From NCBI GenBank assembly GCA_016204145.1, contig JACQLK010000016.1, positions 9,181-73,180 of the forward strand: DNA of 64,000 bases, in the 5' to 3' direction. Below are positions 1 to 64,000 of this stretch, piece by piece. Origin of the DNA: Candidatus Pacearchaeota archaeon (GTDB lineage Archaea > Nanobdellota > Nanobdellia > Pacearchaeales > GW2011-AR1). Positions within the stretch are counted from its first letter, which is position 1. Each line of letters opens with the position of its first letter. The position numbers and the translations under genes were made by a program. The notes beneath the pieces are model-generated. The model was given only the letters and a program-made list of their open reading frames with translations. It ran no database searches and had not been told where the DNA came from.

Positions 1-223
1 TAAATATGTCCGTTCTCAGCATATCTATGAAGAAAATCGGTATTCTCAAGATTAAAACAAGATTTATTTATCTTGTCGGATATTGAAACTCCTCGCTCTT
101 TTCTATTAAGATATCCTAAAATGGAGGAAGTGTCAAATAAAACAATCTTGTACGCCGAGACAAGCTCGTCAAGAGTTCCCTTTCGAAAAGTTTCATTTGC
201 TTGAGCCGTCTCCATCAAGTCCC

Positions 224-952
224 TTAAATCCAGCCCTTTTTAAAAATTCCGCTGTCTTTGATTTCAAAACTCATTTCTTTAATCGGCATGCTTCTGTGCT
301 TCAGCAAAATCGCCTTTCTTCTTTTGTTTTCAAGCTTTAATTCAATTATGCATTTGCTCCAATATTTCAAAAGGTCACCGCCGACGAAGTTGACTTTTTT
401 CTTCGCGCCGCTTTTTATTTCCTCGTCGGAAAGAAATCCGGAGTAAACCTGGTTTGTTATTATCACCGGAATTTCCTGTTTCCTTGAAATTTCGGCAAGC
501 GTCCTCATTTGCTCCGCCATCTTCCAATTTGTTTCCCGAATTTTGCCGTCGTCTTCTCTTGCTTCTCCGATACTCAGGCGGTAAAGCGTCGCCATTCCGT
601 CGACGACTATTAAATTTACGTGCTCTTTTTTCAGTTTGTCGAGCAATTGAGAAAAGCATTTTTTCTGCTCGTCAAAATTCGTCGGTTGAAGAAGGAGAAT
701 GTTTTTTAAAATCTTCTCGGAATTTTCCGCAGTGATTTGTTTCACTCTTTCGACGCTGAAACCTCCCTCGCTGTCTATGAAAATTATCTTGTTTCCTTTT
801 TTCGCCTGACTGCAAGCCGCAAGAATGCAAAAATTTGTTTTCCCGCTCCCGGGAGGCCCGGCAATCATCGTGATCACGTCTGTTTCATAGCCGCCGAAAA
901 GCCACTTGTTCAAATCAAAACTTCCGGTAGAGATTTTCTCCAATTTTTCCAT
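224..952 (-). CDS. radB: RadB-like RecA-family ATPase (DNA repair/recombination)
   Basis: 242 aa starting with STGSFDLNKWLFGG..GPPGSGKT (Walker A) and LIVVDG (Walker B); short RecA fold with no N-terminal HhH domain, as in RadB. Confidence 0.6.
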   Translation of the reverse strand: MEKLEKISTGSFDLNKWLFGGYETDVITMIAGPPGSGKTNFCILAACSQAKKGNKIIFIDSEGGFSVERVKQITAENSEKILKNILLLQPTNFDEQKKCFSQLLDKLKKEHVNLIVVDGMATLYRLSIGEAREDDGKIRETNWKMAEQMRTLAEISRKQEIPVIITNQVYSGFLSDEEIKSGAKKKVNFVGGDLLKYWSKCIIELKLENKRRKAILLKHRSMPIKEMSFEIKDSGIFKKGWI

Positions 953-1033
953 AAAAAAACACTGCTGGGAAATTAATAAGCATTGCCATTCCGCAACATA
1001 TAATTTTATAAATGAAAAACAGAAAGAAAAGTT

Positions 1034-1636
1034 ATGAATAAAGAATTGTTGATTAATGCGGTCATGTCAAGAAATCCGAAAAAAATTTTAAACAAGACCG
1101 AATGTTACGCTCTTTACGAATCCGGATTTTTTGGAAACAAGGCGCGGACATGGAATTCATACGAAGAAATTTTGAAAAGCGAATGGAAAGGCGGAGTTTG
1201 TATGCGTTCAAAAAAAGGGGTCTCAAGAAAAGAAGTCAGATACAATATTAAAATTGAAGATGTTCCGTTGCACATTGAACATTTCCAAAAGATTGGAATC
1301 CCGGAAGACATGATTTCATTCAACCAAAGCATGCCTGACAGAAATTTAATTTTGCAGGGGGAAGTCATGAACTATCAGGGAGGGATTTACCTTTTTGGAA
1401 CAATCCTTAAAAAACCGATGAATATCGCGCTGGCGGAAAAAAGCTTCATCCTTGAAAATGATGCGGCGGGACCGCTTCTTGAAAGCAGATTGAGCGCAGA
1501 GAGTTGTCGGGATTTGCAAAATCTCCTCGAAGTTTTCCCGGAGAGCGTCGTTGAATTCAGCGCATACTCTATTCCCGTCGGAAATCTCGCGGAAACGGGA
1601 AGGAACACCGTATTTTGGGAAGTGAGGAATTATTAA
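1034..1636 (+). CDS. hypothetical protein
   Basis: 200-aa ORF, no recognisable motif. Confidence 0.35.
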   Translation: MNKELLINAVMSRNPKKILNKTECYALYESGFFGNKARTWNSYEEILKSEWKGGVCMRSKKGVSRKEVRYNIKIEDVPLHIEHFQKIGIPEDMISFNQSMPDRNLILQGEVMNYQGGIYLFGTILKKPMNIALAEKSFILENDAAGPLLESRLSAESCRDLQNLLEVFPESVVEFSAYSIPVGNLAETGRNTVFWEVRNY

Positions 1637-1773
1637 TAAAAATTCTAGAAAGTAAAGTTTGTTGCTTCGCAAAATTCAGAGATTAGATTAATTCTGCCAA
1701 ATTTCTCGCTGAGAAAAAATTTAATCCAAAAAGAGTTTATCGCATCATCTATATCGTCATCGGTAATTTTTAT

Positions 1774-1836
1774 CACATTAATCTTCCCTTGGCGTAGCAC
1801 CTTAACGGAGTTTGGTGCGGAGCAATAAATATCCGA
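1774..1836. repeat. ~60-nt conserved motif (copy 1 of 2, inverted relative to 52752..52795)
   Basis: reverse complement gatatttattgctccgcaccaaactccgttaaggtgctacgcc matches 52752..52795 gatatttattgctccgcgcctgactccgtcgtggtgctccgc. Confidence 0.45.
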
Positions 1837-1983
1837 ACGAAGTGAAGCAAATTTTTTAATGGAATAAGTTTTGTTGTCAAATCAAATTTGTTTTCTTGGG
1901 ACGGGCCGGCAATTTCGCATCCCTTCGGTAAAAATAATTATGATTAAAATAAATTATCCTATCGTTATAGCGTCGGTTTTGCC

Positions 1984-2096
1984 AGTTAACATTGGCTTGT
2001 TGGAAGGGTGGGCGGGTGGGAACGAACCCAGGCGGGATTGGCGGTGGGATAAACAAAATGAGGGGTTGCGAGTAGTGAGCTGTGGACGGTGGGAGA
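1984..2096 (+). repeat. G-rich intergenic repeat, copy A (GTTAACA module + perfect G4 motif GGGTGGGCGGGTGGG at 2006..2020)
   Basis: agttaacattgg..gggtgggcgggtggg..ggcggg..ggtggg..gaggggttgcgag; G-rich island in AT-rich intergenic DNA, shares modules with copies at 12245, 18628, 24059, 29609, 30993, 42698, 52699, 52856, 54389, 62603. Confidence 0.6.
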
Positions 2097-2118
2097 GAAA
2101 AAATATTTTGGAATAAAT

Positions 2119-2814
2119 CTATTTTGTTCTGACCAGTTGCTCAAGCATTTTCTGTCCTTCAGGCAAACTCTTAGGAACAAATATTCTAAAATCAAAATCT
2201 TCAGGAAAATGTCCCCCTATTTCCAGATTTCCTCCTCCTGCAAAAAGACGTCCGTCATAGTCAACCCCGTCGTAATAATGGTCTGAAGTATAAGATCTTG
2301 GATTTAATCCCGCACTTACCTTAAAAATTTCATATCTTCCTCCTTCAACAAATTTCCCTACAGATTCTTTTAACTTTTTCATTTGCTCTTCTCCATTAAA
2401 TCCTTCAAAATAAACCATCTGAAATCTTTCCCTTGAAAAATTTGCCGGGTTGGATTCCAATTCATATGCTTCGGGTATAACTCCTCCATGCTGATCTTTT
2501 ATGTACCTAATATTTTTAACTCTTGGTTCTCGGTCTCCGCCATTAAAATCAAGACTATAATGGGGAATGATATTTTTATTCAAAATTCTTGAAAGATAAT
2601 TCCTATATTTGTCAAAATTTTTTTTGAAAGTTTGCTCGTCCATCCTTGAGAATTCAGATCTTTCCTTCCAGAACATTTCCATTTCTGGAACTTCCAAATA
2701 AACATTTGCTGCGACTCCTTTGTCAGAAAGTAAATTCGTTACAAGAAATCTTAGAAATTCGCTTCCTCCTGAATATTTATACTTGAATTCTTTCCAAGGT
2801 TCTTTTTGTGCCAT
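2119..2814 (-). CDS. hypothetical protein
   Basis: 231-aa ORF, Gly-rich C-terminus (GGGNLEIGGHFPEDFDF), no confident family. Confidence 0.4.
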   Translation of the reverse strand: MAQKEPWKEFKYKYSGGSEFLRFLVTNLLSDKGVAANVYLEVPEMEMFWKERSEFSRMDEQTFKKNFDKYRNYLSRILNKNIIPHYSLDFNGGDREPRVKNIRYIKDQHGGVIPEAYELESNPANFSRERFQMVYFEGFNGEEQMKKLKESVGKFVEGGRYEIFKVSAGLNPRSYTSDHYYDGVDYDGRLFAGGGNLEIGGHFPEDFDFRIFVPKSLPEGQKMLEQLVRTK

Positions 2815-2874
2815 GTTTTGGTTCTAATAGAAAAAGTAAAAAAAGATTATTTAAATATTTAGACAATAAATCAT

Positions 2875-3138
2875 CTACTTCATCCCCTTAAAGTCCTTTT
2901 CGATTTTTTCAAGCTCTTTTGTTATATCTGAAACAGCGTCGTTTATCGCTTTTTTCGCGCTCTTTCCCTTTGTTCTCACAAGAAGAACCGGGTTTTTAGT
3001 CGGATGTTCCCTTCTCCATGCCGCAAAATTCACGCCGGAATCCCTGTTCAAATAAACCCTTAAAATCTCGGCGATTGTCAAATCATCGACTTCAAACTCA
3101 ATCTCGTCCTTTGAACTCTTGAGAATTTTCAATTCCAT
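2875..3138 (-). CDS. rpoL: DNA-directed RNA polymerase subunit L (Rpo11)
   Basis: 87 aa, MELKILKS..EFEVDD..EHPTKNPVLLVRTKG pattern typical of archaeal RpoL. Confidence 0.65.
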   Translation of the reverse strand: MELKILKSSKDEIEFEVDDLTIAEILRVYLNRDSGVNFAAWRREHPTKNPVLLVRTKGKSAKKAINDAVSDITKELEKIEKDFKGMK

Positions 3139-3250
3139 AGGAAGAAATCCAAAAAGTTATTTATAAATTCTTCTGTTACATTGGAAAAGTTTATGTGTCT
3201 GTCTCAAAATTTCCGCGAGGCAGATAAAAATTTACAAGAGAAATTTATTT

Positions 3251-3856
3251 TTATTTCCCCTTGCTCAAATCCAAATAATCGTCATCGGAAGGCGGAGGCA
3301 TGTCCTTCACGTCGGAAATCTTCGCGTCTTGAATTAAATTGAAATCCGCTCTTATTATCGCGTTATCGGCGCCTTTTTCCGGCTTTCTCAGCCGTATTCC
3401 AAGATACTGCTCGATTTTTTTTATCAGCAACAAGCTTTTTTCCGGAACATAGCCGATTTCAAGCGTCTTTATCGCAATCTCCGGCTCCCTGAGCGCTTTT
3501 GCGAGCTGTTCTTGAGTCATCTTTCTTGCTCTTCTGGCGCGCATTATGACCCAGTGAAAATTCATTATAAGGGAATTCTTCAAACTAAAGTCCTCTTTGA
3601 GGTTTTGCTTGAAATTCCTTTCAACGATATTCCTCAACGTCACATCTTCCTGTTTTTGCGGTCTTGCGTACGGATTTCTCGCGACATTGACCTGCGGCTT
3701 CGGTCGGTTATCCTCTTCCGGCTTCGGGGTTCTTATTATCGGAATTTCCTCGACAATGGAGCATCTTCTGCAAACTTTCACTATCCCTCTTGAAGAAATC
3801 GCGTCAAACAAAATCGCCCTCTCATCCGAAACCCCGCACTTGAAGCATTCTGCCAT
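3251..3856 (-). CDS. MBF1-like transcription regulator (N-terminal Zn ribbon + C-terminal XRE-type HTH)
   Basis: CFKCG..CRRCS zinc ribbon then HTH segment MTQEQLAKAL..IKTLE. Confidence 0.5.
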   Translation of the reverse strand: MAECFKCGVSDERAILFDAISSRGIVKVCRRCSIVEEIPIIRTPKPEEDNRPKPQVNVARNPYARPQKQEDVTLRNIVERNFKQNLKEDFSLKNSLIMNFHWVIMRARRARKMTQEQLAKALREPEIAIKTLEIGYVPEKSLLLIKKIEQYLGIRLRKPEKGADNAIIRADFNLIQDAKISDVKDMPPPSDDDYLDLSKGK

Positions 3857-3908
3857 GAAAAAACATAATAGGCGTCTTTTTAATATTTTGTATTGTGAAA
3901 AATATTAT

Positions 3909-4199
3909 TTATTTTTCTTTAGAAACTAAATTCCTTAATAAACCGACTAATCCTCCGGCCGGTTTATTGCCTTTATTCCCGCTAATTCCCCTAACGACCA
4001 AATCAAATATAGTCAAACCAGTAGCTACTCCTAAAAGAAGAGATAAATTTTTGGAAGACATTTCATCAAACGAGTAAGCCGATAAAAAGGCAAGCCCGAC
4101 GGAGGAATACCAATGCTTTTTGTACCATCCCAAATATTCCTGTTGCAAATCAGAGGTATAATCCGATGTTCTATTAGTAATGTAATCTACTATGTCCAT
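3909..4199 (-). CDS. small membrane protein, hypothetical
   Basis: 96 aa with hydrophobic segments. Confidence 0.3.
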   Translation of the reverse strand: MDIVDYITNRTSDYTSDLQQEYLGWYKKHWYSSVGLAFLSAYSFDEMSSKNLSLLLGVATGLTIFDLVVRGISGNKGNKPAGGLVGLLRNLVSKEK

Positions 4200-4317
4200 A
4201 AAATTTCTTCGTTTTCAGATTTAAAAAGATTATGGTATAAGGGATTTGTTTAATAAAAAGATTTTGCTTAATAAGTCAAAAGAATTAAGGAGTTCTGAAC
4301 AAAGCTTGTGAAAAATA

Positions 4318-4971
4318 TCAATCCAAATATTTCCCTATTTCATCCGAAGATGCCGGCTCGTAAAACGCCTTTTTTTCATTGACAAAAATGACCGGCAATT
4401 CGCTTAAGTTGTATTTTCTCGTCAAATAAGAAAGCGATTCTATTTCCTGGTTTGCGGCAATCGGAATCAAAAGAACGTCGCCTCCTTTTTCATTTTTCAA
4501 ATCGTTCAAAATTTTTCCAAAAACGTTCTGTTTGGATTTTATTTCTATGTCTTCTGTCCCGTAATTGTACAAATAAACGGCCGTGTTCAGCTCGCCGCAT
4601 TTTTGCTTTATTTCAAGCGCGTTCATCCACAGCAACGTTCGAAGCAAATCGTATTTTCTGTGAATTGTTTTCATTGAATCCGTAAGTTCGCTTTTTGTGT
4701 CATATTTCTCGAGCTGCCTCGCTTCGCTGTAAATTTTGTCCGCAAAGCGGGTCGTCGCCTCCTTCAAATCCGCGCACGAAGTGAGATTGCTCTCAAACAA
4801 TTTTCCAAGCGCAAAAGAATCGTAAAGCGAAACCTCTGATTGATAAAACGCGACACTAACGCCGTCCGCCCTTAATTGCTCCATGTAAACGCCGAACACG
4901 AGCCCGAGCAAAAAAAACAAAATTGTGAGAAAAAGCGCCTGCCAAAAAACGTGTTTTTTGTTTTCCGTCAT
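4318..4971 (-). CDS. membrane-anchored hypothetical protein
   Basis: N-terminal TM helix (ALFLTILFFLLGLVFGV); co-oriented directly downstream of the GT2 gene. Confidence 0.4.
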   Translation of the reverse strand: MTENKKHVFWQALFLTILFFLLGLVFGVYMEQLRADGVSVAFYQSEVSLYDSFALGKLFESNLTSCADLKEATTRFADKIYSEARQLEKYDTKSELTDSMKTIHRKYDLLRTLLWMNALEIKQKCGELNTAVYLYNYGTEDIEIKSKQNVFGKILNDLKNEKGGDVLLIPIAANQEIESLSYLTRKYNLSELPVIFVNEKKAFYEPASSDEIGKYLD

Positions 4972-4983
4972 TTTATTTCTGTT

Positions 4984-6213
4984 TTACCTCCACGAATAAT
5001 TTCCCGTAAAAAATTTATACAGCGAAATGATGACCACTAAAGGCCTTAGCATTATGTATGTTAAAGAATAAAAAATCACGTTAAAAAATCCTTCCTTTTC
5101 GCGGATGTGCTCGTTGACTCTCTTCAATGCGAAAAAAACAAATGCCATTCCGAAGACAAAAAGAACAACTCCGAGAAAATTCAAGACGGACGGATTGAAA
5201 TTAACGTCTTCCATTGCGATTAAGACGGTTTGTGCGGCTATCGAATATTTCGTGGATAAATACCACAAAAGAATTTCCTGAAAAATCCTGTAAAAGAATA
5301 TTCCCAATCCGAAGACGCCGAGAACAAGGGATATTGAAAAAAATGGAAGAATAAACCAACCGAGCATTCCTTTCCTGAAAAAAGAATCCTTGTATTTCAA
5401 AATTGTCTGATATCCCCCGATGTTCCATCTTATTCTCTGCTTGAACCATTTTCCCAAAGTGTCGGGCGCGACCGTCGTGGATTTTGAAATAAAAGACATT
5501 CTCACGTCGTATCCTTCGTGAACCAAATGCCACGTCACTTCGATGTCCTCTGTCATGTTCTTCGCGTCAAAGCCGTTGATTTTTTCCAGCGCGGATTTTC
5601 TGTACAAAGCCAAAGGTCCTGGGGTGACGTAAATTGAATCCAGAAAATCAAGGAGTTTTCTTGAGAAGGCGATTACCTTGTATTCTATCGCCTGCATCTT
5701 TCTTAAAAAATTGTTCTGATTGCGGACAAGAATCCTCGTCGTTACAGCCCCGACTTTTTCATCGTTGAAAAATCCGGCCATTGAAGATATGGCGTGTTCG
5801 TCGGGATAGGAATCCGCGTCGACAACCCCGATGATTTCCCCTTTCGCAATTTTCAGTGCCTGATTCAGCGAGTCCGCCTTTCCCGAATTTTTCTTGTCAA
5901 AAACAATGACATTTTGGAATTTCCTTTCAAGTTTTTTTGCAATTTCCAGCGTCTTGTCCGAGCTACCGTCGTTTATTATTATCACTTCAACAATATTTTT
6001 ATAATTTGATTTCAGAACCGTCTCCGCCGTTTCTTCGATGCTGTCCTGCTCGTTGTAAGCGGGAATCAAAATTGAAACAGAATAATTTTTCCCGGGCGTC
6101 GGAACTGAAAAAATCTCTTTCCGGTTTTGCATGAACGTCAGGGTAAAAAGGGAAAGAAAGTAAAGCGTAATAAACATGTACGCCAAATAGATTGTTGTTA
6201 AAATTTCAACCAT
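4984..6213 (-). CDS. family 2 glycosyltransferase, membrane (cellulose/chitin-synthase-like architecture)
   Basis: ILIPAYNE..D..DAD motif region, N- and C-terminal TM segments. Confidence 0.75.
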   Translation of the reverse strand: MVEILTTIYLAYMFITLYFLSLFTLTFMQNRKEIFSVPTPGKNYSVSILIPAYNEQDSIEETAETVLKSNYKNIVEVIIINDGSSDKTLEIAKKLERKFQNVIVFDKKNSGKADSLNQALKIAKGEIIGVVDADSYPDEHAISSMAGFFNDEKVGAVTTRILVRNQNNFLRKMQAIEYKVIAFSRKLLDFLDSIYVTPGPLALYRKSALEKINGFDAKNMTEDIEVTWHLVHEGYDVRMSFISKSTTVAPDTLGKWFKQRIRWNIGGYQTILKYKDSFFRKGMLGWFILPFFSISLVLGVFGLGIFFYRIFQEILLWYLSTKYSIAAQTVLIAMEDVNFNPSVLNFLGVVLFVFGMAFVFFALKRVNEHIREKEGFFNVIFYSLTYIMLRPLVVIISLYKFFTGNYSWR

Positions 6214-6751
6214 TCTCTTGGCCCTTCATTTCTTTTAAAATTCCTTCCGATTCGGAAACATTGAAATAATTGTAAAAATCGTCGCTCAAAGAAAGTTCGT
6301 AAGTCCTTCCGGCCCTTTTCTTTTTTATCAGTCCCAAGTCGAAGAATTTTTTTATGTGCTCGTACGCCTTGTTGCTTCTTATTTTCGTGAGAACGCTCTG
6401 TTTCATCGGCTGTTTGTAAGCTATTATTGCGAGCGTCTCCTGCTCCGATTTTGAAAATTCCGCGCTTCCCGTCGCAAGTTTGTTTATTATTCCGGTAAAT
6501 TCCGGTTTGACGTCCATTTTCCACATTCCGCTTTTTTCAACAATTTCCATCGCGGAATCGTCTTTTTCGTATTTTTCCTGAAGTTTTTCTATGCATTCCC
6601 TTATGATTATCGGATTCAAATCGCTCAGCGAAATAAGTTCCGGCATAGAAAGAAATTTTCCCGCAATGAAAAAAATCGCCTCGACTTTTCTCAAATTCTC
6701 CTTTTCCTTCTCTTCTTCAATATCCTTCACGGCTTTTCCGGAAATTTCCAT
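6206..6751 (-). CDS. scpB: ScpB-like segregation/condensation protein (winged helix)
   Basis: LRKVEAIFFIAGKFLSMPELISLS pattern resembling ScpB N-terminal wH, size 181 aa. Confidence 0.5.
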   Translation of the reverse strand: MEISGKAVKDIEEEKEKENLRKVEAIFFIAGKFLSMPELISLSDLNPIIIRECIEKLQEKYEKDDSAMEIVEKSGMWKMDVKPEFTGIINKLATGSAEFSKSEQETLAIIAYKQPMKQSVLTKIRSNKAYEHIKKFFDLGLIKKKRAGRTYELSLSDDFYNYFNVSESEGILKEMKGQENG

Positions 6752-6782
6752 GATTTAAGAGAATCAGAGTGCTTAAAAAATC

Positions 6783-6998
6783 TTATCTTGAACAGCTGAA
6801 ATCAACGCCGCCGAAAAGATAATTCGGATTTCTTCCCTCTCTGTTCATTTGTTCGTTCAATCGGTTGACGTATTGCGCGCACGAATCCCTGTCGCTTCTC
6901 GCCTTATTTAAAGAACATCCGGAATAAAAGATAATTGAGGCGGCAAATAATGCGCATGTAAAATCTCTCGTTAAGTGTTTGTATTCCATGAAAATCAA
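6783..6998 (-). CDS. small lipoprotein-like secreted protein
   Basis: signal-like N-terminus ending ..FYSGCSL. Confidence 0.3.
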   Translation of the reverse strand: MIFMEYKHLTRDFTCALFAASIIFYSGCSLNKARSDRDSCAQYVNRLNEQMNREGRNPNYLFGGVDFSCSR

Positions 6999-7534
6999 TT
7001 CCCTCCCGGGTTTAAAATTGTAACTGAATCTGGCTCGGACAAGTGATTCCTCTTGAAAGTGTCGCTTATCGTAAAACTTAGGCAGGAAAGTTCGGAGATA
7101 TTAACAAGCCCTGCGGAATTATTTGGGTCAAATGCAAAATTTTCCCTCATCAAATCTATCTCGCCCCTGTCTGAACAGCTTGCATAAAAATTGAATCTTC
7201 CCGGAACTTTTTGATCGGAAAGAAGAACAATCGTCTTGAAAACCTCTTCGGAACCGGGATAGTAAATTTTTATTTTAAAATCAAAAGGATTTGCGGGATT
7301 CTTCTTAAAATAAAATTTTGTCATGGTTTTGAAAAAAGCGGGAAAAACGCCCGCACCAAGATATTGCCGAAGAACATCGTCTTTTGGCTTGATGTATTCG
7401 CCAAGCCCGCCGTATATTTCTCTCCCTTTCGGCTCGGGCATTTTGTCTCCGACTTTCAACTCGTCCGCGAATGCCGGAATTGACGCAAAAAGCGAAGCCG
7501 CCGCAACTAATGAAGCCAATGTTTTTCTCATCAA
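6995..7534 (-). CDS. secreted hypothetical protein
   Basis: signal peptide MMRKTLASLVAAASLFASIPAFA. Confidence 0.4.
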   Translation of the reverse strand: MMRKTLASLVAAASLFASIPAFADELKVGDKMPEPKGREIYGGLGEYIKPKDDVLRQYLGAGVFPAFFKTMTKFYFKKNPANPFDFKIKIYYPGSEEVFKTIVLLSDQKVPGRFNFYASCSDRGEIDLMRENFAFDPNNSAGLVNISELSCLSFTISDTFKRNHLSEPDSVTILNPGGN

Positions 7535-7585
7535 ATCGCAGAAGGGAAGAATTATTTAAATGTTGTCATTAAAGAATTAGGACAG

Positions 7586-7978
7586 TTACAACGCAATGTT
7601 GCATGGAGGAATTTTAAAAAGCAAATTCTCCCTATATTCTTCTATCCTGTCTATGTTTCCGTCAGAAACGAGATTATCCAGGTAAATTCTTCCTTTTTTG
7701 CCTTCATCAAATCTAAAAACCAGAAAGGGATATTTGCTTATTTTGCCGTTGCATTTCACATATCCCTCCGTGTCAAAAGTATCGGAAAGCTCGTCGCCGC
7801 CGTCATAAATAAAAGTATATCCTTTTGCTCCGTCAATTGACATCCATTCTTTTTTAAGGATTAAGTTTCCTCTTGCGCTAGGCATTTCTTCTCCGATTTT
7901 TCTCGGCTCGGCGCTTGCAATTAAAGGGGTTCCAAAAAAGACAGCTCCCGCAAGAATAAGAGAGAATAATTTTGTCAT
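7586..7978 (-). CDS. secreted hypothetical protein
   Basis: signal peptide MTKLFSLILAGAVFFGTPLIASA; N-terminal region similar to that of 6995..7534. Confidence 0.4.
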   Translation of the reverse strand: MTKLFSLILAGAVFFGTPLIASAEPRKIGEEMPSARGNLILKKEWMSIDGAKGYTFIYDGGDELSDTFDTEGYVKCNGKISKYPFLVFRFDEGKKGRIYLDNLVSDGNIDRIEEYRENLLFKIPPCNIAL

Positions 7979-8030
7979 AAGTAAACAAATCTATTCTCTT
8001 TTAAGGGATTGTTGTGCTGAAAAATATATT

Positions 8031-9116
8031 TCAAATCTTAAACCTAAGCAGTCCGCCCATTCCGGAAATGTTGAAAAACTGCTCTCCCTCTTTCGTCTCT
8101 GTTGAAACAACTTCAACGTTCGCATTTATATTTTCAGCCATTTCTTTCAATTCTCTCGCAATATTCTTGTCAAGATTTTTTGACAAAATCAGCGTGTTTA
8201 CCGCGCCGTATTGAAGCGCTTTTCTCAAATCATCTTCCTTGTAAACAGCCATGTCAGGTTTTTCGCCGAGCGTCTCAAAAAATTTCTCAAGAATCTTTTG
8301 TTCCTTGATAATTTCCTGATTTGCAAGAATCTCCCTTGACTTGGCAACAAGCTCTTTCAATCCCGACTCGTCCGCGTCTCCGAGATCAATCACTCCGATT
8401 ACCTTCTCTCTCAGTTTTGTCGGAAGATATTCCTCGTCGAGAAATTCATCCTTTGTCGGAATCGGTCCTCCGACGAGAATTCCTTTCAGCTTCGGCATTT
8501 CAAAAAATATTTTTTTCATTTCCTCGGCAACCCGTTTGTAAAATTCCTTCGTCAATCCTTCTGTGATGCGGTGAAATCTTTGGGACGATTGTCCTCCCGC
8601 TCTTACTTTTGACGGAACTCCCGAAGTCATCTTTTGAAGAAGCTCTATGCTCTTTCCCTCGAGCATTCCGATTGCCGCATCTTTCCTATCCATAACAAGA
8701 AGTCCGAAAACCTCGTCAACCTCAAGCATTTCCCTGAGCGGCTGAGTTATAAATTCCTTGTCGCATCTGTAAATCCTTGTCTTCAAAGGCATCGGCGGAA
8801 GAATTTCCCATAACTGCAAATCCTGCTGTCCCTCGTTTTTCGAGATGTTTCCGCAAAAAATCGCAACGCCGTTTTCAGGCGTTTTCTTATAACTTTTCAG
8901 TTGTCTCGCCACTTTATCAAGCGCGTCGCCGACATTTTTCCTCGTAGCCGTCGACTTTATGTTTTTCGCCGTCGATTTCTCCGCTTCCAATTGGTCGACG
9001 ACGCTGTAAATATTCTGTCCCGCGGGAACATAAACAGTTATCAATTCCGTCTGTCTTCCCCGATATTTTTCCAACTCGTTTAGGACGTCTTCAAGTTCTG
9101 TTTTATCCATGACCAT
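8031..9116 (-). CDS. prf1: peptide chain release factor aRF1
   Basis: NIKS motif (AKNIKSTATRK) and GGQ motif (RAGGQSSQRF). Confidence 0.85.
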   Translation of the reverse strand: MVMDKTELEDVLNELEKYRGRQTELITVYVPAGQNIYSVVDQLEAEKSTAKNIKSTATRKNVGDALDKVARQLKSYKKTPENGVAIFCGNISKNEGQQDLQLWEILPPMPLKTRIYRCDKEFITQPLREMLEVDEVFGLLVMDRKDAAIGMLEGKSIELLQKMTSGVPSKVRAGGQSSQRFHRITEGLTKEFYKRVAEEMKKIFFEMPKLKGILVGGPIPTKDEFLDEEYLPTKLREKVIGVIDLGDADESGLKELVAKSREILANQEIIKEQKILEKFFETLGEKPDMAVYKEDDLRKALQYGAVNTLILSKNLDKNIARELKEMAENINANVEVVSTETKEGEQFFNISGMGGLLRFKI

Positions 9117-9189
9117 ATCTAATAAATAAAAAGTTTGTTTAAATAATTAATCATATAAATGTTTATAAAAAAGAAAATCATTCAGCAAT

Positions 9190-9453
9190 ATGGTTAAAGG
9201 AATTGAATCCAAAGTCGCTGAAACAAGCAGTTTTTGGGAAGGATTTGACTGGTCGTTTGGATACATGCCAAATCCAAAAGAAGTTGTCGAAGCGGTTAGG
9301 CAATTACCTGAAGTAATGAGGGAAATAAGAGATAACAGATATGAAAGGCGGGAAAGAATCGGGTGTTTAACCGGAGCTGCACTTGACGTACTTGTGACAT
9401 ATGTCGCCCTGCCGGGTACAATTGGTCATATTATTTACGACATTTTCAAATAA
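9190..9453 (+). CDS. hypothetical protein
   Basis: 87-aa ORF in intergenic gap. Confidence 0.25.
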   Translation: MVKGIESKVAETSSFWEGFDWSFGYMPNPKEVVEAVRQLPEVMREIRDNRYERRERIGCLTGAALDVLVTYVALPGTIGHIIYDIFK

Positions 9454-9481
9454 TTTCAAAACAGACAGAAATCTTCTCAGA

Positions 9482-11941
9482 CTAAACCAAATTGTGCGTT
9501 GCGGTTAAATCCTTTTCAAACTTTTTTAATTTTTTCGGAATCTCGATTCCCGAAATTTCGTTTCTCAAGCTTATGCCTTTTTCCTTTTTCTCCTTCCAAA
9601 CCGCGCTGTTGAAGTTCATAAGCTCTTCCATCAAACTCAAATCTGATTTTCCCTTGTTGGATTTTGGAAATTCCGATTTAAGCAGATCGATTTTCGCCTC
9701 TTTTGCAATTACGCTTGAAAGCTGCGGAACAATGGGATAAATCAAAGTCAAAAATCTTTCAAGAAGAAAATGCAGTGCATATTTCGCCGAATCGCTTTCC
9801 TCTCTCGTGAATTTTTTGTTTTCGTTGTAAGCCCGCGATTTTATCATCTCGATGTAATTCGACGCAAAAACGTCCCATAAAAAATTTCTCAATTTTGTGG
9901 CGGGACGGTAAAAATCATACGAGCCGTAACAGCTGTCCGAAAACTCTGTCAAATCCTCAATATAATCTATGAAAAGTTTGTCAAGCTCGGCAAGTTTCGG
10001 TCTTGAATTTGGCTTTTCAAAGAGAAAAACAAATTTGGAAACATTGATTATTTTGTTTATCGTCTTCAGTTCTCCCCTTATTTTTTCCTCTGAACAGCTC
10101 AAATCCTGCTTTGACAAATCTCCCTCTGTCGCAGCCCACAACCTTATCGCCTCCGCCCCGTACTGCGAAAGAAGTTTCTGAGGGTCGACGACATTTCCCA
10201 GAGATTTTGACATTTTTCTTCCCTGCGAATCAAGAATGTGCTGATTTATCCAAACGTCCTTGAAGCACGGCTTTTTCGTCTCAAGATAGCCGCGAAGAAT
10301 CGTGTAATAAAGCCACGTCCTGACAATTTCCTTTCCCTGCGGTCTCAGCGCCGCCGGATAGGCCTTCTTGAAAAAATCATCGTCAGTTTTGTATTTCAAA
10401 ATAAAAAGTTCTGAAATCGACGAATCCATCCACGTGTCAAGAACGCGCGTCTCTCCCGTCCATTTTAATTTTTTGAAATCCTTAGATTTTTTTCCCGTAT
10501 GCTTTCCGCTTTTCCAAACTTCTGCATTTTCAGGAACACTTTCCTTCCACGGCTGATAATATTTTCCCGCAGGGGGAACGGCGACAATTTTTTCCCCTGA
10601 ACTCTCGGAATGCCAAAGAGGAATTTCCGTCGCGTAAAATCTCCTTCTTGAAATCGGCCAGTCTATTGAAACGGAATCAATCCAATCGATGAGAATTTTT
10701 CTCGATTCCTCCGGAAAAAATTTTATCTTTTTCGACATTTTTTTGACGTCGTTCTTGAATTCCAATTGCTTCAGATAAAATTCAGGCATTTCGATGAATT
10801 CTATTTCAGCTTTCGAGCGCTCGGAAATCGGCGTGCGATGCATTATTTTTTCCTGCTTTTGCAGAAAATTTTTTCCCTTGAGTTCTTCGATTATTTTCTG
10901 CCTCGCCTCTTTCACTTTCAGTCCCTTCAAAAATCCGGCATGCTCGTTCATTCTTCCGTCGGCGTTTATCGCGATTGTCGGCTTTATTTTCATATCCCTG
11001 AAAAATTGTATGTCTGATAAATCTCCGGCAGAGCACATCATTGCAAGCCCGGTTCCCTTGTCGGCCTGCGCGAGAGAATGCGCCTTTATCGGAACTTCTT
11101 TCCCAAACAAAGGAGTTATCGCAGTTTTTCCTTCAAGATGCCCGTATCTTTTGTCGTCCGGATTAAAAATAACCATGCTGCATGTGCAGATTAATTCAGG
11201 TCTTGTCGTCCCGATGACGATCCCCTCGCCGGTTTCCTTGACCTTCCATTTCACGTAGTTGAAATTTGATTCCAAATCCAGATAATCAATCTCGGAGTCC
11301 GCGACGGTTGTCTGCAATGCAGAATCCCAGTTATTTATTCTCGTGTCTTCGTAAATCAGCCCTTTTTTGTACAGCTCTATGAAAGTCGCCTGCGTTAATT
11401 TTCTGTAGTCCGGAGAATCGGTCATATAAACCGCTCCGATGTGATTCCCCTGCCTGTAAGATGTAAATGAAATCCCGAGCTTTGAAAAAGAACTCATGGT
11501 TTCTACGGAGGTTTCGTTCAAAAGCCTCTCGCAATATTTCAAAAATTCGCCCCTTGAAACTTTGAACGGACTCACTCCGAATTTTTTCTCGGCGCCTATT
11601 TCAATCGGCAAGCCGTTTCTGTCCAATCCCAACGGAAAAACCACTGAGAATCCCTTCATTCTTTTGTATCTGGCGAAAAAATCCATGTAGCAATATGTTA
11701 CCGACTGCCCGATGTGAACAGGGGCATTTACATACGGCGGCGGCGTGTCTATGGAATAAATCTTCTTCGTTTTTCCGCCAAACCTGAAAATCTCCGACTT
11801 TTCCCATCCATTTGTTATTTCTTTCTCGATATCGACGTTCCAGTTTTTTATCTTCCCGAATTCCATATCCGGTTGAGCAAAAAGATAATTATAAAGTTTG
11901 CCGATTTCAAAAATTTTAAAATTGCCGAAGAAACTGCTCAT
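9482..11941 (-). CDS. valS: class Ia aminoacyl-tRNA synthetase, most likely valyl-tRNA synthetase
   Basis: PPPYVNAPVHIGQ (HIGH-region variant like archaeal ValRS PPPTVSG.MHIGHA), KMSKSLGN motif; 819 aa; tRNA-Val gene also present in the window. Confidence 0.6.
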   Translation of the reverse strand: MSSFFGNFKIFEIGKLYNYLFAQPDMEFGKIKNWNVDIEKEITNGWEKSEIFRFGGKTKKIYSIDTPPPYVNAPVHIGQSVTYCYMDFFARYKRMKGFSVVFPLGLDRNGLPIEIGAEKKFGVSPFKVSRGEFLKYCERLLNETSVETMSSFSKLGISFTSYRQGNHIGAVYMTDSPDYRKLTQATFIELYKKGLIYEDTRINNWDSALQTTVADSEIDYLDLESNFNYVKWKVKETGEGIVIGTTRPELICTCSMVIFNPDDKRYGHLEGKTAITPLFGKEVPIKAHSLAQADKGTGLAMMCSAGDLSDIQFFRDMKIKPTIAINADGRMNEHAGFLKGLKVKEARQKIIEELKGKNFLQKQEKIMHRTPISERSKAEIEFIEMPEFYLKQLEFKNDVKKMSKKIKFFPEESRKILIDWIDSVSIDWPISRRRFYATEIPLWHSESSGEKIVAVPPAGKYYQPWKESVPENAEVWKSGKHTGKKSKDFKKLKWTGETRVLDTWMDSSISELFILKYKTDDDFFKKAYPAALRPQGKEIVRTWLYYTILRGYLETKKPCFKDVWINQHILDSQGRKMSKSLGNVVDPQKLLSQYGAEAIRLWAATEGDLSKQDLSCSEEKIRGELKTINKIINVSKFVFLFEKPNSRPKLAELDKLFIDYIEDLTEFSDSCYGSYDFYRPATKLRNFLWDVFASNYIEMIKSRAYNENKKFTREESDSAKYALHFLLERFLTLIYPIVPQLSSVIAKEAKIDLLKSEFPKSNKGKSDLSLMEELMNFNSAVWKEKKEKGISLRNEISGIEIPKKLKKFEKDLTATHNLV

Positions 11942-11987
11942 TTAAAATTTAGGAAAAATTTTAAATACCACGAATTTATGGAATAAA

Positions 11988-12146
11988 ATGGCGGACAATC
12001 CAGTAAACCTTCCGGGCGGATTCGGCGGACTCGTGAGGTTCAACGAGGAATACACAAGTTACTTCAACTTCAAACCGATTCATATAATGATTTTCGTCGC
12101 AGGCATAATTGCATTCAGGATTTTTCTAGGATTTTGGTTTAAGTAA
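11988..12146 (+). CDS. preprotein translocase Sec61-beta-like subunit (52 aa, not in ORF track)
   Basis: MADNPVNLPGGFGGLVRFNEEYTSYFNFKPIHIMIFVAGIIAFRIFLGFWFK: GGLVR(Y/F) motif plus single C-terminal TM helix. Confidence 0.55.
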   Translation: MADNPVNLPGGFGGLVRFNEEYTSYFNFKPIHIMIFVAGIIAFRIFLGFWFK

Positions 12147-12244
12147 AAATAACGACGATGCTCCAACCTTGGCGTTTCCCTTGAAAAGAGAAATTTGCAA
12201 AAGGATAATATGCAAAAAATATTTATCAGTGCATAATTAATTTG

Positions 12245-12294
12245 ATGGGGGATTGTAAGTTAAAATTTATTTCTGTTTCCGTGGGGCGGGCGGG
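12245..12294 (+). repeat. G-rich intergenic repeat, copy B
   Basis: tgggggattgtaagttaaaatttatttctgtttccgtggggcgggcggg; ~70 nt upstream of NAC start; shares gattgtRRgttaaaatttRttt with copy J. Confidence 0.55.
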
Positions 12295-12364
12295 AAAGAA
12301 ACAAGAGAGTTAAAAAAATATTTCCAACAGAAAACCATAAAAACCTTTTTAATTTTCCTTTAAA

Positions 12365-12682
12365 ATGTTTCCAAACATAGACCCAAAGAAAATGCAGGCA
12401 ATGATGAAGCAAATGGGAATCGCACAGGAAGAAATATCCGCCGAGAAAGTAACAATCGAAAAAACCGGCGGTGGAAAGATGATAATAAAAAACCCGTCTG
12501 TGACGAAAATAAAAATTCAGGGACAAGAAACATTTCAAATCTCCGGAGAAATTTCCGAAGACGAATTTTCCGAAGAAGACGTGAAAACTATTGTTGAAAA
12601 AACAGGGGCATCCAAATCAGAAGCAAAAAAAGCGCTTGAAAAAACCGGCGATTTGGCAGACGCGATTTTGGAGTTGAGTTAA
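12365..12682 (+). CDS. nac: nascent polypeptide-associated complex alpha subunit
   Basis: MFPNIDPKKMQAMMKQMGI start and C-terminal UBA-like KALEKTGDLADAILEL. Confidence 0.85.
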   Translation: MFPNIDPKKMQAMMKQMGIAQEEISAEKVTIEKTGGGKMIIKNPSVTKIKIQGQETFQISGEISEDEFSEEDVKTIVEKTGASKSEAKKALEKTGDLADAILELS

Positions 12683-13668
12683 TTTCTCTCCGCTTGTTTC
12701 AGAATAATTTTAGAATGGTATTCTTGAACTCCTTTTAAAAATTCAGACGCAACTACGCTTAATCCGGGCGCCAAGTCCACTCTTTCGTTCCAATCATTAA
12801 TGCCAAGTTGAACTGCTTTTTCCAAAAACCGTCCTCTTTCAGAATAAACATCTCCCAATTGACCTCTTTGTTTAGCAGTCACGAATACTTCATCGCCCTC
12901 ATAAGGGCTGCCTTTGCAATTTTTAGTAATTCTCTCTATATCATTTTTCAATTGAGGTTCTTTGACAGAAAGTTCATAAAGCTCCTTAACAATTTTTATT
13001 CTATCATCCAAAACTCTTGCATCATATTTTTCCCTGAAATCCTTCGGCGCCGGCAAACCAAGCAAATCCAACGCCTCAACATAGGACAAATCCATCCATC
13101 TTTCATTATCAGAGCGGTTTTTTAAAAACTCCGCGGTTTCCTGCAAATTTTTCTGTCTATACCTTGAAATGGCATTGTTAAATCTGAAAAATAATTCAAC
13201 ATCCTCGCCCGTGTGGAATTCAAGAGCGGGCTTTGAAATTCTCAACGCCGTGGAAAAACAGCCGTCCTTGCCGAGGGAGTATTCCGCATTTTGCCCAAAT
13301 CGGGAAAAATCATAAGGAGGAATAATTATTTGCCCTTCTTTTAATTTCCATTCGGGACCAGTGTACCCGTTATCAGAATATTCTGCATATCTGTCCATCG
13401 GCAAAACAAAATTATGTCCAAAACTTTTTTCCGGCTCAATAATTTTGAGTGCCGCAAGTTTGTTATCAATCTCGCTCGCTTTATACGGGACAAATCTCCA
13501 ATGGGATCTTAAAACGCCAAGACGTCTCATCGTTGTAATTCCATGCCTACCAACCGAATTTTCCACAGCCAAAACCCGCTGTCCCACTGCATTTGATAAT
13601 TTGGTTTCCAAATCCGAAAAAGCTCTTTTAAAATTTTCAACCTTTTCCGACGCCTCAAGAAGATTCAT
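12679..13668 (-). CDS. hypothetical protein
   Basis: 329-aa ORF, no confident family. Confidence 0.4.
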   Translation of the reverse strand: MNLLEASEKVENFKRAFSDLETKLSNAVGQRVLAVENSVGRHGITTMRRLGVLRSHWRFVPYKASEIDNKLAALKIIEPEKSFGHNFVLPMDRYAEYSDNGYTGPEWKLKEGQIIIPPYDFSRFGQNAEYSLGKDGCFSTALRISKPALEFHTGEDVELFFRFNNAISRYRQKNLQETAEFLKNRSDNERWMDLSYVEALDLLGLPAPKDFREKYDARVLDDRIKIVKELYELSVKEPQLKNDIERITKNCKGSPYEGDEVFVTAKQRGQLGDVYSERGRFLEKAVQLGINDWNERVDLAPGLSVVASEFLKGVQEYHSKIILKQAERN

Positions 13669-13716
13669 GTAAAAATAACAAATTCAAATTATTTAAACAT
13701 TGTTGTGATAAAATCC

Positions 13717-13926
13717 TTAACCGCTGTAAAAATTATACCTTTCAGAACATTCCAGCACTTCTTTTCTAAACGGGCTGTCCGACGATGAAAGCCCTCTTTG
13801 ACGGCACATTGACAAAATCCAAGTCGCATATTCCGGTTTTGCGGGAATATTTCCTTTCGTATTTGAAATCTTCCTCACTTCCTCCATAATTTCAAAATTG
13901 CTCAACGGCTTGTATTGCTCTCTCAT
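13717..13926 (-). CDS. hypothetical small protein
   Basis: 69-aa ORF. Confidence 0.25.
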   Translation of the reverse strand: MREQYKPLSNFEIMEEVRKISNTKGNIPAKPEYATWILSMCRQRGLSSSDSPFRKEVLECSERYNFYSG

Positions 13927-14065
13927 GAAAACCCTGCATCTCTTTCTCTTTTAAATATTATTATGGTAAAAATTGAAAATCCGGAATTCACAACCTTTTT
14001 AAAGAAACATATAAAAAGCCCGATATCTTGTATAATTATGCTTCTAAAAACCCCAAAAAAACTGC

Positions 14066-14506
14066 ATGGAAGAAATAATTCAGGAAAAAATAAGCGCGGA
14101 CCATCTTTTGTATGTCAGTTTGAAATACACCAAAACATGTGACGTGATATTCAATTTAATTCTTCGCTGGAGAAAAATGATTGAAACCAGCATTGACGAG
14201 CTTTTGAAGCGCGCAAAAAAAAGAAAAAAAATTTCCGCCATTCCGGGGAACCCCGCAAAAAAAATCGAGGAAGTCAGAAAACTCTTCAAAAAAGACAAAA
14301 ATTTTCAGGACGTAATAGACATGTATGAAATGTTCAGGAAAGTCGAGGAACTCAGAAAAGAAAGAATCGGCGAATTCAGGAAAAACGTCACGCTGAAAAT
14401 TTTTTACAAGGGCGAGGAAATAAACGTCAATCTGGAACAGCTGAAAATTTACGCGGAAAAGTTGGAAAAATTTATAAGCGTAACTAAACAATTTCTTTTG
14501 CATTAA
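14066..14506 (+). CDS. hypothetical protein (Lys/Glu-rich)
   Basis: 146-aa ORF upstream of minD. Confidence 0.3.
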   Translation: MEEIIQEKISADHLLYVSLKYTKTCDVIFNLILRWRKMIETSIDELLKRAKKRKKISAIPGNPAKKIEEVRKLFKKDKNFQDVIDMYEMFRKVEELRKERIGEFRKNVTLKIFYKGEEINVNLEQLKIYAEKLEKFISVTKQFLLH

Positions 14507-14523
14507 CTATCGGTGTTCTTAAA

Positions 14524-15309
14524 ATGAAAAGGGTAATCGTTATAACTTCTGGAAAAGGCGGCGTCGGGAAAACGACAACCGCGATAAATCTCGGCGCGGC
14601 GATGAATATTTTCGGTCGCGAAGTTCTCATTGTCGACGGCAATTTGACAACGCCGAACGTCGGAATTCATTTCGGCTCTCCCGAGGTGCCGGTAACGTTA
14701 AATCACGTTCTTTCAAACAAGGCGGAGGTTTTCGAGGCGGTTTACGAGCACGAATCCGGATTGAAAATAATTCCCGCCTCGCTTTCTGTGAAAGAATTGA
14801 AAAAAATAAAGCCGGAAAAAATAGGCAATTTCAAAAAGGACTTTACGAAAATTTCAGACATAGTGGTTGTTGACAGTTCTGCCGGATTGGGAAACGAGGC
14901 GACATCGGTTATGGCGGTCGCGGACGAATTAATAATTGTCACAAATCCCGAAATGCCTGCGATAACAGATGCGCTAAAAACATTGAAATTGGCTCAGGAA
15001 ATGAAAAAGCCGATTCTGGGCGTTATAATAACAAAAGTCAGGGAAGACGACATTGAAATGCAGCCCGACGTCGTCAAGGAAATGCTTGAAATTCCGATAC
15101 TCGGAATGGTTCCTTACGACTTAAGCGTTTCAAAATCGCTCAACATGAAAGACGCCGTCGTTCACACGCATCCCAAAAGCAAGGCGGCGAGGGCGTACAA
15201 GGAAATTGCGGCGAAAATCCTGAACGTGAAATACGATTCAAAAAAAGACGCGGAAAACTTTATTGAAAAAATTCTCAAGAAATTCGGATTTGGGAAAAAG
15301 AGGAAATAA
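14524..15309 (+). CDS. minD: MinD/ParA-family cell division ATPase
   Basis: deviant Walker A ITSGKGGVGKTT. Confidence 0.85.
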   Translation: MKRVIVITSGKGGVGKTTTAINLGAAMNIFGREVLIVDGNLTTPNVGIHFGSPEVPVTLNHVLSNKAEVFEAVYEHESGLKIIPASLSVKELKKIKPEKIGNFKKDFTKISDIVVVDSSAGLGNEATSVMAVADELIIVTNPEMPAITDALKTLKLAQEMKKPILGVIITKVREDDIEMQPDVVKEMLEIPILGMVPYDLSVSKSLNMKDAVVHTHPKSKAARAYKEIAAKILNVKYDSKKDAENFIEKILKKFGFGKKRK

Positions 15310-15357
15310 TCTTTTAATCACGATAATAATTTTAAAGCGAGTGCATATGAAATTTGG

Positions 15358-15786
15358 ATGTACAACACTAGATTTTTCCGAGAATACAGAAGACCTGAAC
15401 TTCCAGTTTTTATAGATTCTAATTTCGGTGATCTTGATTTGGAATTAAAAAATATAGGACATCTTCTGGAATTGAATTACTTCAGACAAGAAAATCCCAG
15501 CATTAAAAATATGCGCGCAAATTCTTCCTACCTTTTGGCAAATTCAAATCCTTTGGCAATTGCAAGATTGCAGGCGGTAAAATGGACCAAACCTTTGGAT
15601 AGCGAGCAGTTGGGAGAGATATCATTATGGATTGAACATTTAAATCTGGACCAAAAATTTCCTGAATTGGAAGAAATAGCTAAATGCTATGGATTAGTTA
15701 ACAAAGGTACGAGAAATGATTTTAAAAATCGTCGCGTAGATTATGTTATTTCTACTTGGTCCTTAAATTCTCATTTAACAAGATAA
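15358..15786 (+). CDS. hypothetical protein
   Basis: 142-aa ORF, visibly more AT-rich than neighbours. Confidence 0.35.
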   Translation: MYNTRFFREYRRPELPVFIDSNFGDLDLELKNIGHLLELNYFRQENPSIKNMRANSSYLLANSNPLAIARLQAVKWTKPLDSEQLGEISLWIEHLNLDQKFPELEEIAKCYGLVNKGTRNDFKNRRVDYVISTWSLNSHLTR

Positions 15787-17013
15787 TCACCCCTTTATCC
15801 CTACTACCGCGGTCTCGGGATTTCTGACAAAATTCGCCTTGTCTCTGAAAATGGAAATTATTTTCCCAAACGTTTTCTGCAAAAACCCGCTTCCGACGCT
15901 GTTGTAGCTTATTCTGACGTCGTTTAAATTTCGCGTCGAGACGACGGATATTTTATTTGAATTATCAGCGACAATCTTGTGCTCCCGCGTCAAAGAATTT
16001 TCCGCTTTATTTTTTGCTTCAATTTCAATTTTTGAAGAATCTGCATTTGTAGATTTTTTGGAAAGCAAAACATTGTCGTCTTTTATTTCAATTGACGTTG
16101 CCCCGTTAAGGATTATTGAATTGCCTTTTGCCGTAATTTTAGGAATAGTTCCGGTATTTTGCACTTCTATTTTTGAGTCCGCCGGCTGGATTGCAACATC
16201 TCCGTCTTTTGAAACAGGGATGTAGGGATTTCCCTTGTTGAATGTCAAAACCGCTCCCTTTCCGGAATTTGATTCAACAATAAGATTATTTTTGCCGAAA
16301 GAAACGTCTATTTTTCCGTGCTCGACGCCGTCAAAAAACAAATCGTTTTCTTTGAGAAAAGTCGACTGCAAATTCGCGAGCTTGTTTCCGATTTTCACGT
16401 TGTTCAAAGATGTCTCGTCCGAAAGAACAGAATACAACCTTCCCTGAAAAGAATTTATTTTTCCGCTCATCAAAAAATCGCCGGGAATTCTCACGTTGCT
16501 TCCTTCCATCGTCGTGAGATAGTCCTTCAAGCCCGGCGCTTGAACAGAAGTCGGAAAAGATGGAAGCGTTGAACTCGGAGGAATCCTGAGATTTATTCCC
16601 GTCTCGGAATTGAATTTCAACTGTGTATCGGCGGGAACGGTCGCTTGAACTTTTTGCAGCGTAAAGGTTCCCTCTTTTAATGTCAAATCCGCATTTACCA
16701 ATTCCCCTTGCGCGTTCACATCGGCAACGACCGGCGCTTTTCTTAAATCCTGTCCGTATATTCCTTTGAAACTGCTTCCTTTTGTATCAAGATCGCACGT
16801 CTCAATTAAACAAGAGATTCTTTTTATCTCGTTATTTTGCTGCGCAATTTCAAAATTTCCCTGTCCGTAAATTGTATTTTGCGGCAAGCCGCATCCTGAA
16901 AATACTTCGTATCCCGGAATATCTACTTCGCACGACTCCGCGGCGAAAATCAGTTGCGGTGAAAAAGACAGCGTAACCGCAAAAAACAAAATTGTTAAAA
17001 TTTCCTTTTTCAT
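15787..17013 (-). CDS. secreted hypothetical protein
   Basis: signal peptide MKKEILTILFFAVTLSFSPQLIFA; Gly/Asn/Ser-rich, beta-rich-looking. Confidence 0.45.
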   Translation of the reverse strand: MKKEILTILFFAVTLSFSPQLIFAAESCEVDIPGYEVFSGCGLPQNTIYGQGNFEIAQQNNEIKRISCLIETCDLDTKGSSFKGIYGQDLRKAPVVADVNAQGELVNADLTLKEGTFTLQKVQATVPADTQLKFNSETGINLRIPPSSTLPSFPTSVQAPGLKDYLTTMEGSNVRIPGDFLMSGKINSFQGRLYSVLSDETSLNNVKIGNKLANLQSTFLKENDLFFDGVEHGKIDVSFGKNNLIVESNSGKGAVLTFNKGNPYIPVSKDGDVAIQPADSKIEVQNTGTIPKITAKGNSIILNGATSIEIKDDNVLLSKKSTNADSSKIEIEAKNKAENSLTREHKIVADNSNKISVVSTRNLNDVRISYNSVGSGFLQKTFGKIISIFRDKANFVRNPETAVVGIKG

Positions 17014-17055
17014 TATGAAAAATTCCTTTTTTTATGCTGAAATTTATTTTTCATT

Positions 17056-17772
17056 TTAATATTTGTTTATGAAAACAAATTCCAATGTTTCGTTGTTTAT
17101 TTTTGAATTTTCGTCCCTGAATGAAAAAATCGTTCCGTTTTCAGATTCCTGCATGTCAACGTATAAATCGTTTTTCAGCGCGATGTCCAGCGCGCAATTT
17201 AAGCAAATGCCGTCGTGCGTCATTTGTTCCTGCAAAAATTCCTGAACCGCATTGTAAACAATTCCGTATCTCACCTGGACTTCTATTTTGAAATCCTTGA
17301 GCAAGGTGGAACTCTGCCCTTGCTTTATCGTTATCGGATAAATTATTTCAAAACTCACTTTGTCTTCGGATATTGTCGGCGTCGCGGAAATTTCTCCGGA
17401 GGTTATTTCCGTTTCCTTAAAATCCTGAAAATTTCTTATGCACAGCGACGCGATCTTCCCGAAATTGCTCGACATTTCGTTTTCCATTTTTTCTTTTGAC
17501 GGCATGTGATTTTCGCCGCCATAATAATAGTAAGGAAAACCCAATTCATCGGAAAGATTAGGCGGAATCAAATAGCCGCCGCCGTAGGCGGCTGCGTAAA
17601 CAATTTTGTCGCTCGCATCTTGCAGGCAATCTTGTACAAAATTATTGACGTTTTGCGCTTCCGGATTTAAAAAGCCGAAATTGCCCCGCATAAAAAAAGC
17701 CAGGGCGGAAACCGCGATGACGATGATTGCAACGATTAAAAAAATTGTCAGTTGCCCTCTTTTTTTCATCAA
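17056..17772 (-). CDS. type IV pilin-like protein (class III signal peptide)
   Basis: MMKKRGQLTIFLIVAIIVIAV: K/R-G-Q followed by hydrophobic helix, the archaeal prepilin peptidase recognition pattern. Confidence 0.5.
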   Translation of the reverse strand: MMKKRGQLTIFLIVAIIVIAVSALAFFMRGNFGFLNPEAQNVNNFVQDCLQDASDKIVYAAAYGGGYLIPPNLSDELGFPYYYYGGENHMPSKEKMENEMSSNFGKIASLCIRNFQDFKETEITSGEISATPTISEDKVSFEIIYPITIKQGQSSTLLKDFKIEVQVRYGIVYNAVQEFLQEQMTHDGICLNCALDIALKNDLYVDMQESENGTIFSFRDENSKINNETLEFVFINKY

Positions 17773-17802
17773 TATTAATGAAAAAAGGGATATAAAAATT
17801 TA

Positions 17803-18459
17803 ATGACGCAAAATTTTTATTCTCTGTTTCTCTGTTCCAATATGGAAGACGCTCGCAAATCTCTGATTCTGAACATAATCGGAATTTTCCCGTTGGTAAT
17901 GGGAATTCTCGCGATTTTCAATTCGCTTAAAATTGGCTCCGTCTCGCAGATTTTGTGGATTTGCTATTTTTGCCTGATTCTTATCGGGATGGGCATTTTG
18001 TCAGGAAATGATTTTCTTGTAATGAGTCAAATCTATATTCTTTTTATTCCGTTGATTTTTTGGGACGTTGATTTTATTTACCATTGGATTTTCCAAGAGC
18101 CGCTTTGGGGAATAAGCGACTATTTCTTTGTCGGAAATTTCGACCTTGGAAAAATAATAAGCTTGCAGCATCTCGCGACGATTCCAATGACAATTTATTC
18201 CCTGCGTTTGATGGGGCCGAAGAGAAAGGACGCGTGGAAATTGAGCGTTGTTCAAATAATTGCCGTTTATCTTTTGACAAACGCGTTTTTTCCGGGAACA
18301 AACATAAATTGCATTTCAGAACCGTGTGTGAATTTCAACCTAGGGCTTCCTTATGTTGCGACATGGTTCCTTGCATTTTTCACGATGATTTTCATAAGCG
18401 TTCTTGTCATCAATGGCTTTTTCTTCAGAAAATCAAAATTCAAAGAAAGGTTTATGTGA
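17803..18459 (+). CDS. polytopic membrane protein, hypothetical
   Basis: multiple hydrophobic helices. Confidence 0.45.
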   Translation: MTQNFYSLFLCSNMEDARKSLILNIIGIFPLVMGILAIFNSLKIGSVSQILWICYFCLILIGMGILSGNDFLVMSQIYILFIPLIFWDVDFIYHWIFQEPLWGISDYFFVGNFDLGKIISLQHLATIPMTIYSLRLMGPKRKDAWKLSVVQIIAVYLLTNAFFPGTNINCISEPCVNFNLGLPYVATWFLAFFTMIFISVLVINGFFFRKSKFKERFM

Positions 18460-18627
18460 AAGAAACAGATTATCCGAAAAAGTGAATGTGCAAACCGCAT
18501 TTAAAATCCAAAAGAACATGTTTCTCAATTCCTCGCTGATGAAAAAATGTTAATATCCAATCAAACTATAACATCGAAATGTTTTTTGGAATTAACCCTG
18601 TTTCATCTGCAATAGGCAATTTTTTAT

Positions 18628-18660
18628 TTTGCGCGGGGAGGAGCAACACAGGGGTGATGA
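18628..18660 (+). repeat. G-rich intergenic repeat, copy I (degenerate)
   Basis: ttttgcgcggggaggagcaacacaggggtgatg. Confidence 0.4.
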
Positions 18661-18717
18661 TTTCCATAATGTAAAAACTTATCGCGGTGGATTTTATCAT
18701 TAAAATTTCCCTGGGCT

Positions 18718-19062
18718 TTATTTTATCTTCGCCCCGACTTCGACATCCTTCTCGGGAGAAATCAAAATAACTTGCATTTCATCTTTGCTCGCCGCCGCAA
18801 GAAGCATTCCGTTGCTTTCAATTCCTTTCAACATTCGCGGAGCAAGATTCGCGACGATAATTATCTTTTTGTTTTTCAGTTCGTCTTTTGAGTAATGTTT
18901 TTTTATTCCCGCGCAAATCACGCGCTTTCCGATTTCTTTTCCCAAATCAACGCTCAGTTTGTAAAGCTTGTCCGCGCCTTCAATGTCCTCAACTTTCAAG
19001 ATTTTTCCGACTCGCAAATCCGTTTTCGCGAAGTCGTCGTATGAGATTATGGATTCGGTCAT
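18718..19062 (-). CDS. tRNA-binding protein (Trbp111/CsaA-like, stand-alone MetRS C-terminal domain)
   Basis: DLRVGKILKVEDIEGADKLYKLSVDLG..VANLAPRMLKGIESNGMLL matches Myf/tRNA-binding OB domain. Confidence 0.8.
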   Translation of the reverse strand: MTESIISYDDFAKTDLRVGKILKVEDIEGADKLYKLSVDLGKEIGKRVICAGIKKHYSKDELKNKKIIIVANLAPRMLKGIESNGMLLAAASKDEMQVILISPEKDVEVGAKIK

Positions 19063-19502
19063 TTTACCGCTCCATCTTCAATCTCAAAGTAAGCTTCTTT
19101 ATCAGACGGATTAAAAATTAATTTGGCCTTTGTCTTTAGCAGAAAATCTATTCCCAATAAACTCGGTTGGAGAGAATTATCTTCTCCTTTGATAGGAAAA
19201 TCCACAGACATTTCAACTTCAAAATCCCCGAATTTTAGTTTTGCTTTTTCAAGGACTATTGTAAAAATTTGCCCTCCACCAATATTTACGGGTTTATGCT
19301 TGCCTTGTAGTTTGGCAAGTTGCACTTTTGAAATTCTAGTCCTTTTCATATCCAAAGGACCGATAAGAGTTACCGGACTTCCTGTGTCTACAATTGCCCG
19401 TATGGGAATGAATAAATGCGGGTCTTCCGACCTTAATAAAAAAACAGCAATAATCCTCAAGCTTCCGGCAAAAAATTCTACATTTAAAGGAATTTTTCTC
19501 AT
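19059..19502 (-). CDS. retropepsin-like aspartic protease
   Basis: IVDTGSP catalytic motif (D-T/S-G) and LLGIDFL flap-like segment. Confidence 0.55.
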   Translation of the reverse strand: MRKIPLNVEFFAGSLRIIAVFLLRSEDPHLFIPIRAIVDTGSPVTLIGPLDMKRTRISKVQLAKLQGKHKPVNIGGGQIFTIVLEKAKLKFGDFEVEMSVDFPIKGEDNSLQPSLLGIDFLLKTKAKLIFNPSDKEAYFEIEDGAVK

Positions 19503-19503
19503 C

Positions 19504-19749
19504 TTAAAGAATCAAGATAAATCCTTCTGGATGAACAAACTCTATAAAAGTGAAGGAAGGGTTTTCTCCTCTTTTTTCAATTTCTTTTATTACAACATCT
19601 ACATTTTCATTAGAAACAATCGGTTTAGAATTTTTTATAGCCACGAATTTGCCGACAAAGCCCTCTTTTTGTAATTTAGATATATTTCTATGAAACCATT
19701 CGCTGTCTCTCTCAAAGTTTTCCAAAATCTGCGTTTCTTGGCTTGTCAT
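19504..19749 (-). CDS. small hypothetical protein co-transcribed with retropepsin-like protease
   Basis: 81 aa, 1-nt gap to downstream protease gene. Confidence 0.4.
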   Translation of the reverse strand: MTSQETQILENFERDSEWFHRNISKLQKEGFVGKFVAIKNSKPIVSNENVDVVIKEIEKRGENPSFTFIEFVHPEGFILIL

Positions 19750-19891
19750 TTTAATGAAGAACTCTTTTTCCTTTTAGGGGATGAAAGCAGTAGAAAATCA
19801 ACTTTTTTAAATTTTGCGGAACAAGAATCAAACCCTCTTTTCATTTAAGGGCTAGGCAAAACCTCTTTATAAATTTTTTAGTTTTTAAAAA

Positions 19892-22612
19892 TTACCCCAA
19901 GCTCTCCTCGATTATCTTAATCTCATCTGAAGTCAAACCGTAGAGTTTGTAAACCTCGGCGTCGATTTCATAGTCAATGTTTTTTATCTGTTGTTCCAAT
20001 CTTTCTTTTTCATTTCCGGAAACGCCGGAGTCGTGATTTTTCTTTTGAATCTCAAGCATTTCATTGACGAGGGAAATGATTTTTTGTTGTTGGGGAGGAG
20101 AAACTTTCGGAATAATTATTCTTTCAGTAACGGGATTATCAAATTGCATTGTTCTTATCGCTTTTCCAAAAATAAATCTATAGGCGTACCAATTAGTTAG
20201 TTTTGAGTTAATTATCGCAATTAAGAATTCTGAAGAAAATTTATTCTTATTTTGAAGTTGATTAATTGTATCCACAATTATATAATCATTAATTTTTAAA
20301 TCATTAGATAAAGAAGCTGTTATTTTTATATGGTCAATTGGATTCTCAATGTGTGCTACTATTCTCTGAACCAAAATAGAATTTTGTTTGATAAACGCTT
20401 TTTCATCTTTAACAACTTTTTTAGATATATACCCTTTAACATCTGAAGAAATAACATATCTTCCAATTTGCATACCTCCTAAAACCATTAAATCAGATTT
20501 TTTATCTGTAACTTCTTTTTGGTAAATAGCTCCTCGCCGATTAATAATTAAATCATTTAACGAAACCCCAGAATTTTTTATTTTTCTTCCGACGTTTAAT
20601 TCTTTATCAGAAATTCCATTCAGCAAAAATCCAAACTCTTTGAAAGTTTCTTTGTTTATCTTTCCAACACATTTAATTTCTTGGTTGTCTCTTACACAAG
20701 AATTATAAAATTTTTCACTCTTATTTTTATTATAAAAATAAATAACTTGTTCAAGTTTTACTTCTTTCCAAACTTTTCCTACGTCAACAACTTCTTTTAA
20801 ACCTTGCAAAAGTTTTTCTCTTATTTCTTCCCAAGTTGAAGAATAAACAAATGGTTTAGGAATAATAAACCCATTAATTCCTTTAGAATTTAATAAATCA
20901 ACTGCAAGAGACATAAACAAACAAGCCGTATCAGTATTTCCTAATTTAAACTTCTTTTCTAATAATTCTCTATCCTTCTCTGGCAAATCCGCACCATACG
21001 GCGGATTCCCGACGACAACGTCAAATCCTCCGTTTCTGAAAACATCAGGGAACTGCGCGTTCCAATTAAACGCCTTGTCTCCCGCTACTTTTGAATCGTC
21101 AATCAAGGAGTTTCAGTTTTTTATGTTATTTTTCAAATTAGGAAGCAAAAGCTTTCTCGTCTCCCTTGTTTCTCCTTCAAGAAGTTTCAGCAGCAAATTC
21201 AACTGCGCCAGCTCAACCGCCTTCTCGTCCAAGTCAACGCCGTAAACGCATCTTGAAAGAATTGTGATTTTTTGCGCCAAATTCAACCTGTCCTCGTAAT
21301 TTTTAAAAGTTGAATTTTTGCTTTTGTCTCCTCTCTTCATTTTTTCCTCAACAGCATCGCAAACCTCCTGAAACGCGCGAATCAAAAAACTTCCGGAGCC
21401 GCAGGCAGGGTCAACTATTCTGACTTCCAATATTTCGTCAATGGATTTATCTTTTACATATTCTCCGACAGTATTTTTGACGATGTAATCCACAATGTAA
21501 GAGGGAGTGTAGTAAATTCCCATCTTTTTTCTTTTTCCGCTTTCGGAATCCAACTTTACTCTTTGTTCTGTTCCCCTCAAAACAACGCCGAGGTATTGCT
21601 CATATATGCTCCCGAGCAAATCGCCGGGAATCTCGTCAAACATATATCGCGACTGCTTATTTTCCACGCCAAAATAAAGAATTTTTATTATTTTTTCCAA
21701 ATTCTCATCATCTAAAAAAATATTTTTCTCATCTTCAAGTATTCCCGAAGAAAATAATTTTGAATTGTATGATTTGTCAAAAATCTTGAACTGTTCATCC
21801 AATGCAGGCCACAATTTCACCTTTAATCGGCCTTCTCGTGAATCCTTGACAAGTCCAAGCAAAAAATTCTGATTCTCCAATCCCCTGTCTTCGGCGGAGC
21901 GCATAAAAATCAACCTATCAATTAAAATCTGTATCGCCTCGTCTATCTGCTCGTCTGTCAGATAATTCCTTAATTTCTTCAAATCGTTGGAGAGCAATCT
22001 TCTTATTTCAAGCAAATCGGCTAAAATGCTTTCGTCAACCGGGACAAATTGCTTTTCGTCTTTTTTTGATAAAAGTTTATTTATTTCTTGTTTTTCAAAA
22101 CTTTCCCTTGAAATAAGCCACAACTTGTCAAATTCTTTTTCAAAATCCTTAAACTCAAGCCAGAATAATAAATTCTTGTCTATGTTTTTTATATTTGAAA
22201 GCGCGTGATAAACCCTGAAATATTTAAAATTAGTAAGAACCGAAAATTTTATTTTCCTGTGGTAGGCGTAAGAAACCGCCTGTCTTCCCTCGTCTTCCGA
22301 TAAAGAAACATTTGTTTTTTTCGCCTCAACAACCAAGCTTTCCTGATTTCCGATTCTTAAAATATAATCCGCCCTTCCTTTAAGCACTCTTTTTTCTTTT
22401 GAAATATCTTCCCTATTCCAGCCCAATGCTTCAAACAGCGGCTCAATGAATTGAAATTTTATATCTTCCTCAGGCATTGAATCCAATTCGCTCTTTGATT
22501 TCAGCGAAAATTTGCGGACTATCTTTTCTACTTCTAATTTCGCTTCTTCCTTAGTTGTCATTTTATATTTTTTTGAAAAGCACCTCCGCCTTCTTAATTT
22601 TATTCGTCTCAA
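19892..22612 (-). pseudogene. Type IIG restriction-modification fusion enzyme (PD-(D/E)xK nuclease + gamma-class N6-adenine methyltransferase + TRD) interrupted by one in-frame TGA at 21113..21115
   Basis: N-terminal GRADYILRIGNQESLVVEAKK (D..E.K nuclease motif), motif I VDPACGSGSFL, then TGA, then in the same frame motif IV VVGNPPYG; listed halves 21113..22612 and 19892..21106 are separated by only two codons. Confidence 0.7.
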
Positions 22613-23948
22613 ATATTTTATTAATCTTCTCCGACGTTTGCGGAATGAACGGCGAAAGATAAAAACTTATTTTTCTTATCGCTTCAACCAATTCAAACAA
22701 AACTTTTTTGTCATGCGTCTCCCACGGCTTTTTTTCCTGAACATATTCGTTGCAAATATCAACAAAAGCAAAAATTTCATTCAGCACTTTGTCAAGCTCG
22801 TAATTTTCAAAATGATTTTCAATTTCTTTTTCCTTAAATTTTTTCATCAAATCGTTTTGCGTTTTCTCAATCCCGTATTTTTCCGCCAGCGCGCTCACGC
22901 GCGAAACGAGATTTCCCAGCTTGTCCGCGAGCTCGTTGTTATGCCTGTCAACAAGCGCGGTTCTTGAAAAATCCCCATCTTCACCGAAAGGCACGCTTCT
23001 CATCAAAAAATATCTCGCCGAATCCAAGCCCGCGAGCGAAACCAGCTCGTCGACGTTTATCACGTTTCCCGTCGTCTTTGAGATTTTCTCGCCTTCAATC
23101 GTCAGCCATCCGTGCGCGAAGACATTTTTCGGCGGCTTGATTCCGGCAGAAAGAAGAATCGCGGGCCAAATCGCGGAATGAAACCACAAAATTTCTTTTC
23201 CCATCAAATGCAAATCCGCGGGCCAGAATTTCTCTTTTCCTTTTTCCCTCGTCGCGGAGTAATAATTCGTCAGCGCGTCAAACCAAACGTAAGCGATGTG
23301 TTTCTCGTCAAACGGAAGTTTTATTCCCCAGTCAAAGCTCGTTCTTGAAATGCTCAAATCCTGCAATCCCCCTCTCACCCTGTTGATAATTTCCATCTCC
23401 CTGCTTTTCGGAAGGATGAATCCTTTCTTGTAAAGCGCGAGGAGTTTTTTCCGGTATTTCGAAAGTTTGAAAAAATAACTTTTCTCTTTTAATTTCTCGG
23501 CTTTTATTTTATGCACGGGACAAAACCCGTCAACCAAATCTTTCTCCGTGTAATATTGCTCGCAAGGAGTGCAGTAAAATCCCTCGTATTTCCCGAGATA
23601 AATGTCTTTTTTATCATAACACTTTTGCAATATCTCTCTGACAACTTTCTCGTGGTCCTTGTCCGTCGTTCTTATGAATCTGTCATAATCAACATTTAAT
23701 TTTTTCCAATCATCTTTGTATTTTTTCACAAGTTCGTCTACAAATTCCTTCGGCTTCTTCCCTTGTTTTTTCGCCGCGCTTTCAATTTTTTTTCCGTGCT
23801 CGTCTGTTCCCGTGAGAAAAAAAACATCCTCTCCTTTCAAGCGGTGCCATCTCGCCAAGATATCTGCCGCTATCGCGGTGTAAGCGTGCCCCACATGAGG
23901 GATATCATTCGGATAAAAAATCGGCGTCGTGACGTAAAATTTCTTCAT
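22563..23948 (-). CDS. metG: methionyl-tRNA synthetase (catalytic core, no C-terminal tRNA-binding domain)
   Basis: PIFYPNDIPHVGHAYT (HIGH), KISKT (KMSKS variant), CxxC knuckles (CTPCEQY..CPVH). Confidence 0.85.
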   Translation of the reverse strand: MKKFYVTTPIFYPNDIPHVGHAYTAIAADILARWHRLKGEDVFFLTGTDEHGKKIESAAKKQGKKPKEFVDELVKKYKDDWKKLNVDYDRFIRTTDKDHEKVVREILQKCYDKKDIYLGKYEGFYCTPCEQYYTEKDLVDGFCPVHKIKAEKLKEKSYFFKLSKYRKKLLALYKKGFILPKSREMEIINRVRGGLQDLSISRTSFDWGIKLPFDEKHIAYVWFDALTNYYSATREKGKEKFWPADLHLMGKEILWFHSAIWPAILLSAGIKPPKNVFAHGWLTIEGEKISKTTGNVINVDELVSLAGLDSARYFLMRSVPFGEDGDFSRTALVDRHNNELADKLGNLVSRVSALAEKYGIEKTQNDLMKKFKEKEIENHFENYELDKVLNEIFAFVDICNEYVQEKKPWETHDKKVLFELVEAIRKISFYLSPFIPQTSEKINKIFETNKIKKAEVLFKKI

Positions 23949-24058
23949 CCACTTCTAAAAAAAGTGAAATATAAAAATGCTTTGTTGAAAAAGATTTAGG
24001 CAAGATACGGCATTGAAATGCCGTCAAGTTGCGCAAAAACATATGACGGTGGTTTTTT

Positions 24059-24100
24059 AGTTAACATTTGTTTTTGCGGGGCGGGGAGTTTCGGATGGGA
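24059..24100 (+). repeat. G-rich intergenic repeat, copy C
   Basis: agttaacatttgtttttgcggggcggggagtttcggatggga, ~110 nt upstream of the MetRS start. Confidence 0.5.
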
Positions 24101-24113
24101 GAATTAAATTCAA

Positions 24114-24506
24114 TTAAATGGCGTATTCGTAAGAATCAGCGACATATCTCTCTATGCTCCCGACTTTTCTTTCATACAACTCGCGTTCCTGCCTTGTAAC
24201 TTTTCCCGTCTTTGTCCAGTCAATCAAATCAATTCGAGCTGAAGTGTCAAAACTAACAAGAAGATATTTTAGTCGGGAATTTGCAACTTTTCCTTCAACA
24301 TAATCTCTTACTATATCCACGCTAAATCCTCTTTCCTGGATTTGTTGAAAAATCCTTTCACAAGTTGCTTTTCTTTTTTTATCGTCCACAACAACCAAAT
24401 GGTACCTTGCAAGCGCGGGATTGTCTGGAGATTGTTGCCAATTCCACAAAACATGTCTGCTTCCGGCGGAAATTTTTTTAAGGGCATATAAATTAACTTT
24501 TCTCAT
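24114..24506 (-). CDS. hypothetical protein
   Basis: 130-aa ORF. Confidence 0.4.
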   Translation of the reverse strand: MRKVNLYALKKISAGSRHVLWNWQQSPDNPALARYHLVVVDDKKRKATCERIFQQIQERGFSVDIVRDYVEGKVANSRLKYLLVSFDTSARIDLIDWTKTGKVTRQERELYERKVGSIERYVADSYEYAI

Positions 24507-24557
24507 AGATTATAAAAAAAGATAGTTATAAAAATTTAATGAAATTGAAGCTCTGGT

Positions 24558-24727
24558 GCGGCTTTGGTCTAATGGCATGACGTCACCTTCCCATGGCACT
24601 TTTCACTGAAGGTGAAAAAGGCATAAGCGGAATTCGCAAGAATTCTGGCTACGAGCATTTTTTCAGAAAATGCGGAAATGATTCTCGGAAAAAGGTGGCT
24701 GCGCGGGTTCGATTCCCGCAAGCCGCA
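24558..24727 (+). tRNA. intron-containing tRNA, anticodon probably CCC (Gly); ~98-nt intron at canonical 37/38 position (approx 24594..24691)
   Basis: acceptor GCGGCTT/AAGCCGC, T-arm GCGGG-TTCGATT-CCCGC, anticodon stem TCACC/GGTGG only pairs across a ~98-nt insert; intron contains cGGAATTCgcaaGAATTCtg hairpin with GNRA loop. Confidence 0.6.
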
Positions 24728-24730
24728 TAA

Positions 24731-25426
24731 ATGCACAAACTATTTAAACGACTTCATATTATTTTGGAAATGTTCGGAAATTTTGGAAAGAGAGAGTGCA
24801 AAAGGTGCGGCGAAAATTCAAGCAACAAGCATAATTTCTGTCCTAATTGCGGAGTGCCTTTCAACAACAAGAAAACAAAAAGAAACGATTTCGGAATGCT
24901 CGGAGAAAGCGATTTTGACGAGGCAGGGGAATTTCAAAATCCGTTTTTTGGCGGCCTTGCGGGGGGGATGATAAATAAAATGTTTGAATCCGCCGTGAAA
25001 ATGTTTGAAAAAGAAATGGAAAGGGAAATGAAAAGGGGAATGCAAAATCCGAGGACGAATTTCCAGCTTTTCATAAACGGCAAGCCGGTAAAATTTGAAA
25101 ACGCTCCGGGGCAAAGAAATTTTGAAGGGAGAAGAGCGGAAATCCAAAATAGCGCCCTCCCAAAAAACAATCTTAAAGATTTCCCGTCTCTTCCGAAAAA
25201 AGAGCCGACCACGGAAGTCAGAAGATTCTCAAACAAGTTGATATACGAGATAAATCTTCCAGGCGTAAAATCTGACAAGGACATTTCAATTGTGAAACTC
25301 GAAAACAGCATCGAAATAAAGGCCGTTGCGGGCGACAGCGCGTATAAAAAAATAATCCCGATAAATCTTCCCGTCACGAATTACAATTTGTCAAACGGAA
25401 AACTCGTTCTTGAACTCGGGGAGTAA
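24731..25426 (+). CDS. small heat-shock protein (Hsp20/alpha-crystallin domain) with N-terminal zinc ribbon; true start may be 24770
   Basis: CKRCG..CPNCG then C-terminal EVRRFSNKLIYEINLPGVKSDKDISIVKLENSIEIKAV..NGKLVLEL. Confidence 0.7.
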   Translation: MHKLFKRLHIILEMFGNFGKRECKRCGENSSNKHNFCPNCGVPFNNKKTKRNDFGMLGESDFDEAGEFQNPFFGGLAGGMINKMFESAVKMFEKEMEREMKRGMQNPRTNFQLFINGKPVKFENAPGQRNFEGRRAEIQNSALPKNNLKDFPSLPKKEPTTEVRRFSNKLIYEINLPGVKSDKDISIVKLENSIEIKAVAGDSAYKKIIPINLPVTNYNLSNGKLVLELGE

Positions 25427-25556
25427 AAAATTTTTTAATCTTTTCAAAAAGAATAGGGAATTCTCATTCCGCTTCAGATACGTCAAGGGCTTTTTGCTTG
25501 AAACAACATAAAGACAAGATTCAAACGTCAAAAAATTCGGGAATATTCTGACAAAT

Positions 25557-25877
25557 TCAAGGATAATATCCTATCGTCTCTGCCCTTTCCTTTTCAATTT
25601 GTTTTAACATTGAATCCAACTCGTCGGATGTTGTTGAGGAAAGCGAAACGCCGCGACTTTTCAGGGAATCCAAGGATTCTCTCAAATAACTGAGCGTTAT
25701 GGGATAATCCAAAGGCGAATTTCTCTTTGTAAATTCCACTTTTGCATCGTGAAATTTCCTTGCAAACAAATCCCCGTCAACGCCTTTTCTTAGAATCCAG
25801 TTTTCATACATCACAATTATTGGATTGTCCACAAGAATTGGGTGATATTCTTGACCAGTTGTTGTTTCTAAATCCAT
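25557..25877 (-). CDS. hypothetical protein
   Basis: 106-aa ORF. Confidence 0.35.
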   Translation of the reverse strand: MDLETTTGQEYHPILVDNPIIVMYENWILRKGVDGDLFARKFHDAKVEFTKRNSPLDYPITLSYLRESLDSLKSRGVSLSSTTSDELDSMLKQIEKERAETIGYYP

Positions 25878-25983
25878 ATTTGAACCATTGAAAGATACTT
25901 TATAATAATTATTGTGCTAAATTTATTTTCTGCAAATTCAGTTTTTCTACCGTTGTAGTTTCTTTTTTCTAAAAAGAAACCAA

Positions 25984-26058
25984 TGAGCCTGCAAGGATTT
26001 GAACCTTGGACCCCTGCCGTATCAGAGCAGTGCTCGTACCAGGCTGAGCTACAGGCTC
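25984..26058 (-). tRNA. tRNA-Ile (anticodon GAT)
   Basis: cloverleaf folded by hand: acceptor GAGCCTG/CAGGCTC, D GCTC/GAGC, anticodon stem CTGCT/GGCAG loop CTGATAC, T-arm CAAGG-TTCAAAT-CCTTG, 75 nt. Confidence 0.9.
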
Positions 26059-26245
26059 ACACTAAAGACAAAAACAAAAGCATTTTAAAGGTTTTCTTAA
26101 AAATCCCAATCTTTAAAAAGCGATTTTTTCTACAAGTGTTATGAATAAATTAAATTTTCCGCACTTGACCGAAAGGAAGGTTAAGCGAAGAGAACTAAAA
26201 GGAGAGTTAAGCTAAGGGAAACTTGGTTCCCTAGCGTGTCTCGCA

Positions 26246-26818
26246 ATGGCACACGGAGCATACTATTACATCGCGCAGGCGTGGAAAAAACCCGACGCAA
26301 AAATACTAAGGGAAAGAATGACTTCTTGGAGAGCTACGGAAACCGTCGTAAAAGTCGACAAGCCATTGCGTCTTGACAGGGCGAGGGCTTTGGGCTACAA
26401 AGACAAAAAAGGATTTGTCGTCGTCCGTGTCAGAGTAGTGAGAGGCGGACACAAAAGATCCCGTCCGATAAAAGGAAGAATGGGCAGAAGAATGCACACA
26501 AGAAAAAATTTGAAAATGAGCTATCAATGGATTGCCGAGCAAAGAGCGGCGAACAAGTATGCAAATCTTGAGGTCTTAAATTCATACCAAGTTGGAAAAG
26601 ACGGACAGCATTTTTTCTACGAAGTGATTCTTGTCGACCCTGAAATGCAAGAGATAAAAAACGATCCGACGATTTCATGGATTGCAAGCCCTGGAAATAA
26701 GGGAAGAGTTTTCCGCGGCTTGACGTCGGCGGGAAAAAAGTCAAGAGGACTGCTTCACAAAGGTCCGGGATTGAAGGTCCGCCCGAGCGCGAGGGCGAGA
26801 AAGCACAAGGGGAAATAA
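26246..26818 (+). CDS. rpl15e: 50S ribosomal protein L15e
   Basis: MAHGAYYYIAQAWKKPD.. characteristic L15e N-terminus, basic 190 aa. Confidence 0.9.
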   Translation: MAHGAYYYIAQAWKKPDAKILRERMTSWRATETVVKVDKPLRLDRARALGYKDKKGFVVVRVRVVRGGHKRSRPIKGRMGRRMHTRKNLKMSYQWIAEQRAANKYANLEVLNSYQVGKDGQHFFYEVILVDPEMQEIKNDPTISWIASPGNKGRVFRGLTSAGKKSRGLLHKGPGLKVRPSARARKHKGK

Positions 26819-26825
26819 TTTTAAA

Positions 26826-27221
26826 ATGGACTCCTCGTCAATTATTCTCTACAACGGCGAAGGAGAAATTCTTCTTCAAGAAAGAGAAAAAGACATAGAA
26901 TTTTATCCGGGAATTTTCGGTCTTTTCGGAGGCAGCGTGGAAAACGGCGAAAGCCATCTTGAATGCATCTCAAGGGAAATTATGGAAGAATTGGGATACA
27001 AACTAAGAAATCCCGGATTTTTCGCCAAAAAAAGAATAAACGGAAATTTCAATTATATCTATTCAGAAAGGTACGACGCTTCGCAAAAATTAATTCTCGG
27101 CGAAGGCGCAAGCATGCAATGGGCAAGAAAAGAACTGATTGAAACGCTCGATATGGTTCCGTTTCAAAAAGAGGCAATTTACGAATTCATATCTTCGGGA
27201 AAATTGAACTCTCGAATTTAA
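26826..27221 (+). CDS. NUDIX hydrolase
   Basis: Nudix box GGSVENGESHLECISREIMEELG. Confidence 0.8.
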   Translation: MDSSSIILYNGEGEILLQEREKDIEFYPGIFGLFGGSVENGESHLECISREIMEELGYKLRNPGFFAKKRINGNFNYIYSERYDASQKLILGEGASMQWARKELIETLDMVPFQKEAIYEFISSGKLNSRI

Positions 27222-27460
27222 ATAATCTTTTGAGAAACAATTTTCGCCAAATCCCATTCTCCTCTTTCGCGTTCTTTGTTCCCGTCAGAGACAAAGATGC
27301 TTCCTATCGCCTCATCGACGGTCTGGGATAGAACATGATAAAAATTTTCTGGGTCTTTCAAATAAAGTTCCCTTAAAGCCGGATTTTTTAATTCAAGTTC
27401 AAGTCTGTAATCTCCATCTTCCAAAAGCAAATTGTATTTCTCATTGGTCATAAAAGACAT
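27218..27460 (-). CDS. hypothetical protein
   Basis: 80-aa ORF. Confidence 0.3.
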   Translation of the reverse strand: MSFMTNEKYNLLLEDGDYRLELELKNPALRELYLKDPENFYHVLSQTVDEAIGSIFVSDGNKERERGEWDLAKIVSQKII

Positions 27461-27541
27461 TTAAAAAATTAATATATAAAATTTGTCGGGCTGCAAAATA
27501 TATAACCATAAAATTAAAAACTTCTTTTCTTTAAATTATTA

Positions 27542-27757
27542 ATGGCATTCAATCTCTTCTCTCTTCTCGCAGTAATCGGGCTTTTAATTTTAACTTGGGG
27601 GATTTTGACTAAAAAAGACAATAAAAGAAATTTTTTATTTTTAATCGGCGGAGCTTTATTGATAATTTACAGCATTTACATCAAAGACATAATTATCGTC
27701 GCGGTTCAAGTTATTTTCACATTGGCTGCGGGATATAAATTATGGAGAAAAAAATAA
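27542..27757 (+). CDS. small two-helix membrane protein
   Basis: 71 aa, two hydrophobic segments. Confidence 0.35.
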   Translation: MAFNLFSLLAVIGLLILTWGILTKKDNKRNFLFLIGGALLIIYSIYIKDIIIVAVQVIFTLAAGYKLWRKK

Positions 27758-27758
27758 A

Positions 27759-29471
27759 ATGCTCTATCGCAAACTCGCCGAATTTTACAAAGAAGCGTCG
27801 GAAAATCCGAGCCGCCTGAAAAAAACCGAAATCCTTGCAAAATTCCTCGGAGAAATTCATGAATCAGACAAGGAGGTTTTGTATCTTCTTCTCGGGGATA
27901 TTTACCCCGAATACAGCGAGAAAAAAATCGGAATAAGCAGTCAGCTTGCGATAAAAGCGATTTCAAAATCAATCGGCACGGAAAACTCGGAAGTTGTTCG
28001 CGAATGGAAAAAACTCGGCGACCTCGGACTCGTGATTGAGATGTTGAAGAAAAAAAAGAGGCAAGCGACTCTTGGCAAAAGCGATTTGACGACGCAAAAA
28101 GTTCTTGAAAACTTCAGGAAACTCCCGGAATTGGAGGGGAAAGGAACTGTTGAAAAAAAACTTTCTTTGATTGTTGAACTGTTGACTTCCGCCTCTGACA
28201 TTGAGGCGCTCTATCTCGTAAGGACTTTGATTGGCGATTTGAGAATCGGATTGAAAGAAAGCACTATCAAGGAAGCGATTGCTTCGGCGTTTTTCAGCAG
28301 CGACAAGGAGTCGGCGAAAAAAATACAGGACGCCATCGACCGCTCAAATGACATTGTGAAAGTTTTCGAAATGGCAAAGCGCGGAAAGTTGAATGAAATA
28401 GAAAACGTCTCGCTCGAAATCGGCAAGCCGATAAAAGTCATGCTTGCGCAAAAAGCGAAAACAATCGAAGAGGGATTTGAAGCCGTGGGAAAGCCGTGCG
28501 CGGTTGAATACAAATACGACGGGTTCAGAATGCTGATTCACAAAAAAGGCGACGACGTGATTCTTTTTACAAGGCGCTTGGAAAATGTCACAAAACAGTT
28601 TCCCGAAGTCGTCGATTACGTGAAAAAATATGTCGGCGGAAAATCGTTCATCCTCGATTCCGAAGCGGTCGGTTTCGACAAAAAAACAAAAGAATACAAA
28701 CCGTTTCAGGAAATAAGCCAGAGAATAAGAAGAAAATACGACATTGAAAAACTCCGCGAAGAGCTTCCTGTTGAGGTAAATGTTTTCGACATGATATATT
28801 ACGAAGGAAAGTCGCTTCTGAACGAGCCGTTTGAAAAAAGAACCGCGCTGATAAAAAAAATTCTGAAAGATCAAAGATACAAAATAATACGCGCGAAACA
28901 ATTGATTACCGGCGACGAAAAAAAAGCAAAGGAATTTTACAAACAGGCCCTGAAGGACAGACAGGAAGGCGTGATGATGAAAAACCTCGGCTCAATTTAT
29001 CAGCCGGGAAGCCGCGTCGGATTTATGCTGAAAATAAAGCCCGCGGAAAATGATTTGGATTTGGCGATTGTCGGCGCGGAATTTGGCGCCGGAAAAAGAA
29101 GCGGCTGGCTCTCAAGTTTCATTCTCGCGTGCAAGGATGAAAAATCCGGAAAATTTTTGGAAATAGGAAAAGTCGGCACCGGAATAAAGGAATTGGCTGA
29201 GTCCGAAGGCACGTCTTTCGAAGAGCTGACAAAAATGATAAAGCCGCTGATTGAAAAAGAGGACGGAAAAAGCGTGAAGATAAAACCAAAGATTGTCGTC
29301 GCTGTGACTTATCAGGAAATCCAGCGCTCGCCGACGTACAATTCGGGATTTGCGTTGAGGTTCCCCCGCTTTACCGCCCTCAGGGTTGACAAGCCGCTTT
29401 CTGAAATCACGACGCTGCGGGAAGTTGAAAAGGACTACGAAAAGCAAAAAAGAAATTTCAGATACGGATAA
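27759..29471 (+). CDS. lig: ATP-dependent DNA ligase
   Basis: adenylation motif EYKYDGFR (KxDGxR), 570 aa. Confidence 0.9.
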   Translation: MLYRKLAEFYKEASENPSRLKKTEILAKFLGEIHESDKEVLYLLLGDIYPEYSEKKIGISSQLAIKAISKSIGTENSEVVREWKKLGDLGLVIEMLKKKKRQATLGKSDLTTQKVLENFRKLPELEGKGTVEKKLSLIVELLTSASDIEALYLVRTLIGDLRIGLKESTIKEAIASAFFSSDKESAKKIQDAIDRSNDIVKVFEMAKRGKLNEIENVSLEIGKPIKVMLAQKAKTIEEGFEAVGKPCAVEYKYDGFRMLIHKKGDDVILFTRRLENVTKQFPEVVDYVKKYVGGKSFILDSEAVGFDKKTKEYKPFQEISQRIRRKYDIEKLREELPVEVNVFDMIYYEGKSLLNEPFEKRTALIKKILKDQRYKIIRAKQLITGDEKKAKEFYKQALKDRQEGVMMKNLGSIYQPGSRVGFMLKIKPAENDLDLAIVGAEFGAGKRSGWLSSFILACKDEKSGKFLEIGKVGTGIKELAESEGTSFEELTKMIKPLIEKEDGKSVKIKPKIVVAVTYQEIQRSPTYNSGFALRFPRFTALRVDKPLSEITTLREVEKDYEKQKRNFRYG

Positions 29472-29608
29472 AATAATTTTGCGCGGGAATTGTTGAAATA
29501 TGTTAATGTAAAATTATAATAAAAATATTAATATTATCGCGTCGGTTTTGCATTAACATCGGTCTCTAAGAGAAGGTAGGCGGAATAAATTTGAAAAATC
29601 AAAATTTG

Positions 29609-29670
29609 ATTGTGGGTTAAAATTTGTTTTGAACCGGGATTTTTGGCGGCGGGACAAAACTTATAAATTA
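29609..29670 (+). repeat. G-rich intergenic repeat, copy J (with TATA-like ttataaatta)
   Basis: gattgtgggttaaaatttgttttgaaccgggatttttggcggcgggacaaaacttataaatta, ends 10 nt before surface-protein ATG. Confidence 0.45.
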
Positions 29671-29679
29671 TAGTTCTTA

Positions 29680-30909
29680 ATGAATGAAATGAAAAGAGGT
29701 TTGAACGTTCTCGTTTTAGTTGCATTTTTGCTCGCGTTTCAAATTGTTCCCGTTTCCGCAGACCCTTCTTTTTCCCCGTCATCATTTTCAATCAGCCCGG
29801 GACAAAATTCATCTTTTACAATTACGATAACAAATCCAGACACTTACGCGGACACGGGATTGGCAACAAACATTACAAGAGTAAACATTACTCTTCCTTC
29901 AAGCGTTGTTTTTGTCAGCGGGACGGAAAGCACCGACTCCGCCTCGGCATTTTCAGCGACTGCAAATGTTTTGTCATGGGACAATTCTTCTTATGTCATC
30001 GGCTCATCGACAGGGGGAGACAACGTGAAAACGTTTTCATTTGTCGCAAACGCAACAACTTTGGGAATCCTCGCAATTGTCGTGAGAACAATGAACTCGA
30101 CGACGACAACGACAAAAAATATTTCCCTCACTGTCTCGGACTCTGTCGCTCCGCAAGTAACGCTCGTCAGCCCGGAGAACAACAATGAAGATGCCGACGG
30201 GGTTCTCGTATTCAGCTGCAACGCAACAGACAACCTCGCGCTAAACTCAATGAAACTTGCAATTTACTTCAACGACAGCGAAACATACGGCAACAGCATA
30301 AGCGTAAACGGAACGGCAAGCAATCAGTCAAGTTGGGATTACACATTTAACTCAAACGGAGAATACAAATGGAACTGCTTCGCAAACGACACCGCGGGAA
30401 ATTCCGCATGGGCTTCAAACAGAACGATAAAAATAGACGCGCTTTCATTGTCGGCGCAGGCATGCGCCTCAAACTGGACATGCGCTAACTGGAGCGTTTG
30501 TTCAAACGGAACTCAAACAAGAACTTGCACTGATGCAAACTCCTGCGGAAACGTAACTGGAAAGCCGGCTGAAACGCAAACGTGCACTCCCCCTTGCGCT
30601 TCGTCGTGGAAATGCGCCGATTGGACCCCCGCAAAATGTCCAAAAGATGGAAAACAAACAAGAACTTGCACGGATGCAAACGCGTGCGGCGACTTGTCGG
30701 GAAAACCGTCTGAATCCCTGACTTGCGAATACAAAAGTTCAATTGGAATTTTTGTCGCCGCGGGAATAATCCTTGCTCTGATAGCGGGCAGTGTCGGAGC
30801 GTTTTTTTATCTGAGGAAAAACAAAGTCGATGAATTGTATCCGCAATCAACTGAAAACGCAAACCAAAATTATCCGCAAAATCAGGGATATAATTTCGAA
30901 TATTCTTGA
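29680..30909 (+). CDS. surface/cell-envelope protein: signal peptide, N-glycosylation sequon-rich region, two tandem 6-Cys modules, C-terminal TM anchor
   Basis: signal MNEMKRGLNVLVLVAFLLAFQIVPVSA; tandem CASNWTCANWSVCSNGTQTRTCTDANSCG / CASSWKCADWTPAKCPKDGKQTRTCTDANACG; C-terminal IGIFVAAGIILALIAGSVGAFFYLRKN. Confidence 0.6.
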   Translation: MNEMKRGLNVLVLVAFLLAFQIVPVSADPSFSPSSFSISPGQNSSFTITITNPDTYADTGLATNITRVNITLPSSVVFVSGTESTDSASAFSATANVLSWDNSSYVIGSSTGGDNVKTFSFVANATTLGILAIVVRTMNSTTTTTKNISLTVSDSVAPQVTLVSPENNNEDADGVLVFSCNATDNLALNSMKLAIYFNDSETYGNSISVNGTASNQSSWDYTFNSNGEYKWNCFANDTAGNSAWASNRTIKIDALSLSAQACASNWTCANWSVCSNGTQTRTCTDANSCGNVTGKPAETQTCTPPCASSWKCADWTPAKCPKDGKQTRTCTDANACGDLSGKPSESLTCEYKSSIGIFVAAGIILALIAGSVGAFFYLRKNKVDELYPQSTENANQNYPQNQGYNFEYS

Positions 30910-30992
30910 ATTGTTCAATAAGTCATCACAATAAAATCTGCATCGCTTCGCTCATTATAAAAAAAATAATAACCCTAAATCTACTGATTTAT

Positions 30993-31040
30993 GTTAACAT
31001 TGGTTTCCGGGGGTGGGCGAGTTAGGGGACTTGGCGATGG
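30993..31040 (+). repeat. G-rich intergenic repeat, copy D
   Basis: gttaacattggtttccgggggtgggcgagttaggggacttggcgatgg, ~100 nt upstream of TBP. Confidence 0.55.
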
Positions 31041-31141
31041 ATAAGGAAAATATTTTGTTTAAGAAATAATTGAATTCTGTAATTTTTAAACAAAGCAAAA
31101 TATTCCTGAAGGTTTATAAATAACTTTTTCTTTAAAAAGCC

Positions 31142-31708
31142 ATGTCCGGAAAAAATTCCGCAAGCGCGTACCAAATCCAAAACATCGTCGCCACAACGTC
31201 CCTTGAAAAACCGGTTCCTCTTGTAAAACTCGCAAGAACCCAGCCAAACACGGAGTACAATCCAAAGACATTTCCCGGTTTGGTTTTAAGGGTAAAGGAG
31301 CCGAAATCGGCGGTTCTCGTATTCTCATCCGGAAACCTTGTCTGCACCGGAACAAAATCAATCGCCCAAGTGAAACAGGTCATTGACGTTGTCATAAAGC
31401 AATTGAGAAAAATAAACGTGAACGTCACCATAAAACCGAAGATAACGGTGCAAAACATCGTCGCTTCCGGAACGATAAATTTGAAATTGAACCTTAATTT
31501 TCTTGCGATTGAAATGGAAAACACGGAATACGAGCCGGAACAATTTCCGGGATTGGTTTACAAGCTGAACGAGCCGAACGCGACTTTTCTTTTGTTCAGC
31601 AACGGAAAACTCGTTTGCACCGGAACAAAAAACCGCCAACAATTGGAAGACAGCATGGACCAGCTTTTGAAAAACGTCAAAACCGCGCTGAAAAATTACA
31701 AGGGATGA
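31142..31708 (+). CDS. tbp: TATA-box binding protein
   Basis: two direct repeats each with NIVAT/S..L and LVCTGTK signature; ends with TGA stop. Confidence 0.95.
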   Translation: MSGKNSASAYQIQNIVATTSLEKPVPLVKLARTQPNTEYNPKTFPGLVLRVKEPKSAVLVFSSGNLVCTGTKSIAQVKQVIDVVIKQLRKINVNVTIKPKITVQNIVASGTINLKLNLNFLAIEMENTEYEPEQFPGLVYKLNEPNATFLLFSNGKLVCTGTKNRQQLEDSMDQLLKNVKTALKNYKG

Positions 31709-31728
31709 TATTAAAATTTTAAACAAAA

Positions 31729-32124
31729 TCAATTTCTTCTCATTCTTCTAAAATCGTTCCACTGGCGAAAATATCTCGTCACTTGTTCCGGGTCTATGAA
31801 ATAATATCCCGCTCTCTCAAAATATATCGCATTCGGATTCCATTCCGGGATGCCCTCTCGTTTGTCGTGGAAACTAAAAATTTTACCGGAACTTAAATCA
31901 GTTGTCTGCATGGACAAAATTGCGTTAGAATTCGACAACCTTGCTCTCTCTTCTGCATGAACATAAGAAATTCCTCTACCAAATTGAAATTTTGCTTCTC
32001 CGACATATCTGAAATTTTTCGCTTCTTCTCTGCCGTAAAAACGGGGATTGCAGAGGAATAATTTTCCTTCCTCAAGAAATAAATCAGCTATTAGGGGTTT
32101 TGTAAGACGAATAATTTGCTCCAT
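31729..32124 (-). CDS. hypothetical protein
   Basis: 131-aa ORF. Confidence 0.4.
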   Translation of the reverse strand: MEQIIRLTKPLIADLFLEEGKLFLCNPRFYGREEAKNFRYVGEAKFQFGRGISYVHAEERARLSNSNAILSMQTTDLSSGKIFSFHDKREGIPEWNPNAIYFERAGYYFIDPEQVTRYFRQWNDFRRMRRN

Positions 32125-32170
32125 AAAATTGGGAATATAAGAGCGTTATAAATATTGCGATGCAAAACAA

Positions 32171-32242
32171 AGCCTCCGGAGAGAGTTGAACTCCCGACCC
32201 CCGGTTTACAAAACCGATGCTCTGCCACTGAGCTACGGAGGC
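32171..32242 (-). tRNA. tRNA-Thr (anticodon TGT)
   Basis: hand-folded cloverleaf: acceptor GCCTCCG/CGGAGGC, anticodon stem TCGGT/ACCGG loop TTTGTAA, T-loop TTCAACT, 72 nt. Confidence 0.9.
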
Positions 32243-32302
32243 GTATATAAAATTTAACAGAACGGGTTATTTAAAAGATTTCTTATTTCCAAAAAGAGAG
32301 AT

Positions 32303-32848
32303 TTACTTCTCTTTTTCAACTTTTATTATCCTTATCTCGCAAAGCGAAAGCGGATAAATCTTTTTCAGTTTCACGCTTAAATTTCTCTGAAGCTCGTTCC
32401 TTATCGCTTCTTCAAAAATCTCGTCTGATTTTTTTTCCTTGATGTAATTTGAAAGTTCCTCTCTCGCTTTCAGTCGCAAGGCGTTTCTTATTTTTCTGGA
32501 GACCTTTTTTCTTGTGACGAGAAACGGCTTCAGCGTCAAAGTGGCATTCTTGCATTCCGCGGAAAAAGAATCCTCGACGTAATCCGTCCCTTTCCTGACC
32601 ATTCTTCTCAAAAAATACGGAAGAATTTTTATCTGCCTCGGAATCGCAGTTATTTCCTTGCCGTCGGATTTTATCGTCAATTGAAACAGCGCGCTCTTGC
32701 CTTTCAAAAACCTCGTCAAATCGTAATTGATTATTCTGCCGTTCAATTCTTCTTGCTCGTAGGCCTGAAGTTGCGTTTCCTTTTTTATAATCGGAATTTC
32801 AATGTCAAAAAATCTTTTTTTCTTTTTCGCCTGCGCCATGCGAGACAA
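32303..32848 (-). CDS. rps3ae: 30S ribosomal protein S3Ae
   Basis: MAQAKKKKRFFDIEIP.. N-terminus and size (181 aa) typical of S3Ae/S1e. Confidence 0.8.
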   Translation of the reverse strand: MSRMAQAKKKKRFFDIEIPIIKKETQLQAYEQEELNGRIINYDLTRFLKGKSALFQLTIKSDGKEITAIPRQIKILPYFLRRMVRKGTDYVEDSFSAECKNATLTLKPFLVTRKKVSRKIRNALRLKAREELSNYIKEKKSDEIFEEAIRNELQRNLSVKLKKIYPLSLCEIRIIKVEKEK

Positions 32849-32971
32849 CCTCCATGTTTTCTCGCGCTCTTTCCGTTTGGCGCGGAAGGGTGATTTCTTC
32901 CGACACCTTGACGGAAATCACGCAATGAAAATCACGCGGATTTTTCCTCCAATTTAATTTCTGTTTCCATT

Positions 32972-33289
32972 TTATTCCTGCAGTTGTTTTCCGCTCCTTT
33001 TATTTCTTCTGCCTTGTCGGTATTTTGATTTTCCGCAAACCGAGCAAGTGTACATTATGTTCGTCTTCTTCGTGATTTTGGATTTTCTCTTGAATTTTGA
33101 AACCGCGGGTTTGGAACCCCATTTTCCCTTGTTTCCAATCCCTCTTCCGAGTCCTCTTGCTTTAGCCCGGGTAATGCTTCCCCGAGTAAGCGTTCCTCTT
33201 TTTGCTCCCGTCGAAACGAGTTTTATTTTCTGCCCGGTTTTCTTGTTGCAATGAGAACAATATCTATTTGTGGTTTTTGGAATTTTCAT
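32972..33289 (-). CDS. rpl44e: 50S ribosomal protein L44e
   Basis: MKIPKTTNRYCSHCNKKTGQK...CSVCGK: two CxxC knuckles and very basic, L44e-like. Confidence 0.75.
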   Translation of the reverse strand: MKIPKTTNRYCSHCNKKTGQKIKLVSTGAKRGTLTRGSITRAKARGLGRGIGNKGKWGSKPAVSKFKRKSKITKKTNIMYTCSVCGKSKYRQGRRNKRSGKQLQE

Positions 33290-33400
33290 TTTTAGTGTTG
33301 GAAAATTCTAAAGTTGCAGATTTCCTATTCAAAGGAGAATCTGTTCTTTGGAATATTCATTCAATCAAAAGAAAAAGTGCGTTTTTAAAGTTAAGGTTTA

Positions 33401-33472
33401 TGGTCCTGCGAGGAATTGAACCTCGGTCTCATCCACGTCAAGGACGCGTCTTAGCCGTTGGACTACAGGACC
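33401..33472 (-). tRNA. tRNA-Val (anticodon GAC)
   Basis: hand-folded: acceptor GGTCCTG/CAGGACC, anticodon stem CGTCC/GGATG loop TTGACGT, T-arm CGAGG-TTCAATT-CCTCG, 72 nt. Confidence 0.9.
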
Positions 33473-33559
33473 TTGAACCAAAAGAAAAAATTTGTTTATA
33501 AAATCTTTTAATTCTGTGCAATTCCATAATGTATATCAAATAACAACAAATCTTAATAA

Positions 33560-34249
33560 ATGCGGCGTCTTGAAATCCGGATGATTGAAAGAAAAAGCGA
33601 CGGAATTTATGAAAGGGAGAGTATGATCGTTTCGGAAGGATTTGTCGTTGCGGACAGTTACGAAAGGTTCGGTTTAAAAAATTCTCCGTTTGAAGAATAT
33701 TTGGACGTTCCAACTTTTTTTGTCTTCAAAATAAATGAGGGCCATCCGTTGGTGTTGTTGAATACCGGCGAGAGCATGAGAGTTTATCCGAAATCAGATT
33801 TTGACGCAATTCAAGAAAAAAAACACTACCGTTTTCCGGCTCAAATGGTAGAAGACAAAATCGCCCATGATTTGGCGGCGTTTATTCTCGCCCCGTACAA
33901 CGCTCCATACAGCCGCGACAAAAATGAAAAAGGGTTTAAAAAAATAAGCGATATCGCCGGAGAACAGGACTCATTTTTGGAAAATTCTCTGTTATATATT
34001 GAGCACGGAATAAGAATTGAATCTACAACTCAAATGGTATTCCCTGTGATGCCTTCGGGGGTTATGAATTATTTTTATAATTGGGTTAGAAGAGAACACG
34101 AAATAAGCCACTATGACGATAAACTGCATAAATTTGCAAGCGACGGCAAAATAAAAATTCCAGCCGATAATGCAAGAAGCTTAACTTCTAAAGTAAACGC
34201 TTTGCTTGAAGAAAGATTCGGCGTTCCGCTTTTGTTAAAAGGACATTAA
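33560..34249 (+). CDS. hypothetical protein
   Basis: 229-aa ORF. Confidence 0.4.
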   Translation: MRRLEIRMIERKSDGIYERESMIVSEGFVVADSYERFGLKNSPFEEYLDVPTFFVFKINEGHPLVLLNTGESMRVYPKSDFDAIQEKKHYRFPAQMVEDKIAHDLAAFILAPYNAPYSRDKNEKGFKKISDIAGEQDSFLENSLLYIEHGIRIESTTQMVFPVMPSGVMNYFYNWVRREHEISHYDDKLHKFASDGKIKIPADNARSLTSKVNALLEERFGVPLLLKGH

Positions 34250-34869
34250 TATCTCTCTTTATAACGTCCGCGTTTCTCGACTTTTTCAAGCTGTTTCAAG
34301 ACCTTTTCGAAATCTTTTGAAATTTTATATCCTTTCAAAACATCGTCAAATAAAATTTTCCAGTTCCCGAAATGCTTCGCTTCCAACGCCTCTTTCAAGA
34401 GATGCAAATCAACCGCCTTGTCTTCTATTTTCCGGCTGATAAAACCCAGTCCGAAATCGATAAAATAAACTTCCGCGTTTTTGAGAATCATGTTGCTTGT
34501 CGTCAAATCACCGTGAATGATGTCGGAATCGTGGAGCTTCGCAATGCTCTCTCCGATTTTTACGCATATTTCTCCCTGTTTTTCCCGTGAAAAACCGCCT
34601 AGATTATCGGAAAGTTTTTGTCCTGCAACAAAATCAAGAACTATTTCTTTTTTCAATTCGTCAATTTTTTCAACCTTTGGAACGGGAATTATTTTTGACG
34701 CCTTCTCAAGAAGTTTCGCCTCGCTCCTTGTCCTGAATTTTCGTATTTTTTCATCCAGTTCGTGAATGCGATAGGATTTTTTTATTCTTCTCTTTATCGC
34801 ATTTTTTCCTGCCATGAAAATCACCGCTTCGGCGCCGCGCTGAATTATTTTTTCTTGCATCTTATACAA
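34246..34869 (-). CDS. bud32: Bud32/Kae1-associated RIO-type kinase (KEOPS subunit)
   Basis: GAEAVIF..catalytic loop IIHGDLTTSNMIL, DFGLG motif, 207 aa. Confidence 0.75.
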   Translation of the reverse strand: MYKMQEKIIQRGAEAVIFMAGKNAIKRRIKKSYRIHELDEKIRKFRTRSEAKLLEKASKIIPVPKVEKIDELKKEIVLDFVAGQKLSDNLGGFSREKQGEICVKIGESIAKLHDSDIIHGDLTTSNMILKNAEVYFIDFGLGFISRKIEDKAVDLHLLKEALEAKHFGNWKILFDDVLKGYKISKDFEKVLKQLEKVEKRGRYKERY

Positions 34870-35263
34870 ATTTTATTTTCTTCTCAAACAAAGAAATTCC
34901 AAAGGCGATTATGACGCTGAAATCCGCGACAAGGCAATATTTGCAATACGCCTTCAAAACAAAAATTTGCAGCGAAAGAAAATAAATTGCTATCAGCATC
35001 CCGACGAACAGCGACATTCTTATTAATTTTTCATTTTTGTTGTTTGGCTTGAATATCTGAATAATTATCGCAAGAGAAAGCAAAGAAAAAATCCCGACGC
35101 CGTAAACGCTGTTTTTTATTCCGAACATATAAGCATAAGTTGAATTTTGAATCACAGAACATCCTTGCTCAACATTGCATATTTCAGACAGCGGCTCGAA
35201 TGCAAGCACCACCGAACTTCCGAGGGCAAACAAAATAAAAACAAGCATGAACCAATATTTCAT
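34862..35263 (-). CDS. VKOR-like (vitamin K epoxide reductase family) 4-TM disulfide-forming membrane protein
   Basis: 133 aa, 4 predicted TM helices, loop cysteine pair SEICNVEQGCS and CKYC (CxxC) at start of last helix. Confidence 0.45.
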   Translation of the reverse strand: MKYWFMLVFILFALGSSVVLAFEPLSEICNVEQGCSVIQNSTYAYMFGIKNSVYGVGIFSLLSLAIIIQIFKPNNKNEKLIRMSLFVGMLIAIYFLSLQIFVLKAYCKYCLVADFSVIIAFGISLFEKKIKFV

Positions 35264-35423
35264 CCCATTAAATCAAAAAGAAAATTTAAAAACCTTTATT
35301 CGGAGTTGTTGGTTAACATTTATTTTTGCAGGCAACTGGAAACTTACCATGCAATTGGAATTTATTTTTATTATTTTTTCTCAGGAGAATGAGAGGGATA
35401 AAAAAATAAATCTGACAAAATTC

Positions 35424-36794
35424 TCAAAATCTCATCTTTTTCCCGAATTTTTTCAGCATTTTTTGCATCTGCTTCTGGCTCAATCCCCCTGAAACGTCGC
35501 CGGAAGCCATTCCGGACTTGACCATGTCATTTAACATTTTGTATTGCTTCAAAAGCGAGCGAACATCAGACGTATTTACGCCGGCGCCTTTTGCTATCCT
35601 CGCAATTCGCGGCGTTTGTTTCTCGAGGATTTCCGGGTTCTCCTTTTCCTCTTTTGTCATTGATTTTAAAATATGCTCCCATTTGGAAATTTTTTCCTGC
35701 TGGGATTCCAGCATCCCTTCTGGGATTTTACCCTGAACTTTCGCAAATCCGGGAATCATTGATTTTATTTTTTCAAAACCGCCGAGAGAATTCATTGATT
35801 TCACTTGCTCAATAACATCTTCCAATCCTATTTTTCCGCTCTCAATTTTTTTCTGCATTTCTTTTTGCTTGTCTTCGTGAGTCACGGATTTTATCTTTTC
35901 AATCAGCGATTCCAAATCCCCCATTCCGAGCAATCTTGACAAAAACGCTTTCGGATTAAATTCCTCAATGTCGTTTATTTTTTCCCCTGTTGTTATGAAA
36001 TAAACTCCCGATTTTGTTTCGGCGCAGGCGGTCAAGGCGCCCCCGCCTTTCGCAGTGCTGTCCATTCTTGTGATTATTACTCCTGAAATTTTCACCGCTT
36101 CTGTGAATTCCTGCGCCTGTTTTTTCGCCGCCTGTCCTATGTCTGCGGGCATCACAAGTATTGATTCCGTCGGAGAAATTTCCCTGTTCAATGATTTTAT
36201 TTCCTTTATCAAGTCGTCGTCAAGGGTATGCCTTCCCGCCGTATCAACAATGACAACGTCGTATTTCTTTATTTCTCCTTCAAAATTCTTCCATATTTTC
36301 ATCGGGTTTTTTTCTTTTGCATCGATTAAATAATTCAACTTGTTTTTCTCCGCGAGTTGTTTCAATTGCTCAGAGGCCGCGGGACGATGAACATCCAAAC
36401 CGAGCAAAACGACCTTGTTCCCCCTTTTTGCAAAATAATTTCCAAGCTTCGCGACAGTCGTCGTCTTTCCGGCGCCGTAAAGTCCGAGAAGCATTATCCT
36501 GTTTTGCCCTTTTTGCAATTTCAGCTTTTTTTCTTCGCCGAGAATTTTCAAAAGCTCATCGTGAAGAATTTTTATCACGTGTTCTTTTTTGTCTATCTGC
36601 TTTATCCTTTCGTCCAACGCGACCGTTCTTATTTCCTCGCTCAGCTCTTTGACGAGGGAAACGTTCACATCCGCCTCTATCAAAGCCCGCTGCAAATCGC
36701 GGATTATCGAGTCGAGAAGGTTTTTGTCCAAAAAAATCGCGTTTGCTATTTTGTCCGTCGCCTTTCTTAGGACCTCGCCGAGTTTTTCAAGCAT
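35424..36794 (-). CDS. srp54: signal recognition particle protein SRP54 (start moved to MLEKLGEVL.. at 36794)
   Basis: GLYGAGKTTT Walker A, DTAGR, M-domain Met-rich C-terminus. Confidence 0.9.
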   Translation of the reverse strand: MLEKLGEVLRKATDKIANAIFLDKNLLDSIIRDLQRALIEADVNVSLVKELSEEIRTVALDERIKQIDKKEHVIKILHDELLKILGEEKKLKLQKGQNRIMLLGLYGAGKTTTVAKLGNYFAKRGNKVVLLGLDVHRPAASEQLKQLAEKNKLNYLIDAKEKNPMKIWKNFEGEIKKYDVVIVDTAGRHTLDDDLIKEIKSLNREISPTESILVMPADIGQAAKKQAQEFTEAVKISGVIITRMDSTAKGGGALTACAETKSGVYFITTGEKINDIEEFNPKAFLSRLLGMGDLESLIEKIKSVTHEDKQKEMQKKIESGKIGLEDVIEQVKSMNSLGGFEKIKSMIPGFAKVQGKIPEGMLESQQEKISKWEHILKSMTKEEKENPEILEKQTPRIARIAKGAGVNTSDVRSLLKQYKMLNDMVKSGMASGDVSGGLSQKQMQKMLKKFGKKMRF

Positions 36795-36844
36795 TCGCCG
36801 ATTAAGTGCCCAATATTTATAAATTATCCTTGGCAATGTCAGTC

Positions 36845-37999
36845 ATGAAAAAAAGGGGGATTAATGGAAATTCCAAAAACATATGGCTTCTCGGAAGTTC
36901 AAGTTTTTTCAACGACATCGGAAGCGAAATGATTGACCTGATTCTCCCGTTTTACATCCTCTCGCTCGGCGGAGGAGGAATTGCGCTGGGTTTGATTTCC
37001 GGATTGAAAGAAGGCCTTTCAAGCATTTTCAAAATTTTCGGAGGATATGTTTCCGACAGGACGGGAAAAAGAAGGGTTTTTGTTTTTGTCGGATATTTTA
37101 TTTCCGCAATATTCAAATTTCTCATAGGACTTGCAAATTCGTGGCACTATCTGATCGGATTTGTTTCAATAGAACGCCTCGGAAAAGCGAGGGACGCTCC
37201 GAGGGACGCGATAATTTCCCAATCTGGAATCCAAACCGGAAGGAGTTTCAGCATAGTGCAGGCAATGGATACTCTCGGCTCCGTGGTCGGAACATTGATT
37301 GTTTTGTTCTTATTCTGGAAATTCTCTTTTTCTCTGAAAACAATAATTTTCGCGGCGGCGGGAATTTCCGCAATATCGTTGATTCCGCTTTTCTTTGTAA
37401 AAGAGCCGAAATTCAAAACGTCCGGGAAAAATCTTATTGACGGAATAGTCGATTTGAGGCCCGAGTTGAAATATTTTATTTTCGTCTCTTCGGTTTTCGC
37501 TTTCACAAACATCGGGCTTTACGCATTTTTCCTCGTCGTGGCAAAAAACGCGACAAACAGTTTCACTTACGCGACGATTCTCTATCTTTTTTTCACGGGC
37601 CTTTACGCGCTTTTCCTCGTTCCGTTTGGAAAACTCTCTGATAAAATCGGAAGGAAAAAAATTCTTCTCTCGGGTTATTTGCTTTTCTTTCTCGTGGCTG
37701 CAGGATTCGGCTCTTTCAAAAATGTTTTCCATCTTGCAATTTTATTCTCGCTTTACGGGCTTGTTTATGCGATGATTTACTCCAATCAAAAAGCGTTCGT
37801 ATCCGACGTTTCGGGAAAAATGAAAGGCACCGCGTTCGGATTTTTTCACATGATCACCGGACTTGCCGGAATCGGCGGCGGGATTGTCGCGGGGATTTTG
37901 TGGAACTCCAATCCGAAAATAATGTTTGTCTATCTGTCGGCAATGGCGCTCGTTTCCTTTTTTTTGCTTTGCTTTGTAAAGGAAAAAAAGAAGATGTAG
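36845..37999 (+). CDS. MFS transporter
   Basis: 12-TM profile, GYVSDRTGKRR MFS signature between TM2-TM3. Confidence 0.7.
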   Translation: MKKRGINGNSKNIWLLGSSSFFNDIGSEMIDLILPFYILSLGGGGIALGLISGLKEGLSSIFKIFGGYVSDRTGKRRVFVFVGYFISAIFKFLIGLANSWHYLIGFVSIERLGKARDAPRDAIISQSGIQTGRSFSIVQAMDTLGSVVGTLIVLFLFWKFSFSLKTIIFAAAGISAISLIPLFFVKEPKFKTSGKNLIDGIVDLRPELKYFIFVSSVFAFTNIGLYAFFLVVAKNATNSFTYATILYLFFTGLYALFLVPFGKLSDKIGRKKILLSGYLLFFLVAAGFGSFKNVFHLAILFSLYGLVYAMIYSNQKAFVSDVSGKMKGTAFGFFHMITGLAGIGGGIVAGILWNSNPKIMFVYLSAMALVSFFLLCFVKEKKKM

Positions 38000-38219
38000 T
38001 TTAATTTAACTGGAAAAAGCAGCTTCGCAATAATGATTGCTCAATATGGGAAGAAAATTAATTGCAAAAAGCATAATGACGCTGAACGGATTTAACATTA
38101 ATTTCCGTTTCCGCAGGACGGAAATCTTTTTGCGGGATTAAAATTTTCCAAGTAGATTGGAGGAGCGATTTCAGAAAAAATATTTAAACTTCTTTAGGTT
38201 GTTATAAAAAAGGGGTAAA

Positions 38220-38987
38220 ATGAAAAAACCGTATATAAAAAAAATCGCTGAAATCGCCGGGTTTAAAATATGGTATGTGAACGGATATTGGATAAGAAAA
38301 AATCTCGACCCGGCATTTACAAATTTCGGAGGGCACAGACATTTTGAATTCATACCAAAAGACGAATTGTGGATAGACAAGGAAAACGGCAGAACCGAGG
38401 CGCATTATTTCATCGAGAATTTTCTCGCAATCCAAAGAGAATTAAAAAAAGGCGAAACGTATCCCGAGGCGGTGGAAACGGCGAACAAAATAGAAATTCG
38501 GGAGAGAAATCGCTCGAAATTCCTAAAAAAAATCAGGAAGATAAAAGTAAAGGAAAAAATCCTCAAAAAAATATACAAAAAACCGCTGTTTGGGAAATAT
38601 ACAAAAAACCTGAAAATAAAAATCGTCCGCGGAAATCTCGTGCGTTCGCTGTTTTATCTGGATTTCACAGGCGGCGGACACGACAAAATTTACAGTTTCA
38701 TCCCTGAAGATGAAATATGGATTGACGACGACGTTTACAAAAAAGAGCGGGCTTTGGTTTTAATTCACGAACTCCATGAGAGGGCGTTGATGTCAAAAGG
38801 ATGGCCCTATGCTTCGACCGGACAAAAAGTATTCACAAGAAAAAAACAAACCGAAAAACGCTCCGCGCATTTCGCCGCGGAAGGGCTCGAGTATTGGTGC
38901 AGGAATCATCCAAAAAGCATAAAGAGGATTCTCCTTCGGGAAATAAGGGAGAACGAGCGGCTGATTAAAAAATCCGCGCAGGATTAA
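38220..38987 (+). CDS. hypothetical basic protein with internal domain duplication
   Basis: two copies of GGH..F(I/S)FIP(K/E)DE(L/I)WID motif (aa ~35-55 and ~140-160). Confidence 0.45.
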   Translation: MKKPYIKKIAEIAGFKIWYVNGYWIRKNLDPAFTNFGGHRHFEFIPKDELWIDKENGRTEAHYFIENFLAIQRELKKGETYPEAVETANKIEIRERNRSKFLKKIRKIKVKEKILKKIYKKPLFGKYTKNLKIKIVRGNLVRSLFYLDFTGGGHDKIYSFIPEDEIWIDDDVYKKERALVLIHELHERALMSKGWPYASTGQKVFTRKKQTEKRSAHFAAEGLEYWCRNHPKSIKRILLREIRENERLIKKSAQD

Positions 38988-39211
38988 TGTGCTCTGAACT
39001 TCCCAGGGGAGATTCTTTGCCGATTTTAAAAAAGATTAATGCAATAAAAATTTTCCGAAGATTATATAAGATGATGGCGCGATGAGTTCTTTTGAATATT
39101 AAAACGATTTTATCATCTCACAATTTCTTTCTGATTTTTGACCGTGAGCAACTTGCCAAACAATTGAAATTTATGATGTATTTTATCTTTTGGCGCTCCG
39201 TGTTGGATAGT

Positions 39212-39735
39212 GAAAAACCCCATGGCAAGACCATAGGGCATCAGAAAAAATCCATTAATGCTAACTGACTATTTTTTCTTCCTTGATTTTTTATGTAATT
39301 TCTGATTATCTCCGCGTTGATTCCTTCACCTACTGTGCTGACGTAACCACAATCCCTCCAAAACTCTCCGCCCCACAAGTCCTTTTTCAGTTCAGGATAT
39401 TGTTCAAATAGTTTTCTGGCAGTTATGCTTTTCACAATTCTGAAAAGCTGAGATGGGGAATATTTCGGAACGGACTGAAGCAGGAAGTGAACATAATCCT
39501 CGTCAAATCCAATCGTTTCAAGATTCATCGTGTATCTTTTTTGCATTTCTTCGCAGATGGTTTTGAAAGTTTCTGTATATTTTTTCTGCAAGAACAAATC
39601 TTTTCTATATTTTATGACAAAGACAAAGTGATACTTTATTCTGAAAACTTTATGATATGATTTGAAAAGTTCATCCATGCAGAAGTTACGTTCTACAAAC
39701 TTATAGGTTTATCCCTGTGCCAAGAGCACAGGGTA
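39212..39735. mobile_element. IS200/IS605-family insertion sequence (TnpA only) with subterminal hairpins
   Basis: TnpA ORF flanked by hairpins ccccatggcaagaccataggg (39217..39238) and ccctgtgccaagagcacaggg (~39712..39732). Confidence 0.7.
39241..39678 (-). CDS. tnpA: IS200/IS605 Y1 transposase TnpA
   Basis: YHFVFVIKYRK, HuH motif YVHFLL, catalytic Y in GYVSTVG region, 145 aa. Confidence 0.85.
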   Translation of the reverse strand: MDELFKSYHKVFRIKYHFVFVIKYRKDLFLQKKYTETFKTICEEMQKRYTMNLETIGFDEDYVHFLLQSVPKYSPSQLFRIVKSITARKLFEQYPELKKDLWGGEFWRDCGYVSTVGEGINAEIIRNYIKNQGRKNSQLALMDFF

Positions 39736-39937
39736 TTGGGGGGAATAAACGCCTTTCTTTTTGCTGTAAAGCGACTTTCCCGTGAACGGCTTTTCAGCTC
39801 CCTTCCCCTTTAAAATTTCATATTGGTCTTTTGCGAGAATTTTCCTCAATTCTTCTTCGGTTTTTTGAATTTTTTTCACAATGCCATAACCTCTTGGGAC
39901 TGACAAACTTTTTAACCTGTTATAAATTTCCTTTTTC

Positions 39938-41155
39938 ATGAAGCAAAAAATCCGCGTTCTTGTCGCGATGTCGGGCGGCGTTGATTCTTCCGTTGCAGCG
40001 CTGATGATGAAGAAAAACGGCTTTGACGTGCTCGGCGTTTTCATGAAAAATTACTCCGACACAAAAAATGAACTCGGGGAATGCAGTTGGAAAGACGAAA
40101 GAAAAATGGCGATGAAGATTTGTTCTTTGCTTGGAATTCCCCTAATCACTCTGGACTTTGAAAAACAATACAAAAAACAAGTCATTGAAAAAATGTTCCG
40201 CGATTACAAAAAAGGAATAACTCCCAATCCAGACATTGATTGCAACCGGAAAATAAAATTCCCGTTGCTGATAAAGGCGATGAAAAAACTCAGAGCTAAA
40301 TATATTGTGACAGGACATTATTCAAGAATAAAGAAAACAAAAAATAATCTAAGATTGTTTCGCGCGCGCGACGAAATGAAAGATCAAAGTTATTTTCTTT
40401 ATCGCCTTAATCAAAATGAGTTAAAGCACCTGAAATTCCCGATTGGCGATTTCACAAAAAAACAAGTTCGCGAGATTGCAAGAAAAAATAATTTCCCTAA
40501 TTTCGACAAGAAATCTACGGTCGGAATCTGTTTTGTCGGAAAAGTAAATTTAAAAAGATTTCTTCAGAAAAAAATAAAGCCGAAGAAGGGAAAAATCATC
40601 TCTCCCGACGGAAAAGTCATCGGAGAGCATGACGGAATTTATTATTACACAATCGGACAACGCCTCGGCTCAAGATACGGGATAAACATCTCAAAGGACA
40701 CCGATGACAAACGGTTTTTGAAAAGATGGTATGTCGCAAGAAAAGACGCGAAAACAAACGCAATAATCGCCGCGCCGGAAAATCATCCGCTGCTTTTCAG
40801 AAAAGAAATTTTCATAAAAAACACGCATTGGATAAATAAAGATGAAATTGAAAAATTGATTTCTTCCGGTGAAAGGACTGGTTCAAAATCAAAAATCAGG
40901 AAAATATTTGCGAACGAAGTAAGCAACAATTTTGGGGAGGGCGGTCGGGGGATTGGCGGAGGGATTAATGAAAAAAATTTCAATGTCCTCGCGCGAATCC
41001 GCCAAGTCGGAGAATTGCTTCCGTGCAAAATTATTTTTGGAAAAAAAATAAAAGTTGCTCTCAAAAAACCAATTACCGGCGTCAGCGAAGGTCAAGCAAT
41101 AGTTATTTACAAAGGAAAAGAAGTTTTAGGCGGAGGAGAAATTTGTTTTAATTAA
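39938..41155 (+). CDS. mnmA: tRNA 2-thiouridylase MnmA
   Basis: PP-loop VAMSGGVDSS, catalytic Cys region GICFVG; 405 aa with Gly-rich insertion GEGGRGIGGGI. Confidence 0.85.
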   Translation: MKQKIRVLVAMSGGVDSSVAALMMKKNGFDVLGVFMKNYSDTKNELGECSWKDERKMAMKICSLLGIPLITLDFEKQYKKQVIEKMFRDYKKGITPNPDIDCNRKIKFPLLIKAMKKLRAKYIVTGHYSRIKKTKNNLRLFRARDEMKDQSYFLYRLNQNELKHLKFPIGDFTKKQVREIARKNNFPNFDKKSTVGICFVGKVNLKRFLQKKIKPKKGKIISPDGKVIGEHDGIYYYTIGQRLGSRYGINISKDTDDKRFLKRWYVARKDAKTNAIIAAPENHPLLFRKEIFIKNTHWINKDEIEKLISSGERTGSKSKIRKIFANEVSNNFGEGGRGIGGGINEKNFNVLARIRQVGELLPCKIIFGKKIKVALKKPITGVSEGQAIVIYKGKEVLGGGEICFN

Positions 41156-41905
41156 TCACGCGCTTATCCGCATTTTATCTCTTGTTTCAACGAATTTCTT
41201 GAAATATTCTTCATTTGCAAAGTATTCCGGTTCTGAGGAAAAATCCGACTGAACAAGATAGCACATGAAACTGACATTTGGAAGAACATAACCTGGCCTC
41301 GCATCTTTTAAAAAAGCCCCGGTAGGAAACGCGAATTCCTCCTCGTGAGCCCTTATAATTCCTTTAAGTGTTGGAGTGAAAGTGATCATATATTTTATTT
41401 TGGATAATTGTTCTATTCTATCTCCTGGCTTTTTTGAAACATGATATTTTAATTCATTTATCATTTCCGAAAAAACTTTTGGAGAGGCGTTTTTCCCCCT
41501 GAATTTCTTGGCTACGGTGGCGTCAATGCAAACAATGGTATTGGGATTTTCATCATGCGGCACAATTTCTCCGTCGTAAGTGAAAGGACCGAATGGACTG
41601 ACCTGATTGCAGATAAACGCCGCCTTCCCAATGGTATCAAATGATTTCGGCGGCTCATTAAATCTTCTTAATGCCGTTCTTAAAATTCCTGCCGGCTCAT
41701 CGCCTTTAAAAGCTCCTATAAAAAACGGGTTAAATTCCTCAAGCACCCTAACAAGCTGGCTTTCGTTCGCGGGAAAATAAGGATGAAAATCCCCCCATGC
41801 TTCATTCAAAATTCCTGTAAAACCCCCGAGATGGAGGAAATGTTCATGATAGTCGAGAATTACGCAAGACAAAGAAGAAGCGGAAGAAACTTTTTCAATT
41901 TCCAT
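41156..41905 (-). CDS. hypothetical protein
   Basis: 249-aa ORF. Confidence 0.4.
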   Translation of the reverse strand: MEIEKVSSASSLSCVILDYHEHFLHLGGFTGILNEAWGDFHPYFPANESQLVRVLEEFNPFFIGAFKGDEPAGILRTALRRFNEPPKSFDTIGKAAFICNQVSPFGPFTYDGEIVPHDENPNTIVCIDATVAKKFRGKNASPKVFSEMINELKYHVSKKPGDRIEQLSKIKYMITFTPTLKGIIRAHEEEFAFPTGAFLKDARPGYVLPNVSFMCYLVQSDFSSEPEYFANEEYFKKFVETRDKMRISA

Positions 41906-41999
41906 GGGTTACCCATAAAAATAATGATATTTAAATTTATATGTTCTGAATTTCCATTTAAATCAAACATTTTAAAAACTTCTCTGCATTAAATAAAAT

Positions 42000-42536
42000 A
42001 TGCAACTCGACGAAGCAATAAAAGGGAGAAGAAGCGCGAAAAAATTCTCAAGCAAAAAGCCGGACTGGAGGGACGTGATTGAATGCATCGACGCCGCGCG
42101 CTACGCGCCGCGAGCGGGAGGGCATTTCACATTGAAATTTATTTTCGTTTCTGACAGGGAAAAGATAAATAAAATCGCGGAGGCGGCGCAGCAGGAATTC
42201 ATATCGCAGGCGCATTATGTCGTTGTCGCATTTTCAACTCCAAAAATAACAATCAACTCCTTCGGAAAAAGGGGCGAAATTTACGTAAGGCAGCAGGCGG
42301 GCGCGGCAATACAAAATTTTCTGCTGAAAGCCGAGGAAAAGAAACTTTCGGCATGCTGGGTCGGGCATCTTGTCGACGAACAGATAAAAAGGGAATTCAG
42401 AATTCCCGACGCCGCGCTAATTGAAGCGGTCATTCCCGTCGGATATGAATTTGAAAAAACAAAGCCGTCAAAAAAAACAAGCATTGACGGCATCCTTTAT
42501 TTCGACAGATTCGGAAAAAAGAGAATGAGGGGATAA
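42000..42536 (+). CDS. nitroreductase-family flavoprotein
   Basis: AIKGRRSAKKFS..D.I..AARYAPRAGG motif typical of nitroreductase fold. Confidence 0.75.
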   Translation: MQLDEAIKGRRSAKKFSSKKPDWRDVIECIDAARYAPRAGGHFTLKFIFVSDREKINKIAEAAQQEFISQAHYVVVAFSTPKITINSFGKRGEIYVRQQAGAAIQNFLLKAEEKKLSACWVGHLVDEQIKREFRIPDAALIEAVIPVGYEFEKTKPSKKTSIDGILYFDRFGKKRMRG

Positions 42537-42697
42537 TTTAATATCCTTGTTAAGATTTTGAGAAATCTGCCACAATTATTTGAAAAAGGGTTGATGTAAA
42601 TCCGCATTCTGGACATTAATGGAAAAGATTGTTAGTCGGCGCGAATTTGATAGGACTATGCTGGCAACAATTTTATGACCGATTAAACGTGGTTGGA

Positions 42698-42800
42698 TAT
42701 TCACGTCTGTTTCCGCGGGGCGGACGGCGGGCAACTTTGCGAGACAAAATTGCAAAACTCACAACGAGCGAAGTTGCGAGTTAGGGGATTGGAGGAAGGA
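42698..42800 (+). repeat. G-rich intergenic repeat, copy E (G-run + ~70-nt ttGCGAG module)
   Basis: tgtttccgcggggcggacggcgggcaactttgcgagacaaaattgcaaaactcacaacgagcgaagttgcgagttaggggattggaggaagg; ~90% identical to module in copy F. Confidence 0.6.
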
Positions 42801-42818
42801 TTTTGAAAAATTTTAATC

Positions 42819-43124
42819 TCAAGAATATAATTTTATTCCGCCTATTCTCCCGATCAAATTGTAAATCAGCGCCAAAACGATTCCGAATATAAAACCAAAA
42901 AGGAGAAATGTGAGAGGAATTGCAATAATCAGCGTCGTATTTGAAGGAACATATTTGTCAAGATAGGTCGAAATTTGCGGATAAAACGAAACCGCGGTTG
43001 AAACGCCGGAGACAACAACAGCTGAAAAAATTATTCCGGTTAAAAAACTTACGAGCGCAAAAAATCCCGCAAAGGAAAAAACGCCGACTTTTTTTATCGT
43101 CACTTCCTGCAATTCGTCACCCAT
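42819..43124 (-). CDS. small membrane protein
   Basis: 101 aa, two to three hydrophobic helices. Confidence 0.35.
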   Translation of the reverse strand: MGDELQEVTIKKVGVFSFAGFFALVSFLTGIIFSAVVVSGVSTAVSFYPQISTYLDKYVPSNTTLIIAIPLTFLLFGFIFGIVLALIYNLIGRIGGIKLYS

Positions 43125-43173
43125 TGAATGAAAAGGGGAAAGGGGTTTAAAAAAGTTTAGAGGGAAGAATTAT

Positions 43174-43689
43174 TTAATAAGAAGCACCATCGTCAACGCC
43201 GTAATGAAGTTTTATATATTCTTTAAACTTTTTATTTCCTAATAAATAAACCCAAATTTTATCTATTGGTAAAACCCGTATATCTTCATCAAAAGATTTA
43301 TTTGAGATAATTATAACCTTTTTATCTGAATGAAGAAAATTTAGAAATCTATAGAGTAAAAGAGTGTCGTGTTTTTCATCACCTTTATCCTCCCCAAGCA
43401 AATCCGCTTTTTCAATCCAATTATTTAAATAAGAAATAATTTCTGTTCTTCTTTCTTCTTGTGTTTTTAATTTTTCGTTTATTTTTTTAGATATGTCTTC
43501 AAAAACAGAAGGAATCATATATGCTTTCTTATGGTTGCAAGAAGTTGTCAGATATACAAAAAATAGTTCAGCTGTCTCATAATTCTCGTCTTTAAAAAAA
43601 TAATTTATTATATCTTTATCAACAATAAAAACTTCATTAAAATCTTGGTCATTAGAATTAATAACTTCCATTGAAAAAATAAAAATCAA
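43174..43689 (-). CDS. hypothetical protein, possible PIN-like nuclease (toxin candidate)
   Basis: acidic residues in FIVDKD.., ..ISNKSFDEDI pattern; 4-nt overlap with upstream small ORF. Confidence 0.3.
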   Translation of the reverse strand: MIFIFSMEVINSNDQDFNEVFIVDKDIINYFFKDENYETAELFFVYLTTSCNHKKAYMIPSVFEDISKKINEKLKTQEERRTEIISYLNNWIEKADLLGEDKGDEKHDTLLLYRFLNFLHSDKKVIIISNKSFDEDIRVLPIDKIWVYLLGNKKFKEYIKLHYGVDDGASY

Positions 43690-43940
43690 TCAAAATTTTG
43701 ATTTAGAAGATTCGCTCCTTTTATAGCGTTCCTAAATCCTTCAGTTGGTTTTACCCCTTTTTTAATTGGTTTTATATCTAATCTTTTTGGTGAATTTTTT
43801 ATAATTCTTACTTCTACAAATTCATCTTCACTTATGCCGTGTTTTGCTCTTTCAAAAGGGGACAACCTATTCCCAGAGACAATAGTTATACTTTCTACCT
43901 TTGGTTCATTTTTTTCCATAAGATTTGTATCTCCACTCAT
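43686..43940 (-). CDS. small hypothetical protein (antitoxin candidate)
   Basis: 84 aa, overlaps downstream gene by 4 nt (ATGA-type coupling). Confidence 0.3.
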   Translation of the reverse strand: MSGDTNLMEKNEPKVESITIVSGNRLSPFERAKHGISEDEFVEVRIIKNSPKRLDIKPIKKGVKPTEGFRNAIKGANLLNQNFD

Positions 43941-44119
43941 TTTTTAAAGTTTTCTATAAAAATTAAGAACACCTCCTTTCATCTTTTTCATAATTTATCT
44001 GAGTAATACTTCTATTTATATTTATTGTTTTTATTGCAAGGTAAAAAAGTTTCATAGTTCCAACTAATCCTCTCAAAACAAAAAATATAATAAAAATAAA
44101 AAAAGAAGAATAATTGTTC

Positions 44120-45199
44120 TTACTTCCAGAACTCAATGCCCAAGTCGGACATTTCTCTCTGCGCGGCAACCGACTGCTCTTCCGCCTGCTTGCCCAGCAC
44201 GTAAGGAGATTTTACTCCGGTCATGATTGTTATAACCCTAACTTTTCCGACGAAATCCTTGTTGATTCTCGCTCCGATTATTACCGACGCCTCGTCGCTC
44301 AAATTTTCCGAGACAGTTCTTCCGATAACGTCGAATTCGTGCAATTGCAAATCAGGACCGCAAGTAATGTGGACTAAAGCTCCTGTCGCTCCTCTGTAAT
44401 CAACGTCGAGCAACGGATGCGTTAACGCCTGATTGACCGCTTCCATTACCCTGTTCTGCGTGTCCGCCTCTCCGATTCCGATGACAGCGACTCCGCCGCC
44501 TTTCATTATCGTGGAAACGTCCGCGTAATCAAGGTTGATTAAACTTGGAAGAGTTATTGTTTCGACAATTCCTTTAATCATTGTAGATACAAGCTCGTTG
44601 GCAACCGCAAACGCCTGTTCAATCGGCAATTGTCCCGCGATATCCACAAGTCGGTTGTTATCAAGAACAATGCAAGTGTCTGTAACCTCTCGCAATTCCT
44701 GCAAGCCGAATTCCGCCTTGTCTATTCTCGCCTTTTCCGCTTCGAAAGGCATTGTAACAACTCCGATGACAATCGCGCCTGTTTCTTTCGCAACCTGCGC
44801 GACAACCGGGGCTGCTCCCGTTCCTGTTCCTCCTCCCATTCCCGCAATTACGAAAACCATGTCGGAATTTGAAAGCGCTTTTTTCAGCTCGCTAAGCGTC
44901 TCCTTGGCTGCCTCTCTTCCTCTGTTGGGCAATCCTCCTGCCCCCAATCCTCTTGTAAGTTCCTTTCCAATGAGAATCTTCTCGTCTGCTTTTGTAACGC
45001 TCAAGTGCAATGCGTCCGTGTTTGCGGCGTAAACCGTCGCTCCCGTTATGCCTTTGTTGTAAAGCCATGTTACTGAATTCGCTCCGCATCCTCCGACGCC
45101 GATTACCTTGATGTTTGCCTTTCCCGCTTTCAACTCGTCAAAGTTTATGCTGTGGCTGTCTGCGTTTTTAACCGCTTCTTTGGCAAAATCCAAAACCAT
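44120..45199 (-). CDS. ftsZ: cell division GTPase FtsZ
   Basis: GVGGCGANSV, tubulin signature GGGTGTGAAPVVA. Confidence 0.95.
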   Translation of the reverse strand: MVLDFAKEAVKNADSHSINFDELKAGKANIKVIGVGGCGANSVTWLYNKGITGATVYAANTDALHLSVTKADEKILIGKELTRGLGAGGLPNRGREAAKETLSELKKALSNSDMVFVIAGMGGGTGTGAAPVVAQVAKETGAIVIGVVTMPFEAEKARIDKAEFGLQELREVTDTCIVLDNNRLVDIAGQLPIEQAFAVANELVSTMIKGIVETITLPSLINLDYADVSTIMKGGGVAVIGIGEADTQNRVMEAVNQALTHPLLDVDYRGATGALVHITCGPDLQLHEFDVIGRTVSENLSDEASVIIGARINKDFVGKVRVITIMTGVKSPYVLGKQAEEQSVAAQREMSDLGIEFWK

Positions 45200-45661
45200 T
45201 TTGACCTCCTTTCATAATTTTACTCCTTTTTCTGAATGAAATTCAGAACTATTGCAATTTATTGGATAATGATTTTTTAAATCTTTATGTGATGCGTTAT
45301 ATCTGAATTTTTAGACACTTCGCGCCAAAATTGCCAATAGAATTAATATTTTTCATGGAAAAGATGAATGCCTTTTCTTTAAATAATTTTAGTTACTCAA
45401 GAAATCGGTGAAATCGGGGATTTTTTGGAAAATTTTGCGGGATTTTCCGCAAAAAACGGGAAAAATTTTATTTTTATGAATTATTTTTTATCCATTTTAA
45501 TTGATAAGAAATTTTTTGATTGTTATCTGAAAAAATTTTAACGTAAAATCCTGATTATAAATATTAACAGCAGTTGTTGATTAACATAAATTTTGGAGCG
45601 TGGGATTTTTTATTTTCTTCTTGGCAGATGAACTGAACAAATTTAACCCGTCAAAAACATT

Positions 45662-46330
45662 TCACTCTTTTTCCAAAATTTCCGTTTCAATATTATTCTC
45701 TTTGCATTCTTTCACAAATTCCTCCGCGTCCTCTTTCGTTCCGACGATGCTCCCGTAATGCATCGGGATAGCGAGAAACGGCTTTATCATTTTCGCCGCC
45801 TCAGCGGCTTCTTCGGAATTCATGGTGTACTTTCCGCCGACGGGAAGAAGCGCGATTAATTTTTTGTCCGCCTGATTGTATCCTGTAAGTTTTTGCATCT
45901 CCCCTATTTTATCTGTGTCGCCGGCATGATAAATTATCGCGCCATTTATTTTTACTATATATCCCACCCACGACTCGTCTTTCGGATGAAATGATTTGTC
46001 GGTATTGTATGCCGGAACCGTCGAAATTTTCAAATTTCCGAAATCAAATTCCTGATTCGGCTCCGCGATTTCCATTTTTATCTTCGCGTCTTTAATCCGG
46101 TTTATCGTGCTCTGGCAGTCCGCGGTGCAAATTATTTTTGTTCCGTCTTTCGCGAGCTTGCTTATGTCCGCGAAACTGCAATGGTCGTGATGGCTGTGAG
46201 TTATCAGAATATAATCCGCTTTTTCAATTCCGTCGGGGATGTTGTAAGGGTCTATGTAAATGTTCGATGAATTTTTTATCAAAAATCCAGCGTGCCCGAG
46301 CCATTTTAATTCAACGCCGTCAATCTTCAT
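45662..46330 (-). CDS. metallo-beta-lactamase-fold hydrolase
   Basis: HSHHDHC metal-binding motif. Confidence 0.8.
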   Translation of the reverse strand: MKIDGVELKWLGHAGFLIKNSSNIYIDPYNIPDGIEKADYILITHSHHDHCSFADISKLAKDGTKIICTADCQSTINRIKDAKIKMEIAEPNQEFDFGNLKISTVPAYNTDKSFHPKDESWVGYIVKINGAIIYHAGDTDKIGEMQKLTGYNQADKKLIALLPVGGKYTMNSEEAAEAAKMIKPFLAIPMHYGSIVGTKEDAEEFVKECKENNIETEILEKE

Positions 46331-46378
46331 ATTTTCATAAAAATAAAACGGTTTTTAAAGATTTGCGGAAGCAAGGGT

Positions 46379-46903
46379 TTATTTCGTCTTTTTAAGGATA
46401 AATTTCGCTCGTTTTTCAATGCTCATGAAAGGCACGTTGATGATGCTGTAGCCCAACTCTCTGTAGGCGCGGACTATTTCCGCCTGTATTTTTTCCAGCT
46501 CCTCTTTTGACTCTTGCCTCAACAAGTCCTTTTTGTAAAACTTCAGCGACTCCAAAATGAATACTTTCGCGTAATTGAATCTTTTCGCGTATTCAAAATT
46601 GTCTCTTGGGACATCAAGAAGGTTTATCCGGTAATATGCAACCGTGTCCCCAAAGCCGCGGTCGGAAAAAACAATTTTATTTGTGTTTTTCAGAAATTCC
46701 ACCTTATCTTTTTGCATCCTGAAAATTTCATCGTGAAAAATCCTCTTGTCAATTTCTGCTATTGACTTTCCCGGAAATTTTTTCTCGGCTATTCTCCTTG
46801 CCGCTTCCGGAATAATCTCATGCCCTTGTTTCTGAAGTTGATTTATAACAGCGGTTTTTCCTGTGCAGGGTCCGCCGGAGATAAAGACGATATTCGCAGT
46901 CAT
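46379..46903 (-). CDS. P-loop NTPase (AAA_28/NadR-kinase-like small ATPase)
   Basis: Walker A ISGGPCTGKTA; paralogous in architecture to 59046..59585. Confidence 0.5.
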   Translation of the reverse strand: MTANIVFISGGPCTGKTAVINQLQKQGHEIIPEAARRIAEKKFPGKSIAEIDKRIFHDEIFRMQKDKVEFLKNTNKIVFSDRGFGDTVAYYRINLLDVPRDNFEYAKRFNYAKVFILESLKFYKKDLLRQESKEELEKIQAEIVRAYRELGYSIINVPFMSIEKRAKFILKKTK

Positions 46904-47034
46904 TATAATTTTCCAAATTAAAGCCGATATTTAAAATTTTATGCTAAATATTTTATCTCCTTAAATAAATATTCTAAATTTTAGCAAGTTTTGCCCTGAA
47001 AAACCTATTTAAAAGCTATTTTCCTATTTTAGTC

Positions 47035-47820
47035 ATGGAAGACGTGGAAAGATTTTTCAGGCAAATCAGGAAGGCGAGAAACGACATAAAAGTCGACAGA
47101 AAGAATTTTTGGAGCAAGAACAGGATAAATTTCAAGAATAACATAAAAACCCTTGTCTCGTTTTTCAAGTTTCCGGACGGCTGGACTGTAAATGTCATCG
47201 CCTCGTCGTTTTTATTGGACAAACCGTCGATGCCTTATGACAAGGATATCTGGAGTTTCTCAGACGTTGTCGCCGCGACAGAAAACCAGGGACACGACAT
47301 TATCCTGTTTTTCAACAAAGGCGACTTGGAGTTTCTTTCAGCTCCCGCGCTTCTCCCAATCATAGTCCATGAAGTGAGGCACATTTACCAAGCGGCTGAA
47401 AATCCGAAAAAATACGTGCAAGCAACTGTAAACGACGAGTTAAGCCGCGAGTATGAAACGGGCGCCGACGCTGAAGTAAGAAAATACAGCGACGAATTTC
47501 GCAGGGAAAATGTCCTTGAAAAAATAATGTTCTGCTATGACGAACGCGGATGGAACGGCGCGAAAAAAATGGCCGACTACCTTCACATGGAAGCGCAGGA
47601 CTCTTTCGGCGGCGGATACGACCAATCAATGAACAAGGAAGAATACGAAACGTTCCTGAAAGCGATGGAAGAAAGAGACATAGACCTTTTCGTCGACTAT
47701 TTCATAAAAAGCATAGGCGGAGAAGAAGCCCAAAAAGAAGGTCAGGAAGTAAAAAAATTCGTCAGGGAATCAAAAATAAAAAAATTCATAAAAAACATCG
47801 TCGCAAAAAAGTCGGCTTGA
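47035..47820 (+). CDS. hypothetical protein with HExxH motif (possible Zn metallopeptidase)
   Basis: IIVHEVRHIYQAAE; its last ~15 codons and 3' flank are duplicated at 50706..50793. Confidence 0.45.
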   Translation: MEDVERFFRQIRKARNDIKVDRKNFWSKNRINFKNNIKTLVSFFKFPDGWTVNVIASSFLLDKPSMPYDKDIWSFSDVVAATENQGHDIILFFNKGDLEFLSAPALLPIIVHEVRHIYQAAENPKKYVQATVNDELSREYETGADAEVRKYSDEFRRENVLEKIMFCYDERGWNGAKKMADYLHMEAQDSFGGGYDQSMNKEEYETFLKAMEERDIDLFVDYFIKSIGGEEAQKEGQEVKKFVRESKIKKFIKNIVAKKSA

Positions 47821-47866
47821 GATGATTATGTTTTGTAAATGAGCCATTGAGGAATTCCGAGAAGTT
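47781..47866 (+). repeat. left direct repeat (~90 nt) bounding a 2.9-kb island
   Basis: aaaattcataaaaaacatcgtcgcaaaaaagtcggcttgagatg...gtaaatgagccattgaggaattccgagaag, ~85% identical to 50706..50793. Confidence 0.7.
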
Positions 47867-48224
47867 TCTTTTGAAATCCCGCTTTTATTGGAATTTTTGG
47901 AAAATTAATCCAGGAATTCATCCAACCATTTTTTGTTTTTAATAAATAATGCCCAAAAGGAAATTTTTTTGAACGCCTAATAAAAACTATTGTTCCGCTA
48001 TTTTTAAGATATTTTTCGGTCTTTGGAATTACTTTTCCATAAGAATAATTAAATCCTTTTTTATTTAGAATTTTAGCAATATCTCTGCAATAAAAATTCG
48101 GCTTGTCGGCTTTTTTTATTCCAAAAAATTTTAAAGATTTTTTGTAGCTGATTCCTAAAATACTTGCAACGCATGCAACGGCACATCCCATGGAATCTTT
48201 TTGGGGAATTGGTTTGAATTGCAT
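47826..48224 (-). CDS. papain-fold cysteine peptidase, C39-like
   Basis: putative catalytic Cys in DSMGCAVACVASIL and His in FPFGHYLL ~85 aa apart. Confidence 0.5.
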   Translation of the reverse strand: MQFKPIPQKDSMGCAVACVASILGISYKKSLKFFGIKKADKPNFYCRDIAKILNKKGFNYSYGKVIPKTEKYLKNSGTIVFIRRSKKFPFGHYLLKTKNGWMNSWINFPKIPIKAGFQKKLLGIPQWLIYKT

Positions 48225-48247
48225 TTTTTCTTGTCTCCCGCTGTCTC

Positions 48248-48667
48248 CTATAAAGTTATTTTTTCTAGGCAGTTTCTTTTTTCCACAGGTATGACCCTTA
48301 AAATTTCTTCTGCCATCTCACTTAAAACAGTAGCTCTAAAACTTCCTCCGATTATAGGTCTTCTTGTAAAAACTCCCCTGTATCCTAAAGGAGATCTTCT
48401 AATTTCAACTACTGTTCTGTCAAGAGAAAAGATATTTTCGGATTCATCAACGTATTCAGTTACGTGGGGAGTTTCTAAAAAATTGCCCCCAGAGATCCCT
48501 GGGGCTCCTGCTCCAAAATTTCCTCCTAAAATAGAAGAATTAGAAACATCATTTTTTTCCTTTAATCCATAATTAATACAAATAACCTCAATCTTTCTAA
48601 GGATATCTTCGCTAAATGCAGGATATACATATTCCCGCCTGCGAATAGTAAATTTTGTTTTCGTCAT
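48248..48667 (-). CDS. hypothetical protein
   Basis: 139 aa, Gly-rich segment GGNFGAGAPGISGGNF; operonic with C39-like gene. Confidence 0.35.
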   Translation of the reverse strand: MTKTKFTIRRREYVYPAFSEDILRKIEVICINYGLKEKNDVSNSSILGGNFGAGAPGISGGNFLETPHVTEYVDESENIFSLDRTVVEIRRSPLGYRGVFTRRPIIGGSFRATVLSEMAEEILRVIPVEKRNCLEKITL

Positions 48668-49023
48668 TTTCTTTCCTCAAAAAATTTTATTATACCCTCT
48701 AATTTTTCTCTATCTTTCTTTAATCTCTGAAATTTTTCTTCAATCTCGCTTTCTGTTGCGGGTCTGAGATTTTTTAATTTTAAACCCTCGTATTCCACAA
48801 AATGGTCTTTCGCCAGCTCGGGAAAGAACAACTCAACTTTTACGTACTCTATATAGTAAGGGGAGTCATCTCCTGGAAATCTCTTTGCGGACGGATTTTC
48901 AAAATAAAGAAGATTGCTTGAATTATCTGAATTTGAGATTTTCTGAGAATAAAAAGTTCTACGAATAGGATTTCCATCTGCGTCTCTGAAAACTTTATTT
49001 TTTTCCTTTGTTTTCTTTGTCAT
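48664..49023 (-). CDS. hypothetical protein
   Basis: 119 aa, 4-nt overlap with downstream ORF; starts MTKKTK like its neighbour MTKTK. Confidence 0.35.
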   Translation of the reverse strand: MTKKTKEKNKVFRDADGNPIRRTFYSQKISNSDNSSNLLYFENPSAKRFPGDDSPYYIEYVKVELFFPELAKDHFVEYEGLKLKNLRPATESEIEEKFQRLKKDREKLEGIIKFFEERK

Positions 49024-49149
49024 TTTATTTTCTCATTCTATAGTGGTAATTTAGTTATAATCTTACATATTTACAACTATATAAGTTTTTTCCTAAAAAT
49101 GCCTTAAAAAACACGATAAACTTATAAAGATACCTTAATTTATTCAAAT

Positions 49150-49635
49150 ATGCCTGTCAAATCAGCATTGAAGTCAAGAATCATCGACGAGAAAGACAAA
49201 AAGATACTTGCGGTTCTTCAGGAAAACGGAAGGGAACAACTTAATAAAATTGCAAAGAAAGTCGGCTTGAGCATTGACTCAACACACAAAAGAATTAAGG
49301 TAATGATTGAGAAAGGAGTTTTTCACCCGACAATTTTAATTGACCCTCGTATAATCGGATTTCCTCTGGTTGCAGACGTTAAAATAAAACTGAAAAACAT
49401 AGAACAAAAGGATTTGGATAGGTTTATTTCTCATCTTAAAAATCATCCGCGATGCATTGAACTTCTCTCAATAATGGGCGACTACGATTTCACTTGCGTT
49501 CTAATTGCCAAGGACGGAGACGAACTTGAAAAATTATCAACGGAAATAAGGCAAAAATTCAAGGATTTGATTGACGAATGGAAAAGCAATTTGGTTTTGA
49601 AAACGCACAAGTTTGAGGAATATGATTTGGAATAA
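49150..49635 (+). CDS. Lrp/AsnC-family transcriptional regulator
   Basis: N-terminal HTH (DKKILAVLQENGREQLNKIAKKVGLSIDSTHKRIK) + C-terminal RAM-like domain. Confidence 0.8.
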   Translation: MPVKSALKSRIIDEKDKKILAVLQENGREQLNKIAKKVGLSIDSTHKRIKVMIEKGVFHPTILIDPRIIGFPLVADVKIKLKNIEQKDLDRFISHLKNHPRCIELLSIMGDYDFTCVLIAKDGDELEKLSTEIRQKFKDLIDEWKSNLVLKTHKFEEYDLE

Positions 49636-49673
49636 GAAGAAATATTTAAAAGGGTTAGAACATTGTAAGAACA

Positions 49674-50426
49674 ATGGAAATAATAAAACAAATAACAAGG
49701 GCGGGAAATTCCTCAAACGTTCTTCTTCCAAAAGAATGGCTTGGCGGAACGGCAAGAGTTGAATTGATTGAAAAACCGTTGAGCATAAAAGAAGATATTT
49801 TTGAAATTTTAAATCCTTATTTAAAAAACGCCCTTGGAATTTATCTTGCGGGAAGCTATGCAAGAAAAGAAGAAACAAAGGACAGCGATGTTGATATCTT
49901 AGTCATAACTGACGGGATAAACAAAAGAATAAAGAAGGGAAGATATGAAATAATTTTGATTTCAAAAACAGAACTTGATAAAACGCTTAAAAGAAATGCG
50001 ATTCCGCTGTTGCCGATGATTAAAGAAGCAAAAACGATTCTGAATGAAGGGTTAATGGGGGGATATAAAAAAATAAAATTAAATAAAGAAAATACAAAAT
50101 CTATTTTAGAAATAACAAAATCATCGAGAAATGTTTGCGGGGAAAGCATAAAAATTTCCAAACAACTTGGAGAAAATGCATCTGACGAGATAATGTACTC
50201 TTTGATTCTTGGGTTGAGGACGATTTATATAATTGATTCGCTGAAAAGAAATAAAATTCCAACGACAAAAGGATTGAAAAATCTGATAATAAAATTAACA
50301 AATTCAGAAGAGCCATATAATGCTTATCTAAGGGTGAAAAATGATAAAAAAACAAAATCCGTTATAAGCGTTGAAATCGCGGAAAAACTAAACTGTTATC
50401 TTATTGAAAAATTAGGGAAATTATGA
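49674..50426 (+). CDS. AbrB-like DNA-binding domain fused to minimal nucleotidyltransferase (MNT) domain
   Basis: N-terminus ITRAGNSSNVLLPKEWLGGTARVELIEK (swapped-hairpin AbrB-like), then GSYARKEETKDSDVDILVITDG (GS..R...SDxD NTase motif). Confidence 0.55.
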   Translation: MEIIKQITRAGNSSNVLLPKEWLGGTARVELIEKPLSIKEDIFEILNPYLKNALGIYLAGSYARKEETKDSDVDILVITDGINKRIKKGRYEIILISKTELDKTLKRNAIPLLPMIKEAKTILNEGLMGGYKKIKLNKENTKSILEITKSSRNVCGESIKISKQLGENASDEIMYSLILGLRTIYIIDSLKRNKIPTTKGLKNLIIKLTNSEEPYNAYLRVKNDKKTKSVISVEIAEKLNCYLIEKLGKL

Positions 50427-50602
50427 AAAATAAATCTATGAAAAAGGGGCTTGCAAGTTATGACAAAGCTATAGAAGAGCATAAGAATAAAATCATTGAA
50501 GAAAAAAAGAAAGAAAATCCAAATGTTGAATTGATAAATTATTGGGAAAAAGAAATCAAAAGTTTTGAGAATAACAGGAAGAAATTAATGGGAGACGTCT
50601 GA
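50423..50602 (+). CDS. small hypothetical protein translationally coupled to NTase gene
   Basis: 59-codon ORF MKNKSMKKGLASYDKAIEEHK.., start overlaps NTase stop (ATGA). Confidence 0.3.
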   Translation: MKNKSMKKGLASYDKAIEEHKNKIIEEKKKENPNVELINYWEKEIKSFENNRKKLMGDV

Positions 50603-50705
50603 ATTATTAATTCGTTTATTTTCGCCTTAATTATCCCTAATTTCACAGCCACGCCGCTCAATAAACTTCTTCAGATAATTTTCGCAAAAAAAATTATCGC
50701 GAGAA

Positions 50706-50793
50706 AAAATTCATAAAAAACATCGTCGCAAAAAAGACGGCGTGAGATGGAAATCAATTTTGGTAAATAAGCCGTTGAGGAATTTCGGGAAAG
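50706..50793 (+). repeat. right direct repeat bounding the 2.9-kb island; contains a remnant of the 47035..47820 C-terminal coding tail
   Basis: aaaattcataaaaaacatcgtcgcaaaaaagacggcgtgagatg... would encode KKFIKNIVAKKTA* like the end of 47035..47820 (KKFIKNIVAKKSA*). Confidence 0.7.
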
Positions 50794-50819
50794 AGTAGGG
50801 GATTTGTGAAGAAGTTAAA

Positions 50820-51551
50820 CTAACGACATATGGAATTATTTTTATGTATAATACACAGAGGGACAGTAAATTGATATTTTCTTTCGTCTTTAGAACAGAA
50901 ATCACAGGTAAAGTTTAATTTTAGGTCATAGTTTCCTTCAGGTAGTTTGCTTGCGTCACAACTTCCTTCACTGCCCTTACCGCAATAATCCTGTTTTATT
51001 CTGAGATATATATACTTTCCTTCTTGTGAACTTATGTTAATGTCAGTTTCTGGATCTAAGTGGGCAAAAAGAAATTTATCATTCATATAATCTACTCTGA
51101 AATGTCCAGTATTAACTTTTCCTGAATTTATTACAACTAAAGAGATACCCCACTCTTTATCAGGGTCTGCTAAATATTCTGCATACACTTCAGATTTATT
51201 AGAATATTCTGGATATCTAAAATCTATTTCTATATCCGCCCAATTTGAACTGGATGTTTGTTTTAGAAGCCCCCTATTTTGATTAGATAAGTTTTCATTA
51301 GATAGTATTCCAAAAATACTTGTAGTAATAGTAACAAACATAAGAAAGGATACTAAAGTCAGAGATGAGATTTGAACAAAATTAGATAGATTTTGGTATT
51401 TTAAACTTTCATATTGATTAGAACTTATTTTTTTACTATCTCTTAAACCTATTAGATTTTTATTCTGTTTATAAAAAGAAACAAAATTTACAATTGATAA
51501 ACATCCTGTAGCTATAGCAATGAAGATTAACCAGTTAATTATAGTACCCAT
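50820..51551 (-). CDS. membrane-anchored/secreted hypothetical protein
   Basis: N-terminal TM MGTIINWLIFIAIATGCLSIV, AT-rich gene. Confidence 0.4.
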   Translation of the reverse strand: MGTIINWLIFIAIATGCLSIVNFVSFYKQNKNLIGLRDSKKISSNQYESLKYQNLSNFVQISSLTLVSFLMFVTITTSIFGILSNENLSNQNRGLLKQTSSSNWADIEIDFRYPEYSNKSEVYAEYLADPDKEWGISLVVINSGKVNTGHFRVDYMNDKFLFAHLDPETDINISSQEGKYIYLRIKQDYCGKGSEGSCDASKLPEGNYDLKLNFTCDFCSKDERKYQFTVPLCIIHKNNSICR

Positions 51552-51554
51552 TTC

Positions 51555-52622
51555 TCACAACCCCAGCCTCTCCACGAATTTTTTCTTGTCAAATGCCTCT
51601 ATCTCGCCGTAATTCTGTCCCGTGCCGAGATACAATATCGGTTTTTTCACGACATATCCCACAGAAAGCGAGGTTCCGCCTTTTTCGTCTATGTCCGCCT
51701 TCGTGAGAATTATCGCGTCAATCCCAATCGCGGAATTAAAACTTCCCGCCTGCTCGACCGCGTCGTTTCCGGTGATGCTTTCCCCGATGAAAATTTTCAA
51801 ATCCGGCGCGCAAACCCTGACGATTTTTTCCATCTCTCTCAAAAGATTTTTCGCGGTGTGCATTCTCCCGGCGGTGTCTATGAGAACGCATTCTATTGAA
51901 TTCTTTTTCGCGTATTTTATCGCGTCAAATCCCACCGACGCGGGATCGGAGCCGTATTCGTGCGAAATCACATTGACTCCGATTTTATCTCCGTGAAATT
52001 TCAACTGCTCTATGCTCGCAGCCCTGAACGTGTCCGCCGCCGCGAGAATTGCAGAGACGCCGCGCGACTTCAAATTCTCCGCGACTTTCGCAACCGTCGT
52101 CGTCTTTCCCGAACCGTTTATTCCGCAAAACAAAATAACATAAGGATTTTTCTCTTTCTCATTTTTCTCTTTTATTTTTTCAACAAGATCGAACGGCTCT
52201 ATCAATATGTCTTCTATGATGTCTTTCAGCGAATCCTTTATCTGCTCTTCGACTTCTTTTTTCAAAAATTCCTGATTCACGATTTTTCCCTTCAATTCGC
52301 TTATTATCTTTTCGGCTACGGGAAACGCGACGTTGTTTTCAAGGAGAAGCGTTTTCAATTCCTCCCCGTAAACGTCAAACTCCTTGTCTGAAATCTTGAC
52401 CTTTGAAATTTTCTCCCTGACCCTTTCAAAAAAACTCTTCGTCTCCTCTTCCTCGCTTTTCTCCGGCGCGGGAACAATTATCTTTTTTCGCGGTTTTTCT
52501 CCTTCCTTTCTCCCAATTTCTTTTTCCTTTTCGGTTTTCTCCGGGAATTCTTCCGGCTTCGTCTTCTCTCTTGTTATTTTTTCGGCCCAGCTCTTTATCT
52601 TTTCTTTCAGGAATTTGAACAT
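51555..52622 (-). CDS. ftsY: signal recognition particle receptor FtsY
   Basis: acidic/Lys-rich N-terminus, NG domain with GINGSGKTTT, DTAGR. Confidence 0.9.
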   Translation of the reverse strand: MFKFLKEKIKSWAEKITREKTKPEEFPEKTEKEKEIGRKEGEKPRKKIIVPAPEKSEEEETKSFFERVREKISKVKISDKEFDVYGEELKTLLLENNVAFPVAEKIISELKGKIVNQEFLKKEVEEQIKDSLKDIIEDILIEPFDLVEKIKEKNEKEKNPYVILFCGINGSGKTTTVAKVAENLKSRGVSAILAAADTFRAASIEQLKFHGDKIGVNVISHEYGSDPASVGFDAIKYAKKNSIECVLIDTAGRMHTAKNLLREMEKIVRVCAPDLKIFIGESITGNDAVEQAGSFNSAIGIDAIILTKADIDEKGGTSLSVGYVVKKPILYLGTGQNYGEIEAFDKKKFVERLGL

Positions 52623-52698
52623 GATTTTATCAGGAAACGAGATTTTTTTAAGGTTTGGGTTTATAATTTTAAAAGAAATCTTCTATGAAGTATTTTGT

Positions 52699-52712
52699 TC
52701 CCGCCCGCCTCC
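52699..52712 (-). repeat. G-rich repeat, copy K (reverse orientation, C-rich on + strand)
   Basis: cccgcccgcctcc; revcomp ggaggcgggcgggaaca resembles copy H ggaggc..gggcgggcgggatgaaca; ~80 nt upstream of FtsY start. Confidence 0.45.
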
Positions 52713-52751
52713 TATGAAACCTTAATAATCTCTAAAATTTGCTTTCGCTTC

Positions 52752-52795
52752 GTTCAGATATTTATTGCTCCGCGCCTGACTCCGTCGTGGTGCTC
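52752..52795 (+). repeat. ~60-nt conserved motif (copy 2 of 2; partner at 1774..1836)
   Basis: gatatttattgctccgcgcctgactccgtcgtggtgctccgc. Confidence 0.45.
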
Positions 52796-52855
52796 CGCTA
52801 AAGAAAAATACTAATGTGAAAACTCTGTCTTATCATCATATCGTCGCATCATCAT

Positions 52856-52976
52856 TCTTTCTCCTGGGGGCGGGGACAAATTTATCAAGTAAATTTTTGG
52901 AACGCGAGTAGGCGAGCAACTTTGCGAGACAGAATTGCAAAACTCACAACGAGCGGGGTTGCGAGTCGGGGAATTG
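52856..52976 (+). repeat. G-rich intergenic repeat, copy F (most complete: G-run + BRE/TATA-like module + ttGCGAG module)
   Basis: cctgggggcggggacaaatttatcaagtaaatttttggaacgcgagtaggcgagcaactttgcgagacagaattgcaaaactcacaacgagcggggttgcgagtcggggaattggaggaag. Confidence 0.65.
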
Positions 52977-53040
52977 GAGGAAGAATGATCCAATAAGTTA
53001 AATCTAAATTTTTATAAACAACAGTTGTTTTTGCTTTTCC

Positions 53041-54291
53041 ATGAAAGGCGTTTTGATTATCCTCGACGGAATCGGCGACTTGCCGTGCAAAATTCTCAAC
53101 GATAAAACTCCTCTCGAGGCCGCCGAAACGCCGAATTTGGATTTCATTTCAAATCGCGGAGAGCTCGGAGGAATGGTTCCCGTAAAAATAGGATTCATTC
53201 CCGAATCCGACGAAGCGACTGTTTCAATTTTCGGAAACGAAATTTCAAGCAGCACAAGAGGGCAATTGGAAGCAAGGGGAACGGACATAAAACTTGTCCG
53301 CGGCGACTTGGCTCTGCGAGCAAACTTCGCGACAATTGATTCCACGGAGAGAAAAAATATAATTGACAGAAGAGCCGGAAGAACCCTCGCGACAAAAGAG
53401 GCGGAAACTCTCGCGGAAGCGCTGAACAAAATAAAAATGCCGTGCGATTTCATTTTCAAGCCGACGATACAGCATCGCGGCGTTTTGGTTTTCAAAGGGG
53501 GATTCTCGGACAACATTTCCGGAAACGATTCTTCATATACAAAAAACAAACTGCGCGGAATTGAAAAAATAAATGAAATTCGCGCGCTTGATGAAAATGA
53601 AAACTCGCAATACGCCGCAAATATCGTGAACGAATTTCTTGAAAAAGCGTTCATGACCCTTGACAAGCATCCTCTTAACGAAGAAAGAAAAAGAAAGGGG
53701 TTGATGCCGGCGAATTATCTTCTCGTGCGCGGAGCCGGAATTGAAACGCCAAAATTGAAATTTTACAGAAAATGGGCCGCTGTTTGTTATATGCCGACGG
53801 AAATCGGCTTCGCAAAAACGTCCGGAATGAGCGTGTTCTCCTTCAAATATCCGGAAATGAAAAACCTCGACGTTTACAAAAATCTTTACGACGGATTGAG
53901 GGAAGCGTGCGATTTCTCGGTAAAAACAATTGAGAAAAACCGGAAAAAATACGATTATTTTTACGTTCACATAAAAGAAACAGACGTTCCGGGACACGAC
54001 AACAAGCCCGTTGAGAAAAAAATGATGATAGAGCAAATTGACAAAATACTTTTCAAGTTCCTGAAAAAATCAATCGATTCGGACAAGAATTTGAAAATTA
54101 TCGTTACCGGAGATCATTCGACTCCGTGCAGAATGAAATCGCATTCCGCCGAGCCGGTTCCTGTTTTATTTTATTCCGGAGAAGGAAAAGCGCCAAAGGA
54201 AAAAAGATTCTGCGAGAGAGACGCCATGGGCGGAAAATTGGGAATGATTTCCGGAAAAGACCTTTTGGAAAAAACCGGATTTGAAAAATAA
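53041..54291 (+). CDS. apgM: 2,3-bisphosphoglycerate-independent phosphoglycerate mutase, archaeal type (ApgM)
   Basis: MKGVLIILDGIGDLP N-terminus and TGDHSTP near C-terminus, 416 aa. Confidence 0.8.
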   Translation: MKGVLIILDGIGDLPCKILNDKTPLEAAETPNLDFISNRGELGGMVPVKIGFIPESDEATVSIFGNEISSSTRGQLEARGTDIKLVRGDLALRANFATIDSTERKNIIDRRAGRTLATKEAETLAEALNKIKMPCDFIFKPTIQHRGVLVFKGGFSDNISGNDSSYTKNKLRGIEKINEIRALDENENSQYAANIVNEFLEKAFMTLDKHPLNEERKRKGLMPANYLLVRGAGIETPKLKFYRKWAAVCYMPTEIGFAKTSGMSVFSFKYPEMKNLDVYKNLYDGLREACDFSVKTIEKNRKKYDYFYVHIKETDVPGHDNKPVEKKMMIEQIDKILFKFLKKSIDSDKNLKIIVTGDHSTPCRMKSHSAEPVPVLFYSGEGKAPKEKRFCERDAMGGKLGMISGKDLLEKTGFEK

Positions 54292-54388
54292 TTTTTGATT
54301 TATCAGTAAACTTCGTAAGAATTATTAAAAAGAGGTTAGTGTAAAATAACTTCAAGTCACTCCTAATCATATTCAATTCGGATTTGGA

Positions 54389-54480
54389 GTTAACACGGGT
54401 TTCGCGGGGAGGGAGGGTGGGGACAAATTTATCAAGTAAATTTTTGGAACGCGGGCGGTCGGGAATTACTCGCGGAATTT
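54389..54480 (+). repeat. G-rich intergenic repeat, copy G (GTTAACA + perfect G4 GGGGAGGGAGGGTGGGG at 54406..54422 + BRE/TATA-like module)
   Basis: gttaacacgggtttcgcggggagggagggtggggacaaatttatcaagtaaatttttggaacgcgggcggtcggg; 38 nt identical to copy F. Confidence 0.65.
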
Positions 54481-54537
54481 TAAGAATTTTCCATCCGTAT
54501 TCTTGATGACGAAAATTCTTAAAAACAAACTTTCTTT

Positions 54538-55095
54538 TTGATTTTTATGATTACTTACAACGAAATTTACGAAGCAGTGAGAAAAGAGCGCGCCGAGGAG
54601 TTGCAGCCGCTGCCGAAAAATTTCCTTGACGAAGTGTCAGTATACCTGAAGGAAAAAAAAGAGTTCTCTTCGAAAAATATCGACGATTTCTCCGATTCGG
54701 CGATGAAGGCGAAAAAACAGCTTGAAAATGCAAGGACTTTGTTTAAGGAATTAATTTTGAGGAGGAGAAAAAAAATACTTAATCTTCTTCTTATTGCAAC
54801 AGAGACGGGAATTTCAAAAAAGGATTCTGAAAACATGCTTGAATTTGAGAAGACGATGTTTGAAAATCTCATGAAATCCGTCGATTCGACCGAAAGTCAG
54901 GTAAACAGCTTATTCAACGTAAAAACAGAAGAAAGGATTGTCTCCGGAAAAACAATCGCGTTTAAGGAAGACGTCGACGAGTTTTTTGACATGGAAGGAA
55001 AACTCATAGGCCCGTTTAAAAAAGGCGAGAAAGCCGAGTTGGATGAGGAAATCGCAAAAATCCTCGTTGAAAGTGAAAAGGCCGAAAGATTGTGA
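54538..55095 (+). CDS. GINS subunit Gins51-like (Sld5/Psf1 family)
   Basis: helical N-terminus (YNEIYEAVRKERAEELQPLPKNFLDEV) + small C-terminal beta domain, 185 aa; located 2 kb upstream of mcm. Confidence 0.5.
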   Translation: MIFMITYNEIYEAVRKERAEELQPLPKNFLDEVSVYLKEKKEFSSKNIDDFSDSAMKAKKQLENARTLFKELILRRRKKILNLLLIATETGISKKDSENMLEFEKTMFENLMKSVDSTESQVNSLFNVKTEERIVSGKTIAFKEDVDEFFDMEGKLIGPFKKGEKAELDEEIAKILVESEKAERL

Positions 55096-55134
55096 ATATT
55101 TTTAAACTTCTTTTTCCAGTTCATTTGGTATAAG

Positions 55135-56964
55135 ATGAAAAAAGAAATTGCGCTGATTTTTGTTTGCGTTTTGCTCGCTTCCGTAATTTCCGCTTCGTTA
55201 ATTTCCGCGGATTTTTTCGGAAGCTGGTTTGCAAAATCAACCGGAAACGCCGTGGCTGCAAAGTGCGTCGATTCGGACGGCGGGAAGGACTATTACAAAA
55301 AAGGAACAACATCCGGAATTGACGCGAAGACGAAAAAGCAAACAAGTCAAGTTGATAAATGCTCAAATTCCAAAACTCTTGTTGAATTTTTCTGCGATGC
55401 GAATAATAGGGTCGCGAGCGCTTCCGCTTCATGCAAAAAAGGATGCGGCTCCGGAGCGTGCGCTGAAATCGCCCCTGCTGCAGCTCCGTCGAAAAAATCA
55501 AGCGCGGCGCAAACGGTCGATAAATCCGGAAGTTTGATGTTTACAACAACTCATTCCGGAATAGGGGACATGTACACATATTATCTGATTTATGACAACG
55601 CAAATTACATTATTCAATCGGGCGATTTCCTCGAATATGACATTTACTGCGACCCTTCAAACAACGATTGCACCGGCGGAATAGAAATAGAGGGAATTTA
55701 CCCTTCGGCATGGGTCGGAAGAAATTTGCGTTTAGTCGACCAAAACCGGTTATCAAATGCGTACGGCAATATTTCCATGTATGCAAGCGGAAAATGGTAT
55801 CATCGAAGAATTAACTTGTCGAGTGCTGTCGGCAAAACTGTAAAAGAAGTCAGCGTAGTCGAAGAAAGCGACAGGGACGGAAAAAGGGATTACTATTACA
55901 GAAATATTGCAATCACAAACGGCGGAATTCTGAAGGTTCCCTTTTACAAAGGAAAAAATGTTCAATCAAGCGCGTTGAACTACCAATCAAAAGCGAGCAG
56001 GTATTCCGTTGCTGCAATCGGCGGAAGTTCATTTGAGATTCAAAAAACATGTCGGCAAATAATAACTCTGACATACCAACTGTCAAAGAGCGAGTGTTCT
56101 CCCGGAGACATAATAAGCGACTTGCAAACCCACACTCAATGCGACCATTATGTCAACGTTCCTTACGGCGGAAAAGTGTGTTATTCGTGGCGCAGCTACC
56201 ATAATTACAATTGCATAAGAAATACTCAAATATCTTGCTCTGCAAACGCCGCCTGTCCTGCGGGGACAACTGAAATAACTTCAGAATATTGCGGCGCGTC
56301 CATTGTGGCAATTGGCGGGGAAATAGGATTCACTCCTTCAAGAATATGGATTTCCGACGACAATAGCGGATGGCAGAAAACCCGTTCAACAATCTTTTCT
56401 TCATATCCCGACGGGGCGAGGATATCTGCAACAGGAGCCGACTGGAATATCGCTCGTCAGGTCTCGTTCTGGGGAAAAGACAATTATCTTGTGGGGATAA
56501 AATACAAGTGGGTAAGCGGCGGCTCGTCGCTTCCGGACCAGCTTTATTACTCGACAAAAAGTCACGGGGACTCGATAAATTTCAGGCAACCTTTCGGAAA
56601 ATGGGAAACGGACGGAAACTGGCATGTTAAAATTCTCGATATGAGAACCCTGGCTGCGGGGGGAAACGACTGGATAAACGGTGAAATCACAAGATTAAGA
56701 TTTGACTTTACTGAAAATGCAGATACCGTTATGGAAATACAATATATTGCAATTGGAAAATATCCGAATACAAGCATATGCGCGCCCGCAAACAAATGCA
56801 TCGGCAATTCAGGAGAGTATTGCAATGACAAAAATGCAATCGCAAGCGTCTCTTCTTTCCAGGAAACATGCAACGACGGAAGGGACGATAACTGCAACGG
56901 ACAAGTGGATGAAGATTGTCCGTCTCTCGAGGAGGACAATCCGAACGACGGCGGAGGAGAATAA
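55135..56964 (+). CDS. large secreted Cys-rich protein
   Basis: signal peptide MKKEIALIFVCVLLASVISASLISA, N-terminal CVDSDGGKDYY motif, C-terminal CNDGRDDNCNGQVDEDC acidic Cys motif, 609 aa. Confidence 0.55.
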   Translation: MKKEIALIFVCVLLASVISASLISADFFGSWFAKSTGNAVAAKCVDSDGGKDYYKKGTTSGIDAKTKKQTSQVDKCSNSKTLVEFFCDANNRVASASASCKKGCGSGACAEIAPAAAPSKKSSAAQTVDKSGSLMFTTTHSGIGDMYTYYLIYDNANYIIQSGDFLEYDIYCDPSNNDCTGGIEIEGIYPSAWVGRNLRLVDQNRLSNAYGNISMYASGKWYHRRINLSSAVGKTVKEVSVVEESDRDGKRDYYYRNIAITNGGILKVPFYKGKNVQSSALNYQSKASRYSVAAIGGSSFEIQKTCRQIITLTYQLSKSECSPGDIISDLQTHTQCDHYVNVPYGGKVCYSWRSYHNYNCIRNTQISCSANAACPAGTTEITSEYCGASIVAIGGEIGFTPSRIWISDDNSGWQKTRSTIFSSYPDGARISATGADWNIARQVSFWGKDNYLVGIKYKWVSGGSSLPDQLYYSTKSHGDSINFRQPFGKWETDGNWHVKILDMRTLAAGGNDWINGEITRLRFDFTENADTVMEIQYIAIGKYPNTSICAPANKCIGNSGEYCNDKNAIASVSSFQETCNDGRDDNCNGQVDEDCPSLEEDNPNDGGGE

Positions 56965-57031
56965 CTTCTCGTCTGATTTTTACCGATTCTTTCACAATAA
57001 ACTATAAAAACGCCCTCCTTTTTCCATAAAC

Positions 57032-59044
57032 ATGGACAAGCTGGGGAAGGAGGAAATAGTTCTTGAAACGAAAAATTTCTTTGACTCTTACAAGAAAGAA
57101 ATCGGCGATTCTCTTAGAAAAGGAAACAACGTCATTTATCTGGATTTTATGAAGCTGTCTCAGCATTCAAACAAGCTCTCCGACGAGCTTCTTTCAAAGC
57201 CCGAGGAAACTCTTGGATTTATGGAAATGGCGATTGAAGAAGTCGGCCTGGTAAACAATGTCCGCGTCCGATTGAACAATCTTCCCGACAGCCAGCAACT
57301 CAAAGTGAGAAACATTCGCTCAAAACATCTCAACGAAATGATAGTCATAGAAGGGATAATAAGGCAGGCAAGCGATGTTCGTCCGCAAGTCGTAAATTCC
57401 AAATTCGAGTGCCCGAGTTGCGGGACAATTATTTCTGTTTTGCAAATTGAAAAAAAATTCCACGAACCGTCGCGCTGTTCCTGCGGAAGAAGAGGCGGGT
57501 TCCGTTTGATTAGCAAAGACATGGTCGACACGCAAAGAATAGTAATTGAAGAATCGCCGGAATCGTTGTCGGGAGGAGAACAGCCGAAGAGAATAAATGT
57601 TTTTGTAAAAGAGGATTTGGTCGAGCCGAGAATGGAGGAAAAAACAACTCCCGGAAGCAGGGTGAAAATTATCGGCGTCTTGAAAGAAGTTCCGGTTCCG
57701 TTGAACACCGGCGGCGTGTCAACAAGATTTGAATTGGCTATTGAAACAAATAATATCATCCCGATGGAGGAAACATTTGAGGAATTGAATATAAGCGAGG
57801 AAGATGAAAAGCAAATTCTTGAGATGTCAAAAGATCCCGGAATCTTCGACAAGCTCGCGCAAAGCATAACTCCGAGCGTTTGGGGTTACGACGAAATAAA
57901 AAAATCCCTTGTCTTGCAATTGTTCGGCGGAGTTAAAAAAGTGCACGCAGACGGACAGAAAAGCAGGGGCGACTTGCATATTCTTTTAATCGGAGACCCG
58001 GGAGTTGCAAAATCGGTAACATTGGGATTCATGGCGCAAATTTCTCCGAAAGGAAGATATGTCGTCGGCAAAAGCGCTTCGGGAGCGGGTTTGACGGCAA
58101 CGGTTGTAAGGGACGAATATTTAAAAGGGTGGAGTTTGGAAGCGGGCGCAATGGTTCTCGCTAACAAGGGACTGGTTTGCATTGACGAGTTGGAAAAAAT
58201 GGATCCTCAGGACAGAAGCTCGATGCACGAAGCGATGGAACAACAAACGATTACAATTTCAAAAGCGAACGTGCAGGCGACGTTAAGGGCGGAAACGTCT
58301 GTTCTCGCCGCGGCAAATCCAAAATTCGGAAGGTTTGACCCTTATCAGTCCGTGGCCCAGCAAATTGACTTGCCTCCGACGCTGATAAATCGTTTTGATG
58401 TAATTTTCACATTAAGGGACATTCCTGACAAGGACAAGGACAGAAAAATAGCGACGCACGTTTTGCACGAGCATATAAAAGAGGGAAAAGACATGGCCAT
58501 TCCGAGGGAACTGTTCAGAAAATACGTCGCGTATGCAAAACAAAAAGTTCATCCAAAACTTTCAAAAGAGGCGGCGGAAGAAATTGAGAATTTCTACGTT
58601 GATTTGAGAAACCGCCCTGTGTCGTCGGAAAGCGCATTGAAGCCGATTCCGATTTCAGCAAGGCAGTTGCAGGCGCTGATTCGCATGTCGGAAGCGTCGG
58701 CAAAAATGCGGCTAAATCCGACGGTGTCGAGAGACGACGCGAAAAAAGCTATTGAAATAATGAAGCATTATCTGATGCAAGTCGGATTTGATTACGAATC
58801 GAACACTTTTGACATAGACAAGATTTACACGGGAATGACCGCTTCAAGAAGAAACAAGGTGCTTATTGTCAGAGAGGCGATAAATTCGCTGAAGGAAAAA
58901 GTCGGCGAGCTTATTCCCGTCGAGGAAATAGAAAAGGAACTCGAAGGAAAATTGACAAAAGACGAAATTGAAGCGTCGATTTTTGAATTGATAAAAAACT
59001 CTGTGATTTTCGAGCCGAGGAGGGGATACGTGCAGAAAATATAA
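57032..59044 (+). CDS. mcm: MCM replicative helicase
   Basis: Zn finger CPSCG..CSCG, Walker A GDPGVAKS, Walker B CIDELEKM, arginine finger region, C-terminal wH. Confidence 0.95.
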   Translation: MDKLGKEEIVLETKNFFDSYKKEIGDSLRKGNNVIYLDFMKLSQHSNKLSDELLSKPEETLGFMEMAIEEVGLVNNVRVRLNNLPDSQQLKVRNIRSKHLNEMIVIEGIIRQASDVRPQVVNSKFECPSCGTIISVLQIEKKFHEPSRCSCGRRGGFRLISKDMVDTQRIVIEESPESLSGGEQPKRINVFVKEDLVEPRMEEKTTPGSRVKIIGVLKEVPVPLNTGGVSTRFELAIETNNIIPMEETFEELNISEEDEKQILEMSKDPGIFDKLAQSITPSVWGYDEIKKSLVLQLFGGVKKVHADGQKSRGDLHILLIGDPGVAKSVTLGFMAQISPKGRYVVGKSASGAGLTATVVRDEYLKGWSLEAGAMVLANKGLVCIDELEKMDPQDRSSMHEAMEQQTITISKANVQATLRAETSVLAAANPKFGRFDPYQSVAQQIDLPPTLINRFDVIFTLRDIPDKDKDRKIATHVLHEHIKEGKDMAIPRELFRKYVAYAKQKVHPKLSKEAAEEIENFYVDLRNRPVSSESALKPIPISARQLQALIRMSEASAKMRLNPTVSRDDAKKAIEIMKHYLMQVGFDYESNTFDIDKIYTGMTASRRNKVLIVREAINSLKEKVGELIPVEEIEKELEGKLTKDEIEASIFELIKNSVIFEPRRGYVQKI

Positions 59045-59045
59045 A

Positions 59046-59585
59046 ATGGCAAAAATAGCTTTTATCGGAACTCATGGGACGGGAAAAACAACTTTGGTCA
59101 ATGAGATTGTCTTTAATCTGAAAAAAAGAGGCGTTAACGCCCTTGCTTTTGAAGAAATCGCAAGAAGTTGCCCGTTGCCAATTAATGAAAATGCAGTAAG
59201 AGAAACACAATTGTGGATTATTGCAAGACAAATCTCGACGGAAATTGAAAAAGAAAGGAATTATGAATTGGTTGTCTGCGACAGAAGTATCTTGGACACA
59301 TATTGCTACCATGAATATTTCTTCGGGAGAGAAAAGAGCTGGGAACTGTTAATCCAGTCTTATATGAAAAGTTATGATAAGCTAATTTTTGTTCCAATAA
59401 AAAATGGTTTTTTGAATGAAGATGGTGTCAGATCAACAAATAAAAATTTCCAAACAAGGATAGATAAGATAATAAAAGGGAGATTATCTGGTTTTGGACT
59501 GGAATATGATTTATTGGAAAATTCAACTATCCAAAATATTTGTAATGCTTATGCAAATAAAATAAATTTGGCCCGTAAAAAATAA
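59046..59585 (+). CDS. P-loop NTPase (AAA_28/NadR-kinase-like), paralog of 46379..46903
   Basis: Walker A IGTHGTGKTT, 179 aa, 2 nt after mcm stop. Confidence 0.5.
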   Translation: MAKIAFIGTHGTGKTTLVNEIVFNLKKRGVNALAFEEIARSCPLPINENAVRETQLWIIARQISTEIEKERNYELVVCDRSILDTYCYHEYFFGREKSWELLIQSYMKSYDKLIFVPIKNGFLNEDGVRSTNKNFQTRIDKIIKGRLSGFGLEYDLLENSTIQNICNAYANKINLARKK

Positions 59586-59602
59586 ATAAGTAAAAGCAGA
59601 AA

Positions 59603-60217
59603 ATGCCAGACGAACAATTCAAGCGAAACATTGCATTCAAGATGAGAATCGGCGAGATATTAGTCGGAAAACCGATAATGGACGGAGAGCGATTTGGAAA
59701 TCTGGAAATCAACGGAAACAAAATCGTGAGAGTGAACGTCGTCGGAAGCATCGTTGACAAATATGAAAGCAGCGGAGAGAAAAAATACGTCTTCCTTACG
59801 CTTGACGACGGCTCGGGACAGATAAAATTAAAGTCCTTCGGAGACGATGCGCAAAAATCCTTAGAAATTCAGCAAGGAGAAACCGTCGCTGTCATCGGCT
59901 TGCTGAGATTTTTCAACAACGAAATTTACATTTCTCCCGAAATAATAAAAGAACAGGATCCAAAATATCTTCTTGTAAGAAAACTTGAACTTGACAATGC
60001 GCCGAAAATCCAGAATAATATTCAAACTCTGATTTCGCAAAGGGAAAAAATAATAGAATTGATAAAAAATTCCGAAAGCCAAGGCGGCATCGACATTGAA
60101 AAAATAAATTCCGTTTCCGGAATTTCCGCGGAAAATGCCGCGGCGGAAATTCAAAAACTTCTCGAAGAAGGCGTGATTTTCGAGCCGCGCCCGGGAAAAG
60201 TGAGATGGTTGGGGTGA
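59603..60217 (+). CDS. OB-fold protein with C-terminal winged helix (RPA2/RPA32-like ssDNA-binding candidate)
   Basis: beta-rich OB-like region (IVRVNVVGSIVDKYESSGEKKYVFLTLDDGSGQIKL) and C-terminal LLEEGVIFEPRPGKVRWL resembling the MCM C-terminal LIKNSVIFEPRRGYVQKI. Confidence 0.45.
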   Translation: MPDEQFKRNIAFKMRIGEILVGKPIMDGERFGNLEINGNKIVRVNVVGSIVDKYESSGEKKYVFLTLDDGSGQIKLKSFGDDAQKSLEIQQGETVAVIGLLRFFNNEIYISPEIIKEQDPKYLLVRKLELDNAPKIQNNIQTLISQREKIIELIKNSESQGGIDIEKINSVSGISAENAAAEIQKLLEEGVIFEPRPGKVRWLG

Positions 60218-60883
60218 TTAATGTTTAACCCAGAATCCGAATGTAGCAACATTATTTCTCCACCAAGCAACTATCATTAAAAATCCGCCAATTATAAATG
60301 CTAATCCAAATAACCAACTCCAAGCCATTCCTTCTGACCAATAAGTTCCAAAAATAATCTCCGAAAATCTAAAAAACAATATCCCTAAAAACATTAAAAG
60401 TATCCCAGTTAAAATCTGTGAGGGATGCTTTATCCCAAATTCTATTCTTTTAATAATTTTTATTATAATTGCAATCCCAAGTCCAATAAAAATAAATCCG
60501 GCAAATGAGTTCACGGGAATAAGTGATTCCTGAAATCTTATTTCAATTAAATTCCATAAGAATTCAAAAAACCAAATGGAAAATCCGTAAGTTAATGTCC
60601 AAAAGAGAAATACATTTGAACCAATGTAAACTCTCTTCTTCCTTATCAAATCATGGATTATTCTCGAAAGTATTGAAAAAAGGAAACCAATTAACAAGAT
60701 ATAAATTATTTTAATTTTAAAAAAGTCATATCTACCAAACATCTCGGTTAATAAAAAATTAAGAAGTATATATAAACCCGTATAGATTAATACCCAGATA
60801 ATAAACCATTTAGTATAGAAAACAAAATTTTTCCTCTCCCAAAATCCCTCTTTATGTTTATGATGATTAGCCAATTTTATCAT
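60218..60883 (-). CDS. polytopic membrane protein (start trimmed to MIKLANHH.. to avoid overlap)
   Basis: 6+ hydrophobic helices, AT-rich. Confidence 0.4.
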   Translation of the reverse strand: MIKLANHHKHKEGFWERKNFVFYTKWFIIWVLIYTGLYILLNFLLTEMFGRYDFFKIKIIYILLIGFLFSILSRIIHDLIRKKRVYIGSNVFLFWTLTYGFSIWFFEFLWNLIEIRFQESLIPVNSFAGFIFIGLGIAIIIKIIKRIEFGIKHPSQILTGILLMFLGILFFRFSEIIFGTYWSEGMAWSWLFGLAFIIGGFLMIVAWWRNNVATFGFWVKH

Positions 60884-61431
60884 CTCCTCTTCCAAATATT
60901 CCAATTGTTTTTGTTGAACCAGTAAGCGACGGAAATCAATGCGACCAATCCCGCCAAAGAAATTGCAAACTTCAACCAATCGTCGGTGAACCTCCAATAA
61001 ATTCCTGTTCCGTAAACCATCAGTCCGGCGCCGCCAACCATCAGTCCGGCGCCAACGACTTCAAGGCCGAAGATAATCGCGCCCGCAAAAATAATTGCAA
61101 TTCCTATCGGAAGCGCGGTAAGAAAAATCTTTTTAAAATATTTTTCCTCTGCGTTTTCAAAATCCTTTTGACAAGGCGTGTAATCATATTGGCAATATCC
61201 CCCGCCGATTGGAACCGGCTTTACCTCTCCTCTTGCATCCGCGACAAGCTGCGTGTTATTCGTCCAAGTTCCGCCTTCGCTCGCGCAAACAGAAGCGTTG
61301 ATTAAATTCTCGGGACAATAGTCGCCGTATTTCGGGCTTTCGCCGTAAAGCGTGGAAATTCCGTAAACCCCGACAAAAATAGTCAAAAGAAAAATCGCAA
61401 CGCCAAAAATTATATTTTTGAAATTTATCAT
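60880..61431 (-). CDS. membrane protein with Cys-containing extracellular segment
   Basis: N-terminal TM, CxxxxxxxxC region, C-terminal Gly-rich TM pair (GAGLMVGGAGLMVYGTG). Confidence 0.4.
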   Translation of the reverse strand: MINFKNIIFGVAIFLLTIFVGVYGISTLYGESPKYGDYCPENLINASVCASEGGTWTNNTQLVADARGEVKPVPIGGGYCQYDYTPCQKDFENAEEKYFKKIFLTALPIGIAIIFAGAIIFGLEVVGAGLMVGGAGLMVYGTGIYWRFTDDWLKFAISLAGLVALISVAYWFNKNNWNIWKRR

Positions 61432-61460
61432 CTTCTGATAAAAGAAAAAATGTTTATAAA

Positions 61461-61928
61461 TTATTCCTCGTATTCTTTTTTAACCGTGAATTCGCCAAAG
61501 CCGGCTTCTTCGTATGCTTGTGCTAATCTTAACGCGTCATTTAAATATTTTGGAATTTTTACAAATATTCTGGAATCATCACAATAGACCTGAAAAGAAG
61601 ATCCAGGAAGATTTTTAAAATCAAATCTATGTGTATAGATGGATATCCACCCAAGACTAGAAGACCCTATTCTCCTCCAGCCCCCATCACGTGATTCCCA
61701 TTCAGGACTCCAAGAAGTACACCCTGAGCCGTCCATATCAGTATAGACTCTAGACCCAAACATATTCCTTGTAATTTTTACAATTCTTTTTTGTTTTTCA
61801 CCATTTTTTCTTCGTTCTTCCTGCCATTTTTCATAATCTCTTCTTTCTTTTATCTCTTCTTGCGTCAATCCTTCAAGCTTAACCATCATCAAATTTCCTA
61901 AAATACATTTATAAATCCTTTTATTCAA
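61461..61928 (-). CDS. hypothetical protein
   Basis: 155-aa ORF. Confidence 0.35.
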   Translation of the reverse strand: MNKRIYKCILGNLMMVKLEGLTQEEIKERRDYEKWQEERRKNGEKQKRIVKITRNMFGSRVYTDMDGSGCTSWSPEWESRDGGWRRIGSSSLGWISIYTHRFDFKNLPGSSFQVYCDDSRIFVKIPKYLNDALRLAQAYEEAGFGEFTVKKEYEE

Positions 61929-61937
61929 AATTATTTC

Positions 61938-62351
61938 ATGGAATCATACGAAGAAATGCTCAACGAAGCATTTGAAAAAGTAAAGCGTCCGGAAAATTCC
62001 AACGGAGAAAGGTCTGAAATCCCGAAGATAGAAGGGCATATAGAAGGGAAAAAAACAATTCTGACAAACTTTTTTCAAATCGCGGAGCATTTGAGAAGAA
62101 ACCCAGAGCATTTCCAAAAATTTATTTTAAGGGAATTGGCGGCGTCGGGGCAAAAAGAAGGAGACCGGCTGGTTTTGAATATGAAAGTGCCGAGCGAAAA
62201 GATAAATCAAAAAATAGAGCAATACGCGAAAGAATTCGTCATTTGCAGGGAATGCGGAAAGCCCGACACCGAATTGATAAAACAAGACCGGCTTTTGTTT
62301 ATGCATTGTCTTGCGTGCGGCGCGAAACATTCTGTCAGAAGCAAAATATAA
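61938..62351 (+). CDS. translation initiation factor aIF2 beta subunit
   Basis: central helical domain + C-terminal zinc ribbon CRECGKPDT...CLACGA. Confidence 0.8.
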   Translation: MESYEEMLNEAFEKVKRPENSNGERSEIPKIEGHIEGKKTILTNFFQIAEHLRRNPEHFQKFILRELAASGQKEGDRLVLNMKVPSEKINQKIEQYAKEFVICRECGKPDTELIKQDRLLFMHCLACGAKHSVRSKI

Positions 62352-62602
62352 AATTATTTATTAAAATTTCGCGCTGCCGATTGCAATATTAATTGCTCTT
62401 GCAAAATGAAAAGTATTGGTTGAAATATTGCATTTAAATTCCTGCCAAGTTGCATAAAACAAGTTAATGAAAAAATCCAAAGCCGCTCCGCTAATGCTCG
62501 CTTGTGGAAAAGATATTAATCCAAAATTTATCACCCCATCATCCCGTATAAATCGTCGGTAGTTCTTATTGAATCAACTCTTTCCTTCAGCGAAAATTCT
62601 GC

Positions 62603-62630
62603 CGGAGGCAAATTTCGGGGGGCGGGCGGG
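62603..62630 (+). repeat. G-rich intergenic repeat, copy H
   Basis: ggaggcaaatttcggggggcgggcggg. Confidence 0.45.
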
Positions 62631-62708
62631 ATGAACAAAAAATGCCCCGAATTGCTTTTTAAAAATTCTAAATTTCATTTCCGTGCCGTTTAAATTCTTT
62701 CTTGAAAT

Positions 62709-63758
62709 TTAAATTTCGTTTTTACGGCGATTCCTCCCGAAAAATTTGAAAAATGAAAACGCAATTGCCGAAACCGCCAGCAAAACGACGAGAAAGACGG
62801 AATACAATTGGAAATAAACAGGGAACGCGCTTTCAACGACTTGGAAGCTGTCTCCGCCGATTGCCGTTTTGTTTTCGTCGTAATCAATCTGCGCGAAAAA
62901 TCTGTAAGAGCCGTATTCCATCCCTCTTGGCAATTGCATTTTGACGTTGAATTTTATTTTTTCCGTCACCGCGCGCGTTTCTCTCGCCTCTGCAACCAAA
63001 TTGTTATTTTTGTCAACAATCCAATATCTTAAAAAGACGTCAAGCTGTTTTTTGTCTCCGACATTTATCAAAGTCAGTTCCGCGGTCAGGGAACCTTGCG
63101 GAGAAATGAATTTTTTTGAAAGAGGAATATTAACAAGAAGGTCAAACAAAGGTCCCGTCGGTTTTTGATAAGCGCATTCCCTTTTTGTATCCGGCATTCC
63201 CGAGTCCCCGACGCAAGTTCCCCTGTTTACGCAAAGCCGTTTTTGAATTCCGCTGTCAGGGCACGGCTCCGGATACCATTCCGTGCAAACCCAGTCGTTC
63301 GTGCATTGTTCAATTATAACTCCTGTGCCGGTGCTTCCGCCGCCGCTGGAAGAAGTAGTCACAGTTGTCGTAGTCGTCTCCGTTGTCGTTGTTGTTTCTG
63401 TTGCAGGAGGTTGTCCCGGGACTGCTTGAAAATTCTCGTTGCCCGCTTCTGATGCCGCTTGTTGAAATCCCGACGATGACGAAGAGCTGAAACTTGAGCT
63501 GCTTGCGGTTCCTCCCGCCAATCCACTTCCAGCGGACTCGACATTGTAATCATTTGAAGAAAGCGTGAAAAAAGAAGTCAATTTGAAAACCTGAATAAAT
63601 GAAACAAAAATCGCGATAAATAAAACCGCTCCCGCAAAAAGATATATTTTTTTTATTTCTGATGAATGAGGATAAACCGAAATGTGGCGTCTTAATCTTT
63701 TTCTTTTGAAAATATTTCTCATTTTAATATTTCTCCTCCAACAAGAAAATATAAACAA
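62709..63758 (-). CDS. surface protein with Ser/Thr-rich linker and 6-Cys module
   Basis: TM anchor, TETTTTTETTTTTVTTSSSGGGSTG linker, CTNDWVCTEWYPEPCPDSGIQKRLCVNRGTCVG module homologous to those in 29680..30909. Confidence 0.5.
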   Translation of the reverse strand: MFIFSCWRRNIKMRNIFKRKRLRRHISVYPHSSEIKKIYLFAGAVLFIAIFVSFIQVFKLTSFFTLSSNDYNVESAGSGLAGGTASSSSFSSSSSSGFQQAASEAGNENFQAVPGQPPATETTTTTETTTTTVTTSSSGGGSTGTGVIIEQCTNDWVCTEWYPEPCPDSGIQKRLCVNRGTCVGDSGMPDTKRECAYQKPTGPLFDLLVNIPLSKKFISPQGSLTAELTLINVGDKKQLDVFLRYWIVDKNNNLVAEARETRAVTEKIKFNVKMQLPRGMEYGSYRFFAQIDYDENKTAIGGDSFQVVESAFPVYFQLYSVFLVVLLAVSAIAFSFFKFFGRNRRKNEI

Positions 63759-64000
63759 AGGAATATTTAAAATCTTTCAAGGCAAATTTGATGCGCGGAA
63801 ATTGCAATTATTGCGTCGTTGTGACTTTGTTGAACTGAAGCGCGGAAACCGCATTGGTTGCTGTATTTGAAATAACTGCCGTTGCCGTAGTGGCGGTTTC
63901 CGTAACAGCCATTGAAAGAGTATATGTTGTTGGAACCGAATCATTATTTGGCGGAACCGCATGCAAATCCGGAACAAGATATCCCGTGAAGTTCTCGGGT

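What the first reader, a model, noticed from the sequence alone, without database searches (positions are those of the whole stretch)
1984..2096. Copy A carries a textbook G-quadruplex motif (GGGTGGGCGGGTGGG) plus three further G-runs
2006..2020 is G3-T-G3-C-G3-T-G3, four G-triplets with single-nucleotide loops, which is the most stable class of intramolecular G4. It is followed by ggcggg, ggcggtggg, gagggg and gacggtggg within 80 nt. The element lies in the 480-nt spacer between the 3' ends of two convergent genes, so it cannot be a promoter for either. It may act as a terminator or roadblock, or mark an unannotated + strand transcript.
Basis: seen in the sequence. Interest (0 to 1): 0.55.

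Follow-up and report, generated by a model that had tools for sequence, protein, structure and literature searches.

The report
Strand-polarised G-string repeat family in Pacearchaeota
The G-quadruplex motif is real, but it is one four-tract variant of a short G-rich core that ends a repeated, one-strand-only intergenic DNA element found in a small group of tiny (DPANN) archaea; what that element does is not known.

Summary
Observation confirmed. GGGTGGGCGGGTGGG lies at 2006-2020 (+) in the 482-nt spacer between convergent genes (1034-1636 +, 2119-2814 -). It is one of only two canonical G4 motifs in the 64 kb, and both are intergenic.

It is not a stand-alone motif. It is the '(GGGN)n G-string' of a modular repeat unit: TGAAAAA-GTTAATGTAAA-N14-ATTAATG-N10-15-GTTAACATTGG, a T-rich linker, the G-string, then an optional G/A-rich tail. 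A sequence model places its 11 best hits in the window all on the + strand, whatever the direction of the neighbouring genes and against the local base skew.

The commonest core is GGGGCGGGCGGG, with three tracts, so it is not a G4 on its own. That core occupies the orthologous spacer in two relatives (76-77% identity in the flanking protein). The elements fill most of the long spacers of an otherwise very compact genome. They are gained and lost between close relatives. They have no dedicated promoter, no RNA fold, no Rfam match and no terminal inverted repeats.

Best reading: an accessory, DNA-level repeat family of a Pacearchaeota subclade. Copy A is an allele that happens to be able to form a G4. 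A terminator or roadblock role, or a small-RNA role, stays possible but untested.

The parts
2006..2020 (+). G-string of copy A: GGGTGGGCGGGTGGG. Four G3 tracts with 1-nt loops, the four-tract allele of the family core (GGGN)n.
1985..2005 (+). Box 3 (GTTAACATTGG) plus a pyrimidine-rich linker (CTTGTTGGAA), immediately 5' of the G-string.
   Evidence: Exact GTTAACATTGG also at 30993; 1-mismatch copies at 24060 and 54389, each upstream of a G-string.
1925..1984 (+). Degenerate head of unit A2, homologous to the box1-box2 region of unit D. GCGTCGGTTTTGC(C)A is shared with 29534-29551.
   Evidence: read from the sequence
2021..2094 (+). G/A-rich tail of copy A. GGGATTGGCGGTGGGAT (2034-2050) is shared with 40949-40965. 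TTGCGAG(TAG) (2066-2075) is shared with units H, K and the unit in L007.
2095..2118 (.). A6/T4 stretch (GAGAAAAAATATTTTGG). On the - strand it reads as a T6 run just 3' of the stop codon of gene 2119-2814, so it is probably that gene's oligo-T terminator rather than part of the element.
   Evidence: Sequence. The same arrangement occurs in L013 and L042.
1884..1909 (+). Second, decayed unit (A1) in the same spacer: AAATTTGTTTTCTT-GGGACGGGCCGG.
   Evidence: Model hit with E 0.024, not in the training set.
1781..1856 (+). X module, a co-occurring repeat with a 5-bp hairpin (GCACC...GGTGC). It also occurs inverted at 52734-52809 and in L038 and L013.
   Evidence: One compensatory change is seen (GAACC/GGTTC in L038).
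12267..12301 (+). Unit B, with the exact core GGGGCGGGCGGG. It lies in a 218-nt insertion between Sec61beta and NAC.
   Evidence: the two genes are adjacent in L042/L043 and L040
24060..24091 (+). Unit C (GTTAACATTTGTTTTTGCGGGGCGGGG), between two - strand genes.
29502..29660 (+). Units D1/D2, with the full head GTTAATGTAAA-N14-ATTAAT. The orthologous spacers in L007 and L010 carry 1-3 units.
30993..31040 (+). Unit E, upstream of TBP. It is present at the same site in L042 and absent in L007/L008 and L040.
38098..38121 (+). Unit G (decayed).
   Evidence: E 0.25
40930..40972 (+). G-rich stretch inside the MnmA gene, in frame, resembling the tail of copy A.
42590..42800 (+). Unit H: head, GGGGCGGACGGCGGG, and a tail carrying a TTGCGAG hairpin. 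It lies between convergent genes.
52866..52985 (+). Unit K (GGGGGCGGGG plus a tail 90% identical to that of H over 73 nt).
52693..52711 (-). The only convincing minus-strand core (GGAGGCGGGCGGG), preceded by an X module on that strand.
54335..54470 (+). Unit J: full head plus GGGGAGGGAGGGTGGGG, the second canonical G4 motif of the window.
62612..62637 (+). Unit M (AAATTTC-GGGGGGCGGGCGGG-ATGAAC), between convergent genes. Its junctions match those of the unit in L013.
18629..18660 (+). Unit N (decayed core). It lies at the site orthologous to the GGGTGGGTGGGCGG unit of L042, before the tRNA_bind gene.

Best explanation
Copy A is one member of a lineage-restricted family of modular, non-coding repeat units in a subclade of Pacearchaeota (DPANN archaea).

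A unit has three parts:
- A head of three AT-rich palindrome-like boxes, each 20-25 nt from the next: TGAAAAA-GTTAATGTAAA-N14-ATTAATG-N10-15-GTTAACATTGG.
- A short T/C-rich linker followed by a microsatellite-like G-string, (GGGN)3-5, whose commonest form is GGGGCGGGCGGG.
- Often a G/A-rich tail carrying TTGCGAG and GATTGG[AC]GG motifs.

The 15-mer at 2006-2020 is a four-tract allele of that G-string, plausibly produced by slippage of the GGGN unit. That is why it meets the G4 rule while most copies, including the orthologues of copy A, do not.

Shown here: the elements are accessory DNA. They account for most long spacers in a genome whose genes otherwise abut. They are gained and lost between close relatives, yet the G-string persists at orthologous spacers while the rest of the spacer is scrambled. 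They sit almost always on one DNA strand, independently of gene direction and against the local compositional skew.

Inferred: they act, or are propagated, at the DNA level. The head plus G-string would be a polar recognition platform for a protein not yet identified. The uniform orientation would be imposed by replication direction, either through the way copies arise or through selection that keeps the G4-prone strand off the lagging-strand template.

They are not genes, promoters of the neighbouring genes, hairpin terminators or structured RNAs. G4 folding is possible for copy A, but it is not the property the family conserves.
For: Family and polarity:
- A sequence-only model run with filters off puts its 11 best window hits (E <= 0.27) all on the + strand. 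Three of these were not in the training set.
- The core GGGGCGGGCGGG with up to 2 mismatches gives 12 hits against 1.43 expected, 11 on + and 1 on -.
- Every member in syntenic relatives has the same orientation.
- Gene context is mixed: 4 convergent, about 5 tandem +, 2-3 tandem - and 1 divergent.

Conserved head: seven units from three species are colinear.

Orthology:
- The spacer between the genes orthologous to 1034-1636 and 2119-2814 carries one GGGGCGGGCGGG, in the same orientation, in L013 and in L011/L012. These relatives are 76-77% identical in the 231-aa protein. The spacers measure 220, 585 and 482 nt and are otherwise scrambled.
- The E site and the N site are shared with L042, whose MCM is 83% identical.

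Gain and loss:
- Unit B sits in a 218-nt insertion between Sec61beta and NAC, which are adjacent in L042/L043 and in L040.
- Unit E is absent in L007/L008 and L040. In the window it is flanked by a 10-nt direct repeat.
- L007 has a unit beside tRNA-Val where the window has none.
- The family is absent from about 67 kb of more distant relatives, and a motif scan of viral contigs found no match.

Not an RNA or a promoter:
- Fold z-scores for copy A are -0.34 (+ strand) and +0.91 (- strand); six other units score -0.04 to -1.99.
- Rfam gives nothing.
- The genome's own TATA matrix starts 30-34 nt before the ATG in about half of the upstream regions used, consistent with mostly leaderless mRNAs. 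It finds no site at a fixed distance from the G-strings, and none within 130 nt of copy A.

Against the skew: at third codon positions the + strand is C>G and A>T once the gene-sense effect is removed. 59% of coding bases are on the - strand. The IS200-like tnpA gene (39241-39678) lies on the - strand. This is inferred to be the orientation expected if - is the lagging-strand template, from recalled work on IS200/IS605 elements; it was not tested here.
Against: - No protein partner, transcript or mobilisation mechanism has been identified.
- There are no terminal inverted repeats beyond chance. There is no consistent target-site duplication and no shared termini between the B and E blocks, so this is not a canonical transposon.
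- Copies are mosaic rather than uniformly similar.
- The replication direction is inferred only from codon-position skew in a single 64-kb window. No origin or skew switch was seen, so the link between polarity and replication is untested.
- Persistence of the exact 12-mer across species could reflect host-level function, which would make 'accessory' too weak, or gene conversion among copies.
- All relatives are syntenic, so their shared orientation is not independent evidence.
- The p-values for T/A asymmetry treat related copies as independent.
Confidence: 0.45

Rival explanations
1. Transcription boundary or roadblock. The GC-rich G-string is approached by a T-rich stretch on either strand. 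It would stall archaeal RNA polymerase on an oligo-T tract, either as G4/non-B DNA on the template strand or as a duplex that is hard to melt. This would reinforce termination and insulate neighbouring transcription units in both directions.
For: - The location is always intergenic.
- T>A in the 20 nt upstream of the G-string (166:96) and A>T in the 25 nt downstream (212:147). Each strand therefore reads T-rich and then the GC block.
- In copy A, L013, L042 (15.6 kb), H and M, a T5-6 run on the - strand lies 3-10 nt before the C-string, within about 10-80 nt of the stop codon of a - strand gene.
- Two independent short-read assemblies of this organism break exactly at 2006-2020. This would fit poor read coverage or assembly across this tract.
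Against: - Eight convergent gene pairs in the window have spacers of 0-20 nt and no element.
- Relative L040 has none at all in 21 kb, so the element is dispensable for termination.
- The A-runs are more frequent when a - strand gene lies to the right, so they look like that gene's own terminator rather than part of the unit.
- A boundary function does not predict a single strand orientation or conservation of an exact 12-mer.
- Several units sit directly upstream of promoters (D2 lies 8 nt from the TATA box).
Confidence: 0.17
2. Family of small non-coding RNA genes, or read-through RNA elements, transcribed from the + strand. They would give purine-rich, G-string-containing RNAs of about 60-130 nt starting near GTTAACATT. 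These RNAs would act by pairing with pyrimidine-rich targets or by forming RNA G4s.
For: - The conserved colinear head could be a specialised promoter: box 2 (ATTAAT) lies 33-42 nt before the G-string.
- A pyrimidine-purine step occurs at the start of box 3.
- T-runs often follow within 20-40 nt.
- Unit E is a compact self-contained block with its own AT-rich upstream region.
- GC-rich islands in an AT-rich archaeal genome are classically RNA genes (general knowledge).
Against: - No match to the genome's own BRE/TATA matrix occurs at a fixed distance, and there is none near copy A.
- No stable or covarying secondary structure was found and there is no Rfam hit.
- The box 3 to G-string spacing varies from 15 to 24 nt.
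- Many copies are decayed.
- Transcription from + would run head-on to the inferred replication direction in 11 of 11 cases. That is the opposite of what is usual for expressed genes.
Confidence: 0.15
3. Replication-oriented polar signal. The G-strings would be functional, sequence-specific or G4-forming sites read in one direction by the replication, repair or segregation machinery. Analogues would be KOPS, Chi or Ter sites, or dispersed single ORB-like Orc1/Cdc6 sites, which have a dyad plus a G-string.
For: - Polarity above 90% that is independent of genes.
- The exact 12-mer is conserved at orthologous and non-orthologous sites in at least four genomes.
- Density is about 1 per 5 kb.
- The orientation opposes the mutational skew.
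- Palindromic boxes followed by a G-string recall the ORB architecture (for the G-string concept).
Against: - The elements are strictly intergenic and embedded in 100-300-nt modular units, unlike KOPS or Chi.
- They are absent from L040, a relative with 76% MCM identity.
- Many copies are decayed.
- No orc1/cdc6 gene was found among the 30 window proteins scanned.
- There are no inverted pairs flanking an AT-rich unwinding region.
Confidence: 0.12
4. Classical miniature transposable element (MITE), or a REP-like element mobilised by the IS200-type Y1 transposase encoded at 39241-39678.
For: - Presence/absence polymorphisms at B, E and the L007 tRNA-Val spacer.
- A 10-nt direct repeat flanks E.
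- A Y1 transposase is present (Pfam 5.5e-32). From recalled literature (not checked here), this family inserts with a replication-linked orientation bias.
Against: - There are no terminal inverted repeats beyond chance.
- The transposase's own end hairpins (39218-39238 and 39713-39733) occur only twice and are unrelated to the units.
- The units contain no hairpin.
- E is shared with the more distant L042, so the direct repeat in the window is better read as the substrate of a deletion in L007.
- No near-identical full-length copies exist.
Confidence: 0.06

Closest known systems
Recurrent intergenic potential-G4 repeats (rPQS) of Methanomicrobiaceae (Chashchina et al. 2021, PMC8044849)
   Same: Both are interspersed, highly similar G-rich repeats in archaeal genomes. 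Both are strictly intergenic, many lie between tail-to-tail genes, and their orientation is unrelated to the neighbouring genes. The authors likewise conclude that function is more likely at the DNA level than the RNA level.
   Different: Those repeats carry a conserved 10-12-nt C-rich tract 3' of the PQS, giving a hairpin/triplex alternative, and they occur on both strands equally. Here there is no C-tract, most cores have only three G-tracts, there is a conserved AT-rich three-box head, and nearly all copies are on one strand. The host lineage is also unrelated (DPANN).
Modular bacterial intergenic repeats (BOX elements of Streptococcus pneumoniae, REP/BIME of enterobacteria)
   Same: Both are short, non-coding, mosaic units built from a few modules in variable combination. 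Both are confined to spacers, lineage-specific, and gained and lost between close relatives (comparison from general knowledge).
   Different: REP, BIME and BOX elements are built around palindromes or hairpins and occur in both orientations. These units have no hairpin, carry a G-string and show strand polarity. No RAYT-type partner was identified.
Archaeal origin recognition boxes (ORB: dyad element plus 'G-string', bound directionally by Orc1/Cdc6)
   Same: Both combine a short palindrome-like AT-rich element with a G-run a fixed short distance to one side, giving an intrinsically polar site (structure recalled from the literature).
   Different: ORBs are clustered in inverted orientation around an AT-rich unwinding element next to orc1/cdc6. 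These units are single, dispersed about every 5 kb, all in one orientation, and not next to an initiator gene.
Skewed G-rich polar oligomers (KOPS GGGNAGGG, Chi GCTGGTGG)
   Same: Both are G-rich, strongly strand-biased along a replichore, and occur at kilobase-scale density (general knowledge).
   Different: KOPS and Chi are bare 8-mers found mostly inside genes and co-oriented with the G-rich leading strand. Here the motif is embedded in long intergenic modules and runs against the local skew.

Membership tests
Canonical intramolecular G-quadruplex motif (PQS) | Four or more G3+ tracts separated by loops of 1-7 nt on one strand | tested here: met
   2006-2020 is GGGTGGGCGGGTGGG. The regex finds only this and 54397-54422 in the window.
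Canonical intramolecular G-quadruplex motif (PQS) | The G4-forming capacity is the conserved (selected) property across homologous copies | tested here: not met
   Orthologous spacers in L013 and L011 have the three-tract GGGGCGGGCGGG. Only about 5-6 of about 20 family cores have four or more tracts.
Canonical intramolecular G-quadruplex motif (PQS) | Actual folding into a G4 in K+ (CD, DMS footprint, polymerase stop) | not testable with these tools
   Only indirect: two short-read assemblies end at the motif.
Methanomicrobiaceae-type rPQS | PQS followed by a conserved 10-12-nt C-rich tract partly complementary to it | tested here: not met
   Downstream of the cores the sequence is A-rich (212 A against 147 T over the 25 nt after each core), with no C-tract.
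Methanomicrobiaceae-type rPQS | Interspersed, intergenic, orientation independent of the neighbouring genes | tested here: met
MITE / DNA transposon derivative | Terminal inverted repeats | tested here: not met
   Only a 13-nt, 12/13 AT-rich pair in the copy A spacer, about what chance gives. There are no shared termini between the B and E blocks (sequence comparison).
MITE / DNA transposon derivative | Target-site duplication at insertion polymorphisms | tested here: inconclusive
   E is flanked by ATATTC[T/C]TGA. However, E is also present in the more distant L042, so a deletion in L007 is the simpler reading. B is flanked only by TTTAA(G/A).
REP/RAYT or IS200/IS605-derived element | Imperfect palindrome (hairpin) recognised by a Y1 transposase | tested here: not met
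   The units have no hairpin. The hairpins of the IS occur only at its own two ends.
Archaeal ORB / replication origin | Two or more repeats in inverted orientation flanking an AT-rich unwinding element next to orc1/cdc6 | tested here: not met
   The units are single, dispersed and in one orientation. No Orc1/Cdc6 domain was found in the 30 window proteins scanned; not every ORF was scanned.
Small non-coding RNA gene | Own promoter at a fixed distance, conserved secondary structure or covariation, or a match to a known family | tested here: not met
   TATA-matrix scan; fold z-scores from -1.99 to +0.91; Rfam gives nothing.
Small non-coding RNA gene | Detectable discrete transcript | not testable with these tools
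   No expression data are available.
Intrinsic (hairpin plus U-run) terminator | GC-rich stem-loop followed by a T-run | tested here: not met
   0 sites in 1600-2200.

The most novel reading that the evidence does not exclude
The G-string units would be replication-polarised cis signals of a DPANN archaeal chromosome. They would be sequence-specific, partly G4-competent sites kept on one replication strand, read directionally by the replication, repair or segregation machinery or pausing it. That would be an archaeal counterpart of KOPS, Chi or Ter sites, or of dispersed single ORB sites. The number of GGGN units would toggle by slippage between states that can and cannot form a G4.
Probability: 0.12. 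Interest if true: 0.75.

Novelty: new variant of a known kind. Interest (0 to 1): 0.4.

Why it matters
DPANN archaea have some of the most compact genomes known. A non-coding element family that fills most of the long spacers and keeps a single strand orientation is therefore unexpected baggage. It means either that a selfish repeat with a strand-specific mode of spread is tolerated, or that a polar DNA signal is being used.

If orientation flips at the origin and terminus in closed genomes, these units would give a sequence marker of replication direction in organisms that cannot be cultured. They would also be a natural system in which G4-competent and G4-incompetent alleles of the same site can be compared.

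For annotation, the practical lesson is that the 'textbook G4' at this locus should not be read as a conserved G4 regulatory element.

Tried and rejected
- **Known RNA families.** Rfam at gathering thresholds on the whole window, and permissive scans of the copy A spacer, the K spacer and three relatives, found nothing relevant. There were only sub-threshold C/D-box-like noise hits on an ATGATGA-rich neighbouring module.
- **RNA folding.** Folding copy A on both strands and six other units gave no signal.
- **Coding potential.** The 81-aa ORF 1871-2116 over copy A was rejected. The spacer is scrambled in relatives, and other copies carry stop codons in every frame.
- **Short upstream ORF or Shine-Dalgarno idea** (GGAGG...ATG after some G-strings). 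This was rejected because it is inconsistent between copies and the genome's mRNAs appear mostly leaderless.
- **Fresh transposition of unit E.** This was first suggested by its absence in L007 and the 10-nt direct repeat. It was withdrawn once L042 showed a homologous unit at the same site.
- **REP-like derivative of the IS200-type element.** Rejected.
- **Split-tRNA style GC-rich complementary leaders.** Rejected, since 11 G-strings face a single complementary copy.
- **Concatenated-protein query.** An attempt to fetch several neighbourhoods in one search returned nothing and cost one of three searches.
- **Metagenome pattern scan.** It returned 26 loci, of which only 2 were family members. 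The rest were chance hits in GC-rich genomes. The viral scan found nothing.
- **ApgM-based genome scan.** It gave only relatives at 62-66% identity, which lack the family.
Full report
**1. The observation**

The + strand reads GGGTGGGCGGGTGGG at 2006-2020. It is followed by GGCGGG (2031-2036), GGCGGTGGG (2040-2048), GAGGGG (2060-2065) and GACGGTGGG (2085-2093). The stretch lies in the 482-nt spacer between the convergent ORFs 1034-1636 (+) and 2119-2814 (-).

It is far from a chance event:
- The 15-mer with up to 2 mismatches gives 2 hits against 0.02 expected.
- GGGNGGGNGGG gives 6 hits at 4 loci against 0.07 expected.
- A G4 regex finds only two canonical motifs in 64 kb (2006 and 54397). 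Both are intergenic and on the + strand.
- All G4Hunter peaks of 1.5 or more on the + strand lie in spacers, apart from one inside MnmA.

**2. The organism**

The window encodes TBP, RadA/B, MCM, GINS51, aIF2beta, FtsY, SRP54, NAC, an archaeal-type phosphoglycerate mutase, an archaeal RNA polymerase subunit L and intron-containing tRNAs. One protein of the window is 100% identical over 99% of its length to an NCBI entry from 'Candidatus Pacearchaeota archaeon'. The window is 39% G+C.

Genes are packed. Many neighbours overlap or are 0-50 nt apart. In about half of the upstream regions examined, a TATA-like motif (AAyTTTTAAA) starts 30-34 nt before the ATG, which suggests mostly leaderless mRNAs.

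**3. It is a repeat family**

Repeat finding and pairwise BLAST of the long spacers show a mosaic of shared modules. Lining the copies up gives a unit with three parts:
- A head: TGAAAAA-(A)TGTTAATGTAAA-N14-ATTAATG-N10-15-GTTAA(C/A)ATTGG.
- A T/C-rich linker (TTTCCG or TTTTTGC) and then a G-string.
- Often a G/A-rich tail with TTGCGAG and GATTGG[AC]GG motifs.

The G-string is a run of GGGN units. The commonest form is GGGGCGGGCGGG. It is exact at 12283 and 62619, and exact in three other genomes. With up to 2 mismatches there are 12 window hits against 1.43 expected.

Copy A (GGGT GGGC GGGT GGG), unit J (54406), the unit in L007 (GGGT GGGT GGGC GGG) and one unit of L042 (GGGGTGGGCGGGTGGG) are four- or five-tract versions. 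Most of the others have three tracts or are decayed. The G4 of copy A is therefore best seen as a length allele of a tetranucleotide-repeat-like core.

The copy A spacer holds several pieces:
- unit A2 (about 1925-2094);
- a decayed unit A1 (1884-1909, found by the model without having been trained on it; E 0.024);
- a separate module X (1781-1856) with a small hairpin that shows one compensatory change across species.

**4. Polarity**

A sequence-only covariance model of the core, run with filters off, places its 11 best hits (E <= 0.27) all on the + strand. The first minus-strand hits have E 0.58 (probably chance) and E 0.77, the latter an inverted unit in the FtsY/ApgM spacer.

The neighbouring genes are convergent (A, H, M, N), tandem + (B, D, E, G, J), tandem - (C, F, I) or divergent (K). 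Orientation is therefore unrelated to transcription of the neighbours.

At third codon positions the + strand is C>G (component -0.083) and A>T once the gene-sense effect is separated. In addition, 59% of coding bases are on the - strand. The single IS200-type tnpA gene lies on the - strand. I infer, from recalled work on IS200/IS605 elements that was not checked here, that this orientation is the one expected if the - strand is the lagging-strand template.

The G-strings thus run against the local compositional skew. If the usual skew rule holds, they sit on the leading-strand template. This last step is inference from one window, and no origin was seen.

**5. Comparison with relatives**

Copy A spacer:
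- Homologues of the 231-aa protein next to copy A led to two genomes at 76-77% identity.
- In both, the orthologous spacer carries one GGGGCGGGCGGG in the same orientation. The spacers are 220 nt in L013 and 585 nt in L011/L012.
- In L013 the G-string abuts the 3' end of the 231-aa gene, exactly as in the window.
- The rest of the spacer is scrambled, and some modules are inverted.

Spacer upstream of the 409-aa gene:
- It carries one to three units in L007/L008 (86% identity) and in L010 (80%), with different sequences but the same head.

L042 (MCM 83% identical):
- It has three units, all in the window's orientation. Two lie at sites orthologous to units E and N.

Turnover:
- Unit E is missing in L007/L008 and in L040. 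There, the stop codon of the upstream gene and the TBP promoter are contiguous. The window has a 10-nt direct repeat at the boundaries, which is best read as the substrate of a deletion.
- Unit B lies in a 218-nt insertion between Sec61beta and NAC. These two genes are 0-5 nt apart in both L042/L043 and L040, so B is a gain in the window lineage.
- L007 has a unit next to tRNA-Val where the window has none.

Distribution:
- The family is absent from L040 (MCM 76% identical) and from four Pacearchaeota/Woesearchaeota loci with ApgM 62-66% identical, about 67 kb in all.
- A strict pattern scan found two family loci in public metagenomes: L017, which is the same contig as L012, and one new member, L038. 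It found none in viral contigs.

**6. What it is not**

- **Not a structured RNA.** Fold z-scores for copy A are -0.34 and +0.91, and six other units score -0.04 to -1.99. Rfam finds nothing even at permissive thresholds.
- **Not an obvious independent gene.** The genome's own promoter matrix finds no site at a constant distance from the units on either strand, and none within 130 nt of copy A.
- **Not a hairpin terminator**.
- **Not a classical MITE.** It has no terminal inverted repeats beyond chance, no common termini and no near-identical full-length copies.
- **Not a derivative of the IS200-type element at 39241-39678.** That element's end hairpins occur only twice.
- **Not an origin.** The units are dispersed and co-oriented, and no Orc1/Cdc6 was found among the 30 proteins scanned.

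**7. How it most likely works**

Shown:
- The elements are accessory, lineage-specific, modular and polar.
- The G-string persists at orthologous sites while its surroundings turn over.

Inferred:
- The units act or propagate at the DNA level. The head has three RTTAAY boxes, each 20-25 nt from the next, followed by a directional G-string. That looks like a recognition platform for a protein rather than a transcript.
- The single orientation is imposed by replication. This could happen through a strand-specific way of copying the units. It could also happen through selection that removes copies whose G4-prone strand would be exposed on the lagging-strand template.

I put this composite reading at about 0.45.

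Each strand reads T-rich and then a GC block, and several copies lie a few nucleotides beyond the oligo-T run that follows a - strand gene. Three points weaken it:
- Eight convergent gene pairs have no spacer at all.
- The family is dispensable in a relative (L040).
- Polarity is left unexplained.

A family of G-rich small RNAs (about 0.15) and a true replication-polar signal (about 0.12) cannot be excluded without expression data and closed genomes.

**8. Comparison with what is known**

The closest published case is the recurrent intergenic PQS family of Methanomicrobiaceae (PMC8044849). It shares the intergenic, gene-independent placement and the conclusion that function lies at the DNA level. 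Those repeats, however, carry a 3' C-tract and occur equally on both strands.

In their modular mosaicism the units resemble BOX and BIME elements. In the arrangement 'palindrome plus G-string' they resemble ORBs. In their polarity they resemble KOPS and Chi. They fail the defining tests of each (see the membership table).

I therefore class the finding as a new variant of a known kind, recurrent G-rich intergenic repeats of archaea. Its distinctive traits are strand polarity, the three-box head and the GGGN-unit core.

**9. Verdict**

The motif is real and non-random. The simple reading 'conserved G4 regulatory element' is not supported, because the family conserves a three-tract core. Interest is moderate (0.4). 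A specialist would want to see the orientation map on a closed genome, which is a cheap and decisive test.

Noticed in passing
window 24558-24727 (+): Rfam tRNA hit (45.4 bits) spanning 170 nt, a tRNA gene with an intron of about 100 nt. ARAGORN did not call it.
   Followed up: no
L007 4283-4475 (-) versus window 33401-33472 (-): The tRNA-Val gene is uninterrupted in the window. In the relative with 86% protein identity it carries an insertion of about 125 nt (an intron), and ARAGORN fails to call it there. This is an intron presence/absence polymorphism between close relatives.
   Followed up: partly
window 39218-39733: Compact IS200-type element. The Y1 transposase gene lies at 39241-39678 (-) (Pfam Y1_Tnp, 5.5e-32). 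It is flanked by two similar hairpins, CCCCATGGCAAGACCATAGGG (39218-39238) and CCCTGTGCCAAGAGCACAGGG (39713-39733). No other copies of the hairpin occur in the window.
   Followed up: yes
window 40880-41000, inside MnmA (39938-41155 +): MnmA carries an in-frame insertion of about 38 aa (…SNNFGEGGRGIGGGINEKNF…) encoded by G-rich DNA resembling the tail of copy A (GGGATTGGCGGAGGGAT). A homologous Gly-rich insert is present in one relative (P0131) and a shorter one in another (P0130). It is absent from other MnmA sequences. P0162 has a different Gly-rich insert further downstream. This may be an ancient in-frame capture of element sequence.
   Followed up: partly
window 1781-1856 (+), 52734-52809 (inverted), L038 420-480, L013: Module X, a repeat of about 75 nt that co-occurs with G-string units in either relative orientation. 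It has a 5-bp hairpin (GCACC...GGTGC) with a conserved loop (GACTYYGT). One compensatory change is seen (GAACC/GGTTC in L038). It ends in GAGCGAAGC plus a T-run. It could be a small RNA or a DNA hairpin of its own.
   Followed up: partly
window 1722-1785 (-), 39033-39090 (+), 52821-52862 (-); L013 spacer: Another recurring module, AGATTAATG..ATAAAA..GATGATG(A/G)CGCGATAA. It is inverted between the window and L013. It gives only sub-threshold C/D-box snoRNA-like Rfam hits (E 0.45 and 2.2), and no D box is evident.
   Followed up: partly
L001 and L002 (Logan assemblies SRR12113383 and SRR12113430), corresponding to window 2006-2020: Two independent short-read assemblies of the same organism both end inside or at the G4 motif. 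One runs into a Nextera adapter sequence. This would fit poor coverage or assembly across this G-run.
   Followed up: partly
window 47779-47824 and 50704-50749 (+): A 46-nt direct repeat, 96% identical (AAAAAATTCATAAAAAACATCGTCGCAAAAAAG[T/A]CGGC[T/G]TGAGATG), with copies 2.9 kb apart. It is unrelated to the G-string family.
   Followed up: no
window 21113-22561 (-): The 482-aa ORF shows N6-adenine methyltransferase and MmeI-like/HSDR_N domains, so it is a restriction-modification-type gene in a very small genome. The ORF may be truncated or split, since MmeI-type enzymes are usually much longer.
   Followed up: no
window 30508-30585 / 30649-30726 and 31246-31357 / 31519-31630: These are internal direct repeats within coding sequence. 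The first pair is a tandem repeat inside the 409-aa lineage-specific protein. The second pair reflects the two halves of TBP. Both are ordinary.
   Followed up: no

Follow-up and report, generated by a model that had tools for sequence, protein, structure and literature searches.

The question raised by this locus is what to make of a restriction-modification (RM) gene that appears whole save for one in-frame stop codon: has the gene died, is the stop somehow bypassed or put to use, or has the assembly gone wrong? The gene lies on the minus strand of a 64-kb stretch of DNA (the window) from the chromosome of a tiny groundwater archaeon, a Candidatus Pacearchaeota (DPANN) known from a metagenome-assembled genome (MAG), its two halves having been deposited separately as MBI4116460.1 and MBI4116459.1. 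Two open reading frames (ORFs) are listed, at 21113..22612 (499 aa) and 19892..21106 (404 aa), and an earlier note on this DNA had claimed that they share a frame and are parted by a lone TGA; translation of the minus strand from 22612 to 19892 bears this out, giving a single internal stop (TGA, 21115..21113) in the setting ...LLLPNLKNNIKN-stop-NSLIDDSKV...FDVVVGNPPYG. We propose, with a probability of roughly 0.8, that a mobile RM gene was recently made a pseudogene here by a nonsense mutation, GGA having become TGA within an otherwise intact piece of lineage-specific cargo; it is, in other words, an ordinary, recent gene death and not a new coding trick.

The gene as a whole, a type IIG RM pseudogene, spans 19892..22561 on the minus strand, from an ATG at 22561, through the TGA at codon 483, to a natural TAA at 19894-19892, with a read-through length of 889 aa. 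Position 22612 merely marks where the first TTG occurs in the open frame, in a stretch shared with the end of the neighbouring metG gene; we take the ATG at 22561 as the real start because residue 1 of the query then aligns with residue 1 of its closest homologue. The N-terminal fragment (21116..22561, 482 aa), assigned through Pfam and an exact match to MBI4116460.1 (‘N-6 DNA methylase’, Candidatus Pacearchaeota archaeon), holds a PD-(D/E)xK nuclease domain, a helical connector and methyltransferase motifs X, I and II. The C-terminal fragment, as annotated in GenBank (MBI4116459.1; 19892..21106, 404 aa), starts at a TTG two codons past the stop, which is the Leu codon of N-S-L, and contains motifs IV-VIII together with the target-recognition region. 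Catalytic and cofactor-binding elements are intact on both sides: the endonuclease motif region ADYILRIGNQESLVVEAK (22319..22372; D65 ... E79-x-K81, all three residues invariant across 61 family members), methyltransferase motif I for AdoMet binding (VDPACGSGSFL, 21383..21415) and, downstream of the stop, the catalytic motif IV (NPPY, 20996..21007). Motif I and NPPY, like the three endonuclease residues, do not vary within the family. The earlier description of an otherwise intact frame of 906 codons was right as to intactness, with 70 of 71 invariant and 103 of 108 near-invariant family positions kept and no frameshift found in the gene, and wrong as to length, the count being 889 sense codons with the TGA position included.

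Conceptually read through, the frame is predicted to encode a single-chain type IIG (MmeI/Eco57I/BpuSI-like) RM enzyme, in keeping with what the earlier note had proposed. The PADLOC profile REase_MTase_IIG (PDLC03604) matches residues 6-628 with E 2.5e-114, leaving the C-terminal third outside the profile; Pfam finds HSDR_N_2, MmeI_N, N6_Mtase, MmeI_Mtase and Eco57I; and full-length homologues of ~890-900 aa were found with identity of up to 76%. Together with D65/E79/K81, motif I and NPPY, the read-through product has the makeup of a type IIG enzyme (endonuclease, gamma-class N6-adenine methyltransferase and target-recognition region in one polypeptide), but no ORF here is able to yield that polypeptide in full, with TGA standing at codon 483. 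An AlphaFold model of a 76%-identical homologue (pLDDT 85) matches CamA, BrxX/PglX, BpuSI, MmeI and DrdV.

Several features are shared with the MmeI family of single-chain enzymes (type IIL/IIG; Morgan et al. 2009). The putative catalytic residues sit at nearly equal positions to D70/E80/K82 of MmeI (PMC2731913); the helical connector, gamma-class N6-adenine methyltransferase and C-terminal recognition region follow in the same order; no second methyltransferase gene adjoins, the flanks here being the methionyl-tRNA synthetase (MetRS) core, a DUF5678 protein, an Asp-protease-like protein and the MetRS tRNA-binding subunit; MmeI_N scores 28-29 bits against a cut-off of 27, and MmeI_Mtase is also above threshold. 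The match between the homologue model and the MmeI structure (5HR4; Foldseek E 2e-18, TM 0.50/0.58) comes with ~12% identity and speaks for the fold only. In contrast, the MmeI_Mtase match spans only positions 16-148 of a 259-position profile, the Pfam families for the MmeI helical, TRD and C-terminal regions give no match to the read-through frame at E<=0.01, MmeI is not among the PDB sequence matches at E<=0.001, and this copy sits in a DPANN archaeon and carries a premature stop. Judged by these searches, the protein appears to fall outside the MmeI family where membership is defined by whole-length similarity (PMC2731913).

The strongest profile matches are to the Eco57I methylase domain (PF07669, 117 bits) and the PADLOC REase_MTase_IIG model. 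In the Eco57I system a companion methylase is encoded separately; this locus has none. BpuSI (3S1S) and DrdV (7LO5), like MmeI, give full-length Foldseek structural alignments with the homologue model, and the methyltransferase and recognition core of BREX PglX/BrxX (8C45, 9EWZ) and of CamA (7LNI) has the same fold, the top PDB match being CamA (E 4e-25), with a query-normalised TM-score of 0.56 for BrxX. Unlike both PglX and CamA, the protein has a conserved N-terminal nuclease motif. NCBIfam PglX models match only in part (best 45.9-48.7 bits against cut-offs of 400-900) and no BREX genes were found around the locus, where the neighbours are housekeeping or small genes; we rejected identification as BREX PglX on both of these grounds.

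Which residue does the stop replace? The premature TGA (21113..21115; minus-strand context AAT AAC ATA AAA AAC TGA AAC TCC TTG) falls in N-I-K-N-stop-N-S-L-I (21101..21127), at the position of Gly483, and when the read-through product is aligned to its family this column is Gly in 120 of the 120 best homologues. The surrounding columns read N(120) I(110) K(109) C/N(69/47) G(120) N(120) S(120) L(119), so that the ‘NIxCG(N/D)SL’ motif given in the earlier note is right and the stop lies on its invariant G; the note’s placing of the stop between motifs I and IV also holds, and can be sharpened to motif III, between motifs II and IV. Since the codon at this site is GGA in the two closest homologues, the lesion amounts to one G>T transversion, GGA (Gly483) to TGA. 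The Pfam Eco57I match breaks in two precisely at the stop (profile 2-46 on the N-terminal side, 49-165 on the C-terminal side), and reading the stop as Gly restores one match of 117 bits over profile positions 2-165 of 171. In the 76%-identical homologue as modelled by AlphaFold, the corresponding G488 comes next after a strand at 485-487, the third of the Rossmann fold, which lies between strands 444-448 and 518-523.

We think it unlikely that the TGA is a sequencing or assembly error, or the consensus of a mixed population, behind which GGA and an active full-length enzyme would persist in the organism or in much of its population. The window is metagenome-assembled, the Logan contigs break repeatedly inside the island (at 22212, 22421, 21779, 19813, 19617 and 19588), which could reflect low coverage or strain variation, and the G>T change matches a known type of oxidative-damage error. 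Against this, most reads would have to carry a substitution error, and the same T is present both in the GenBank MAG and in Logan contig SRR12113430_7404, which is 100% identical to window positions 21779-19813, TGA included. The stop is not one assembler’s artefact, the two assemblies being separate, though their read sets may overlap and they are perhaps not independent samples. Exact look-ups find the organism otherwise only as short Logan contigs, of which the sole one that covers the site has TGA. Scans of genome and metagenome contigs for a sense codon from the same species gave nothing closer than ~80% identity, and, because a collection of 5.8 billion proteins holds no full-length protein above 76% identity, no intact allele appears to have been assembled anywhere; a search with the 220-aa segment across the stop returned five short, distant matches, missed known fragments of the gene itself, and is uninformative on alleles. 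A second possibility is that the stop is real and is programmed to be recoded or read through, with some ribosomes inserting an amino acid at UGA (Gly, as under genetic code 25, or else Trp, Cys, Arg or Sec), to give a low dose of full-length enzyme and a translational attenuator or switch for a dangerous protein. We find this hard to credit. The stop does sit exactly on a Gly, reassignment of UGA to Gly is known in Gracilibacteria and Absconditabacteria, and the remainder of the frame is intact; yet GGA belongs to the ~8 codons from which one change gives TGA and occurs 28 times in the gene, which makes the coincidence unremarkable, and none of the 120 homologues has a stop at the site. TGA is a true terminator in this genome: it ends TBP (31142..31708, plus strand), as the earlier note had correctly observed, it ends FtsY and Gins51 at the last positions of their Pfam profiles, and it ends a third (23 of 69) of the other long ORFs in the window. 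Under a reassigned code UGA would be unused as a terminator and would stand in frame in many genes, but a six-frame search for adjacent long open segments parted by one stop found no other gene split by an in-frame TGA in the 64 kb. The other candidates for window-wide recoding were dismissed as separate complete genes (FtsY with a 243-aa ORF, and Gins51 with a 609-aa ORF). The tRNAs within the window are Ile(GAU), Thr(UGU), Val(GAC) and an intron-containing tRNA-Gly with anticodon CCC, none of them with UCA, and near-cognate read-through would put Trp, Cys or Arg at an invariant Gly. An Rfam scan of the window gives tRNAs only, and the RNA downstream of the stop has no unusual structure (z = -0.51). 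A selenoprotein, which would call for a SECIS element, was discarded on the Rfam result and on the aligned residue, Gly in all 120 homologues and not Cys or Sec. Frameshifting by -1 at the heptamer A_AAA_AAC directly before the TGA was likewise set aside, homology resuming in frame 0 right past the stop, and we treat the heptamer as a by-product of N-I-K-N coding. Among the literature matches listed, judged by title and abstract, none was a DPANN-specific report of such recoding. Equally doubtful, in our view, is that UGA is simply tolerated, whether by low-rate read-through (through a near-cognate tRNA or an unseen tRNA-Gly(UCA)) or as a GGA/TGA polymorphism maintained in the population; were it true, expression of a mobile type IIG enzyme in a DPANN episymbiont would be kept below the toxic level or confined to part of the population, and a defence gene would have a ‘dimmer’, acting through translation or at the level of the population, in an archaeon whose genetic code is standard.

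The two halves might instead be made separately, by termination and reinitiation at the TTG two codons past the stop, and assemble as a two-subunit enzyme; stop and possible start are 6 nt apart, split methyltransferases exist in other families, and GenBank does annotate two proteins. We give this little credence, since the invariant G-N-S of motif III would be deleted, the TTG has no upstream Shine-Dalgarno-like sequence, and a split at this point occurs in none of 120 homologues and none of ~34 examined loci; on the homologue model, moreover, the break would lie within the Rossmann fold, directly after strand 3. Least credible of all is a phase-variable ON/OFF switch, with either slippage in a repeat tract or a site-specific inversion turning the gene on and off. 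Bacteria offer well-known examples of phase variation among type IIG and type III RM genes, and an A6 run lies directly upstream of the stop, but such systems use repeat tracts or inversions and a point nonsense codon provides no reversible high-frequency switch. The lesion here is an in-frame substitution with frame-0 homology right beyond it, so that any slip along the A6 run would destroy the reading frame instead of restoring it; Tandem Repeats Finder reports no tandem arrays in the gene, and no meaningful inverted repeats were found around the stop. The earlier note had left the choice between a recent nonsense mutation and a stop-based switch, and it is the former that stands, on the invariant Gly, the GGA ancestry, the intact remainder and the TGA in Logan, while the switch finds no support, for want of a tract, an invertible repeat or an RNA structure and with TGA an ordinary terminator in this genome.

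The pseudogene sits between the genes for the two MetRS subunits, all on the minus strand: to the left the core gene (metG alpha, 22563..23948, 461 aa), with its stop codon 1 nt ahead of the RM ATG, and to the right the C-terminal tRNA-binding subunit (metG beta, 18718..19062, 114 aa). Between the RM gene and metG beta are two small co-cargo genes, encoding a DUF5678 protein (19504-19749) and a protein with a retropepsin-like Asp-protease fold (19059-19502). In the closest relative (MetRS 88% identical) synteny holds on both sides and the RM gene is absent, the slot being occupied by two unrelated small genes homologous to neither of those here; in two further relatives it is filled with yet other cargo. 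Homologues of the RM gene elsewhere adjoin integrases and a primase. Base composition adds modest evidence for transfer, with GC3 of 0.34 in the RM gene against 0.50 in the flanking metG genes, and overall GC of 0.341 (z = -1.1 against the window’s other ORFs). By these comparisons the RM gene is lineage-specific cargo. We found no convincing target-site duplications or terminal repeats around the island, and abandoned a viral origin when an IMG/VR scan gave no true relative.

Synthesising these observations, we suggest that the RM gene was acquired as cargo in the variable slot between the MetRS subunit genes, and that a single G>T transversion then turned Gly483 (GGA) into TGA. Translation would now stop after 482 residues. 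The truncated product would retain everything up to and including motif II (nuclease domain, helical connector, motifs X and I) and would be without motifs III-VIII and the entire C-terminal target-recognition region. Because one polypeptide carries recognition, methylation and cleavage, and the stop lies upstream of the recognition domain, restriction and modification should be lost together, which would be a safe way to lose such a system. The inactivation is probably recent: 396 of the 889 codons could become a stop through a single substitution, nonsense changes would make up ~6% of random substitutions, and the lack of a second stop suggests a neutral divergence since inactivation of roughly <2%, assuming neutral evolution after the stop.

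Nonsense or frameshift inactivation is a common fate of mobile RM systems. As is general among inactivated RM genes, one point mutation has struck an otherwise intact, recently acquired gene, and what is particular here is confined to the lineage of the host and to the place of insertion, between the metG subunit genes. Within this type IIG family decay is common, 3 of ~34 other loci having independent stops or frame changes at different positions.

The finding of a nonsense pseudogene matters little beyond annotation, where a pseudogene flag is due to MBI4116460.1 and MBI4116459.1, the two parts of a single type IIG RM gene that has been inactivated. The case does document that a family of single-chain RM enzymes, abundant and biochemically uncharacterised, circulates in DPANN archaea on mobile DNA, with quick gain and loss, and a GGA revertant would offer an easy route to the specificity of a DPANN restriction enzyme. 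Finally, we note that the slot between the MetRS subunit genes holds different cargo in each relative examined, which may be of interest for work on genome plasticity in ultra-small archaea.

On the minus strand, translation from 22612 to 19892 gives one frame with a sole internal stop (...LLLPNLKNNIKN*NSLIDDSKV...VVVGNPPYG), which the ORF listing divides into 21113..22612 and 19892..21106; the stop is a TGA (21115..21113), and the codons around it read AAC ATA AAA AAC TGA AAC TCC TTG. Translation also recovers the N-terminal nuclease motif D65...E79-x-K81 (22319-22372), methyltransferase motif I, VDPACGSGSFL (21383-21415), and the NPPY motif (20996-21007), all on the minus strand. The earlier note's account of a type IIG restriction-modification (RM) gene in one frame, with a lone TGA between recognisable motifs, is therefore upheld, with the strand now fixed as minus, but its 5' limit is not: 22612 merely marks where the open frame has its first TTG, whereas a protein begun at the ATG at 22561 lines up with the closest homologue from residue 1 of both, so that the gene runs 22561..19892 (889 sense positions, the stop position included). 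Directly before the stop lies A_AAA_AAC, a classic, correctly phased heptamer for -1 slippage (21113-21125, minus strand); -1 frameshifting would not restore the gene, since homology resumes in frame 0 after the TGA, and the heptamer is probably a by-product of N-I-K-N coding.

The residue replaced by the stop, which the earlier note had proposed to find by aligning the read-through product, is glycine in all 120 of the best homologues (MAFFT), and the surrounding columns are N(120)-I(110)-K(109)-C/N-G(120)-N(120)-S(120)-L(119)-I(119). Because GGA encodes this glycine in the two closest homologues, the lesion amounts, by codon comparison, to a single G>T transversion. An AlphaFold model was built for homologue P0001 (76% identical; 61-sequence alignment, pLDDT 85.3, pTM 0.74); in it the glycine directly follows a short strand (485-487) that sits between the VYGVDLD and DVVVGNPPY strands. 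We take this site to be motif III of the AdoMet-binding Rossmann fold, following the standard amino-methyltransferase motif nomenclature, which reportedly stems from Malone et al. (1995; cited in PMC2731913).

With the stop read as Gly, Pfam places HSDR_N_2 and MmeI_N at the N-terminus and N6_Mtase, MmeI_Mtase and Eco57I (117 bits, profile 2-165/171) in the middle of the protein; when the halves are searched separately, the Eco57I match is broken exactly at the stop. The best PADLOC model is REase_MTase_IIG (E 2.5e-114, residues 6-628), and the P0001 model matches the solved structures of CamA (E 4e-25), BrxX/PglX, MmeI, DrdV and BpuSI, itself a type IIG enzyme; together these bear out the type IIG identity first assigned from sequence. 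By the definition of the MmeI family in Morgan et al. 2009 (PMC2731913), the product resembles MmeI in the position of its nuclease motif, in having a gamma-class methylase and in having no companion methylase, but is not similar to it from end to end. We therefore class it broadly as an Eco57I/MmeI-like type IIG enzyme; membership of the MmeI family is rejected, as Pfam finds no match to the MmeI helical, TRD or C-terminal families (stop again read as Gly), and so is BREX PglX, for which the product reaches only about 46 bits where the cut-offs are 400-900. A search of a 5.8-billion-protein collection returned more than 7,000 homologues, the best of them full length (about 890-900 aa) and 60-76% identical, with named sources among Nanoarchaeota, Pacearchaeota, Woesearchaeota and Aenigmatarchaeota MAGs. 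As the nuclease D, E and K, motif I and the N-P-P of motif IV are invariant in 61 homologues, the family looks like one of active nuclease-methylases, not orphan methylases.

Taking these findings together, we favour a genuine, recent GGA>TGA nonsense mutation (probability about 0.8), a commonplace event in a gene of known type. Such a change would cut the enzyme short after 482 residues and take away motifs III-VIII and the recognition region; given the single-chain architecture, methylation and targeted cleavage would be lost together. Apart from the stop itself, every one of the 71 invariant family columns is preserved (70 of 71), as are 103 of 108 near-invariant ones, with all five differences conservative; alignment with homologues reveals no frameshift. 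A single substitution would turn 396 of the 889 codons into a stop, by 479 nonsense paths, or about 6% of all possible single-base changes in the gene, so that some 17 neutral substitutions should bring a second stop; none is present, which points to less than about 2% of neutral change after inactivation. The invariant glycine, the GGA ancestry and the retained columns thus agree with the first of the two readings in the earlier note, a recent nonsense mutation.

The other explanations are each individually unlikely. That the TGA is an assembly error, or a population polymorphism with, for instance, a minority sense allele, we consider improbable: by exact-sequence look-up, independent Logan assemblies of runs SRR12113383, SRR12113384 and SRR12113430 hold contigs 100% identical to the window, one of which (SRR12113430_7404, covering 21779-19813) has the same TGA, and the 5.8-billion-protein collection contains no full-length protein more than 76% identical that could represent an intact allele. 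Programmed read-through, or UGA read as glycine, is very unlikely, for TGA is a stop in this archaeon, as the earlier note had held from TBP (31142-31708), which does end in it: it ends 23 of the 69 other ORFs in the window (non-overlapping, ATG start, at least 90 aa, RM gene left out), and it closes FtsY (51558-52622) and Gins51 (54547-55092), both at the last Pfam profile positions. No UCA anticodon is found among the four tRNAs of the window, namely Ile(GAU), Thr(UGU), Val(GAC) and an intron-containing tRNA-Gly(CCC); RNA 3' of the stop is no more stably folded than shuffled sequence (z = -0.51), and when all six frames are scanned for pairs of long open segments with just one stop between them, no other split gene appears in the window. 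The tRNA-Gly(CCC) (24558-24727, plus strand; Rfam 45.4 bits; anticodon loop UUCCCA), whose intron of some 100 nt follows position 37, was missed by ARAGORN in bacterial mode.

A functional split, in which the halves deposited separately in GenBank (MBI4116460.1, 482 aa; MBI4116459.1, 404 aa, TTG start) would serve as two subunits, is, like read-through, very unlikely. Least credible is a phase-variation switch: the site has neither a tandem repeat nor a meaningful inverted repeat, and with TGA acting as a terminator, the stop-based ON/OFF alternative raised in the earlier note finds no support.

The RM gene lies between the MetRS core gene (metG alpha, 22563-23948) and the gene for the MetRS tRNA-binding subunit (metG beta, 18718-19062), and shares this slot with DUF5678 (81 aa) and retropepsin-like Asp-protease-fold (147 aa) genes (19059-19749), all on the minus strand. 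The latter two form a tight pair, the Asp-protease-like stop overlapping the metG beta start (ATGA), and may be toxin-antitoxin-like or defence-associated; the Asp-protease-like gene weakly matches the candidate defence family PDC-M08B (PADLOC, E 2.6e-4). A split MetRS is normal, being present in most Pacearchaeota relatives, with a fused form of about 600 aa in a minority. The closest relative, whose MetRS is 88% identical, keeps the gene order on both sides; there, nucleotide similarity ends at window position 22636 and resumes at 19065, and the slot lacks the RM gene and holds two unrelated small genes; two further relatives carry still other cargo. The three-gene cargo of the window differs from, and is unrelated to, that of each relative examined, such as 80-aa and 224-aa genes (locus L107) or a 124-aa gene on the opposite strand (L113), while at L110 short-chain dehydrogenase fragments follow the MetRS core, with no tRNA-binding gene before the contig end. 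The slot has the look of a hot spot at which genes are inserted or replaced. Since the window MetRS stops, at the C-terminus, 5 residues short of that of the closest relative, and the RM start codon lies 1 nt past the metG stop (TAA A ATG; 22561-22565, minus strand), the left cargo junction may fall within the last codons of metG. Logan contigs from the three runs break within this cargo island (22421, 22212, 21779, 19813, 19617, 19588) and are 100% identical to the window outside the breaks; candidate causes are strain variation, low coverage and the presence of related RM paralogues in the community.

The closest intact RM homologues adjoin tyrosine integrase genes (L001, 3015-4344 and 442-1035, where an AEP-type (archaeo-eukaryotic) primase is also found; L003, 5756-6970), which suggests that the family travels on integrative elements of DPANN archaea. 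The RM gene has a GC3 of 0.34, well under the 0.50 of the flanking metG genes though not extreme for the window. The picture is of a mobile gene, often gained and often lost: 3 of about 34 other family loci have stops or frame changes at other positions. At L054 there is a TAA near the C-terminus (nt 5028) plus a frame change, and at L060 a frame change; at L050 (nt 907) the catalytic Glu of the E-x-K nuclease motif (GAG in the window) is replaced by TAG, perhaps through a G>T change here too, and P0091, a 672-aa ORF from that contig, may be what is left of the methylase alone.

Follow-up and report, generated by a model that had tools for sequence, protein, structure and literature searches.

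A tRNA-Gly(CCC) gene with a 99-nucleotide, very probably protein-spliced intron at the MetRS locus of a Candidatus Pacearchaeota archaeon

The window analysed here, a whole stretch of 64,000 nucleotides, comes from Candidatus Pacearchaeota (DPANN archaea). Its MetRS gene (22563-23948, minus strand) encodes a protein 100% identical to an NCBI protein of 'Candidatus Pacearchaeota archaeon', and the next relatives of this MetRS are found in other Pacearchaeota, in Nanoarchaeota and in DPANN bins from groundwater and sediments. The neighbouring genes, which encode ribosomal protein L15e, an ATP-dependent DNA ligase and the class I MetRS, are archaeal. On the plus strand at 24558-24727, the Rfam tRNA covariance model matched over its full length with 45.4 bits (gathering score 29; E value of 1.9e-06 for the whole window searched against all families), and the alignment skipped an insert of about 100 nucleotides within the anticodon loop. 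Exon 1 (24558-24593, plus strand) consists of the 5' strand of the acceptor stem (GCGGCUU), the D arm, the anticodon-stem strand UCACC and the bases U32, U33, C34, C35, C36 and A37; it is delimited by the Rfam match and by the identity of the spliced sequence with the orthologue L157 (64/71). The intron (24594-24692, plus strand) has 99 nucleotides and lies between positions 37 and 38, and its removal leaves a 71-nucleotide tRNA. Exon 2 (24693-24727, plus strand) holds A38, the strand GGUGG, the variable loop CUGC, the T arm (GCGGG-UUCGAUU-CCCGC), the acceptor strand AAGCCGC and the discriminator base A73. The original prediction, made from the sequence alone, had described the acceptor stem and T arm as canonical and had pointed out that UCACC and GGUGG pair only across the insert; both can be read directly from the sequence. 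The CCA 3' end is not encoded in the gene, and we agree with the earlier view that the open reading frames called across it are spurious.

Upstream of the gene, the sequence TTATAAAAA (24526-24534, plus strand) resembles a TATA box, with its centre about 28 nucleotides before tRNA position 1. The 47-nucleotide block around this element is identical to the corresponding block of the related loci L006 and L001 at 40/47 and 38/47 positions, respectively, and at the same upstream position, and we infer that it is the promoter of the tRNA gene. ARAGORN in its default mode missed the gene. With the intron option (-i), ARAGORN found the same 170 nucleotides but placed the 99-nucleotide intron at 33/34 and called the gene a tRNA-Phe(AAA), and the L006 orthologue received the same call. 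Neither Rfam nor ARAGORN -i found a further tRNA-Gly(CCC) gene in the 64 kb window.

The comparison drew on the two contigs whose MetRS came closest to that of the window (88% and 84% identity), on 80 MetRS loci from a metagenome scan and on three look-ups. The tRNA genes in them were located with two tools, ARAGORN -i and a covariance model that we trained on spliced tRNA-Gly(CCC) sequences. Only two lineages had a MetRS of more than 80% identity, and the three additional look-ups of close relatives returned no intron, a 20-nucleotide intron or no gene. The custom covariance model recovered the orthologues and broke the two genes with the longest introns into half matches; it is unsuited to long introns. 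In about 25 of the related contigs, a tRNA-Gly(CCC) gene precedes MetRS in divergent orientation. It has no intron in L131, L138, L148, L157, L158, L165, L175, L181, L196 and L208, and the copy in L197, although cut by the contig end, is uninterrupted through the anticodon loop. At the same site as in the window, introns of 18 (L172), 20 (L134 and L209), 36 (L001 and L002), 56 (L143), 58 (L173 and L191/L192) and 90 nucleotides (L006) were found, and every intron at the locus terminates in GGAA-NN/A (the slash marks the 3' splice site).

The spliced sequence of the window aligned without gaps to the intron-free orthologues and shared 64 of 71 positions (90% identity) with the intron-free L157/L158. 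In the 14 spliced or intron-free sequences aligned, 98% of the cloverleaf cells were paired, compared with 75.6% in shuffled sequences and 32-42% in slid controls. After splicing in silico, compensatory changes on both sides occurred in 12 of the 21 pairs and in all four stems. The anticodon stem was 100% paired with four of its five pairs compensatory, and in six of the 14 sequences it is formed only across the intron. Thus, the proposal that this is an archaeal tRNA gene interrupted at the canonical 37/38 position holds by the Rfam match, by the syntenic intron-free orthologues and by the compensatory changes in four stems.

The identity of the tRNA can be read from the same comparison. All 14 aligned sequences have the anticodon loop UUCCCAA, and because intron-free syntenic orthologues with near-identical exons carry this loop, the anticodon, as judged from the sequences, is CCC (Gly), which the original prediction had considered most likely; for the same reason neither Trp(CCA) nor Phe(AAA) can be right, and the length of the intron is 99 nucleotides. 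An intron of about 98 nucleotides (24594 to 24691) had been proposed. Its position at 37/38 stands, but its length has to be corrected, since removal of 98 nucleotides would leave an anticodon loop of 8 nucleotides, whereas the intron-free orthologues have the 7-nucleotide loop. By sequence alone the boundaries can shift by one nucleotide because A37 is the same base as the last base of the intron; the bulge geometry described below predicts them at 24593/24594 and 24692/24693.

The canonical splice motif of archaea has a central 4-bp helix and two 3-nucleotide bulges, each of which is cut 3' of its second base (PMC4090602). In constrained folding of the 170-nucleotide precursor, the central helix would be formed by UUCC of the anticodon loop (U32 U33 C34 C35; 24588-24591, plus strand) and GGAA in the 3'-terminal part of the intron (24687-24690, plus strand). 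The 5' bulge C36 A37/U (24592-24594, plus strand) then has its predicted cut between 24593 and 24594, and the 3' bulge A A/A38 (24691-24693, plus strand), which directly adjoins the C31-G39 pair, has its predicted cut between 24692 and 24693. The anticodon stem serves as the outer helix, on which the 4-bp UUCC:GGAA helix can stack. When the fold was constrained to these elements only (outer helix, UUCC:GGAA and the two bulges), it had -61.1 kcal/mol, against -61.9 kcal/mol for the minimum free energy fold, a cost of 0.8 kcal/mol. The inner helix h' has only 2 bp (G24595-C24686 and G24596-U24685), and forcing it gave -54.2 against -61.9 kcal/mol, a cost of 7.7 kcal/mol; in the introns of the orthologues h' has 0-3 bp. 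Since h' is weak and costly to force, this is probably a relaxed form of the motif, in which, by the folding model, a larger loop may enclose the 5' splice site.

The UUCC:GGAA helix is possible in eight of the nine distinct intron-bearing orthologue sequences, with one mismatch in L173 (one variant of L001 was not folded separately), and covariation is ruled out for this helix, since its 5' strand belongs to the anticodon loop, which does not vary. A simple pattern search for an outer helix, a 4-bp helix and 3-nucleotide bulges hit 14 places in the precursor and about 11 in shuffled sequences. Being common by chance, the bulge-helix-bulge motif is no evidence on its own, and it counts only through its location and the orthologues: the best instance of the pattern, with six outer and two inner pairs, is located exactly where the orthologues place the intron. 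Many disrupted tRNA genes, and variants of the splicing endonuclease EndA with an extra loop, have been described in DPANN genomes, including one of Pacearchaeota, and the extra loop is reported to go together with a larger number of disrupted tRNA genes (PMC5829648).

The intron alone folded at -28.1 kcal/mol (z = -3.2), and only two of 200 shuffled sequences folded as well, so that by the folding model it is more structured than chance. Three hairpins were predicted, all on the plus strand. The first, H1 (24600-24618), pairs UUUUCACU with GGUGAAAA over 8 bp and has the only CUGA of the intron in its loop region. The second, H2 (24626-24650), has the core GGAAUUC-GCAA-GAAUUCU (24629-24646) with a GNRA loop and is extended by AGC/GCU; it contains the GAATTC-GCAA-GAATTC hairpin already recognised in the original prediction. 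The third, H3 (24655-24673), has the form GCAUUUUU-UCA-GAAAAUGC with a 7-bp stem. A weak fourth hairpin, H4 (GGAA-AUGA-UUCU; 24674-24685, plus strand), which holds the string AUGAUU, appeared in the constrained fold only. We found no direct repeats within the intron that would suggest an internal duplication, nor any second copy of it in the rest of the window. An exact match of 15 nucleotides at 9569-9583 (minus strand), inside an open reading frame of 819 amino acids and in the sense of its mRNA, had an E value of 0.004 and is taken as chance. In a permissive Rfam scan of 24480-24800 (E up to 10), only the tRNA was returned, together with chance-level matches outside the intron. The intron body from H1 to H3 most likely does nothing more than fold on itself, with no recognisable functional RNA in it, and such folding would keep the ends of the intron close to each other and would avoid mispairing with the exons. 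We also considered a group I self-splicing intron and rejected it, since 99 nucleotides are too short and no Rfam match appeared either at the gathering threshold or at E values up to 10. The catalytic core of group I introns has about 200 nucleotides or more (Intron_gpI model).

Taken together, the results make it highly likely that 24558-24727 (plus strand) is a functional tRNA-Gly(CCC) gene with a 99-nucleotide protein-spliced archaeal intron at 37/38. Going by what is generally known of archaeal tRNA splicing, for the enzymes, the cleavage chemistry, the circularisation and the expression alike, the TATA-like element would drive transcription of the gene, and the transcript would probably have next to no leader. 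Stacking of the anticodon stem on the 4-bp helix that U32-C35 forms with the GGAA of the intron 3' end would then place both splice sites of the precursor in the 3-nucleotide bulges CA/U and AA/A. EndA would then cut after 24593 and after 24692, and an RtcB-type ligase would join the exons and probably circularise the intron. With CCA added after splicing, the product would be a 71-nucleotide tRNA that reads GGG codons.

One part of the intron has a history that may differ from that of the exons. The last 43 nucleotides (24650-24692, plus strand), which we call the 3' module, align with the last 42 nucleotides of the 90-nucleotide intron of L006. The local alignment score was 48, compared with 18.3 +/- 3.5 for shuffled sequences, and none of 500 shuffles reached 48. 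The core of the module is identical at 25/28 positions, and the 7-bp stem of H3 is identical in the L006 intron, the differences being confined to the loop. By this similarity the 3' ends of the two introns are clearly homologous; since the module occurs in two sequences only, a covariation test is impossible. Outside the module and the promoter block, the identity of the window with L006 is 4/19 in the leader, 23/37 in exon 1, 19/57 in the 5' half of the intron and 24/35 in exon 2, against 34/44 in the 3' block of the intron. The exon type of the window (GCGGCUU...) is shared with the more distant relatives L157, L165 and L175 (86-90% identity), while the closest MetRS relatives, L001 and L006, have another exon type (GCAUCAG...; 63-65% identity to the window). 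A second family of related introns links the Gly(CCC) introns of L173/L191 with an Ile(GAU) intron of L006 (score of 42 versus 14.5 +/- 3.2; none of 500 shuffles). Transposition of introns among tRNA species has been described in Thermoproteales (Fujishima et al. 2010, as summarised in PMC4033280).

On these grounds, the 3' module (H3 plus GCGGAA...GGAAAA) could persist or move independently of the exons, either because it is selected within a stable circular intron RNA or because it was moved between tRNA-Gly alleles by transposition or recombination. We regard this as unlikely. The pattern could have arisen if recombination at an integration hot spot replaced the exons, or if intron sequence was transferred between alleles. 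Against an independent fate of the module, plain descent of the locus with exon replacement or fast exon change explains the pattern equally well, because the promoter block is as conserved as the module, and no copies of the module were found elsewhere in the window, in other archaeal loci or in viral contigs. The H3 pattern GCATTTTNNCAGAAAATGC had at least 120 matches in the genome-contig collection and is too generic to be informative; among the matches listed, nearly all were bacterial, few were archaeal and none was from DPANN. When GCATTTTNNCAGAAAATGC was combined with GCGGAA, the loci that remained were L006 and two bacterial chance matches. An independent fate of the module is compatible with normal splicing of the intron.

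The locus itself carries traces of other tRNA copies. In L157, L158 and L165, a complete tRNA of the GCGGCUU type is followed directly by one or two 19-nucleotide 3' fragments of the other type, and L006 has a second CCCGGCTGATGCA 57 nucleotides downstream of its tRNA. A search of the window for such a scar of the other allele gave one match with three mismatches at 18525-18543; the neighbouring T-stem sequence is absent there, and the match is taken as chance. If the 3' module did move independently of the exons, protein-spliced tRNA introns would be mobile or exchanged by recombination in Pacearchaeota, which would extend the description from Thermoproteales to DPANN, and a tRNA-Gly locus with integration scars would be a natural place for studying intron gain.

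It is improbable that the gene is dead, that is, a tRNA-Gly(CCC) gene broken by inserted DNA that stays unspliced. The instability of the locus would fit such a decay, as 3' tRNA fragments adjoin the gene in relatives and the tRNA-Gly(CCC) gene has been lost from the locus in L127, L128, L147 and L207, and so would the incomplete state of the strict hBHBh' motif. However, the insert occupies precisely the 37/38 site and has a GGAA-AA/A end like all introns at the locus, neither exon is damaged and the two match intron-free orthologues at 90% identity with all stems pairing, the promoter block is conserved, and the 64 kb hold no other tRNA-Gly(CCC) gene.

It is more doubtful still that the spliced intron nests a box C/D guide RNA, in the style of euryarchaeal tRNA-Trp, for 2'-O-methylation of its own tRNA or of another RNA. 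Archaeal tRNA introns have 11-129 nucleotides with medians of 12-25 nucleotides, and the exception is the tRNA-Trp intron, which nests a C/D RNA (PMC4090602). The intron of the window resembles the Haloferax volcanii-type intron of tRNA-Trp(CCA), which is likewise long (about 65-105 nucleotides) and located at 37/38 next to a C-rich anticodon, and its 99 nucleotides are close to the length of the C/D-carrying tRNA-Trp introns (PMC4090602). The fragments that the original prediction had likened to boxes D and C exist as strings, CUGA at 24606-24609 and AUGAUUC at 24678-24684, and the L006 intron starts with UUGAUGA, a perfect C-box string. As box C/D content, however, they do not hold up. A C/D RNA has a C box (RUGAUGA) close to its 5' end and a D box (CUGA) close to its 3' end, and the two can form a kink-turn. 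Every hexamer of the window intron differs from UGAUGA at two or more positions, and the intron's sole CUGA (intron positions 13-16) is part of H1 and precedes the C-like AUGAUUC, the reverse of the expected order. In a circular intron, 20 nucleotides would separate AUGAUUC from CUGA across the junction, instead of about 12. L006 has the C box but no CUGA, and neither a motif nor a C/D-like pair is conserved across nine intron variants.

Such an RNA would also need a guide of about 10-12 nucleotides immediately 5' of box D or D' that pairs with a target. The only notable complementarity of the intron to its tRNA is that of GAAGGUGA, the 3' strand of H1 (24608-24615), which pairs perfectly with exon nucleotides 24583-24590 (tRNA positions 27-34). 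This match of 8 nucleotides is downstream of, and overlaps, CUGA instead of being upstream of a D box, and with an expected number of about 0.2 it is close to the chance level. Judged by their sequences, the C/D-like strings of the intron are not above chance. Unlike the Haloferax volcanii type, then, the intron of the window has no correctly ordered and spaced C, D, C' and D' boxes, no guide on the 5' side of a D box and no match to a C/D family in Rfam, even in the permissive scan, and its tRNA is Gly(CCC) rather than Trp.

Finally, a different tRNA, either the Phe(AAA) with an intron at 33/34 that ARAGORN -i called here and in L006 or the Trp(CCA) that had been suggested from a one-nucleotide register shift, can practically be discounted, since intron-free orthologues with the same exons have the UUCCCAA loop, a CCA anticodon requires a U33 immediately 5' of CCA where the actual base is C, the pattern search found no bulge-helix-bulge site for an intron at 33/34, and the gene has G1-C72, C2-G71, G3-C70, C35 and C36, which we take to be identity elements of tRNA-Gly. 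To our knowledge, a Phe tRNA with A34 is not a normal archaeal species, which also counts against the Phe call.

The intron thus belongs with the canonical bulge-helix-bulge introns of archaea that are processed by EndA and an RtcB-type ligase: it has the same 37/38 site, a 4-bp helix with 3-nucleotide bulges, a precise 71-nucleotide cloverleaf after removal, and intron-free orthologues, and its length falls within the published range (PMC4090602). It differs from typical archaeal introns in being far above the median length and in its weak h' of 2 bp, with a motif that is probably relaxed. As in the transposed introns of Thermoproteales, related introns are found in genes with differing exons, and intron presence and length vary fast among close relatives. 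In contrast to Thermoproteales, however, the introns here are all at the canonical site with one per gene, the intron of the window shares only its 3' 43 nucleotides and with one other gene only, and the lineage is DPANN, a group in which few such tRNA genes have been described one by one. The features by which a bulge-helix-bulge intron can be recognised, a cloverleaf, the 37/38 position and the helix with its bulges, are all present, and each defining feature of a C/D intron that was tested is missing. The intron belongs to a known class, in which it is long but ordinary, and the gene itself does nothing new.

The gene is nevertheless an annotation trap, since tRNA finders in their default bacterial mode miss it and the intron-aware ARAGORN gives the wrong Phe-AAA. 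A DPANN genome annotated in this way would seem to be without a tRNA-Gly(CCC), or to have a nonsensical tRNA. The locus also adds a well-documented case of fluid tRNA introns in DPANN archaea, in which one syntenic locus has either no intron or an intron of 18 to 99 nucleotides at the same site. As such, it provides a modest lead on intron turnover, and possibly on intron mobility, in DPANN archaea.

With introns allowed, ARAGORN (-i) called window positions 24557-24728, which hold the tRNA-Gly(CCC) gene, as a tRNA-Phe(aaa) and put the 99-nt intron at 33/34, and the tRNA genes of L006 and L172, two loci of relatives that carry MetRS, received the identical miscall. For ARAGORN -i the intron placement is ambiguous because the intron ends in a stretch of consecutive A residues. 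The ORFs called across the tRNA, at 24569-24736 (-) and 24678-24971 (+), are both spurious. The downstream zinc-ribbon protein (24731-25426, +) has a mechanical ORF start at 24731 that covers its own likely TATA box (CTATTTAAAC, 24741-24750). Because the N-terminus MFG...C..C is conserved in relatives, the comparison suggests that the true start is the ATG at 24772. Separately, intron positions 21-35 (GAAAAAGGCATAAGC) have a 15-nt exact match at 9569-9583 (-), within an 819-aa ORF and in the same sense as the mRNA of that ORF; this match was attributed to chance (BLAST E 0.004).

The tRNA-Gly(CCC) locus of some relatives carries additional tRNA fragments. In L157 (about 1800-1889, -), L158 (about 175-264, -) and L165 (about 2250-2408, -), a 19-nt 3' fragment, TCAATTCCCGGCTGGTGCA, which belongs to the other type of tRNA-Gly allele, is present once or twice immediately after the complete tRNA-Gly(CCC) of the GCGGCUU type. 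L006 (about 2850-2935, -) has a second CCCGGCTGATGCA, 57 nt downstream of its tRNA-Gly(CCC). The extra sequences in these four loci resemble scars that integration or gene replacement would have left at the tRNA-Gly locus. The window itself contains TCAATTCCTCGCTGATGAA at 18525-18543 (+), which matches the 3' fragment of the other allele with 3 mismatches (chance expectation 0.02). Because it has no adjoining T-stem sequence and is positioned upstream of the tRNA, it is probably a chance match.

In L127, L128, L147 and L207, whose MetRS identity is 78-79%, tRNA-Gly(CCC) is missing from the syntenic intergenic region upstream of MetRS, which means that in these relatives the gene has either moved or been lost. 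On the other side of MetRS, the window has an MmeI/Eco57I-like restriction-modification enzyme (19892-22612, -) in two adjacent ORFs, one of 499 aa (N-terminal part and methylase start) and one of 404 aa (Eco57I methylase part), of which the upstream ORF overlaps the MetRS 3' end by 50 nt. GC falls to 0.34 in this region, and the genes after MetRS in relatives differ from this enzyme; the split gene may have been both inserted here and disrupted.

The window tRNA-Ile(GAU) (25983-26059, -) is intron-free. Among the orthologues compared (L006 979-1117, L139, L147, L156, L159, L175, L194, L198 and L206), many have introns of 20-75 nt at 37/38 with a central helix CUGA:UCAG, and several of these were miscalled by ARAGORN -i as tRNA-Ala(ggc) or other species. 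Two tRNA-Gly(CCC) genes (L173 2443-2571, -; L191/L192 2332-2460, -) contain introns of 58 nt, and these show clear homology to the 62-nt tRNA-Ile(GAU) intron of another genome (L006 979-1117, +), with a local score of 42 versus 14.5 +/- 3.2 in shuffles (0 of 500 shuffles reached 42) and the common core GGUUCUCCUNACAYUACCUCUC. Since the introns are homologous, different tRNA species, Gly(CCC) in L173 and L191 and Ile(GAU) in L006, carry one intron family, as likewise described in Thermoproteales (PMC4033280).
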